Shown here: positions 1 through 33,260 of the stretch, in pieces | Layout of the letters: every line of letters starts with the position of its first letter | Position numbering within the stretch: position 1 is the first letter of the stretch | Source of the DNA: a virus | Lineage: Duplodnaviria; Caudoviricetes | Direction: 5' to 3' (one strand) | Length of the DNA: 33,260 nucleotides | Virus record (IMG/VR): IMGVR_UViG_3300023256_000001 | Coordinates: 1-33,260 of that record | The notes under the pieces: generated by a model | Told to the model about the DNA's origin: nothing | Databases searched by the model: none | The model's input: only the letters and a program-made list of their open reading frames with translations | Translations under genes and position numbers: made by a program

Positions 1-33
1 ATTCTCCAATACCACCTTGATTTATATATCCTG
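1..33. repeat. Terminal direct repeat (assembly overlap) marking a circular genome
   Basis: ATTCTCCAATACCACCTTGATTTATATATCCTG at 1-33 is identical to 33228-33260; a reading frame continues across the junction. Confidence 0.97.
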
Positions 34-1480
34 TATGGTTCGCACTTGTTTCCTCAATATCTGTTGATGCATTCGTTCCAACTACAACATTATCTACTGT
101 TAAAAAATGATATGTATTATTAGTCCAATCTTGACCATCAGTTACATTTACACTCCACCAATATTTTGTATTAATAGTTGAAAAGTTTGCATTTAGTTGA
201 CTTATGTTATGTGTATATTCTCCTTGTAAACTTAAATTCTGTCCAAACTCTACCCAATCCCCACTTGAATTACTTAACCAATGAACATTCAGAGCATTAT
301 CATTTCCATCATCTACGGTAACATTTACTCTTGGTAATACAAAAACATCAATACTTTCATTTACAGGAAATTCACCTGTAACAGTTGGTGCAACATTGTT
401 AATTTCCCCTAAAAATTCAATATATCCATTTATAGTAAATGTTTGTCCTCCCCCATAAGTGGAACTTGGATTTACTGCATAAAGATACCTGAATCCGTCT
501 GTGACATCATTTGTATTATGTAAAGAACCATATAAATCAGTTCTTGCTGAATCATTATAAATATTTACATATATATCTTCGCCATTTCTCCAAAAATTCA
601 GATAATATATTTTTGTTCCATCATGCCCATAATGGATAAATGCATCAGATGATTCATTTTTACTTTGTAATATTATCTTAAATTGGTTGCCCCTATCTGT
701 TACATAAACATATAGACCTACATATGCTGTCAACAGATGATGGGTAGCAATAGTATTTGACATAGTAACCAAATGAGTTAAACCCTCTGCAACTGTACTT
801 GTAACTTTAAGGGTAAGATTAAAATTCCATGTATTTCCCCAATAACCAGCACCATAATCCTTATACAGATAAGAAACTGGTAATTTCCTTGTCATACCTG
901 TAAATGTCATTCTATCGGCAGTATAAGAAATATGACTATCAGGGTCAAGCTCTGTAAATGTTGTAAAATCAATATAATCACCCCATATAGGGTCAATATA
1001 ATATCCATGCTCCCATGTCATAGCACTTGGTTTAACACCATACCAATATTTACCAGAAGTTCCCTCCGTCATAGTCACATAACATTTCAAAGAATAATTA
1101 ACATCTTTTACTATGGTTATATCTTTCAATGCATATGCCTTTGTCATGTTTTCAAAATCTATGGTTGTGATAACAAATTCTTTTTCAAGAAGATTCCAAG
1201 CACCCTCTCCAATCTTATAATATACTGGTGCTGTTGGTCTACAAAAAGTAGTATCAAAAAGCCATACTGCATCAATGTCACCCTCATAGTCTTTGCTTCT
1301 AACTGTAAAAGTTATCCATTCATCTTTTTTTATTGTATGAGGGTTTGCACTCAGATAAGCATTTTCATTATCAATGTAAACAGTATCGCCATCATATACT
1401 TCATCAACTCCCATAACAGGTATGAATACAATTATTGAATTGAGTAACAATAGCATTATTACTAGCAGATGCTTTTTCAT
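1..1480 (-). CDS. N-terminal part of ~1200-aa virion surface glycoprotein/adhesin (VP4-like); continues at 33227 to 31105
   Basis: Not in the ORF track. ATG at 1480 with GAGGAG upstream, signal peptide MKKHLLVIMLLLLNSIIVFIPVMG, no in-frame stop down to position 1, same frame as 31105..33171. Ig-like segment APTVTGEFP...VNVTVDDG...KYWWSVNVTDG...YHFLT. Confidence 0.85.
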   Translation of the reverse strand, partial: MKKHLLVIMLLLLNSIIVFIPVMGVDEVYDGDTVYIDNENAYLSANPHTIKKDEWITFTVRSKDYEGDIDAVWLFDTTFCRPTAPVYYKIGEGAWNLLEKEFVITTIDFENMTKAYALKDITIVKDVNYSLKCYVTMTEGTSGKYWYGVKPSAMTWEHGYYIDPIWGDYIDFTTFTELDPDSHISYTADRMTFTGMTRKLPVSYLYKDYGAGYWGNTWNFNLTLKVTSTVAEGLTHLVTMSNTIATHHLLTAYVGLYVYVTDRGNQFKIILQSKNESSDAFIHYGHDGTKIYYLNFWRNGEDIYVNIYNDSARTDLYGSLHNTNDVTDGFRYLYAVNPSSTYGGGQTFTINGYIEFLGEINNVAPTVTGEFPVNESIDVFVLPRVNVTVDDGNDNALNVHWLSNSSGDWVEFGQNLSLQGEYTHNISQLNANFSTINTKYWWSVNVTDGQDWTNNTYHFLTVDNVVVGTNASTDIEETSANHTGYINQGGIGE

Positions 1481-1495
1481 TTATTTATCTCCTCT

Positions 1496-1756
1496 TTACT
1501 GCTCTCTATGAGGTGAAACATACCATAATGCACCATAGAGAATGAATAGGAATATGAATAATGGAGACAAAGCTACAAGAGTCCCTACAGAACCATCCAT
1601 TTGAGGTATGACTTCATCTAGTATCTCTTTTAGCATTGGATAGAGCTGAGAGTAAGCAATTATGCTCATAACTGTCATTAGCATAGCATGAAGAGTGTAC
1701 TGTCCTTTCATTCGCATCTTTTTTAGCTTTTTCCAAATCCCTTTTAGTATTCTCAT
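1496..1756 (-). CDS. Minor coat protein, spindle-virus VP3-like paralog with class III signal peptide
   Basis: Basic leader ending KG/Q, then two hydrophobic helices with the VP1/VP3-like pattern (LYPML...DGSVGTLVALSPLFIFLFIL). Confidence 0.7.
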   Translation of the reverse strand: MRILKGIWKKLKKMRMKGQYTLHAMLMTVMSIIAYSQLYPMLKEILDEVIPQMDGSVGTLVALSPLFIFLFILYGALWYVSPHREQ

Positions 1757-4700
1757 TTTTTTCCTCCTTTCTTTTTCTTCTTTTTGCCAAGAATATTAAA
1801 ATCAAAAGTAACCTTTTCTTTTTTAGTAGCTCCTCCACCTTTAGTAATGTAATCGAAATCAATCTTATCACTTTTTGCTTTCTTTACTATAGCATCTCTC
1901 ATTTCAACAGTTTTAACCTTCCCTGTTCTCTGAAACTCCTCCCATATCTGCTTAGTGATTTTTGGAGTGGTAGCTTTGCCATATTTTATCTGAGAAGTCT
2001 GGACACTGAAAGGGTCAGCTAGGATGGTCTTTAAAGCAATCCTTTTCTTACCAAGTCTGTATGCTCTCTTTCTAGGTCTCCCTACCTTTGTTTTCTTCTT
2101 AGGTTTAACCTTGCTCCCTCCCCATAGGATAGGTGCTGGTGTAAAAGGTGTTGTTGGAACTGTATCAGTTATTGTAATTACATCAAATATTGATTTCTTA
2201 GCTGTACCATATGCCATCTTAGATTTCTGTGTGACAGCTAGCTTCTGCTTTTGCTCTTGAGCTTGAGCAGTATCGGTCAATGATATAGTTCCAAAGTCAA
2301 ATTTCTCCAGCTCTTTAGACCTAGTACCCTGTATTGTAAGCTCTGATGTTGCAACAGCAGACCTCTCAACTTTTGCAGTTGATAAAGATAGAAGAGATTT
2401 TAGTCTTGTATCAATTCTTGTTTCTGATTTCTGAGCTACTTTAGATATTTGTTTTGTCCCTAGAGCTGATGCTAGCTTAGTCTTACCACTTGTTACAGTT
2501 CCTTGTTTCCCTTTTTTAACAAGTCCGCCTAATCCCCCACCATAAAGTCCTGTAGGTGTCGTAACAACATCTTTTGGTATGGTTCTAGCTAGTAAGATAC
2601 CGACCTCTTCAAATATTCCAACTCCTACTTCTCCATGTTGTCCTACATCTCCATAGGATGTTGTGATTTCAGGTATTCTCCCTGTAGTTGGTTTAATGCT
2701 TTTTGAGAAAAAGAACTGCTGTCCTTCCTTTGCATCTCCCATTCTAGCTTTACCAGACCAATCTTCTAATATTTTCCCCTTGCCTTTTGTCTTTACTAAT
2801 TTTCCTCCAGTTTTACTAAGACTCTGAGGTAATTTGAATATCTTACCTGATAATTTCATAGTTCCCTTTTGAAACATTCCAGAGTATTCTCCTTTATGTG
2901 AGAACAAATCAATCTTTATTTTTCCCAGTTCTTTAGGATATACTTTTCCGTAAAATGTTTCTTTAAAAGTAAAAGGTTCTTTTAGTACACTACTGTAACC
3001 CTCTGACCCTACTGGTTCTTGATAACCATATGCATAATATCCTTTCTTACCAGATAACATCTGAGAGCTACCTTTGAATCTGTAGATGTTTTCATATTTA
3101 CCTTTTATTATTAAATCTGCTGTTGTATCTGCATCTAATATCTTATAATGTGATTTTTCTTTTCCTATGCCAGTCAGTCTTTTGAATGCTCCTCCTTTAT
3201 CAGTCCACTTAACAGACCCCCTTCCAGTAGAAACATGCATCTCTTTTCCTACTTTGTAACCAGCTCCTTTGAACATGACATCTGCTTTAGTCCCTTCAAT
3301 ATCATATTTACCTGATAATTCAAATTTAGTGACTCCTCCTTTTGGTGCATCTTGGAAAACTTCTAAATCTGTAGCTTTCACATCCACTGTTTTTATCTTA
3401 GGCATTCTACTCTTGAACAGTTTACCTCCAGCTTTGAAAGAACCATAAGCAAGACCTATAGTAAAACCAGTCTCAGCAATAGCAGAGGGTAAATCATAAG
3501 GAGACTCTACCTTAGTTCTAAGTAATGTTGCACCAGTTGACACAGCTCCTATTCCACCAACTGCTACAAGACCCCCTTTAGTACCAAGTAAAGAAGCTCT
3601 ACCTAATGTTGTAGCTCCAAACCTTCCTAAAGTTGTAGATGTTGCACCAGCTACACCAGAAGCACCAGCTCCTACACCAGTAAGAACATAACCAGTTCCC
3701 AATGTAACTGTTGGAAGTATAACTCCACTAACTACAGCTCCAGAAGAAATTACTTTACCAGCAAAAGAAAACCCTCCTTTTTTAAGAGAAGATTTCAGAC
3801 CTAAACTATACTCAGCAATTTTCTCCTGACTTCTCTTAGTGAAACCTTCATCTCCAGTTACACCACTAGCTATACCAGAAGCAACAGCTCCTATTCCAAG
3901 AGGAGACTGGACAAGACTAGACATAGCAAGTTGAGTAGAATGAGCATCCAAACCAGCTAGACCTTGTTTTACACTTGTCGCAAGACCTATTGGTGGAAAT
4001 ATCAATGCACCAGCTTGCTCTAAAATGGATGGTTGTTTATATCCAACCTTTCCAGTATAAACAAACTTATGAACATCAACTGCTGATGGCAACCCAAACT
4101 CATATGCATCTTCTTTAACATCAAGAGTATATCCTTTACCTTTATAATCAATCAATGTTGTCTTAGATTCTTTCATCTGTGAAAGACTAGACTTCAGCTC
4201 AGGTAATGATTTCTCATATGTTTTAAAAGTACCCTTCTGCTCCTGTAACTTAGCTTGCAGATACTTTTTTGCACCTTCCTTATCAAATACATTAGCTACT
4301 CCCTGAAACTTAAATGTTTTCTGACCTGACCCTTCAATGCTTGCTATCTGAGATTCTATGCTCTCAATGTTCTTAGTGATTATTGGCAAACTAGATTCAA
4401 CAGTTGCTATTGATTTTTCAGTGAGTCCAATGTTTCCTGTTGTTTTATCAATCTCTGTGGTAAAATCAAAGTCTTTTGGGTCATAACCAAATTCTTCTTT
4501 GTAAGGAGAAACATCTCCCCATTTCCAATCTGTGCTTTTCTTAGGTGTAAACCATACCTCCCCTTTTTTTCTTCCTGTAGTTGGTATTGTTGACATCTGA
4601 CCTTGTACTGGTGTAATCTGTGCTTTTATTGTAGATTGTTTAAAAGTATCTCCAGCTAATACCTGTACTCCTCTTCCCCCTACATCTAAAGATGGCATAG

Positions 4701-5382
4701 TACCAAAAGAAGTTTTACCTGTGGTATCTATTTCCTGAATGTCAAGACCTGTGGTATCAGCTATTTTAGTAGAGGTTATCTCTTCAGGTTTATATTCATA
4801 AATCATCAGACCTCCACCGACTGTCTCTTTAGCTTTAGGGACATGTCTCCTTACATTCCTTCCACTTCCAAGACTGACAATACTTAGAATCTGTCCCCCT
4901 CTATTAGATATTTGATTTCTCCAAGAATCAGTATTTTTAACATTACCAACAAAACTTCTTACCTCACCAGATTTAGTTTTCCATTTGACCCTGACAGAAA
5001 AACCTCCACCAGCACTACTTCTACTAGATGATACTTTAGGAGCTGGTTTAAAATATTCATATCCCTCTCCCTTCTTTCTTATCTTCCAACCAGCAGATTG
5101 TTTTTCCTTCAAAGACTTCTCTTGTTTTTTAAGTTCTGCTTCAGATGTACTCAGCTTAGTTTCAAAACCTGTGAAAGAACCCATCTCTGACTTGATTCCT
5201 TTTATCCTAGCTAATCTATCATACCAGAATCTAGGAGTAGTTCTAGGATGCACCCTTCTAAGAGACTCAATGGATTTTTCTCCAGCTTTCCTTCTCTCAC
5301 TGAGTATGCTTCTCTGCTTCTGAATAGATTTATATTTAGTCTCAATATCAGTAAAAAGACTACCATAGGTTACATTTGCCAT
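1753..5382 (-). CDS. Very large (~1209 aa) protein: coiled-coil N-terminus, Gly/Ala-rich hydrophobic core, very basic C-terminus; probable virion/DNA-delivery protein
   Basis: Long ORF; likely start ATG at 5382 (MANVT) in a TAATG overlap with the upstream ORF and GGAGG SD. Function is inference. Confidence 0.75.
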   Translation of the reverse strand: MANVTYGSLFTDIETKYKSIQKQRSILSERRKAGEKSIESLRRVHPRTTPRFWYDRLARIKGIKSEMGSFTGFETKLSTSEAELKKQEKSLKEKQSAGWKIRKKGEGYEYFKPAPKVSSSRSSAGGGFSVRVKWKTKSGEVRSFVGNVKNTDSWRNQISNRGGQILSIVSLGSGRNVRRHVPKAKETVGGGLMIYEYKPEEITSTKIADTTGLDIQEIDTTGKTSFGTMPSLDVGGRGVQVLAGDTFKQSTIKAQITPVQGQMSTIPTTGRKKGEVWFTPKKSTDWKWGDVSPYKEEFGYDPKDFDFTTEIDKTTGNIGLTEKSIATVESSLPIITKNIESIESQIASIEGSGQKTFKFQGVANVFDKEGAKKYLQAKLQEQKGTFKTYEKSLPELKSSLSQMKESKTTLIDYKGKGYTLDVKEDAYEFGLPSAVDVHKFVYTGKVGYKQPSILEQAGALIFPPIGLATSVKQGLAGLDAHSTQLAMSSLVQSPLGIGAVASGIASGVTGDEGFTKRSQEKIAEYSLGLKSSLKKGGFSFAGKVISSGAVVSGVILPTVTLGTGYVLTGVGAGASGVAGATSTTLGRFGATTLGRASLLGTKGGLVAVGGIGAVSTGATLLRTKVESPYDLPSAIAETGFTIGLAYGSFKAGGKLFKSRMPKIKTVDVKATDLEVFQDAPKGGVTKFELSGKYDIEGTKADVMFKGAGYKVGKEMHVSTGRGSVKWTDKGGAFKRLTGIGKEKSHYKILDADTTADLIIKGKYENIYRFKGSSQMLSGKKGYYAYGYQEPVGSEGYSSVLKEPFTFKETFYGKVYPKELGKIKIDLFSHKGEYSGMFQKGTMKLSGKIFKLPQSLSKTGGKLVKTKGKGKILEDWSGKARMGDAKEGQQFFFSKSIKPTTGRIPEITTSYGDVGQHGEVGVGIFEEVGILLARTIPKDVVTTPTGLYGGGLGGLVKKGKQGTVTSGKTKLASALGTKQISKVAQKSETRIDTRLKSLLSLSTAKVERSAVATSELTIQGTRSKELEKFDFGTISLTDTAQAQEQKQKLAVTQKSKMAYGTAKKSIFDVITITDTVPTTPFTPAPILWGGSKVKPKKKTKVGRPRKRAYRLGKKRIALKTILADPFSVQTSQIKYGKATTPKITKQIWEEFQRTGKVKTVEMRDAIVKKAKSDKIDFDYITKGGGATKKEKVTFDFNILGKKKKKKGGKK

Positions 5383-5528
5383 TACTTGACCCTCCAAAAA
5401 GATAATACTCTAGTCATGGAGCTGAAACAATGTTTACATCTTGCTGGAGCTTTCTTGCTAGCTCTTTTGATAGTTGTCCAAGTTCTCTTACACTTGTCAC
5501 ATTTACATCTACTTCTATAAAATTTCAT
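5382..5528 (-). CDS. Small Zn-ribbon protein (48 aa)
   Basis: Own translation MKFYRSRCKCDKCKRTW...ARCKHCFSS..; two CxxC pairs; GAGGGG SD; stop overlaps next ATG. Confidence 0.75.
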   Translation of the reverse strand: MKFYRSRCKCDKCKRTWTTIKRASKKAPARCKHCFSSMTRVLSFWRVK

Positions 5529-5579
5529 AGTAATCCCCTCTAATTCTTATGCAATCTCATAAAGTAGAAAATACTGTTA

Positions 5580-5596
5580 TATTATAAAAACCCTAA
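5580..5596 (-). promoter_or_regulatory. Shared viral promoter motif TTAGGGTTTTTATAATA (copy 1)
   Basis: Identical 17-mer at 24891-24907 and 16/17 match at 29458-29474; contains a TATA-like TTTATA; each copy is upstream of a minus-strand operon. Confidence 0.7.
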
Positions 5597-5611
5597 TGAT
5601 TAAAAAAGGTG

Positions 5612-5662
5612 TGAGGAGACAATAAAAGAGAGATGATTAGTGATTAACTTTTTGTCTCCTCA
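5612..5662 (-). terminator. Hairpin followed by U-tract on the minus strand
   Basis: TGAGGAGACAA (5612-5622) / TTGTCTCCTCA (5652-5662) perfect 11-bp inverted repeat, followed on the minus strand by CACCTTTTTT. Confidence 0.5.
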
Positions 5663-5742
5663 TTGTTCTAGTGGATGGTGACACATTCCTAGAAGCAATA
5701 AATTCCAGCAATACAAGTATATACAAAGATATATTTAATACT

Positions 5743-5964
5743 TTACCATTTAATAGACTCAAGACCTTTCTTTCTGAATTGTCTCCCTAGTACCTTGCTC
5801 TTATGAACTTTGCTTTTTGGGAACTTCCAAAGGGTCTTTATCTTGATAGTATGTCTGACTGTTACATGAGAGCTGTAGACCTTGATAACTCTTTGAACCC
5901 TGAACTTACCATCTCTATCTTTATAGAGAACATGTTTTCCAAGCAAGTCTTTTTTGTCTATCAT
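5743..5964 (-). CDS. Small basic beta-rich (SH3-like?) protein; contains the gapped match to array unit A
   Basis: ORF track 5743..6006; likely start MIDKKDLLG at 5964. Fold is a guess from the pattern LLGKHVLY..DGKFR..RVIKV..SHVTV. Confidence 0.7.
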   Translation of the reverse strand: MIDKKDLLGKHVLYKDRDGKFRVQRVIKVYSSHVTVRHTIKIKTLWKFPKSKVHKSKVLGRQFRKKGLESIKW

Positions 5965-6110
5965 ACTATTACTATAGACTTGTAGCAATATATATGTTTG
6001 TAACATATAATGTTAATTATTAATACAATAATCATCATATCCAAACAATTTCGACAGCTATTTAAATCAAATAATGTTTAAAAAGTGTTATAAATGTTGT
6101 TTTTACAAAA

Positions 6111-6225
6111 AGTCCCCTTCTGGGATGTGAAAATATCACACTCCTATTTTATGGGAGTGTCATGTAGTGGGAGTCCCACCACATGAGACTTTCATGGTTC
6201 GACATAAGATACTATGTCTGGGGAT
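6111..6225. other. Dense cluster of hairpins (structured RNA or origin-like element)
   Basis: Inverted repeats TGTGA/TCACA (6126-6140), ACACTCC/GGAGTGT (6138-6160), CATGTAGTGGG/CCCACCACATG (6161-6185), GACATA/TATGTC (6201-6218), with possible closure TCCCC/GGGGA. Confidence 0.5.
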
Positions 6226-6349
6226 AACTACTAAAATATTAAAGAATGAAGAGGGGTAGAGTGAAAGTAATATTCCTCTGAGCTTAACTACACTTTACTA
6301 TACTACACTTTACTTCACTGTACTCTTCTAAACTTTACTCCATTCTATT

Positions 6350-6380
6350 GAAATAGTAGGGAGTTGCACCCTACCATCTC
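6350..6380 (-). repeat. Array linker type 1, 12-bp stem/7-nt loop minihelix (copy 1)
   Basis: Minus strand GAGATGGTAGGG-TGCAACT-CCCTACTATTTC; all 12 positions pair allowing G-U. Confidence 0.85.
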
Positions 6381-6513
6381 TTCTGTACTGGACTGTACTC
6401 CACTCCAATTCACTCCACTGAACTAGACTGAACTATACTATGCTTAACAGGACTTGGCTTTACTGTACTTTACTACACTCAACTACAGTTAACTAGACTA
6501 TACTGTATTGATT

Positions 6514-6544
6514 GAAACAGTAGGGAGTTGCACCCTACCATCTC
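6514..6544 (-). repeat. Array linker type 1 minihelix (copy 2)
   Basis: GAGATGGTAGGG-TGCAACT-CCCTACTGTTTC; the single difference from copy 1 changes U-A to U-G and keeps pairing. Confidence 0.85.
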
Positions 6545-6625
6545 TTCTGTACTGGGACTGTACTCCACTAGACTTGACCTGACTTGACTATACTTGACAT
6601 AACTTCACTTCACTTTACTATAGAT

Positions 6626-6779
6626 ATGGTAAGTCTGAGTTCTTTACTTTACTTCACTTCACTTTACTGAGCTACACTTAACTTGACTACACTTAACTAA
6701 ACTCGGCTTAACTCCACTTTACTTTACTGTACTTCACTATGCTATAAGTGAAATGGCAAGTCTGAGTTCTTTACTTTAC
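6626..6779 (-). repeat. Array linker type 2, two copies (ATGG[T/C]AAGTCTGAGTTCTTTACTTTAC at ~6626 and ~6753)
   Basis: Direct comparison of the two segments: one mismatch. Confidence 0.8.
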
Positions 6780-6845
6780 TTTACTGAACTTCACTAAACT
6801 GGACTTCACTCAACTATACTATACTAAACTAAACTCTGCTAAAAT

Positions 6846-7188
6846 CTAATCAATCAATGGTTTAATGGCATAAACAAACTTACTTAATTCATTATATTGT
6901 TTGTATCTTTCAACCCAGTTATCCAGCTCATGCTTTGCTCTATCAACTACCTGATTCCTATAATGTTCATTACTGAAACACATCTGTAAATCAACATATA
7001 CTTTTTGCTCTGAATCATCTTTTGGTATAACAGAATAAAAAGCTCTAATTGGTAGAGAGTCTCCTGTCTCAGTTATTTCAATAGTTACATGATTAACTAT
7101 GTTTCTTACCTGTTGTAATCTGTATTCATGTCCAGCTCTTACATCATCCCATTCAATGTAGTTATATAATAAATGTTTTTTCTTCCAT
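6846..7188 (-). pseudogene. 5'-truncated/frameshifted gene of the viral EWDD..A..YR..Q.R family, directly upstream of the pentamer array
   Basis: Open frame 6846-7187 encodes WKKKHLLYNYIEWDDVRAGHEYRLQQVRNIVNHV...IRAFYSV...RAKHELDNWVERYKQYNEL..(113 aa) but lacks a start. The SD-linked ATG at 7188 is one base out of frame and gives MEEKTFII*. Confidence 0.75.
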
Positions 7189-7243
7189 TATTGTGTCACC
7201 TTCTTTATTATTATTGAATGTAATATATTATTAATATAAATAA

Positions 7244-8230
7244 TTATCCATTGATGGGAACTTCATCTAGTATCCTTTCATCTTCAGGGACTTTGTTTGC
7301 TTCCATCTCAGCTTTTCTCTTGATAAACCGAGCAAGTCCATCTGGAATGTTGTAATTATATCTGATAGCATTGACTTCAAAAATGATATTATCTTCTGTA
7401 CTTCTCTTGGAGAGGAATTGTTTATTTTCTTTATTCTTAACCAAATCTTCCACAATTTCCTGTTGAGTCATTCTATTAGCATCTATCTCTTTATCATCTT
7501 CATTCTGACCAGCTCTTTCTCTCATTTGCTCAACTATCTTGTCTTTGAAAATCTTAGAATGCTCCTCATATACAGCTTCCATTTCTTTAGGTGGTCTAGC
7601 AATATTAATCTTTTTTAGAATTAATTTAACTCCATGAGCATCTTCATTTCTCATATTGAATCTACTGTAAACATAATAGACCTTTCCAGTTCTCTTATTA
7701 TACTTGACATCAAATGGTCTAGCGATAGCACAATCATTTCCCATCCTGTTCATTTCATAAAATCCATGAAACAATTTTCTAGCTTGAGAATCAATATAAG
7801 AAACATCCTGAGTTACAAAATAAACAATGGGTCTATACCTACCAAACACCTGTAAAACATATGAGATGGATTTGTTTGCGGTGTTGTACCATTCACGAGC
7901 TGGCATGCCAACTCCAGCTTCATCCCAAACAATAGCTCCACCTATGATATTCTTTTTTTTAATATCCTGTAGAGCTGTCATAAAATCATTTGGAAAATAC
8001 ACAACTCTCTTCCTGATATTCTCCTCAAAGGTCTTATCTAATACATGACTCATTGTAAGAGCTGTCAGGGATTTTCCCACTCTATGCTTCCCTGTGACCA
8101 TTCCTAGATAGTTGAATTTGAATGTATGTATTCTTTTAAAGATATGTCTAAAATAAAGACTTGCCAATGTCTTACCATCAACATCTCCAAAATAGTCTAA
8201 ATTATCGTTTAAAGATAATCTGTCCATCAT
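7244..8230 (-). CDS. P-loop ATPase, probably virion morphogenesis/genome extrusion (Zot/pI-like)
   Basis: Walker A GKHRVGKS, Walker B IVWDEAG, downstream FVTQ..YIDSQAR motif typical of Zot/pI-like ATPases. Confidence 0.85.
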   Translation of the reverse strand: MMDRLSLNDNLDYFGDVDGKTLASLYFRHIFKRIHTFKFNYLGMVTGKHRVGKSLTALTMSHVLDKTFEENIRKRVVYFPNDFMTALQDIKKKNIIGGAIVWDEAGVGMPAREWYNTANKSISYVLQVFGRYRPIVYFVTQDVSYIDSQARKLFHGFYEMNRMGNDCAIARPFDVKYNKRTGKVYYVYSRFNMRNEDAHGVKLILKKINIARPPKEMEAVYEEHSKIFKDKIVEQMRERAGQNEDDKEIDANRMTQQEIVEDLVKNKENKQFLSKRSTEDNIIFEVNAIRYNYNIPDGLARFIKRKAEMEANKVPEDERILDEVPING

Positions 8231-8666
8231 CTACTCTTTTACCTCCTATTGATACTGCTCCCCTAACTGTATGGATTAGGTCTAGGTCAGATGCATCAAG
8301 CTCCCCCTCTGCTTCCAGCTCTACAATAGGACTATTCATCAGTATTCTCATATTGTGTTCATCAACCTCTAAAGCATACTTGTACTTTGCATTTAGCTCC
8401 AGTACCTCTTTCTCTCTGCTTGTCTTGTCCCCCTCTTTGATTTCTTTAACCTCTGTAGCTAATTGTTTGTACCAGCTCCGTATCTCTTCTTTAGCTGTTT
8501 TAGGTGTGTATCTTTCTAAAAGAATTGCTAGAGACTTTGTTTTAACACAGAAGGCATACTTGTCCTTAGTCTCTTGTGACATAGCATTGTGGTTGATGTT
8601 ATCGAACATAAGACCCACTGACCTTTGCTTTATTGTCTCAGTAGGTGACATAAAAGGTGTTGTCAC
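8202..8666 (-). CDS. Hypothetical protein (helical), coupled to the ATPase
   Basis: ORF track; strong GAGGTGGTGAGG SD upstream; may start at in-frame ATT 8690. Confidence 0.7.
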   Translation of the reverse strand: MTTPFMSPTETIKQRSVGLMFDNINHNAMSQETKDKYAFCVKTKSLAILLERYTPKTAKEEIRSWYKQLATEVKEIKEGDKTSREKEVLELNAKYKYALEVDEHNMRILMNSPIVELEAEGELDASDLDLIHTVRGAVSIGGKRVDDGQIIFKR

Positions 8667-8910
8667 TACTTCTTTTTTTTCTACTTGAATAACCTCACCA
8701 CCTCAATAATAAGTCTCTGAGTATGAGAGAGACTTAGACAGTGATATGAATATATTGTTTAACTACTTTTTTATCTCATTAAGTAATATACTATAGTCTC
8801 CTGTTTCTCTCCTGTTGGTAGTTTCTAATGAGGGGTCAAGAATTGGAAAACAATTATATGTGCTAGACTTTATTCAGGTAAATTGTAAAACTCTCTGGAG
8901 AAAAAAGCAT

Positions 8911-9492
8911 ATGCCTAACTATACGGATAGTAATGTGACTCACATCATTGATGCTGATGAATTTAAAGCACTCTACAACCACTGTAAGAATGTCAGAGAC
9001 CAGACATGGGTAAGCATCCTATGGTTAACAGGTGCTAGACCTCAAGAATTAATTGAAATGATAAAGACAGACATCACAATATTACCAGACAAGATTAAGT
9101 TTCATATTAAAACTAAGAAGCTGAAAAAGACTGGTGGATTTTTTGTAGAAAAAAGAACACTTGTTTTGAGGACAGAAGTATTAGAGAGATATGTCAAAAC
9201 TATTGAGAGACACCTGAGCAGATTGAAAGATGATAGTCTGATATTTCAATTCTCAATCAGGACAGGATTCAATGTCATCAAGAGACTTGGATGGTCAGTC
9301 TTAGGTATAGGCATATGTCCCTACAACTTCAGACATAGCAGAATGACTCTTCTAGCTGAGAAGGGAGCATCTATTGATAACTTAATGAAGTTCAAAGGAG
9401 CTAGGTCTAGGAGAAGTGTAAGACCATATCTTCATGCAAGAAAAGTTGAATATGAAGTAGAGGTTGATGTGGGAGATGAACTAGATGAATAA
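8911..9492 (+). CDS. Tyrosine recombinase/integrase (catalytic domain only)
   Basis: LTGARPQEL (catalytic R), KTKK, YNFRHSR (HxxR box with Y), C-terminal RPYLH tyrosine. Likely start ATG 8911 with GGAG upstream (track starts 8815). Confidence 0.88.
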   Translation: MPNYTDSNVTHIIDADEFKALYNHCKNVRDQTWVSILWLTGARPQELIEMIKTDITILPDKIKFHIKTKKLKKTGGFFVEKRTLVLRTEVLERYVKTIERHLSRLKDDSLIFQFSIRTGFNVIKRLGWSVLGIGICPYNFRHSRMTLLAEKGASIDNLMKFKGARSRRSVRPYLHARKVEYEVEVDVGDELDE

Positions 9493-9916
9493 ACATCTTG
9501 AGAGATATAAAAAATGGAATGACAAAATAGAAGTCAGACTCAGGAAACCATTACCTTATGATTTCATGGTTGTCTTTAAACTGATGGTTGTTATTTATAT
9601 CATATCAACCCTGTTTGATTTGTCATTGACCTATGTTCATTTTCATCTTTCACCTGACCATTTTTTCAAGTATGAGTTTTCATATATTATTGAAAGAACT
9701 TTTGCTGGAGATAAGTTTTATTTTCTTTTGTCTATTCTCTTCTTTTTATTACCAATCTGGATTGTCTATTCTGCTCCAATGAAATACAAAAAGAAACATG
9801 GTTATTATCTCTATGTTTCCAGATACTATCTTATGGTTCTTTATGTCGGAAGTTTAATGCATATCTATGGTGGATTTACTAATTTTGTATATCTAATCAG
9901 TATAAGATTTATTTAG
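9485..9916 (+). CDS. Membrane protein (about 3 TM)
   Basis: Hydrophobic segments; overlaps the recombinase stop. Confidence 0.7.
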   Translation: MNKHLERYKKWNDKIEVRLRKPLPYDFMVVFKLMVVIYIISTLFDLSLTYVHFHLSPDHFFKYEFSYIIERTFAGDKFYFLLSILFFLLPIWIVYSAPMKYKKKHGYYLYVSRYYLMVLYVGSLMHIYGGFTNFVYLISIRFI

Positions 9917-9926
9917 AGGTCAGCAC

Positions 9927-11018
9927 ATGAAAGACAGAGAGAAGAAAATAATAGTGTTCATAGTATGCATTCTCAGTATCTACCTGATTAAGACAGCTCT
10001 CACTCCTCACTATCTTGAAGTTGTTGAGGACAGACACCTCTATGACTTTGACCATTACCAAGAGATAAGTAAATGGTTCTTAGGCATAGATGGACAAGAG
10101 ACATCAAGACAGTACCAGTACCCACCTCTATATCCTATCTTAGTTGCTCCTACAGTATCATTAGGTATTGAGACACCAGAATGTTTTACTTATTTGCTCT
10201 TCCTTGACAATATTTTTATTACTCTTACCTTCATACCATTGTTTCTATTGCTAGATAAATGGTTGTCCTTTCACAACAGTATAGGTCTCAGCTTCTTTCT
10301 CTGCATGTTCAATCTTGGTTTTACTCCTAAGAACATAGGATTTCCAATAGCTCTCTCCACATTATTATTTACTACTTTTATTTATTTCTTTTATAATGTT
10401 GACAGTAGATTAAGACACAGCTCAATATTCTATGGTCTGCTTATATTCACCAAATATGTTTTCTTTTTCCTTTCACCAATGATACTTGTATGGATATACC
10501 TTAGACACAAACATTCAAAATTGATAACAACAGTCTTTTTCTTTACCTTAGCATCCTTATTGTTTTCTCTATGGAGTCTCAGGAACATCTTACTTCATGG
10601 TCTGAGCATTGAGGGAGCAATAGGTGGATATAGTGACAGCTTTAATGCTAATGCACCTTTGAATGTCCCTACAGCTATGATTCCTGATAAAATCTTTTCA
10701 ATCTTTACAGATGGTATCTCAACTGCAATAGTAAATTGTTTTATCATATTCATATTTGGATTTCTTGTTATTGTCTATTTCTATCATATGAAAAGAGATA
10801 TATTTATGAAAATATTTAATGTAAAAAAAGTATACCATTTTTATATTGTCTTGATGTTGAATTTCTTGATATTCTTTTTTGTACTTGGAATGACCTACAG
10901 AAATACAATCTTTCACTGGAGATACTTGACCTATCTGCTACCTGTATACATCTCATTAGGCATTATGCCATTCCTGAGAATAATAGCATACAGACAATCC
11001 AGATATAAAAAGACATAG
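9927..11018 (+). CDS. Multi-pass GT-C fold glycosyltransferase (PMT/ArnT-like)
   Basis: About 9-10 TM helices, acidic first loop (YDFDHY), YPPLYP motif, TKY and C-terminal WRYL..LLP motifs typical of GT-C. Confidence 0.75.
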   Translation: MKDREKKIIVFIVCILSIYLIKTALTPHYLEVVEDRHLYDFDHYQEISKWFLGIDGQETSRQYQYPPLYPILVAPTVSLGIETPECFTYLLFLDNIFITLTFIPLFLLLDKWLSFHNSIGLSFFLCMFNLGFTPKNIGFPIALSTLLFTTFIYFFYNVDSRLRHSSIFYGLLIFTKYVFFFLSPMILVWIYLRHKHSKLITTVFFFTLASLLFSLWSLRNILLHGLSIEGAIGGYSDSFNANAPLNVPTAMIPDKIFSIFTDGISTAIVNCFIIFIFGFLVIVYFYHMKRDIFMKIFNVKKVYHFYIVLMLNFLIFFFVLGMTYRNTIFHWRYLTYLLPVYISLGIMPFLRIIAYRQSRYKKT

Positions 11019-11421
11019 CAATAACTGGAACTAGAGGGTATTCAATCTTCAAGAACTCTTTTTTAGTTACTTTGAACTTATGAAACAGATAGATAGTCCA
11101 GAGTACCCACATGACAAGAAAGATGCCTAGAAAGAGAGAGAAAGCATCTGAGGAGTCAATGAACAAAGCTAGTCCAACAAAGATAAGGAAGTCTCCCACA
11201 CCAAAACTGAAGAGAGTTGGAATAGCAAAAATGAAAGCAGTTATGATAACAACTCCTATGGTGTCTATGATGTTGTTACCAGAATATATCATGTATAAGA
11301 AACCACAGAGAGAAATTGAAAAAGGAGTTGCCAGCTCTACCCAATGTGTCTTGTAATCATGCTTGCTAGCTCTGAAGAGTACAGCACATGCAATTAACAA
11401 GAATAAATACTCTATCATCAA
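10963..11421 (-). CDS. A24-family prepilin peptidase (PibD/FlaK-like aspartic intramembrane protease)
   Basis: First Asp motif ASKHDYKTHWV after TM1, GxGD motif FGVGDF, C-terminal YPLVPVI, about 5-6 TM. Confidence 0.82.
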   Translation of the reverse strand: MMIEYLFLLIACAVLFRASKHDYKTHWVELATPFSISLCGFLYMIYSGNNIIDTIGVVIITAFIFAIPTLFSFGVGDFLIFVGLALFIDSSDAFSLFLGIFLVMWVLWTIYLFHKFKVTKKEFLKIEYPLVPVIAMSFYIWIVCMLLFSGMA

Positions 11422-11437
11422 GCACCTTATCTTTTAT

Positions 11438-11764
11438 TCATACTTCAGGTTTTTTATTTTCTATGACTAATTCAAAATCACATCCAATAGATGTCATATA
11501 GTATTCCAATTTAGATGGTGTCTCCCTACGGAGAGTCGTAAACAGCATACCTTTTGAGTCTATGAAAAACAATAATAGATACCTACCTTTTTTCAAAGGA
11601 TACCTTAGCATTTCCCTGTTCTCAAAATAGGTTGTATCATACTCTAAAAACTCATTTGAGAAATCTTCTAAATTCTTTGATTCACACTCTATTAGTTTAA
11701 CAGGATGTTCTAAATCAATACCAAAATGTTTGTCGTATACATGACTGAATTTTATTTTTCTCAC
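11438..11764 (-). CDS. Hypothetical protein
   Basis: ORF track; GTG start with AGGAG SD. Confidence 0.7.
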   Translation of the reverse strand: MRKIKFSHVYDKHFGIDLEHPVKLIECESKNLEDFSNEFLEYDTTYFENREMLRYPLKKGRYLLLFFIDSKGMLFTTLRRETPSKLEYYMTSIGCDFELVIENKKPEV

Positions 11765-11776
11765 TGTAAATCTCCT

Positions 11777-11974
11777 TTACCAATTATTTATTCTAAACAA
11801 CCATTTTGATTTATCTAAAATAAAAATATCGTAATCACATCCACCGATGTCTACACCATTTGGTAAGAAACTACTTTCCATTTTTAAAACATTTAAATAA
11901 TTTTCATATCGTCTTTTACATCTGAAAAGAAGTATATCTTTTATTGCAGATTTCAACCAATATCTTAAATTCAT
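11777..11974 (-). CDS. Hypothetical protein
   Basis: ORF track; fits operon packing. Confidence 0.55.
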   Translation of the reverse strand: MNLRYWLKSAIKDILLFRCKRRYENYLNVLKMESSFLPNGVDIGGCDYDIFILDKSKWLFRINNW

Positions 11975-12128
11975 TCTATCAAACCCTGTTTGTATCCTTT
12001 ACAACAGCATCAATGATAAACCGATTGCAACTCCAAATCCAGCAATCCAAGAAATAATTACCAATGATACTGTTTCCATATCACTAAAATTTTTTACTTC
12101 ATCCATCTTTTTTAACCTCCATTTTCTT

Positions 12129-12794
12129 TTACTTTAAAATATTATAATATATCCCCCTATTTCTTTTCTCTTTGATAACATGATACCTTACTGCACTATT
12201 AAACTGTAAATGCTGATACTTCGACCAAGTTTTAACAGGTGTTACCCAGTTTTTTCCATATACATACTCAAGATACTCACCCGTACAAGAAGGAACAGGA
12301 AAACCATTAACATAATTTAGGTTTTCAAACCAACTCAACGGATAAACCTCATGTTTTACACGCAACAAAGTAAACAATATATACAACCAGTTTTTATGTC
12401 CAAACCACCGCTGAAATAAATCATTATTAAACAACTGTAAAAATACTGCTTTGTCTTTATCCTTTAAAAAAAACGAGATACCAGCATGATATGGTACAAC
12501 ACCATCACTATTTTTCCGATTAGTATAATACAAAGCATCTTTCTTATCGCAGATAAATATACGACCATGCTGAACCCTTTGGATAAAACTATAACCTACC
12601 TTCTCAAAATCTTCTTTACAACTTAACACAGCATCATAAGAATCAAAGAAAGTTCCTATATCTATATCTCCATCCCAAGGGAGAATACGTTTCTCACGAT
12701 GTAAACCAAGAGCTATACCATACAATAAAAAATAATGTATATTATTATTAGTAAATATTTTATCAACATCTTCTAGTAGTTTTTGTTTCAACAT
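12129..12794 (-). CDS. LicD-family nucleotidyltransferase-fold phosphotransferase
   Basis: YFLLYGIALGLHREKRILPWDGDIDIG and C-terminal YLEYVYGKNWVTP are LicD hallmarks. Confidence 0.88.
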   Translation of the reverse strand: MLKQKLLEDVDKIFTNNNIHYFLLYGIALGLHREKRILPWDGDIDIGTFFDSYDAVLSCKEDFEKVGYSFIQRVQHGRIFICDKKDALYYTNRKNSDGVVPYHAGISFFLKDKDKAVFLQLFNNDLFQRWFGHKNWLYILFTLLRVKHEVYPLSWFENLNYVNGFPVPSCTGEYLEYVYGKNWVTPVKTWSKYQHLQFNSAVRYHVIKEKRNRGIYYNILK

Positions 12795-12802
12795 GTTCTC
12801 CT

Positions 12803-13015
12803 TTAAGATTGAGCATTAAAATTAACATAATCAAAACCAAGATGCCCACCATCAACCTCAAAACATTTAGATTGCTCCTTCTTCAAAATAGTATCACCAT
12901 CTGTATCAACATCCTCCTTGATTGTTATTATATCAAAGTCTAACTGTGGAATATTCCTTCTTACATGGTCTGCCTGTCTACGACTTCTTACTTCTGCAAC
13001 AATATAATATTTCAT
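12803..13015 (-). CDS. Hypothetical protein
   Basis: ORF track; ATGA overlap with upstream gene. Confidence 0.6.
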   Translation of the reverse strand: MKYYIVAEVRSRRQADHVRRNIPQLDFDIITIKEDVDTDGDTILKKEQSKCFEVDGGHLGFDYVNFNAQS

Positions 13016-13398
13016 ATCATTTTTCCTCCTTTAAAACTTTCATCATCTTCAAACATCTCATTAACTTTATTATAATTTATGATTTTACCCCTAAATTTTG
13101 CATTTATTTTGTCTTTAATATAATCGTACAATAACCAAAAAACAATACCTACTATAAACAGCAAATTTGACAAATAATCAATTATTTTACTATTCCGTAT
13201 CATTTTTTTCTCCTTTTCAAATAACTTATTAATCTTACAACGCAAACACAACCCATTCATATCCATCCATATTGCCTTATTGCTGCATTTAATACATATG
13301 CCTTCTTTCTTTAAAATAAAACCACATCTGGGACAAAATTTGAAATCAGAATACATTGCTGTACCATATTTTATATTACAATATATACACTTTGGCAT
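13012..13398 (-). CDS. Double Zn-finger membrane protein
   Basis: Four CxxC motifs followed by one TM helix. Confidence 0.7.
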   Translation of the reverse strand: MPKCIYCNIKYGTAMYSDFKFCPRCGFILKKEGICIKCSNKAIWMDMNGLCLRCKINKLFEKEKKMIRNSKIIDYLSNLLFIVGIVFWLLYDYIKDKINAKFRGKIINYNKVNEMFEDDESFKGGKMI

Positions 13399-13765
13399 TT
13401 ATATTCACTTTTCCTTTAAATATTCCAAAATGATTTCTTTTTTGGTGATATTAAATAGTATGCTTTCAATTCTATATCATAATAAATTATATCACCTTTT
13501 GTTCTATTTTTTAATGCTTCTTTTTTTGTTGTATACCAGTCCCTACCATATTTTTTAAATTCCATTCTTGATTCCACATAAGTTTTCTTTTAAAGTTTAA
13601 TTCCACACTCAGGACATTTAACAATATCTGGATGCATATCTCTGAGTGTTTTATGTTCAATTTTTGAATCTATAATAATATCCATTATTCTAAATTTACA
13701 ATATTTTTCCATTAGATTTTCCTTTAAAAGCAATTTCCCATGCTTCTCTAAAATGTGTTCTTACT

Positions 13766-15037
13766 TTATCGCCAATACCAAGATGCACCGTCATATGTCC
13801 CCATAAGATTAGTGGTTTCATTCAACAACAAAGAACCTTTGACCTCATATGCTGTAAGACTTGCACCTGTTGTAACAGTAGGTAGAACAAAAGTAGATGC
13901 AGATGCATTAAGAGTGCCAGTAAAACAATGTTCACCCGTTCCAAACAATGTATCTCCGCCCGTAGAATAAACCGCGTAGTTTTCTGAAATATTAGCACAT
14001 GTTAATATGTCCCCTGAATCTGCATAACCATCTATAAAAATCCCATATGTTTTATGTGATTCAACGGAACCGCCCATAAAACCTAATAAGGCCCATCCAT
14101 CTCTTTCTAAATAGATACCATAATTTTCTCTTATTGTCCCTGTATCTGTTGATGGATATGTAACACCACCTCCCATGTCAATAGATAACCCTCTTTCTTT
14201 ATATGTCCCACCTGTGTCGCCAGCTCCATAACTAATCCCAACATCTATACCATATTTTGTATGTGTTCCACTTGTACCAGCTACAGGTTGGGAAATTCTA
14301 TAATATGCATCTTTACAGGTATTGCCAGTTGCATAACTATCTGCAACAGAGCCATATTGTGCATATGTTGCACCGCTATTTTTAGCGTACATAGAAAAAA
14401 GCATCCCAACACCCGATGCTGTACCTATATTATTGGCACTTAAACGGAATAATGGTTTTGCCAGTATCATATCAGTATTTCCTTTATCTATATTAAAATA
14501 AGCATTTGTATTCAATATTTTGTTAGCATCTGACCATAACCAATTGCCCGAACCTATGCCTATGCTTATATTTGAACAATTTATGTTTGTAAAATTAACA
14601 TTGGATGTTCGATTTAGGTCTTGGTCAAAGATATTCCCTCCAGCTCCACCAGTATGATTTACAAATAATTTATCATCATCAATATAAATATCACTACTTG
14701 TATAATTAGAGAGATTAGCATTTAATAAATACCCATCAATAATAGTATTCCCAGTAATGTATGCAGTACCATTCACATACAATTTATGAGCTGTAGTGCC
14801 ATTTTTACCAATGCTGACATTCCAGCTCTCATTATTTGGAGTCAAAGTGTCATCATCCAGTAATTGCCAATGACCAATTTGAGATACCTCAGCTTGAGCA
14901 GTAAAAGATGTTAAAATCAAAATAACACTTGTTACCAATGCAAACTGCTTCCATGTCAACAACAAAGGTGCTGATACAACCCCAAAACCTAACAATCTTC
15001 TTTTCTGCTTATTATCCTTTTTATCTTTCATAATCAT
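13766..15037 (-). CDS. Secreted/anchored fibre-like protein, candidate receptor-binding protein
   Basis: Basic N-terminus plus hydrophobic segment; Gly/Asn/Thr-rich beta character, many N-x-S/T sequons, fibre-like motifs (KLYVNGTAYITG, DQDLNRTSNVNF, MGTYDGASW). Confidence 0.65.
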   Translation of the reverse strand: MIMKDKKDNKQKRRLLGFGVVSAPLLLTWKQFALVTSVILILTSFTAQAEVSQIGHWQLLDDDTLTPNNESWNVSIGKNGTTAHKLYVNGTAYITGNTIIDGYLLNANLSNYTSSDIYIDDDKLFVNHTGGAGGNIFDQDLNRTSNVNFTNINCSNISIGIGSGNWLWSDANKILNTNAYFNIDKGNTDMILAKPLFRLSANNIGTASGVGMLFSMYAKNSGATYAQYGSVADSYATGNTCKDAYYRISQPVAGTSGTHTKYGIDVGISYGAGDTGGTYKERGLSIDMGGGVTYPSTDTGTIRENYGIYLERDGWALLGFMGGSVESHKTYGIFIDGYADSGDILTCANISENYAVYSTGGDTLFGTGEHCFTGTLNASASTFVLPTVTTGASLTAYEVKGSLLLNETTNLMGTYDGASWYWR

Positions 15038-15168
15038 ACCTCCAAAACTCAGATTAATGTATTGTCTTTTTGTTATTAATCCTTTTCCGTTCTTTCAGAG
15101 GGACATAAACAACATGTAGACCTAGTTCAACTGCTAGCATATCTATCCTGTCCAATATATTTTTAGAT

Positions 15169-15369
15169 TTAAATAACACCATCATACCACAACATCCAAA
15201 AAGGAATACAACAAAGACAAAACATATAGATTCCCATGACTATGTAATACAGTCTGGTCAATAATATCTTTTCTCTCTCACTTTCAAAAACAATCTCTGC
15301 TGTGCTAAGAAGGATAAAAAACAACAAAGGTATGATAGCAACCCATAGGATGTTGACTGAATCATTCAT
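15169..15369 (-). CDS. Small 2-TM membrane protein
   Basis: Two hydrophobic helices. Confidence 0.65.
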   Translation of the reverse strand: MNDSVNILWVAIIPLLFFILLSTAEIVFESEREKILLTRLYYIVMGIYMFCLCCIPFWMLWYDGVI

Positions 15370-15443
15370 GGTTTACCCCTTATATTTACAAATTGGACAT
15401 ATATATCTTTTCTACATGTTATTTTTATTTGACTCATTTTTAT

Positions 15444-15659
15444 CTACCTCTTTACTTCATTGATTAATTCATACCATTTGCCATTCATCATATTCTGCAA
15501 ATACATCTCAGTGGATGACAACCATTTCTCATGTTTACCCACAAATATTTTAAATTTATCGCCATTCAGATAGACATGAGCAATAGTATGAATCTTTACC
15601 CTGTCAGGCATATCAGATTTCTTTTTTATTCTCTTCAGCTTTAACATTTGCCAATACAT
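15444..15659 (-). CDS. Hypothetical protein
   Basis: Track ORF 15444..15731; likely start MYWQML just after the stop of the upstream gene. Confidence 0.55.
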   Translation of the reverse strand: MYWQMLKLKRIKKKSDMPDRVKIHTIAHVYLNGDKFKIFVGKHEKWLSSTEMYLQNMMNGKWYELINEVKR

Positions 15660-15660
15660 T

Positions 15661-15882
15661 TCAAAACCTAGTCTTGTATAATTTAGGATGTGACTTCCTA
15701 TCTTTCCACTGTTCAATAACACCAGAATCATACATCTTTCCTAGACAGCTACCAGTCAAATAATTACTGTAACCTTTAATCTTGACTTTCTTAGCACTAA
15801 AGAAAAAATTGTGTCCCTTCATCTCATATTCAGCTTTTAGATACTGAAGGATTATCTTGCTTGCTTGCTTTCTTGTCACCAT
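15661..15882 (-). CDS. Small winged-helix-like DNA-binding protein
   Basis: Pattern ILQYLK...FFSAKKV...TGSCLGKMYDSGVIEQW resembles small archaeal wHTH proteins. Confidence 0.55.
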   Translation of the reverse strand: MVTRKQASKIILQYLKAEYEMKGHNFFFSAKKVKIKGYSNYLTGSCLGKMYDSGVIEQWKDRKSHPKLYKTRF

Positions 15883-16036
15883 ATTTTCCCTCTTTTTTTG
15901 CTTCGATACCTAACCAGAGCAACTCAATCAATAGACCAGCTTTAGTAGATGCCCTCCCCATCTCCATCAGTCTATCCAACTCAGCATCTAAAGGGATAGT
16001 AGGTCTAAAAATAATTCTTGCTGGTTTACCATACAT
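15830..16036 (-). CDS. Ribbon-helix-helix (CopG-like) transcription regulator
   Basis: RIIFRP strand, LDAELDRLMEMG helix, STKAGLLIELL helix; start near MYGKP (track starts 16090). Confidence 0.65.
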   Translation of the reverse strand: MYGKPARIIFRPTIPLDAELDRLMEMGRASTKAGLLIELLWLGIEAKKEGKYGDKKASKQDNPSVSKS

Positions 16037-16196
16037 ATCTAACATTGTATCAAAATGATATAAAAATGTATATATAAATAGTTTATCCAAAAAGTTTACA
16101 ACAAAACTAATATATCATTAGAAACATAATAGTATACACTAAGAGAGGAATAGGGTAAACCTTCTCCAAAGACTGTTTTTTACCCTATTCTGCTTC

Positions 16197-17207
16197 CTAA
16201 ACAACATCAATCTTTTCATCCTTCTTTCCCTCCTTATTAGTATTTATCATATTTTTAAGCTCAGTCATGCCATCTATTAAAATATCAATCTTGCTAGCAA
16301 ACTCAGGTTGCATCTCCTCAACATCAGTTAACCTGTTATTCAAGTCATCCAGCTCAGACTTCAAAGAAGCAATAGGACTCCAAGTTTCAAGAGCAGAGAT
16401 AACATCCACTACAGCATCATCAAAAACAGTGGTCTCCCAGTCAGCTTTCCCACTGGACATGTCCAGCATCTTATCATCAATAGACAAAGACCAGTCCCTA
16501 GCTACCTTAATAGCTTCAGGAGAGTTTGCCTTTTTACAGATATGAGGTTTCTGACATAACTGTAACGACTCAAATTCCAGCTTGACCTTAGCTAGTTTAG
16601 AAAACCATTTCAAAGACTCATAAACAATAGAGAAAATAGTATGTCTAGCAATACTAAACTCTTCTTTATTAAAAATCATCTCAGGGACAACAACAATGAG
16701 CTTTTTGCCTACCTTCTCAAATTGGAACTCCTTTAAATTATCAAAAACTTTTGTCTTATATTTGTAGTGCTTACAATTACCATGCATCCAGTTTTTTTTA
16801 TCATCAAAAAAGTTGGTGTATTCCCTCACAATATTAATCTCATATCTTGCTTTTTGGACAGTATATTTGTTCTGTGCATAATTACTCCTGTCAAGTAAAA
16901 CAGGTTTCTTCAGTTGAGAAAATTCAGAGCTAGGGTCTGGTTTGGTGACATCTTCAGGAGGGGGACTGGTGACATCTCTCCTTATAAACAATTTTGCAGT
17001 TGCAGAGTGAAACATTGGACATGATTTCTTGCCTTGTGGTACTATGTAACCATCCTTTTCTAGCTGTCTAATTATTTTATAAATATAGGAGTGCCTTACT
17101 CCTAGTGTTTTTGCTATTTGTTGACCATATTGTTGCATCCCTCTACAGTCTTTATGCATTCCTACTAACCGTCTATAAATCTCCTCTTTTTTTGACATTA
17201 CAACCAC
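16197..17207 (-). CDS. wHTH DNA-binding protein with C-terminal coiled coil; candidate replication initiator
   Basis: QIAKTLGVRHSYIYKIIRQLEKDGYI is a wHTH; heptads LKSELDDLNNRLTDVEE. Replication role is inference. Confidence 0.65.
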   Translation of the reverse strand: MVVMSKKEEIYRRLVGMHKDCRGMQQYGQQIAKTLGVRHSYIYKIIRQLEKDGYIVPQGKKSCPMFHSATAKLFIRRDVTSPPPEDVTKPDPSSEFSQLKKPVLLDRSNYAQNKYTVQKARYEINIVREYTNFFDDKKNWMHGNCKHYKYKTKVFDNLKEFQFEKVGKKLIVVVPEMIFNKEEFSIARHTIFSIVYESLKWFSKLAKVKLEFESLQLCQKPHICKKANSPEAIKVARDWSLSIDDKMLDMSSGKADWETTVFDDAVVDVISALETWSPIASLKSELDDLNNRLTDVEEMQPEFASKIDILIDGMTELKNMINTNKEGKKDEKIDVV

Positions 17208-17232
17208 CTAAGATGTCACCTAAGATGTCACC
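16944..17232. repeat. Four copies of AGATGTCACC (two per orientation), iteron-like
   Basis: + copies 17211-17220 and 17223-17232 (12-bp tandem); reverse copies 16944-16953 and 16968-16977. Confidence 0.6.
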
Positions 17233-17488
17233 ATTTCAAATATGTGCTTAAAATGAGAGAGAACATGGTTTTTAAATGACAGATTTCACCTCACTATTAA
17301 TCACCAAAGGTAAAAAAAGAGAATGATTTTGTTGCTTTTATTGTTTGGGGTTTTCTATTCCATTAAACTCTTTTTTATCTTCTTTTTAGATGTGCATTTA
17401 CCCTTTTCATTCAATTCAACCATTTCTTTTAAACATGTTGTATAATAGTTGTATTTGCATCTAATAAAAAAACATGAAACTAAAGCCA

Positions 17489-17872
17489 TTATTCACCTAT
17501 CTTTTCAAGTATTCCTTTTTCATGTTGCAACAGTTTGTTTTTTGAGATTAGTATTGAGATGTATTTAGCCACTCTCTCTTTTCCTCTAGCATCCTGTTTT
17601 ACTTTAGGATATTCTTTGAAGAAAGTCTCCTCAGTGAATCTAGCTCCTAGCTCCAGCTTCTTGACCCACATCTCAAAGTTGCTTCTTTTTCCTTTATAGT
17701 TGGATTTCTTTTTAGGTTCTTTTTTTGTGACAGTATTCTCCATAGGAATACTAACAGCACCTATGAGGACAACTGATTTTCTTTTGCTTTCAGGTCTATA
17801 CAAGACCCCTTCATGTTCAAGAGCAGTTATTTCTCCTTTTACAGCTTCATACAGTGTCACTTCTATTTTCAT
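17489..17872 (-). CDS. Hypothetical basic protein, possible C-terminal wHTH
   Basis: ORF track with GGAG SD. Confidence 0.65.
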   Translation of the reverse strand: MKIEVTLYEAVKGEITALEHEGVLYRPESKRKSVVLIGAVSIPMENTVTKKEPKKKSNYKGKRSNFEMWVKKLELGARFTEETFFKEYPKVKQDARGKERVAKYISILISKNKLLQHEKGILEKIGE

Positions 17873-17975
17873 TTTTTATTCTCCAATAGTTTTGATAATT
17901 TTTCACTCTTTATGTCAACAATCCACATCAGATTAGCTATGTCTTTTTCAAGTGATTTGATTTGTTCTATTTTAT

Positions 17976-18116
17976 TCATTTTTGATTCATCCTACTTTTT
18001 CTTTGTTTGTTTGCATGGTTTCCTTTAGTCCCTGATTTGAAACACTCTCTGCATAGTCTCCCATAGCATTCCTTACCACAGAGATAACAGTTTCTTTTCT
18101 TATCGGGCATGTTCAT
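17976..18116 (-). CDS. Small Zn-finger protein (46 aa)
   Basis: Own translation MNMPDKKRNCYLCGKECYGRLCRECFKS..; AGGAG SD. Confidence 0.65.
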   Translation of the reverse strand: MNMPDKKRNCYLCGKECYGRLCRECFKSGTKGNHANKQRKSRMNQK

Positions 18117-18741
18117 TTGTCTCCTTGAGGTCTTTTAGTCTCTGTTTGTTCCAATTTGCATTCAATCCTCTATTATTATATGTTCTAATTGTATCAACCA
18201 TTTTACATAATTTTTCATATGTTTCATCTGGCATTTTTTTACTTCTATAATATTTTCCCCCTCTTTTTATAATATCTAAAGCTCTAATAACTAAAAGTCT
18301 TTGTTTTTCTTTTTCTATCAGTCTAATTTCTGGTAACAACCATCTTAACCCAGCTCTTGTAAAATTATATCTATATGATGGTTTCCAGTTTTTATTTTCA
18401 TCATGTCTTTGGTGTAATACTATTGACCCTTCTCCCATTATATCTTTTACTTTTTTTAATAAATCTATATTGGTATTTGATATGTTTCCTAATGGTACAA
18501 TTTCATATCCATGTGAAAATAAATTATTTTTACACTTTCTAATTGATAGTGACCCTTCAAAATCTATTGCTGATTCAATATATCCTCTTTGATAATCTGT
18601 TAATTTTTCATGTTTACCCTTCTTTTTCCTTCTTGTCCGCCAGTATGGACTTTTGCATTTTGGACAGATTGTTGGTTCTCCCTCTTTTCTTGGAAACCAT
18701 GTATGGTCACATCTTTTACAATGGTATCTTGGTAACATCAT
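18100..18741 (-). CDS. Zn-ribbon fused to single-motif LAGLIDADG homing endonuclease
   Basis: CKRCDHTW...CPKCKSPYW, then GYIESAIDFEGSLSI, ISNTNIDLL and LLPEIRLIEKEKQ. Confidence 0.85.
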   Translation of the reverse strand: MMLPRYHCKRCDHTWFPRKEGEPTICPKCKSPYWRTRRKKKGKHEKLTDYQRGYIESAIDFEGSLSIRKCKNNLFSHGYEIVPLGNISNTNIDLLKKVKDIMGEGSIVLHQRHDENKNWKPSYRYNFTRAGLRWLLPEIRLIEKEKQRLLVIRALDIIKRGGKYYRSKKMPDETYEKLCKMVDTIRTYNNRGLNANWNKQRLKDLKETNEHAR

Positions 18742-18923
18742 TTTTTCAACTCCTTAATTTTATTCATTATATCCAATAGCTCTTTCTTATGAGCTTTTTT
18801 CTGTTGTGTGTCCATGAATGCTGTACTCTTATTTGCAACCATCCTCATTTTCTCATAGTTGATTATAGCTCTCATGTGTAAATTAATAACTTCATCTATC
18901 ATCTCAATTACTTCTTTTTTCAT
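18738..18923 (-). CDS. Hypothetical protein
   Basis: ORF track; abutting genes. Confidence 0.6.
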   Translation of the reverse strand: MKKEVIEMIDEVINLHMRAIINYEKMRMVANKSTAFMDTQQKKAHKKELLDIMNKIKELKK

Positions 18924-19169
18924 TTATAACATCTCGTCATCTATCATCAATAAAATTCCAAGAAGTACCAATGCTACTGATAACAGAGGAAGAACACTAT
19001 CCCACATGTTATAATTAGATGTGCAACCACTGACTTGTCTATTGAATGATAGGACATCAAATGCAATCAATAATGTAACTCCTATTGCTGTAAGTAATAT
19101 TCCTGTCAGTCTGCTCCTAATAACTGACAGAATTTCTCTAATCATGCCATTTTGTAACATATTCCACAT
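18924..19169 (-). CDS. Small 2-TM membrane protein
   Basis: Two hydrophobic helices. Confidence 0.65.
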   Translation of the reverse strand: MWNMLQNGMIREILSVIRSRLTGILLTAIGVTLLIAFDVLSFNRQVSGCTSNYNMWDSVLPLLSVALVLLGILLMIDDEML

Positions 19170-19292
19170 TTCCTAGAAGCTCCTGTACTTTCATACTAGC
19201 TTCTTTGAGTTCATTCAGGTCAGTTGATTCCACACTGAAAAAGAAAGTAGGTCTGTCTGCTACTGATTTATTCCTGATACCTATTATTCTCA

Positions 19293-19784
19293 TTAGTCCT
19301 CCTCAGAATCATCATAATCATCTGCAAACCTTTTTCCTCCTTTTGGTGAAAGTATTTTATCAATTTCTTTAAAAATCAATGGCAATAATTTATTATTGAT
19401 TTTGTTGTATTCTGACTTATTTTTTAGTTTATCTTTCAAAGGATTTTCTGTTATGTGTGACCCTCCCATATGATAAAATTCTGCTGTCTTTCTTAAAATG
19501 TAAAAACTTTCCATAAGCTCTGACAATTTCCAAGATTCACTGTCTGTTAAAACAGATTCAACTATGTCTTTATTCTCATTTAGGTGGTGACAATAGCTCC
19601 CATCTTCTTGTTTTCCCACTATATCTGAGTTCCAATGTGTGTGTGACCCTGTTTTTTTAATATATCCAAATCCCCAGTACCAATCACAATCCCATGATGG
19701 AGCTGTAAGATACACATATTCATTGTCTTTATTTTTTCCAAGTAAATATTGTTTTCCATGTGAATACTGAATGTGTTTTTTCAT
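19293..19784 (-). CDS. Hypothetical viral protein (PSWDCDWYWGFGY motif)
   Basis: ORF track; distinctive aromatic motif. Confidence 0.75.
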   Translation of the reverse strand: MKKHIQYSHGKQYLLGKNKDNEYVYLTAPSWDCDWYWGFGYIKKTGSHTHWNSDIVGKQEDGSYCHHLNENKDIVESVLTDSESWKLSELMESFYILRKTAEFYHMGGSHITENPLKDKLKNKSEYNKINNKLLPLIFKEIDKILSPKGGKRFADDYDDSEED

Positions 19785-19924
19785 GCTTTGACCTCTTCTA
19801 TAGTACCATTAAAAGTTTCACAGCTTTTACAAAACCATTCTGTAATTGTTGTTCTATCTGGAATATTAAACTCTACCACATGTCCGCAACCTTTACATCT
19901 GTATGACTTAACTTCATAGTTCAT
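19781..19924 (-). CDS. Small Zn-ribbon protein (47 aa)
   Basis: Own translation MNYEVKSYRCKGCGHVVE...WFCKSCETFNG..; ATGA overlaps at both ends. Confidence 0.7.
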   Translation of the reverse strand: MNYEVKSYRCKGCGHVVEFNIPDRTTITEWFCKSCETFNGTIEEVKA

Positions 19925-20115
19925 GCTTTGACCTTCCTTTCATGCATTTTGTTCTCAACTTTTTTAGCTAGTCTAGTATAATTGTTCTTTGATTTCATGC
20001 TTCCCTCACCAATGAAATCTTGATATTTCCTGTACTGGACTAAAGCAATCCAGATTCTAGCATATTCATCTTTAGTAAATTCAGGGTCAAATCTTAATTG
20101 TACTGTTTTTTTCAT
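19921..20115 (-). CDS. Hypothetical protein
   Basis: ORF track; GGAGG SD. Confidence 0.65.
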   Translation of the reverse strand: MKKTVQLRFDPEFTKDEYARIWIALVQYRKYQDFIGEGSMKSKNNYTRLAKKVENKMHERKVKA

Positions 20116-20224
20116 GCTTAATCCTCCTTAGCTTCATTGAAAATGATTTCAGCATATTTATCTGGATGGTGTATTTTCAAATATTCCCTAAACTTTGCTT
20201 CATAATGTGGTAATTCTTTCATGC

Positions 20225-20425
20225 TTAGTCCTCCTTTACCAAATCAGTTGTATGTTTAACTACATCAATTCCAAAATTAGGTTGATGGTATTTTATTATA
20301 TGAAATGCCATAGTTTTTTTTGATGCAAAGATTCCTTGACAGAAATAACAATGATAAAAAGGTAACATGGAATGTTTGATTCCATCTTTGATTCCAAAAT
20401 ATTTTGTCATTCTTATCATCTCCAA
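20225..20425 (-). CDS. C2H2 zinc-finger protein
   Basis: CYFCQGIFASKKTMAFHIIKYH fits C-x2-C-x3-F-x8-H-x4-H. Confidence 0.75.
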   Translation of the reverse strand: MEMIRMTKYFGIKDGIKHSMLPFYHCYFCQGIFASKKTMAFHIIKYHQPNFGIDVVKHTTDLVKED

Positions 20426-20445
20426 AAAAAGATTAGAAAAAGGGA

Positions 20446-20613
20446 CTATGCCCTTTCTCTTTTCTCCTTTCTAAGTAGGATTGCAAGAGCTAAAACACCA
20501 ACTGTTAAAGCAAATAATCCTACAACTACAGAATAGGTTGAGTCAACTGTCATAGCTGTCATACCAACTATGGCGAAAGCACCAGCTCCTAGTTCCCATA
20601 TTTTTTTTGTCAT
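20446..20613 (-). CDS. Small 2-TM membrane protein (55 aa)
   Basis: Own translation MTKKIWELGAGAFAIVGMTAMTVDSTYSVVVGLFALTVGVLALAILLRKEKRERA; GGTGA SD; hairpin plus U-tract follows. Confidence 0.7.
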   Translation of the reverse strand: MTKKIWELGAGAFAIVGMTAMTVDSTYSVVVGLFALTVGVLALAILLRKEKRERA

Positions 20614-20645
20614 TTTTATGTCACCAATCTATTTAATAAAAAGGA

Positions 20646-21731
20646 TTAGGAGCTTACTAGCTCCACTAATTTCTTCTCAAGTATCTTTGCACCAGCTTTC
20701 TCCATTTCGATTCTCTTGTCATAGTTTGTCTCTTCCTGAGCTATTCTGGTAACTGCTTGAGCAAGACCCCATTGAGTGTGACCCTCTTTAGAGAATTGGT
20801 GTAAGAGCATCTCTGCTTTGTCTTTAGAGATTTCATATTCTTTGACTACATTATTGATTGCAACAATAGGTCTCTCAATCTCAGTAGATGCTACTTTGTT
20901 GATTTGGTCAACCCATTTCCTGAATACTTCCACACTGAAGGTCTGGTCTATCATGTCCTTTATTTTGCTCCAGAGTGCTTCATCTTCAAGCTGAAGGGTT
21001 AAATCTGACCAGTCAATGACTCCAACACCTCTAGTTTTGCCTAGATGTACCCTAGAAAAGACTTTCTCACTAATCATGCCATTGGTACATGCTATAACAT
21101 TCATAAAAGGCATGACCTTGTAAGCACCAGCTCCAACCTCAGAGTTGCTTATGATAATTCCACCATTAACTGCTTCTCCTACTCTAGTAGCTTCATTTGG
21201 GAAGATTTCATCTTTCAGAGTTGGTGAGAGTGCTTTGATGTAGAGTTTTTTCTCTGTCAGGTCAGCTCTCATAATGTCAATTTTCATTCCTTTTTCAGTG
21301 TTAAGATGGTCAAATCTGTCCATAGCATTAAACAAGACATCATAATTATCTATGATTCTATATCTATCTGACAATAATGCTCTAGCTTTGCCCTCTAGTG
21401 TCCTGACAAGTCTCTTATCCTTCTCTCTGATTAGCTCATTGATGTTTGTTACAAGTAGCTCAGGATATTGCTCTTTAAGTCTCTGATAGTAGCTCTTAGG
21501 TATTCCTGTCTTAGCACTAACTTGGTCATGTGCATAATCAGTTAATTCAAAAGACCTTCTCACTCCAGTATCAGGTAGTGGAATAGAGAGTTTTAACTTC
21601 TGCTCTCCAACATCATATTCGCTTTGAATGTCCTCAGAAGAGACTACATAATCCATTTTGGTCTCTTTCTGTTGTTTCAGCTTCTTTGCTAGTAATACTA
21701 GCTTATCCATATCATTTGTCTCATAATCCAT
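20646..21731 (-). CDS. DUF932-like protein
   Basis: RALLSDRYRIIDN, GIIISNSEVG and CTNGMI...HLG motifs resemble DUF932/DUF945 mobile-element proteins; own TATA (~21770-21785) and GGTGA SD. Confidence 0.72.
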   Translation of the reverse strand: MDYETNDMDKLVLLAKKLKQQKETKMDYVVSSEDIQSEYDVGEQKLKLSIPLPDTGVRRSFELTDYAHDQVSAKTGIPKSYYQRLKEQYPELLVTNINELIREKDKRLVRTLEGKARALLSDRYRIIDNYDVLFNAMDRFDHLNTEKGMKIDIMRADLTEKKLYIKALSPTLKDEIFPNEATRVGEAVNGGIIISNSEVGAGAYKVMPFMNVIACTNGMISEKVFSRVHLGKTRGVGVIDWSDLTLQLEDEALWSKIKDMIDQTFSVEVFRKWVDQINKVASTEIERPIVAINNVVKEYEISKDKAEMLLHQFSKEGHTQWGLAQAVTRIAQEETNYDKRIEMEKAGAKILEKKLVELVSS

Positions 21732-21848
21732 GTTGTGTCACCTTCTTACCTATAAGTATAGTGTTTAGGTATATAAATACTTTTGGTGCAAAAATGACAC
21801 TTGTATAATATAACAAAGAATGTATTATTAAAAAAAGAGAAAAAAGTA

Positions 21849-22112
21849 TTATGGTTTTTTCCAGATTTTACCCATTTGTTTATAGGTTTTCCAAGAGACA
21901 AGATACCTATTAGGGTTGTAATATGGTTTATCGGTTGTGACATTGATGTATTTCATCTCAGACCTGTAGCTAGCATTCTTTTGAATCCTATGTGCTTGGT
22001 CTCCATTCTCACAGACAATAATCAGCTTGTTAATCTTACCTTTTGCTTTACCCCACCCTGACATAAACTTGTCAGTCATGGTGACATACCAAGTATATTT
22101 TCTTTTTACCAT
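21849..22112 (-). CDS. Small basic viral protein (YVTMTDKFMSGWG motif)
   Basis: ORF track; AGGAGG SD. Confidence 0.75.
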   Translation of the reverse strand: MVKRKYTWYVTMTDKFMSGWGKAKGKINKLIIVCENGDQAHRIQKNASYRSEMKYINVTTDKPYYNPNRYLVSWKTYKQMGKIWKKP

Positions 22113-22124
22113 TATTTTTTCCTC

Positions 22125-22373
22125 CTACCAATCTTTTTTTCTTATGTGAATCCAAGATGTTTTAAATGCAGTTCTTAATGCATTTTGAATTTTATTTGCC
22201 ATCCTTAGATTTGTAACATTAAAACAAACAACTTTTGGTTGATTGCTCCATCCATAGGCATAGCTCAGTCTAATGTTTCCCCCACCAGCTTTTTTAATAA
22301 CTGCTTTCATCTTGTTTGAATCATATTTATGCTCTGTAAACCAAGATAACCAGACAACATACATTCTTGCCAT
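22125..22373 (-). CDS. Small basic protein
   Basis: ORF track; AGGAGG SD. Confidence 0.72.
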   Translation of the reverse strand: MARMYVVWLSWFTEHKYDSNKMKAVIKKAGGGNIRLSYAYGWSNQPKVVCFNVTNLRMANKIQNALRTAFKTSWIHIRKKDW

Positions 22374-22552
22374 TATTTTTTCCTCCTTTCTATTTTGAAT
22401 TTTGAAAGTGTTTTGTATTTGGGTAATGCATCCTTGTATTCTTTTCTGTATCTTCTGATGAATGCTTCTGCTCTAGCTTTTGATAAAAAAGGAATGCTGA
22501 TGTCTTGTCTTGAATAGTGTTTTCTGCTGTCTATTGCTGTTACTACATACAT
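22373..22552 (-). CDS. Small basic protein (59 aa)
   Basis: Own translation MYVVTAIDSRKHYSRQDISIPFLSKARAEAFIRRYRK..; TAATG overlaps at both ends. Confidence 0.72.
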   Translation of the reverse strand: MYVVTAIDSRKHYSRQDISIPFLSKARAEAFIRRYRKEYKDALPKYKTLSKFKIERRKK

Positions 22553-22758
22553 TATTTTTTCCTCCTGATTATTCTAATGCTTCTTGCAGACTTATCAGTT
22601 GGTCTCTTTTGGGATAATCGAACCATGTACCCATCAGATAGTTTTACAATATAGGCATATTTGTACTGACCTCTCTTTTTACCCTTATTGAATTTTACCA
22701 GCTTGTCAAGTTCTTTATTAGCTTCAAATATATTATAGACTTTAACTACATCAGTCAT
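22552..22758 (-). CDS. Small basic protein
   Basis: ORF track; TAATG overlaps. Confidence 0.7.
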   Translation of the reverse strand: MTDVVKVYNIFEANKELDKLVKFNKGKKRGQYKYAYIVKLSDGYMVRLSQKRPTDKSARSIRIIRRKK

Positions 22759-23495
22759 TATTTCTTTTTCCCCTTTTTAGCTTTCTTTTTGGTGGTTTTC
22801 TTCTTAGGTTTCTTTCTCCTTTTCTTAGGAGCTTGTCTACCCATGCCAAGACTGAAATCAATCTTACCACTAGATTTAGCTCCAAAATCAAGATTAGACT
22901 TGCCAGTTGCTAGACCTAGCTCAGTCTTTTTGTTTCCCCCCCAGTCAACCTTATCTCCCCTACCAAAAGAAAAGAAATCTGATTTGCCATTTCCATTGTT
23001 GCCAACAGACCCTTCATCTAAAGAGACCTTATCCTGACCACCACCAACAAAACCTGAGTCTCTATCCTTGACAGCAGTACCCAGTTTCTTGAGACCACTC
23101 CCTGTCTTGTATAATGGAGCATACTTCATCTTCCTGATGTCCCCTTTCAATGACTTCATCTCTTTCTTCTGTCTCAGGTCAGCTAGTTTCATCTCTTTTC
23201 TTTCTGTAAGCTCTGAATGTTTAGCTCTAAGAACTGTCATATTCTGTTCTCTTTCTTTTTCTTTAGCTTCCTGTATCATGTCTCTTACATCAGTATCAGC
23301 TTCAAGTTCATCAATCGGTTCTAGTTTATCTACAGTTGTTTTTCTACCAAAAGCATGCTCAGGTTTAGCTTTAAATTCAGGTTCTTCATCAACTACATTG
23401 TATCTCCTTGTTTCCATTGTTGGTTCTCCAGCTTGATTAGTTCCTCTTTCAAAATGAGTGAATTGGCTTTTTTTTCTAAACATTATTATTACCAC
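22758..23495 (-). CDS. Low-complexity protein with coiled coil and poly-Lys tail
   Basis: C-terminal KKRRKKPKKKTTKKKAKKGKKK and D-F/W-G-type repeats; true start may be 23483. Confidence 0.72.
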   Translation of the reverse strand: MVIIMFRKKSQFTHFERGTNQAGEPTMETRRYNVVDEEPEFKAKPEHAFGRKTTVDKLEPIDELEADTDVRDMIQEAKEKEREQNMTVLRAKHSELTERKEMKLADLRQKKEMKSLKGDIRKMKYAPLYKTGSGLKKLGTAVKDRDSGFVGGGQDKVSLDEGSVGNNGNGKSDFFSFGRGDKVDWGGNKKTELGLATGKSNLDFGAKSSGKIDFSLGMGRQAPKKRRKKPKKKTTKKKAKKGKKK

Positions 23496-23695
23496 CTATT
23501 ATCTACTTTTTTTATTCTTGGATTGAAATAAGAATTAAATTGTCTCTGATGTTTCCATTTCTGGTTTTGTACCATGTCTGAAAGTTTCTTGTATTTATTC
23601 AAAAATGGAACAGCTTCTTTTTTTGTCCTGACTGTCTTTATTGCCCTTCTTTCTTTTCCTTTACCTATCCAGACTTCATAATATAATCCTTGCAT
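23489..23695 (-). CDS. Small basic protein
   Basis: ORF track. Confidence 0.68.
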   Translation of the reverse strand: MQGLYYEVWIGKGKERRAIKTVRTKKEAVPFLNKYKKLSDMVQNQKWKHQRQFNSYFNPRIKKVDNRW

Positions 23696-23706
23696 TATTA
23701 TGTCCC

Positions 23707-23925
23707 CTACATTTTAGTTCTTTTTTTAATGTAATTCAGAGCTTGTTTTTTTGAATTAAACTCATGGTAAGTTCCTTTACCTGTTGGTGATTTCTTAGTG
23801 TATCTTGTACTTCTTACCAACCATTTCTTTTTAAAATTCTGACTTGGAGACAATAGATACAATGCTTCCTGACTTTTTGCTGATTCCCTATACCAGTATT
23901 TATGTTGTTTATGATATTTCCACAT
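23707..23925 (-). CDS. Small basic protein
   Basis: ORF track; AGGAG SD. Confidence 0.68.
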   Translation of the reverse strand: MWKYHKQHKYWYRESAKSQEALYLLSPSQNFKKKWLVRSTRYTKKSPTGKGTYHEFNSKKQALNYIKKRTKM

Positions 23926-24038
23926 TATTATTATCTCCTTATTTTAATCCTAATATGAGAGAGTGGAGAGGTGGTGAGGAGAGTATTATGGAAAGGAAAA
24001 CACCCACCCTCTCATAGTTGGTGAACTACATGGTAAAT

Positions 24039-24299
24039 CTAAATTCTTACTTTTTTCTTTACTCTCTTAGGTTCTGTCAAAGATACAAGATTTAGTTCAT
24101 GCTCAGTGACATAATCATAAGCATACAGTCCATGTTTGATGGGGACTTGTACTTTCATAGGGTCTCTTTTCCAAGTCTTTACTTTACCATTGACTCTCCA
24201 TCTCTGAGCAGTACCATCAGAGTTTTTCTGCTTCAGATGATAAAGAGTTTGCCCTGACCTCAGCTTTTTAGCTTGATTTAATGTTATATGTCTTGGCAT
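24039..24299 (-). CDS. Small basic viral protein (WRVNGKVKTWKR motif)
   Basis: ORF track; AGGAG SD. Confidence 0.75.
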   Translation of the reverse strand: MPRHITLNQAKKLRSGQTLYHLKQKNSDGTAQRWRVNGKVKTWKRDPMKVQVPIKHGLYAYDYVTEHELNLVSLTEPKRVKKKVRI

Positions 24300-24301
24300 G
24301 C

Positions 24302-24586
24302 CTATCTCCTGAATGTTAATGTGTTTCCTTTGAACTTCATTGTTTTGCCTTTGTAAATGACAAACCAGCTAAAATCTTTCTGAGTGACAGAATATCCAAG
24401 ACCAAACTGACTAGATGCTTGATTCATCCTAGTCTTAGTTGTAGCTGTTTTCCATCCACCAGTATTCAAAGTTATAGTCTTAGGTGTGAATTTAACGACA
24501 TCAGTATTATGAAATCTGACAGTCATAGTTCTTCCGTCACCTCTAACACTTGTATTACCCTTGCCGATTCTATGTTGTTGTGCCAT
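24302..24586 (-). CDS. Small basic viral protein (GGWKTATTKTRMN motif)
   Basis: ORF track; GGAGGT SD. Confidence 0.75.
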   Translation of the reverse strand: MAQQHRIGKGNTSVRGDGRTMTVRFHNTDVVKFTPKTITLNTGGWKTATTKTRMNQASSQFGLGYSVTQKDFSWFVIYKGKTMKFKGNTLTFRR

Positions 24587-24634
24587 AATTATTTACCTCC
24601 AATTATTATTGTTTTAATTTATATTTATAGTTTA

Positions 24635-24862
24635 TTATTTTTTGAGTCTATATTTTGGAAACTTTCTCAGAAACTCTTTAGGATGATATTCTTTTCCTCT
24701 ATATGCCACTGTCCAGTCTCCTTTTTTCTTAGTTGCTTCTAAAATTCTTTTCTTAGTACCTTCCCATTGATGATAATAGTCATCTCCTTTTCCAGTGTGT
24801 ACCCAATGTCTAACCTTTGGATGTTTCAGCTTTCTACTATGTTGTAATAAATCATTCATCAT
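24635..24862 (-). CDS. Small basic protein, probably leaderless
   Basis: ATG lies ~30 nt downstream of the TATA motif at 24891-24907. Confidence 0.68.
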   Translation of the reverse strand: MMNDLLQHSRKLKHPKVRHWVHTGKGDDYYHQWEGTKKRILEATKKKGDWTVAYRGKEYHPKEFLRKFPKYRLKK

Positions 24863-24890
24863 GGATTATCAATAACTGAAATCACTATCA

Positions 24891-24907
24891 TATTATAAAA
24901 ACCCTAA
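24891..24907 (-). promoter_or_regulatory. Shared viral promoter motif (copy 2)
   Basis: Identical to 5580-5596. Confidence 0.7.
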
Positions 24908-24914
24908 ACATTGT

Positions 24915-25265
24915 CTAGTTGTCTAATAGAGAAACTCTCCACTCCTTATACTCTTTGATACCATGTCTCATTTTCCATCTAGTCCACCTGAGTCCCTTTT
25001 TGATTTGCACCTTGACCCATCTACGGTTAACAGGTTCTAGCTCTCTATGAAACAACATGAAACAAAAGAAAACAACAAAAACAAAAGGAGAGATAATAGT
25101 AGCTAAAGACCACTCTACACTAATTACTTCATCTTTCCTACAATTATAACCCCAATATGGTAGCTCTTCACAATAAATAGGACTAGAACCAATTATAAAA
25201 AAAGTATAAAAAAATATGACAAGCATGCTGATGCAAACATACTTGTCTGTTTTAGCTTGTCTCAT
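24915..25265 (-). CDS. 2-TM membrane protein
   Basis: Two hydrophobic helices; ATGA overlap. Confidence 0.68.
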   Translation of the reverse strand: MRQAKTDKYVCISMLVIFFYTFFIIGSSPIYCEELPYWGYNCRKDEVISVEWSLATIISPFVFVVFFCFMLFHRELEPVNRRWVKVQIKKGLRWTRWKMRHGIKEYKEWRVSLLDN

Positions 25266-25744
25266 GTTCTAATTTTTAGAGCTTCACCGTCATCTTCAAT
25301 GACTTCACCAGTAAACCTATGTGTATAGGTCTCTCTTATTCCCTCTCTCCACTGATTCAACAGACTTTGCCTTGTTATCAATATTTTAATAAGTTTTTTC
25401 CCAGTTTTTCCCATTTTTGCCTTGACCATATCTTCAGCAATAAAATAATCTTTATTCATCCATACGGTCAGCTCTGTTGTAGTTTCATCCATCACCCTTA
25501 TGTCATAGGTCATTATGTTGTCGATATTGTCAACAATCTCTATAGCTCTCCCCATTATCATCTCTTTCTGTATCTGAATGTTTTTAGACCAGTTTACCAT
25601 TTTATTGAGATGTCCTCCCTTCTCAAGTTTTTCATATACCTTTTTTGCTGATAAAACAAGAGACCATCTGTAAGAGTTCCAGTCAGCTTCCAGCATCTTA
25701 TTTTTTATTTCATCCATGTCCTGTAAGATATATTTAACCTTCAT
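25262..25744 (-). CDS. Hypothetical protein
   Basis: ORF track; operon packing. Confidence 0.72.
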   Translation of the reverse strand: MKVKYILQDMDEIKNKMLEADWNSYRWSLVLSAKKVYEKLEKGGHLNKMVNWSKNIQIQKEMIMGRAIEIVDNIDNIMTYDIRVMDETTTELTVWMNKDYFIAEDMVKAKMGKTGKKLIKILITRQSLLNQWREGIRETYTHRFTGEVIEDDGEALKIRT

Positions 25745-26102
25745 TTACCCAAATCCCCCTGTAGGTTACATATCCTTTTCCTTTGAACAGCTCCTCCATC
25801 TCTTTCTTCTTAGCTTCAGCTACTACATCAAGATTGCCTAGTTCCTTGACCTGAGCATCATAGAGTTCTTTTGTATGTGGTCTGTCATACAAATCATTAG
25901 GTAGCTCTGCAACACCACAGCTATCTTTGTATGTAATGATAGTAACTTCTCCATCATCAACATATCTAGTGGATATGACAACATCAACAGACATTGTGGT
26001 TTCACTCCTGTAGTTCAACTGACCAATGAAGATAGGAGTATCAGCTTCTTTTTCCTTGAACATTACAAAGAAATCTTCTAGCTCCTCAATCTCAAGATGC
26101 AT
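25734..26102 (-). CDS. Hypothetical acidic protein
   Basis: Likely start MHLEIEE at 26102 with AGGAG SD (track extends to 26267). Confidence 0.7.
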   Translation of the reverse strand: MHLEIEELEDFFVMFKEKEADTPIFIGQLNYRSETTMSVDVVISTRYVDDGEVTIITYKDSCGVAELPNDLYDRPHTKELYDAQVKELGNLDVVAEAKKKEMEELFKGKGYVTYRGIWVNEG

Positions 26103-26103
26103 A

Positions 26104-26328
26104 CTATTTCTCCTTTTTCTTAGGGATAATGGAAGGGGTGTCAGTGTCCCCTTCCTTTGGTAGTGTTGTTTGCACATCTTTTTCAGCAGAAATATGCTGT
26201 TCTTTTTCTGCTGGCACAGATGGAGAGATTGTTTCATCCCATACCTTGACTTTAATCCTAGTTGCACATTTTGGACATTCGATTGTTTCGTCTACCTTAT
26301 ATTTTTGCTTTCTTGGTCTTTTTTCCAT
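26104..26328 (-). CDS. Small protein with a CPKC motif
   Basis: ECPKCATRIKV; GGAGG SD. Confidence 0.68.
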   Translation of the reverse strand: MEKRPRKQKYKVDETIECPKCATRIKVKVWDETISPSVPAEKEQHISAEKDVQTTLPKEGDTDTPSIIPKKKEK

Positions 26329-26494
26329 TATCTTTTTCCTCCAATTTTATTCCTTGTTTTATCTCTTCTGTAAAATTTACAACTTCCAACAACCTATTTT
26401 GAAAAACAGTTAAAGATGATTTAAAAAGTATTTTTGCTGAATCATCTAGCTTGTTTATTTCTTCCAGCATAGCTTCTGTTTTTTCATCAACCAT
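26297..26494 (-). CDS. Small helical protein
   Basis: ORF track. Confidence 0.6.
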   Translation of the reverse strand: MVDEKTEAMLEEINKLDDSAKILFKSSLTVFQNRLLEVVNFTEEIKQGIKLEEKDNGKKTKKAKI

Positions 26495-26503
26495 GATATT
26501 TTC

Positions 26504-26863
26504 CTACTCTATTTTTGTCAGTCCTAGATGCTCAAAACCTACTCTTATGTGATAGATAAACAACCATGCCATGTTCTCATAATCAGGTTCAAAGAACAGT
26601 TTGGGTTCTAGTACAAAAGGAATCCAGAGCTTGAACTGAGCTTCTAATGGTGTTTCATCCATCTTAGGACTAATCTGATTCCATAGCTCACATGCAATAG
26701 AAATCATGCTCACATGACTCTCTCTGCTTTCCTGATTCTTAATATATGCTTTTCTGACAGTGATTGCAATATCCGACATTAGTTTAAATCTTTCTAAAAG
26801 ATAATCCTTGTATGAAGATTCTGATGCTTGCTCAGTGGTGTCCTCATAACCGTCTTGCTCCAT
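26504..26863 (-). CDS. Hypothetical protein
   Basis: ORF track; GAGGT SD. Confidence 0.7.
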   Translation of the reverse strand: MEQDGYEDTTEQASESSYKDYLLERFKLMSDIAITVRKAYIKNQESRESHVSMISIACELWNQISPKMDETPLEAQFKLWIPFVLEPKLFFEPDYENMAWLFIYHIRVGFEHLGLTKIE

Positions 26864-26865
26864 TA

Positions 26866-27144
26866 TTACCTCTCATTCAGTTTAAAATAATGAAGTAATC
26901 TGGTAAATATATAATCAATAAATGCAATAACTGTTAAGACACCAAACATAATTGAAAGAAACAACAGACCAAGCACAGTCTCAATGGTTAAAACTATACC
27001 AAGATAAACAAATAATATGAATCCACAATACAAAATTATAAATCCATACTTTCTTTTTTTAATTACCTTCTCCAGCTCACTCAGAGACATCTCTTCTCTT
27101 TGTTTCCGTTTCTCCTTGTATCTATCAACTATCTTTTTAAACAT
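26866..27144 (-). CDS. 2-TM membrane protein
   Basis: Hydrophobic hairpin; GGAGGT SD. Confidence 0.7.
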   Translation of the reverse strand: MFKKIVDRYKEKRKQREEMSLSELEKVIKKRKYGFIILYCGFILFVYLGIVLTIETVLGLLFLSIMFGVLTVIAFIDYIFTRLLHYFKLNER

Positions 27145-27153
27145 GATACCTCC

Positions 27154-28125
27154 CTATGGTGGTGTAAGAGATAGTCCATTCAACAGAGATACTATATGAT
27201 TGAGTTTTCCTTCCAGCATGGGTATAGTTGTCTCTTTCATCTCAGCAAAATCCATATATGTCTGCATTGAAAGAGCAAAAGTGATTCCAGTAATACAAAT
27301 CAAAATTATGTAGAACATGGTCATCTGCTTTTTGAAAAAAAGGTTTTTAGTAATCTGGTTGTTGATGTAACCCAATAATAAAGCACCTGCTTGCTGAGGG
27401 TTTGTCTTAGACTTCTCCTCATGGAATCTCAAAGGAATCATTGTCTCAGGGTCTAAGAATAATGCTGGCACATTACTAGGTAGAGTCACAATGTTTGCAT
27501 CTTCAATTCCAGCATGTTCTATCTTATCTCCATTAATATCCAGATAATATACTCCATCTTTATCTATCAACCACATCTTAGTCTCATGGATAATCACATC
27601 ATCATCAAGATTCTTGATTCTTGTAGTTATCCTTTTTCCTCCCTTATGGACAAAATAGATGATACCATAGTTCTTATGCCTTGTTTTCCTCATTATCTTA
27701 CATCTCATGTAAGGGTCAAGAAAGAACCATCCTAGTATCAGACCAAGAGGTAGAAAACACATCATACCAAATAACCACATGAGCAGACCAAGACCTGAGC
27801 TGAAATCACTTACCATCTGATACAAAAATATTATACCAACTATCCCCAGTACAGACAACCACATGATAGCTTTGTCCCAGTCAAGTCTATTTTTCTCTTT
27901 TATGACCTTGACCGACTGAATGTTATCTTTATCAGGTTGTTTTATCACTGGGTCATAATCTACTGTCTTATCAGGTTGCTTAACTGGTGGTGCTTGCTTA
28001 ATAGGTTGCTTAACTGGTGGTGCTTGCCTTTCAGAAAACATGTCATCAACAACAGCTCCAACCTCTTCTTTAGTCAATTCTTTTTTCTTTTTTTCTACTT
28101 CTCTTTTTGAAAAAGGGTTTACCAT
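27154..28125 (-). CDS. 3-TM membrane protein, probable virion assembly factor
   Basis: Two N-proximal TMs, soluble domain, C-terminal TM; QAPPVKQP tandem (25-bp DNA duplication 27973-27997 / 28003-28027). Confidence 0.72.
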   Translation of the reverse strand: MVNPFSKREVEKKKKELTKEEVGAVVDDMFSERQAPPVKQPIKQAPPVKQPDKTVDYDPVIKQPDKDNIQSVKVIKEKNRLDWDKAIMWLSVLGIVGIIFLYQMVSDFSSGLGLLMWLFGMMCFLPLGLILGWFFLDPYMRCKIMRKTRHKNYGIIYFVHKGGKRITTRIKNLDDDVIIHETKMWLIDKDGVYYLDINGDKIEHAGIEDANIVTLPSNVPALFLDPETMIPLRFHEEKSKTNPQQAGALLLGYINNQITKNLFFKKQMTMFYIILICITGITFALSMQTYMDFAEMKETTIPMLEGKLNHIVSLLNGLSLTPP

Positions 28126-28141
28126 ATATTCATCTCCTCAA

Positions 28142-28687
28142 CTATCCATAAATACCTTCATCTTCCTCAGTTGGTATCACATAATCAATCGGTTCTTTCT
28201 GTTTTTTCTTCCTATTAAACAACCCAAATCCTTTCTTACCACCACTCCCCATAGGGACATGAAATGCTTGATAAGACCTTTCAATACCATCAATGTTACA
28301 AGTGCTTCTTATCTCAGATTTAAAAGCTGTCCACAGAGGGTCAAATACAACCTTCATAACAGGGTCATTTATTGCACATGCCAAAAGATTAGTCAACAGC
28401 ATGACATCCATCTGATAAAACTTCAATGACTTTTCATCTTTAATGTTACCTAGAAGTATCTGAGGGTCAGCTATGATGTCAAAACCTTCCTTCTCCATCT
28501 TCCTACTTCTATTATTAATTAGAGTATATGCATGTCCAAACTGGTCATGTGGAAGCTGAGATAACATCTGCTGGTCTTGAGTATAATTGCTAAAACCAGT
28601 ATTCTTAATGTTATTATATCTCTCATTTACCTCTTCAAAAATAGTTTTTATTTTGTCTACTTTAGGTTTCTCCTCGACACCTTCCAT
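28142..28687 (-). CDS. Hypothetical protein of morphogenesis operon
   Basis: ORF track. Confidence 0.72.
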   Translation of the reverse strand: MEGVEEKPKVDKIKTIFEEVNERYNNIKNTGFSNYTQDQQMLSQLPHDQFGHAYTLINNRSRKMEKEGFDIIADPQILLGNIKDEKSLKFYQMDVMLLTNLLACAINDPVMKVVFDPLWTAFKSEIRSTCNIDGIERSYQAFHVPMGSGGKKGFGLFNRKKKQKEPIDYVIPTEEDEGIYG

Positions 28688-28726
28688 ATATTAAGTAATC
28701 AAAAAATGTGTATTTATACCTTTGTC

Positions 28727-29050
28727 TTATCCTGTTTTCTTCTTAGCAGTTGCACTAAGCCAACATAGATAAAAACCTATAAGAATGAATGGTAGACCCC
28801 ACATGGTAGAATAGCTACTCAATGGTGGTGTAACTGTATTATATTGATAGGTAATAACTTGATTTCCTACCTCTCCCATTACAGTCATTCCAGACTGAAT
28901 CTGAATCCCATCTAGTATAATATAAATCCCTAAAAATAGAATCCAGATACCAGCAATAAAACCAAAAACAACCCCTCTCTTATCAATGCTTGACATAATA
29001 AGTAGAATCACCCATAGGACTAACCACAATAGTATGAGCATCTCATTCAT
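28727..29050 (-). CDS. 3-TM membrane protein
   Basis: Three hydrophobic helices; directly downstream of the MCP. Confidence 0.72.
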   Translation of the reverse strand: MNEMLILLWLVLWVILLIMSSIDKRGVVFGFIAGIWILFLGIYIILDGIQIQSGMTVMGEVGNQVITYQYNTVTPPLSSYSTMWGLPFILIGFYLCWLSATAKKKTG

Positions 29051-29135
29051 ATTTTACCTGACCTGTAATCTTATCACCAGTATTTATAATTTTAAAAAAA
29101 AGAAAGAAGGTGGTGTATTATATCTCAGAGTGTCC

Positions 29136-29351
29136 CTAGAAACCTCTTGCAATCATAATGAGAGCTAAAAGTCCTAAGAAAGTTGGTATAACTGACAAAA
29201 CAGTGTTAGGTATACCAGTAATGTTAGATGAATCAAGAACATCTTGTATAGTTGGGATAGCTACTGCCGATATGACAATGACCACAACCACAATGGATAT
29301 AACAAAATCTACGGGGTTGACCGCCCCTTTAAATCCGTTTTTACTAAACAT
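29136..29351 (-). CDS. Major coat protein, spindle-shaped virus (SSV1 VP1/His1-like), class III signal peptide
   Basis: KG/AVNPVDFVISIVVVVIVISAVAIPTIQDVLDSSNITGIPNTVLSVIPTFLGLLALIMIAR: two hydrophobic helices, P in helix 1, N-I-T sequon in the turn, TG..T.L...P.F pattern; very strong SD GAGGAGGT, own promoter, long U-tract after. Confidence 0.85.
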   Translation of the reverse strand: MFSKNGFKGAVNPVDFVISIVVVVIVISAVAIPTIQDVLDSSNITGIPNTVLSVIPTFLGLLALIMIARGF

Positions 29352-29457
29352 TGGTTTTCTACCTCCTCTTCAATTACTGTCTCTTTTATTTACATGTGTT
29401 AAATCGCCAAAGCTCACATGCTTTGCAAAGATTCTATGAAGGTAGATATTTCTGTGA

Positions 29458-29474
29458 TATTATATAAACCCTAA
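29458..29474 (-). promoter_or_regulatory. Shared viral promoter motif (copy 3), upstream of the MCP
   Basis: TTAGGGTTTATATAATA; 16/17 identical to the other copies and shares the AATGT extension with copy 2. Confidence 0.7.
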
Positions 29475-29478
29475 ACAT

Positions 29479-29964
29479 TCATTCTTTGTTTTTTTCATTC
29501 CTGTGGTAACTGATATGACAACCCCTACAAAAGAAATAGATGAAGAAAGGCATATCATAGTTCTCATGGTGACACATTGTAGCTGGTTTTTCACATAAAG
29601 CACAGTCCTCCATGATGAAAGGTGTTTTGCTTCCATGTACTACAACATTTAGTTTCATTCTTGCAGTTTCTTCTTTTTTATGATTGTTTCTGTAGTTCGC
29701 ATGTTCTTTATTTATGTGTTCTTTGTTTTCTTGATGATGTTCTTTATTATATTCTCTTTTTTTCTCTCTGTTTTTTTCCCTGTATATTTTGTCTGATGCT
29801 TTGTTCTTTTCTGGATTTTCTTCTTTCCAATTTTTAGTTTTTGCATTTATATGTTCTTTGTTTTTTAGATAATGTAAATGTAGTCTTAGTTTTTCTTTTT
29901 CTTTATTTTTTTGATAATATTCTCTTTGTTTCTCTCTATGTTTTTCTTTATCTTTATATGGCAT
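29479..29964 (-). CDS. HNH-like endonuclease with Lys/Glu-rich N-terminal repeats
   Basis: CALC...CHHENYDMP...FCRGCHISYH; repeated Y..KNKE units. Confidence 0.75.
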   Translation of the reverse strand: MPYKDKEKHREKQREYYQKNKEKEKLRLHLHYLKNKEHINAKTKNWKEENPEKNKASDKIYREKNREKKREYNKEHHQENKEHINKEHANYRNNHKKEETARMKLNVVVHGSKTPFIMEDCALCEKPATMCHHENYDMPFFIYFFCRGCHISYHRNEKNKE

Positions 29965-30000
29965 AATTATCTAAAAATATATATTATTATTTAGTATTTA

Positions 30001-30327
30001 TTATTTTGTATCTTTTTTTTTAATGTGTATTATGTAGTTTTTTCTAGTGACCCATTTCATTTCTATTAGTTGATTCAATAGTTCTCTTGATTCAGCTCTT
30101 GAATATCTTATATAAAAGATTAATGACTTGGTTATTTTATTTACTTTAGATTCTATCAAATAAGCATCATGTAGCTCTTTTCTGATGTTCTCTAGGCATT
30201 CTGTGGTGATTCTAATGTTCTCTACTAGAGCAAAAAACTCACTAAGTAAAATTCTTTTAGAAGTTCTCTCTTGCAATAAAGCATATATTTTATCATGGAT
30301 AGGTAAAGGATTGGTCTCCTCTTCCAT
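30001..30327 (-). CDS. Hypothetical protein, possible wHTH
   Basis: ORF track; GGAGGT SD. Confidence 0.65.
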   Translation of the reverse strand: MEEETNPLPIHDKIYALLQERTSKRILLSEFFALVENIRITTECLENIRKELHDAYLIESKVNKITKSLIFYIRYSRAESRELLNQLIEMKWVTRKNYIIHIKKKDTK

Positions 30328-30337
30328 ATCTTACCTC

Positions 30338-30634
30338 CTATCTTCTGACCCACTTTATCAATGCCATTCCAATCATTAATCCCACCATGACAGCTACAAC
30401 TATCTTCAAAGGTGGAATATAGATGAACACTAAAGCTAATGTTGGCATCATAATTACAACAACAGCTTCAAAGGGGAGATATAATACTAGAGCAAACATC
30501 AGAAAGAAAAGCAATATGATTAATCCCATCATAGCTGGTTCTCCAATCAGGTCAGTACCCATGTCTGCGAAAGGTTGAGTGATACTAGACCAGTTCACAG
30601 CAAGTACAATCCATGATAGAATATTTCCTAACAT
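30338..30634 (-). CDS. Small multi-TM virion membrane protein
   Basis: Highly hydrophobic; abuts the upstream gene. Confidence 0.75.
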   Translation of the reverse strand: MLGNILSWIVLAVNWSSITQPFADMGTDLIGEPAMMGLIILLFFLMFALVLYLPFEAVVVIMMPTLALVFIYIPPLKIVVAVMVGLMIGMALIKWVRR

Positions 30635-31105
30635 CTAGTCCCTCCCCATGACAAAACTGATTGTAGTCAAAATCAACAGCACATTAAACACAATAACAAG
30701 CAATACATTCACCTCAAAAGGTAAACCTTCTGCTCCAGTTGTAGTAAACACAGGAAAAAACATAATGTTGCAAATCATATTCAAAATGAAAACAGGAATT
30801 GCAATAGATAAAATGCTTTGACCTATATATCCAGCACCAGCAAATCCAGTAATCACAGCTCCAGCTAAAGACAAACCCATAAATGCAAGACCAATCTCAG
30901 AAAAAACACTTTGCCTAATATCTTCCAACAGGTCTCCAGCAGTATAAGGTTTTACATCTTCCAGTGATTCAACATCTTCATTCTCACCTAGTACCTCAGT
31001 TGAAGCATATTGTAAGATTGGACTTGTAAAACCAAATAGATACATGCCAATTATCAGACCTAAGAGAATCATAGCAAATACGGTTACACTCCCTTTCATT
31101 TTCAT
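30635..31105 (-). CDS. Multi-TM membrane protein with possible class III leader (MKMKG/S)
   Basis: Four hydrophobic segments; TAATG overlap with the adhesin gene. Confidence 0.72.
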   Translation of the reverse strand: MKMKGSVTVFAMILLGLIIGMYLFGFTSPILQYASTEVLGENEDVESLEDVKPYTAGDLLEDIRQSVFSEIGLAFMGLSLAGAVITGFAGAGYIGQSILSIAIPVFILNMICNIMFFPVFTTTGAEGLPFEVNVLLVIVFNVLLILTTISFVMGRD

Positions 31106-33260
31106 TATCTACCTCTCATTAAATAAATCAATACCACATAAATAATGGTTGTTGAAAGCATTATCCACCATGCACTAATACCACCGATAATCATATCTGG
31201 TTTCAATGTAAACATTATCCCCATGACAATAATTCCACCTACTCCTATCATAGCACCAGCTCCAAACTTAGCTAAGAACCCCATGACAACCAGCATGAGT
31301 ACAATGGTTATTATCAACCACATTTCATCAGGGATTTCATCTACCCTCTCTATGACATTCTGGTAAATCCAATATTCTCTGCATCCATCTTCAGTTCCAA
31401 AAATATACATTGGAAAACCTACTTTTTTTAATGCACAGACAAAGGCATATCTACCAGATTTGTTGGTTGTTAAATAGTTGATAGAACCTCCAGAGCTTGT
31501 CGATTGATTGTCTGAATATAGAAGTTGCCAACCTATAGTTACATTATTAGCATCAAGAGTTGAATTATAATAATAAACACTAGCAGAAAACCATGCTATT
31601 TGATTATCAATACTTGAAATATTGTAAAACAAATTAAGTGGTTCTTCATGCTGATAATCAACTGGTTCTATACTCCAAGTAATATTATGAAAAATACTAT
31701 ATTCAACATCAGGAATAGAACCACTGAATAATAATTTGAAAGTATGAGTCCTAATCTCAGTATCAGTTACAATGTCTGCAATCTCAGTCAAATACCCATC
31801 TTTAGTAATGACTATCTTGTACTGTTCTCCATCCATAAGATAGATTTCTGTAGTACCCTGAGCTGATGTATACAGAGATGATACTTGCTGAAACTCCCCT
31901 CCAATGTATCTTTTGATGTTCATGTAGGCATTCTGGACAGGTTGATTAAATTCATCAATGACATTCAACTGATAAAGACTACTTCCCTCAGTAGGTGGTA
32001 AAAAGGTGTTCATACCGTAATAGCTTCCCTCTATCACATCTCTATAATATATTCTTGTCCTATATTCATCATGCAGATATGTTACTATTATCTTATCAAA
32101 TACAGGAGATGCATCAGGAAGTATTGTAATAATATCTCCCTCAAGTGTAAAAGGTGGATAATAAGGAGTTGCACCATCCCATGTTGAAACATTTGTTGTT
32201 GATTTACCTCTAGGGTCTGTCTGAAACACAACATAAGTAATTGTCTCATTTTCAATAGCTGAATACCCTGTGAATGTTTCACCCTTCTCTGAATAATTCT
32301 GAGATGCACTAAAAACAAATCTTATCTTGTCCCCTAACGGAAGCTGTGATATATTCAAAACATGTGGATTTGTATTATTTCTGCTCTCATAAGTCTGAGA
32401 CCCATCCTGATTGAATATTTCAATATCAAATTCAAGACTTTCATTTGTTACTTCATCAAAACAATTAGTGACCATTCCACCTATTGAGAAATTTTCTTGG
32501 TCACTATAAGTTCCATTTGCATGACTCCACATGGCATAATAATAGCTCCCTTCCACATATGCAACATTTTTTTGTTCTCCTGTGTAATTATATAATTCAT
32601 CTCCATCAGTAACAGATGTTGGATAACTGTCAACTTTTCTTCTTACAACTGTTGAATCAGCACCAGTCCCCTTAGTCCATGTTACCAATAATGAGAAATT
32701 TTCTTGTATTGCAGAGTCAATATTTGTTGGTGGACATGGATTAAAAACTATATTTGATGTTGTATTATTATCTGAATGTTTATCCCCTGTCCAACTCCAT
32801 GCCTTATAAAATTGATAATTACCCCATCCTGTATCATCATCATAAGTAGTTCCTGTATCATTATAGATAAGAGTTCCATCTTCAATGTTCTCTGGATAAG
32901 AATTTGGTTTCCTTACAATTACCGTCTTATCTGCACCTGTTCCCTTAGTCCATGCTAAAGTTACAGTACAAACATCAAGAGTGGATGTAAACCCTGTTGG
33001 TTGAGTTGTCTTTGTCCAAAAATCATCTTGTTCATTACTAATTGTAAAAAATGTTGCATTTTTAATCCATGCAGTAACATAATAATGTATCCCCTGTGAT
33101 AAATTATAATCAAAGTGTGTAAAAGTTGTATTTCCCTGTGCATTAACAGTTCCCACACCTGTCATGTTCAAATCAAAATTATCTTTTGTAACAGGATTTG
33201 TCGTTCCAACCCAAAAACCATATTCATATTCTCCAATACCACCTTGATTTATATATCCTG
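31105..33260 (-). CDS. C-terminal part of ~1200-aa glycoprotein/adhesin with FN3-like repeats and C-terminal TM anchor
   Basis: Duplicated WTKGTGAD.TV..RK..SYP....DG...YN.TG modules, many N-x-S/T sequons, three C-terminal TMs; frame is open through the circular junction. Confidence 0.85.
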   Translation of the reverse strand, partial: GYINQGGIGEYEYGFWVGTTNPVTKDNFDLNMTGVGTVNAQGNTTFTHFDYNLSQGIHYYVTAWIKNATFFTISNEQDDFWTKTTQPTGFTSTLDVCTVTLAWTKGTGADKTVIVRKPNSYPENIEDGTLIYNDTGTTYDDDTGWGNYQFYKAWSWTGDKHSDNNTTSNIVFNPCPPTNIDSAIQENFSLLVTWTKGTGADSTVVRRKVDSYPTSVTDGDELYNYTGEQKNVAYVEGSYYYAMWSHANGTYSDQENFSIGGMVTNCFDEVTNESLEFDIEIFNQDGSQTYESRNNTNPHVLNISQLPLGDKIRFVFSASQNYSEKGETFTGYSAIENETITYVVFQTDPRGKSTTNVSTWDGATPYYPPFTLEGDIITILPDASPVFDKIIVTYLHDEYRTRIYYRDVIEGSYYGMNTFLPPTEGSSLYQLNVIDEFNQPVQNAYMNIKRYIGGEFQQVSSLYTSAQGTTEIYLMDGEQYKIVITKDGYLTEIADIVTDTEIRTHTFKLLFSGSIPDVEYSIFHNITWSIEPVDYQHEEPLNLFYNISSIDNQIAWFSASVYYYNSTLDANNVTIGWQLLYSDNQSTSSGGSINYLTTNKSGRYAFVCALKKVGFPMYIFGTEDGCREYWIYQNVIERVDEIPDEMWLIITIVLMLVVMGFLAKFGAGAMIGVGGIIVMGIMFTLKPDMIIGGISAWWIMLSTTIIYVVLIYLMRGR

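Follow-up and report, generated by a model that had tools for sequence, protein, structure and literature searches.

A likely solo VIPR guide array with an AGU scaffold in a probable spindle-shaped archaeal virus, and its natural target in a related virus

The virus record and its genome

What does an array of short guide-like units do in a viral genome that carries no gene for the protein that should use it, and what do its units read? The question arises from the record IMGVR_UViG_3300023256_000001, a sequence of 33,260 nucleotides that was analyzed in full and is called the window here. The window is a complete circular virus record (completeness, 100%) with a 33-nt terminal repeat and a GC content of 34%, and it is found in salt-lake metagenome runs: at least half of its sampled words are present in 13 of the 20 runs listed, 8 of which are possible sources of the record. 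It encodes an integrase (PF00589; E value, 6e-12), a Zot-like ATPase, and two membrane-type proteins of ~1,200 amino acids. When the ATPase was compared with 50,697 phage records, it matched only Haloferax virus LSV-48N (E value, 3e-15; 87% covered; 25% identity), a virus described in the opening lines of abstracts as lemon-shaped. In addition, a 71-amino-acid protein (29136-29351) gave weak Atlas leads, at 0.88, to two spindle-virus capsid families, His1_capsid (12% of members) and VP1_VP3 (29%). On account of the ATPase match and these capsid-family leads, the virus is probably a spindle-shaped (lemon-shaped) archaeal virus, and a sigma-70 promoter scan was accordingly uninformative. It resembles lemon-shaped archaeal viruses, represented by LSV-48N and by those with a His1/fusellovirus-type capsid, in its ATPase, its capsid leads, and its circular genome with an integrase. 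It differs from LSV-48N in its GC content of 34% and in an ATPase identity of only 25%.

Several other features of the genome were observed. The 71-amino-acid protein is a candidate spindle-virus major capsid protein, and the product of 10963-11421, which has a weak Peptidase_A24 match (E value, 0.009), could process it. A 41-nt motif with a TATA-like core occurs three times on the minus strand (5561-5601, 24872-24912, and 29439-29479), each time upstream of a gene block, and is a candidate late promoter. One 1,200-amino-acid gene spans the circular join on the minus strand (31105-33227 joined to 1 to ~1480), and its orthologue in the related locus L003 is 1,199 amino acids long.

Anatomy of the pentamer array

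The minus strand of positions 6282-6842 holds five tracts of NN-AGU pentamers, 85 pentamers in total (A, 12; B, 24; C, 13; D, 21; E, 15). The trimers comprise 70 AGT, 7 AGC, and 1 GGT, and the variable positions use 15 of the 16 dinucleotides; those of tract A read, on the minus strand, GG AA TT AG AC GA AA GT AT AA GT TA. The features of the region are as follows, where L001 and L002 are metagenome fragments of related viruses and L003 is the locus of a complete relative, G001.

5743..5964, minus strand: neighboring gene, also conserved in relatives, for a basic protein of 73 amino acids (pI 10.8), or of 87 if translation starts at the upstream ATG (6006)
5875..5910, minus strand: self site of unit A, 20/24 under the 1-nt-skip code; orthologous sites 23/24 (L003) and 24/24 (L001, L002)
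6157..6190, no strand assigned: inverted repeat on the downstream side of the array, strong (z -4.7 and -5.1) and not observed in L001 and L003
6282..6341, minus strand: guide tract A, 12 NN-AGU pentamers, decoding to codons 19-30 of the neighboring gene family
6350..6380, minus strand: linker hairpin of 12 bp on the 3' side of tract B and candidate vrRNA tail; only the minus strand folds (z -3.2 versus -0.3)
6387..6506, minus strand: tract B, 24 pentamers, target not found
6514..6544, minus strand: same hairpin repeated on the 3' side of tract C (z -2.55 versus -0.05)
6557..6621, minus strand: tract C, 13 pentamers, target not found
6622..6640, minus strand: short linker after tract D, with AAAGAACTCAGACTT in common with the linker after tract E; no stable fold
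6641..6745, minus strand: tract D, 21 pentamers, target not found
6746..6767, minus strand: short linker after tract E, without a significant fold
6768..6842, minus strand: tract E, 15 pentamers, beginning directly after the stop of the accessory gene; target not found
6846..7184, minus strand: truncated vap-family accessory gene (phrog_15946), which has lost its first 41 codons and retains residues 42-153 of the intact 153-amino-acid protein P0009
7170..7200, minus strand: deletion junction 7184/7185, with a GGTGA ribosome-binding-like motif and an ATG (7186-7188) out of frame with the vap interior

The array does not have the features of a CRISPR array: its period is 5 nt instead of long direct repeats with contiguous spacers, and no cas family was found among the 30 open reading frames (ORFs) scanned in Pfam. 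Rfam gave no notable match in 5400-7300, apart from one chance row. The end of the array coincides exactly with the start of the sequence common to array-free relatives.

A fixed trimer alternating with a variable dinucleotide is the plan of the VIPR guides, in which, according to the text of bioRxiv preprint 10.64898/2026.04.26.720920, GGY/NN units align with a 1-nt skip on the wobble position and repress a rival phage. The subunits of SUSP1 Vipr are reported to clamp each fixed trimer while the NN pairs read two bases of the DNA and skip the next, and the bound complex represses transcription. A structured 3' tail is described in the published text as needed for the end of vrRNA assembly. 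The 12-bp hairpins in the linkers after B and C fold on the minus strand only and thus fit a minus-strand RNA; fold prediction without pseudoknots gave no stable structure for the sequence that follows A, D, or E. The inverted repeat at 6157..6190 is possibly the end signal of the array transcript.

Unit A against the carrier's own gene

The original prediction held that unit A, read with one base skipped between dinucleotides, nearly spells out the neighboring gene, and that the skipped base is codon position 3 of the ORF at 5743-5964. Recomputation confirmed both points: unit A agrees with the self site, whose resident codons are GKFRVQRVIKVY, in 20 of 24 bases (83%) and 9 of 12 dinucleotides, the mismatches falling in units 5 (both bases), 6, and 7, and guide and gene lie 370 bp apart. 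The mismatches had also been called conservative substitutions, a description that fits T to V and E to Q only loosely. In the permutation test that had been proposed, 20/24 was seldom reached: with the array masked in its own genome, none of 300 shuffles attained it, and in larger sets of 3,000 each it was attained 13 times when the order of the dinucleotides was shuffled and 6 times when the bases were, never going higher. The analytic genome-wide chance is ~0.002, rising to ~0.02 over five units and to ~0.08 over the twenty tests of the scan (five units by four skips). Because of this number of tests, the self match alone is only moderately significant and is suggestive rather than decisive.

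Of the five units, A is the one that was decoded. Units B to E gave nothing above shuffles when compared with the window genome, L001 to L003, the complete genome of G001, 169 proteins of the vap family, and fetched loci totaling 628 kb, and exact 22-base gapped patterns from B, C, D, and E (one subwindow per unit) had no matches in viral contigs. A likeness of unit C to the vap motif EEYRLQQ was rejected, since 12 of 60 shuffles were equally good. Unit E at skip 0 has a 23/30 match at +4973, which was equaled by 2 of 300 shuffles and is one of the 20 tests.

Target site of unit A in related viruses

If the unit is a guide, a homologue of the neighboring gene with T-E-K at the mismatched residues should carry a perfect gapped match, as the original prediction supposed. 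Such a homologue was found. The exact 24-base gapped pattern of unit A had no matches in viral contigs and two in the metagenome collection, both 24/24 (L001 and L002), with none elsewhere. Both lie inside the orthologue of the neighboring gene, reading GKFRTEKVIKVY, and this orthologue precedes the large gene that its counterpart precedes in the window. The sequences of L001 and L002 hardly differ in this region and therefore count as one lineage. The complete relative G001 scores 23/24 (L003), which none of 40 shuffles reached, and homologues known as proteins only can score at most 20, 22, 22, and 20 of 24. Skip 1 alone gives a clear signal: in L001 and G001, the top scores with the other spacings tried (skips 0, 2, 3, and 4) are 16 to 17.

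The footprint also bears out the proposed insensitivity to synonymous change, as the skip falls on the wobble base. Between L001 and L003, 7 of 12 third positions differ, versus 1 of 24 read positions, and 1 of 12 residues differs in the footprint, versus 20 of 61 outside it. The footprint is thus conserved at the read bases and variable at the wobble, so the guide reads the most conserved stretch of the gene and ignores its most variable bases.

Among the seven alleles compared with guide A, the self allele scores 20 and is tied lowest, the others scoring 20, 20, 22, 22, 23, and 24. The guide is near the family majority, with T in five of the seven alleles and E in five of the seven. A driven escape of the carrier from its own guide is not supported, because the resident footprint has no excess change (2 to 3 of 12 residues, versus 17 to 21 of 61 outside) and two of the six other alleles are as distant from the guide. 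The tree of the seven proteins has none of its four branches supported.

Neither L003 nor the L001/L002 fragments show an array or a vap gene in the corresponding slot, and in L001 and L003 other genes occupy it. The original prediction placed the target in a competing relative. The part that stands is the 24/24 orthologue in a related virus; against the part concerning competition, no L001-like contig over the target gene was found in four lake runs, a search of contigs only, which cannot prove absence.

The 73-amino-acid protein had no Pfam, PHROG, or fold match of weight. Its three-stranded N terminus resembles a small beta-barrel and is loosely reminiscent of Tudor, SH3, or Sm folds, with nothing significant; the best fold match is an archaeal Hfq-like protein (Z 3.1; root mean square deviation [rmsd], 3.0; 41 aligned). 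From the small, basic protein and this N terminus, a nucleic acid-binding role might be guessed. The intergenic stretch upstream of the gene (6060-6110) is nearly identical in L001, while the gene itself is 69% alike at the DNA level, and this stretch is a candidate promoter or origin. Farther along, an unlisted 48-amino-acid ORF on the minus strand (5382-5528), conserved in L001 and L002 just before the 1,214-amino-acid gene, has CxC-x2-C and CxxC motifs and is likely a zinc binder to judge from them. The large gene of L001 has an in-frame stop at 4013-4015 that is read through in L002 and is probably an assembly error.

The truncated accessory gene, its haplotypes, and the missing vipr gene

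The accessory gene beside the array is a remnant. With regard to the winged-helix-like fold of vap proteins, a confident model of the accessory protein (pLDDT, 95.8) has a best match of only Z 5.5 (rmsd, 2.8; 74 aligned), with many winged-helix rows tied. The intact form, P0009, is on a record from a 35,258-bp contig that is 1,998 bp longer than the window; the longest contig of P0002, which has the same self allele, is also 35,258 bp, and an intact haplotype thus appears to persist with the same self allele. The deletion junction of the window is bridged without differences by a 1,173-nt contig of run X11. In run X5, the sequence beyond a loose end at 7184 is that of intact N-terminal vap codons, and long and short haplotypes are thus found together in one run. 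A third form, in which 6898 is joined to 7170 via other sequence, occurs in runs X5 and X2. The contig depths in X5 are ~118 for the flanks, 53 for the window junction, and 43 for the third form, depth not being copy number. The second deletion is likely real, with two different deletions segregating in one population, and it is likely rather than proven because joints with a 30-letter side may derive from other organisms and because depth is not copy number. Both short haplotypes retain the array. Contigs with further vap-family sequence and with different ACT/NN units are also present in these runs (loose ends at 7030, 7124, 6293, 6324, and 6642-6677).

Profiles A3 and A5 gave no match to vipr when run against all six reading frames of the circular genome, although control loci matched, and vipr was not detectable in G001 either. 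A genome without the effector gene cannot let the guide act alone. From the linkage of the vap family to vipr, the lost ~2 kb probably held vipr. A search of viral contigs with the vap alignment gave no loci; locus L006, from genome contigs, was considered as a vap relative and a lead to the lost vipr and proved to be a false locus. No vipr was found in 401 genomes of the phylum of the L006 genome (a search without a positive control) or among plasmids, and none of the 65 Vipr homologues listed was on a contig of 35,258 bp.

Linkage of AGT/NN arrays and the vap family to vipr

A scan for eight AGT/NN units gave at least 119 loci (39 with short flanks, and many of them simple repeats), and a Vipr-like match was present at 17 of the 119 listed. 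Profile A3, built from 7 of those 17 loci, matches SUSP1 Vipr in the PDB (36pp) at 6e-40, and a second profile, built from database relatives of the L020 protein, matches it at 6e-13. In L020 and L038, which were found by the array pattern alone, the gene order is vipr, vap, array, and this vap is of the family of the truncated gene in the window (E value, 4e-26). The same family adjoins vipr and GGY/NN pentamer arrays in all four named phages checked (L126 and L133 to L135), which were taken from 33 records, many of them redundant; their Vipr profile matches are at an E value of 5e-44 or better. The vap-family remnant, the bridged junction, and the longer haplotype mark the window as VIPR-null by deletion at a VIPR locus, a deletion that probably took vipr with it.

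Other AGT/NN loci differ in their layout. L043/L114 (2360-3070) has runs of 79 + 60 nearly unbroken units, with 15 dinucleotides and no visible tails, directly after a Vipr-like gene; these tracts are far longer than the 9 to 16 units of published VIPR arrays. In L013, L037, L058, L067, and L075, arrays lie between vipr and a second gene, and their hairpin linkers contain GTTCGATTC, which we take to resemble a tRNA T-loop; these linkers might recruit tRNA-processing enzymes. L055 (1900-2750) has vipr, an accessory gene, and then at least five tracts split by a conserved ~70-nt linker. L020 has a degenerate NGT/NN array of ~700 nt (2980-3660) after vipr-vap, followed at 3725-5440 by a 571-amino-acid gene that presumably resembles TnpB/Cas12-type nucleases. 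Single tracts of 8 to 9 units with an AT-AT start lie near replication-initiator-like genes in L019, L026, L039, L079, and L108, without a Vipr match, and are possibly another element.

Proposed mechanism and alternative explanations

It is probable, at roughly 0.7, that the five tracts are a VIPR guide array orphaned by deletion, in which unit A steers a Vipr borrowed from a co-infecting virus to silence a gene of the carrier's kin. The deletion would have taken away the start of the accessory gene and, probably, the vipr effector gene as well. The array would still be transcribed, from the minus strand, and Vipr would be supplied in trans by siblings of the intact haplotype or by other VIPR viruses in the lake. 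Guide A would then bind the rival's gene and block its transcription. At the self site, the match covers units 12 to 8 and is followed by three mismatched units (7, 6, and 5); by analogy with the 3'-to-5' guide assembly and R-loop growth given in the structure preprint (bioRxiv 10.64898/2026.04.26.720927), the R-loop would likely stall after the five 3'-proximal units, so that self would be spared. No mismatch-tolerance data were found in the text of that preprint, in which the words "mismatch" and "seed" are absent. Partial autoimmunity is possible, because the self match is 83%, versus no self match of ≥80% in the clades that the first VIPR preprint tested. Against the proposed mechanism count the four units without a target, the failure to see vipr in the long haplotype, the single lineage behind the two 24/24 sites, which had no contig over the target gene in the four lake runs, the lack of a folded tail after tract A, and a resident footprint without excess change.

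The alternative that survives best is that unit A was once a real guide against kin and that the array has been silent cargo since the deletion, there being no Vipr to load it. We regard this as possible, though improbable: the genome has no vipr, no tail fold follows A, D, or E, and the target lineage was not seen in the four lake runs, but the scaffold is intact (70 AGT and 7 AGC among 85 trimers), both short haplotypes have kept the array, and contigs with intact vap, foreign vap-family sequence, and ACT/NN units occur in the same runs, which speaks against a relic.

A further development of the borrowed-Vipr reading appears doubtful. It would have guide A costly to its carrier through VIPR autoimmunity and the effector genes deleted twice, leaving an armed minority and a guide-only majority that borrows Vipr to silence kin, as in a public-goods game among lemon-shaped archaeal viruses with an AGU code.

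It is also conceivable that the cassette was captured from an unrelated element that attacked this virus family; once in a variable slot of the present virus, it would have been disarmed by a deletion, since guide A also hit its new carrier. This would suit an array that ends exactly where the sequence common to array-free relatives begins, a slot filled by other genes in L001 and L003, and the existence of two short haplotypes. We nevertheless find it unlikely, as no donor was found (vap searches of viral and genome contigs yielded no true vap relative) and an intact haplotype with this self allele seems still to exist.

Less credible still is a guide copied from the carrier's own ancestral T-E-K/R allele that tunes, or once tuned, the neighboring gene, in which case the match in relatives would reflect shared ancestry. 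The gene is only 370 bp away, the guide differs little from most of the family (T and E each in five of seven alleles), and a match of 83% passes the 80% target cutoff of the first VIPR preprint (10.64898/2026.04.26.720920). Yet the self site is tied lowest of the seven alleles, the text of the same preprint gives no self match of ≥80% in the clades tested, and a protein tree without a supported branch does not let the order of change be inferred.

An accidental match of a degenerate pentamer microsatellite has a negligible probability: many AGT/NN pattern matches in viral contigs are indeed simple repeats with one or two NN types, and the self-match scan comprised 20 tests, but 15 of 16 dinucleotides are used, a vap-family gene adjoins the array, the predicted 24/24 site lies in the predicted gene and nowhere else, and the exact metagenome matches together with scores that rise at skip 1 only refute chance.

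Comparison with published VIPR systems and implications

The core mechanism and the existence of solo guides are already published in the 2026 preprints. The array of the window resembles the VIPR systems of SUSP1 and P. fulva type II in its tracts of fixed trimers and variable dinucleotides, its 1-nt skip on the wobble position, its virus-against-virus target, and the vap-family gene adjoining the array. It differs from them in an AGU instead of a GGY scaffold (GGT occurs in 1 of 85 pentamers), in the lack of vipr and the truncation of vap, in tracts of up to 24 units versus 9 to 16, and in a self match of 83%, versus none at the 80% target cutoff or above in the clades for which the text of 10.64898/2026.04.26.720920 reports tests.

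Solo vrRNAs are described in the text of bioRxiv 10.64898/2026.10.15.759431 as guides kept after deletion of vipr-vap in VIPR-null phages of the SUSP1 family and in F5 satellites; their self match is below the match with the rival, and they presumably use the Vipr of another virus. The window is like them in having an array without the protein genes and in a self match of 20/24 versus 23 to 24 of 24 in the rival. It has five tracts, versus one or two in the solo vrRNA phages and satellites as described there, and its target is an ordinary conserved gene that the carrier has in common with its kin, whereas the solo vrRNA targets named in the text are vipr, vrRNA, satellite, or REP. Its carrier is a probable archaeal spindle-shaped virus, and archaea are not mentioned in the text of that preprint. 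With no vipr in the genome and a haplotype that has the intact accessory gene, the array is a solo (VIPR-null) one; it is neither a complete VIPR system nor a canonical GGY array and is likely a solo vrRNA array on a noncanonical scaffold.

Noncanonical arrays have been reported. YNNNG variants are named in the methods of 10.64898/2026.04.26.720920, and WGT/NN arrays adjoining Vipr-like genes are described in bioRxiv 10.64898/2026.10.21.760802; the AGU/NN units of the window fit both patterns. In the text of these reports, the evidence for such arrays is co-location with Vipr-like genes only, to which the window adds a natural 24/24 target. We found no paper on VIPR in spindle-shaped viruses, figures and data tables aside; the logos of Fig. 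S17 and Data S3 and S4 may list AGY arrays or this locus. Compared with the published text, with the same restriction to text, what is new is that an AGU guide has a perfect target in nature, that its carrier is probably a lemon-shaped archaeal virus, that the guide is directed at the orthologue of one of the carrier's own genes, and that long and short haplotypes coexist.

The VIPR code has been tested, according to the published text, on GGY guides in bacterial phages. Given a natural 24/24 target of an AGU guide in a probable archaeal virus, the wobble-blind code with its 1-nt skip likely holds across scaffolds and domains. The alleles of the target gene form a natural graded series (24, 23, 22, and 20 of 24) that bears on how many mismatches, and which, separate kin from self, and a natural population with complete and deleted cassettes bears on why guide-only viruses arise.

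Follow-up and report, generated by a model that had tools for sequence, protein, structure and literature searches.

The two near-identical hairpins at 6350-6380 and 6514-6544 lie exactly at guide boundaries of a VIPR vrRNA array carried by a salt-lake virus, and are by position the 3′ tails of guides C and D (Table 1). Our leading interpretation, held tentatively and at somewhat less than an even chance, is that these tails are look-alikes of the tRNA acceptor/T-arm minihelix, predicted to be cut by host RNase Z and possibly by RNase P; among the plausible readings it ranks first, with a plain protective or assembly hairpin close behind. In the corresponding model, a five-guide vrRNA array would be transcribed from the minus strand, host tRNA-processing enzymes would recognise the hairpins of guides C and D, and RNase Z, possibly together with RNase P, would cut at the stem base. 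This cut would separate neighbouring guides and leave a protected end, and the guides would be loaded onto a Vipr protein supplied in trans.

The window, that is the whole 33,260-bp stretch of DNA that was analysed, is a complete virus record with terminal repeats originating from salt-lake metagenomes; its minus strand carries nearly all genes, and matches to known families are very few. The gene-free stretch between the genes at 7189-6846 and 6006-5743 is built of pentamers on the minus strand, where about 90 AGU-NN units span 6280-6845; over the minus strand of 6270-6860, 71 exact AGU triplets keep a strict 5-nt phase and fall into five blocks. The NN positions are almost random, with 3.67 of 4 bits and 15 of the 16 dinucleotides in use, and the conservation of AGU next to near-random NN argues that the array is under selection. 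Each of the five tracts is followed by one of two tail types, a hairpin in two cases (C and D) and an unstructured tail in three (A, B and E), and guides C and D end in the same last units (AC, CC, AC, AG).

Table 1. Coordinates of the array, its tails and the neighbouring genes in the window
Feature	Position	Strand	Description
Truncated, frameshifted vap-type (VIPR accessory) gene	6846..7189	-	phrog_15946; sole protein gene in the cassette
vrRNA A repeat tract	6766..6845	-	about 15 AGU-NN units, strict 5-nt phase
Guide A tail, unstructured, type 2	6744..6769	-	GAACUCAGACUUGCCAUUUCACU...; MFE 0
vrRNA B repeat tract	6640..6743	-	about 20 units
Guide B tail, unstructured, type 2	6620..6642	-	MFE 0
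vrRNA C repeat tract	6545..6619	-	about 15 units, one extra C at about 6554
Guide C hairpin tail	6513..6544	-	12 bp, loop UGCAACU, then unpaired A
vrRNA D repeat tract	6381..6509	-	about 24-25 units
Guide D hairpin tail	6349..6380	-	12 bp, loop UGCAACU, then unpaired A
vrRNA E	6285..6344	-	12 units, AAUGG, AGUAA ... AGUUA; putatively reads sister virus G001
Guide E terminal tail	6100..6284	-	CUCAGA...UUUCACU stretch, then strongly structured 3′ domain
87-aa gene	5743..6006	-	allele in sister virus is the predicted guide E target; own copy has 4 mismatches

The vrRNAs of VIPR systems are, as a class, RNAs of ~100 nt that are bound by Vipr. As described in the accessible parts of the 2026 preprints, 9-16 GGY-NN pentamers make up a vrRNA, with a structured tail at its 3′ end (10.64898/2026.04.26.720920), its NN positions read double-stranded DNA with one base skipped per unit (10.64898/2026.04.26.720920, 10.64898/2026.04.26.720927), and WGT/NN repeats represent non-canonical VIPR arrays (10.64898/2026.10.21.760802). 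On the strength of a vap-type neighbour gene and of a skip-rule target in a sister virus, the array is shown at the sequence level to be a vrRNA array of a VIPR system, the CRISPR-like silencing kind published in those preprints. Given the VIPR context and the skip-rule target, a TRAP-like or other RNA-sponge reading of the pentamers was dropped, as were DNA-level readings such as a pac site or an iteron. A CRISPR array was rejected as well. Such an array would alternate spacers with direct repeats of about 24-40 nt and come with cas genes, whereas the period here is 5 nt, nothing longer is repeated except the two tail types, each present in two copies, and no RAMP was found.

A scan of viral contigs for the pattern (AGUNN)7AGU returned 119 loci, mostly plain microsatellites and about 16 with variable NN. 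A phrog_4652 (Vipr) protein adjoins the AGU-NN array in all four annotated variable-NN loci, and one phrog_4652 protein matches the PDB entry 36pp, ‘SUSP1 Vipr protein’, with an E value of 4.6e-30. In locus L040 (1860-2563; also in L111), about 139 AGU-NN units form an array that breaks phase once and lacks structured linkers; a Vipr-like gene flanks it on one side and a terminase large-subunit gene on the other. Loci L130 and L052 (L130 3480-4160) carry six AGU-NN guides, between which stands a linker of another kind, ~60 nt long, whose two hairpins, TAGAAC..GTTCTA and AAGCCT..AGGCTT, constitute another tail type on the same triplet code.

The product of the gene at the head of the cassette matches phrog_15946 with an E value of 9.2e-14 over profile positions 44-140 of 151. 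Compared with the family, it lacks about 35 residues at the N terminus, and its ATG start is followed, after 4-5 codons, by a frame change in an A-run of six at about 7170-7176. We call the gene vap-type because its family adjoins Vipr elsewhere: gp20 of Gordonia phage Ecliptus, a homologue that matches phrog_15946 with an E value of 3.9e-49, lies behind a Vipr gene and a GGC-NN array, and a Vipr-HMM match stands beside a phrog_15946-type homologue in 7 of 7 viral loci. A single-sequence scan yielded no close relatives of the gene, and kinship with phrog_5926 was rejected, no relation being found by BLASTP or hhalign. In run X10, one contig carries 235 other letters in place of 6898-7170, so the gene is polymorphic in the population.

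Searches of the virus for vipr itself gave no match to the phrog_4652 profile at E values up to 10, a best E value of 0.54 for an HMM of 78 Viprs over 132 six-frame ORFs, a best hhalign probability of 1.1% over 40 ORFs, and no G-loop motif in mid-sized ORFs. With no detectable vipr gene, the locus is therefore classed as a ‘solo’, or vipr-null, array, after the phages with vrRNAs but without vipr that are described in the 2026 VIPR preprints, and Vipr would be supplied in trans by another element. Neither was a RAMP or Cas6-like gene detected among the 132 six-frame ORFs, in agreement with the original prediction of an array maturing without a Cas6-like nuclease.

We applied the skip rule to the five tracts, taking the window and the two complete relatives as possible targets. 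For guide E, 23 of 26 positions agree with the sister virus G001, under a skip of one only: shuffled guides average 18.1 and reach at most 19 of 26, skips of 0 and 2 likewise reach at most 19, and a skip of 3 finds the array itself alone (26/26), with a next-best score of 18. Counted over 12 units, with the degenerate first one included, the match is 23/24 at G001 9213-9248; the skipped bases coincide with third codon (wobble) positions, and the guide reads the codons G-K-F-R-T-E-R-V-I-K-V-Y of G001’s copy of an 87-aa gene that sits just ahead of genes for 1214 and 493 aa. A metagenome contig from the G001 lineage gives the same match again. The window’s own allele (5872-5910, minus strand) pairs at 20 of 24 positions and carries four mismatches, and guide E looks like a device for excluding a close relative while sparing its own genome. 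For guides A-D, the window, G001, G002 and 11 other related loci (roughly 200 kb) were searched with 9-unit windows at a threshold of at least 16/18; there were zero matches, where controls averaged 0.0-0.5.

A repeat search recovered the two hairpins as a single 45-nt family with two copies, 6347-6391 and 6511-6555, which are 98% identical and include the constant flanking pentamers. Folded as minus-strand RNA, each copy forms an uninterrupted 12-bp stem capped by a 7-nt loop, with free energies of -18.6 and -18.0 kcal/mol and z-scores of -3.21 and -3.17; of 200 shuffles, 2 and 0, respectively, fold as well. The plus strand, in contrast, retains only the 6 G-C-rich pairs at the top of the stem (z -0.28 and -0.11). 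The sole difference between the copies is a minus-strand A versus G (6354/6518), which turns a U-A into a U-G pair, so that pairing is kept only in the minus-strand RNA; as evidence for the stem, one one-sided change between two copies is weak. These observations bear out the original prediction that the region is a guide array, that the two copies pair fully on the minus strand only, and that the single difference between them preserves pairing. The hairpin linkers also keep the pentamer phase (6345-6389 and 6509-6559, AGU-to-AGU distances of 50 and 55 nt), whereas the unstructured linkers break it (37 and 29 nt).

Relatives for comparison, two complete viruses and 12 metagenome loci, were collected via the virus’s ATPase gene. 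The array occurs in neither complete virus and is absent from 11 of the 12 loci, the sole carrier being a locus identical to the window; no homologous hairpin was found among these relatives, and none is therefore available for covariation analysis. The block 6150-7193 has no counterpart in G001 though both flanks align. A blastn comparison of 5950-7250 with phages matched nothing, and an exact 20-mer of the hairpin occurs in none of the viral contigs searched. The identical cassette is present in many salt-lake runs from 2017 to 2020 (19 listed runs, none of them RNA), and contigs of four DNA runs have zero base differences in the parts covered, which leaves no natural variants of the stem.

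Minihelices of tRNA are substrates of RNase P, RNase Z and the CCA-adding enzyme, and the T-loop consensus is U54 U55 C56 R57 A58 with a G53-C61 closing pair. The hairpins resemble such a minihelix in geometry, with a 7+5-bp stack, a 7-nt loop and an unpaired A after the stem, and have no CCA; the loop U-G-C-A-A-C-U supplies U1, C3, A4 and A5 together with the G-C closing pair, but has a G at position 2 (55), where tRNAs have U. In the absence of a connector with the D-loop GG, no tRNA elbow can form. Numbered as an acceptor stem, the hairpin displays G1-C72, G3-U70 and A73, the alanine identity elements; as an identity set they were set aside, being not significant given 2-3 G-U pairs in 12 bp and an AT-rich flank, and the other tRNA-like tails do not have them. 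RNase P is reported to require a T-loop-like loop while tolerating loss of the D-loop (PMC4919913).

We scanned for tRNA-like modules with 5/5 T-stem pairs, a loop U[U/G]C[A/G]A.. and at least 6/7 acceptor pairs, a loop pattern that had been relaxed to allow G after the hairpin was seen. On both strands of the window, the scanner marked three places, namely the two hairpins and a weaker match inside a coding region. Across 72 Vipr loci, it returned 76 modules on the strand of Vipr and 5 on the opposite one, and 57 of the 76 have a 10-11-nt connector. Such tRNA-like tails (L138-L165, e.g. L138:3229-3271) join an acceptor stem of 7 bp to a T arm GUUCGAnnC by a 10-11-nt connector in which GG is conserved, are without CCA, and occur mostly in AGU-NN arrays, directly after the repeat tract and before the next guide. 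In 14 distinct modules, 11 of 12 pairs show both-sided changes and the G53-C61 pair is invariant; the modules having been chosen by a scanner that demands pairing, the high percentage paired is partly by construction and only their compensatory variety counts. In locus L164, loops of both UGCGAGU and UUCGAGU type are built into this architecture; the class of tRNA-like tails thus does admit a G as second loop base. The connector GG resembles G18-G19 of the D-loop, and the single tail that lacks it (L164:3180-3222) is also the tail whose T-loop has G instead of U at position 2.

A covariance model of the 14 tRNA-like tails, run over the whole window with filters off, produced 11 matches at E values up to 10, and the hairpins are not among them; as scored by this 14-member model, the hairpin is outside the tRNA-like tail family. 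No Rfam family reached its gathering score over the hairpins, where the Tymovirus tRNA-like element scored 14.8 and 12.7 bits (E 2 and 6.8; gathering 40), and ARAGORN returned zero tRNAs on the window. The tRNA-minihelix mimicry originally predicted thus stands in its geometry, with 7+5 bp, a 7-nt loop, a closing G-C and an unpaired A, but draws no support from the covariance model, Rfam or ARAGORN and sits uneasily with G at the second loop position.

These negative scores weigh in favour of a serious contender, which we consider a realistic possibility though not our favoured one, namely that the hairpins are ordinary vrRNA 3′ tails, stable stem-loops that would block 3′ exonucleases and/or cap or nucleate the Vipr filament, with coincidental tRNA-like numbers. 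A structured tail is described at the end of published vrRNAs, taking the form of a pseudoknot in the SUSP1 clade, and the shared consensus tail of that clade is treated in the preprint’s accessible parts as making the vrRNA competent for Vipr complex formation (10.64898/2026.10.15.759431). The tails of the 72 Vipr loci, moreover, vary widely, their hairpins measuring 6-17 bp and their loops 3-9 nt, and the terminal domain of the array itself has another 12-bp hairpin with a loop of only 3 nt. Against coincidence, a perfect 12-bp/7-nt hairpin occurs in none of 123 distinct tails from these loci, so the geometry is not a generic tail shape, and the loop conforms to U-N-C-R-A behind a G-C closing pair. 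If Vipr loading required this tail, furthermore, all five guides should have it, yet three lack the hairpin. The same three of five guides imply that a hairpin is not the general way of cutting the array, and the linker-free AGU-NN array of L040 is likewise a point against the minihelix reading. A cut by RNase P at the 5′ base of the stem would, in addition, cost the guide its tail.

At the junctions without hairpins, the original prediction had placed a different linker. Two unstructured copies of a type 2 linker, GAACUCAGACUU(G/A)CCAU at 6769-6753 and 6642-6626, are indeed found there, with no predicted structure; what had been missed is a third, related unstructured tail, CUCAGA...UUUCACU, after the last guide. 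Such unstructured tails would presumably be trimmed by other nucleases. Beyond the third tail, the region of guide E continues into a domain that folds, over 6100..6284, at -52.9 kcal/mol (z -4.03, with 0 of 200 shuffles as good) and includes a 12-bp/3-nt-loop hairpin (6160-6186) as well as a short hairpin that a U-run follows; below about 6150, this terminal domain is common to the relative G001. Each tail type has its own constant last pentamers, and duplication of guide-plus-tail modules within the array fits the data equally well as the assembly from two sources proposed earlier.

Tandem duplication of this kind raises an improbable alternative, in which the VIPR locus is a decaying remnant and the hairpins, without any function themselves, are a neutral by-product of guide-plus-tail duplication. 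The cassette is without vipr, its vap-type gene is truncated and frameshifted, the two copies are 98% identical over 45 nt including the flanking pentamers, and, among the relatives, both complete viruses and 11 of the 12 metagenome loci are without the cassette, all of which would suit such a remnant. Decay is, however, difficult to reconcile with the retention of AGU beside near-random NN, with a guide E that matches a co-occurring sister virus at 23/24 while sparing its own genome, with the persistence of the identical cassette in many salt-lake runs from 2017 to 2020, with no differences in the parts of it that four runs cover, and with the fact that the one difference between the copies keeps its pair.

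Two further explanations are less probable still. Transcription terminators or attenuators, acting within the array or on antisense (plus-strand) transcription, are very unlikely: a consensus scan flags both hairpins as terminator-like on the plus strand, where CATCTCTTCT comes after 6 pairs, but those 6 pairs are all that the plus strand has and fold no better than shuffles (z -0.1 to -0.3), the minus-strand stem is without a following U-run, and a terminator inside the array would block guides D and E, the latter being the guide with the only identified target. Least probable, and to our mind scarcely credible, is the reading of the linkers as self-cleaving ribozymes or as cleavage sites of a dedicated endonuclease encoded by the virus. 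Hammerhead-interspersed vrRNA arrays have been reported (10.64898/2026.04.26.720920), yet no ribozyme family, hammerhead included, matches 6090-6860 at E values up to 10, and RAMP, Cas6 and Vipr went undetected in the 132 six-frame ORFs.

The array belongs to VIPR, a kind published in 2026, and represents its AGU-NN variant and its solo form. Like type II VIPR of Escherichia phage SUSP1, as far as described (10.64898/2026.04.26.720920, 10.64898/2026.04.26.720927), the array consists of pentamers of a fixed triplet plus NN, with several guides in a row and each with a 3′ tail; it also shares the one skipped base per unit at the codon wobble and a target in a competing related virus. The array differs from SUSP1-type VIPR in its triplet (AGU here, GGY there), in its tract length (12-25 units against 9-16), in tails that are a plain 12-bp hairpin or unstructured rather than a pseudoknot, and in the lack of vipr, with phrog_15946 as accessory in place of the phrog_5926 found beside SUSP1-like Viprs, to which it has no detectable relation. 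With the published solo-vrRNA phages, it has in common vrRNAs without vipr and a guide that spares its own genome and matches a relative. Those phages are enterobacterial, with GGYNN units, SUSP1-type pseudoknot tails and many guides against vipr/vrRNA loci, whereas the present case is an uncultured salt-lake virus with AGU-NN units and a truncated vap gene that is kept, and its target is a small gene ahead of large structural genes. AGT-NN falls within the WGT/NN repeats, whose survey, in its accessible parts, describes arrays of about 10 repeats beside a Vipr-like fold, does not discuss tails or linkers, and has ‘tRNA-like’ 0 times (10.64898/2026.10.21.760802).

With the tRNA-like VIPR tails of L138-L165, the hairpin shares the same place in the array, a 7+5-bp stack, a 7-nt loop, G-C closing, the lack of CCA and, in most of them, the AGU-NN code. 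It is unlike them in having neither connector nor elbow, in its loop (UGCAACU versus UUCGAUU) and in scoring below every reported match of their covariance model. tRNA-like processing signals are also familiar from mascRNA of MALAT1 and from engineered tRNA-gRNA arrays, and the hairpin resembles such cutting marks as a 12-bp acceptor/T stack with a T-loop-like cap between functional RNAs, cleavage being here a prediction.

In their accessible parts, the VIPR preprints report hammerhead-interspersed and staggered arrays and do not explain how an array is cut into single guides. The words tRNA and RNase P do not occur in the main texts of three of them or in the supplement searched. A broader idea, which we regard as speculative and rather unlikely in its full extent, is that host tRNA-maturation enzymes provide an unpublished third route for cutting VIPR arrays, with marks ranging from full-elbow tails down to the bare 12-bp minihelix; after cutting, the minihelix (G1-C72, G3-U70, A73) would be open to CCA addition and conceivably to charging by alanyl-tRNA synthetase. 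If tRNA-like tails are indeed cutting marks, VIPR would borrow a universal host machine, defined guides from vipr-less ‘solo’ arrays would be explained, and engineered tRNA-guide arrays would have a natural counterpart. To this, the locus adds a putative minimal, elbow-less version of the tRNA-like tail, an AGU-NN array without an effector gene, and a clean case of a guide directed at a sister virus with self spared.

As to the identity of the host, the original prediction had invoked archaeal enzymes, and the comparison lends this no support, the sole cellular hint being a contig in a bacterial, Saccharibacteria-labelled MAG. That contig (L222, in a MAG labelled Candidatus Saccharibacteria) holds the only cellular-genome match to the virus’s Zot/DnaA-like ATPase, at 55% identity; it measures 35.6 kb, about the virus’s size, and has 33% GC. 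It gives a weak hint that the host could be a CPR bacterium rather than an archaeon.

Two short sequence correspondences, both probably fortuitous since the hairpin region has six such 10-mer matches elsewhere in the genome, were noted between the array and the 87-aa gene of the window. The 5′ arm of the hairpin (6372-6381 and 6536-6545) has a 10-mer in common with the gene at 5907-5916. The tail of guide B (6620-6634) is complementary at 14 of 15 positions to the virus’s own gene at 5904-5918, forming an inverted repeat at the start of the guide E site.
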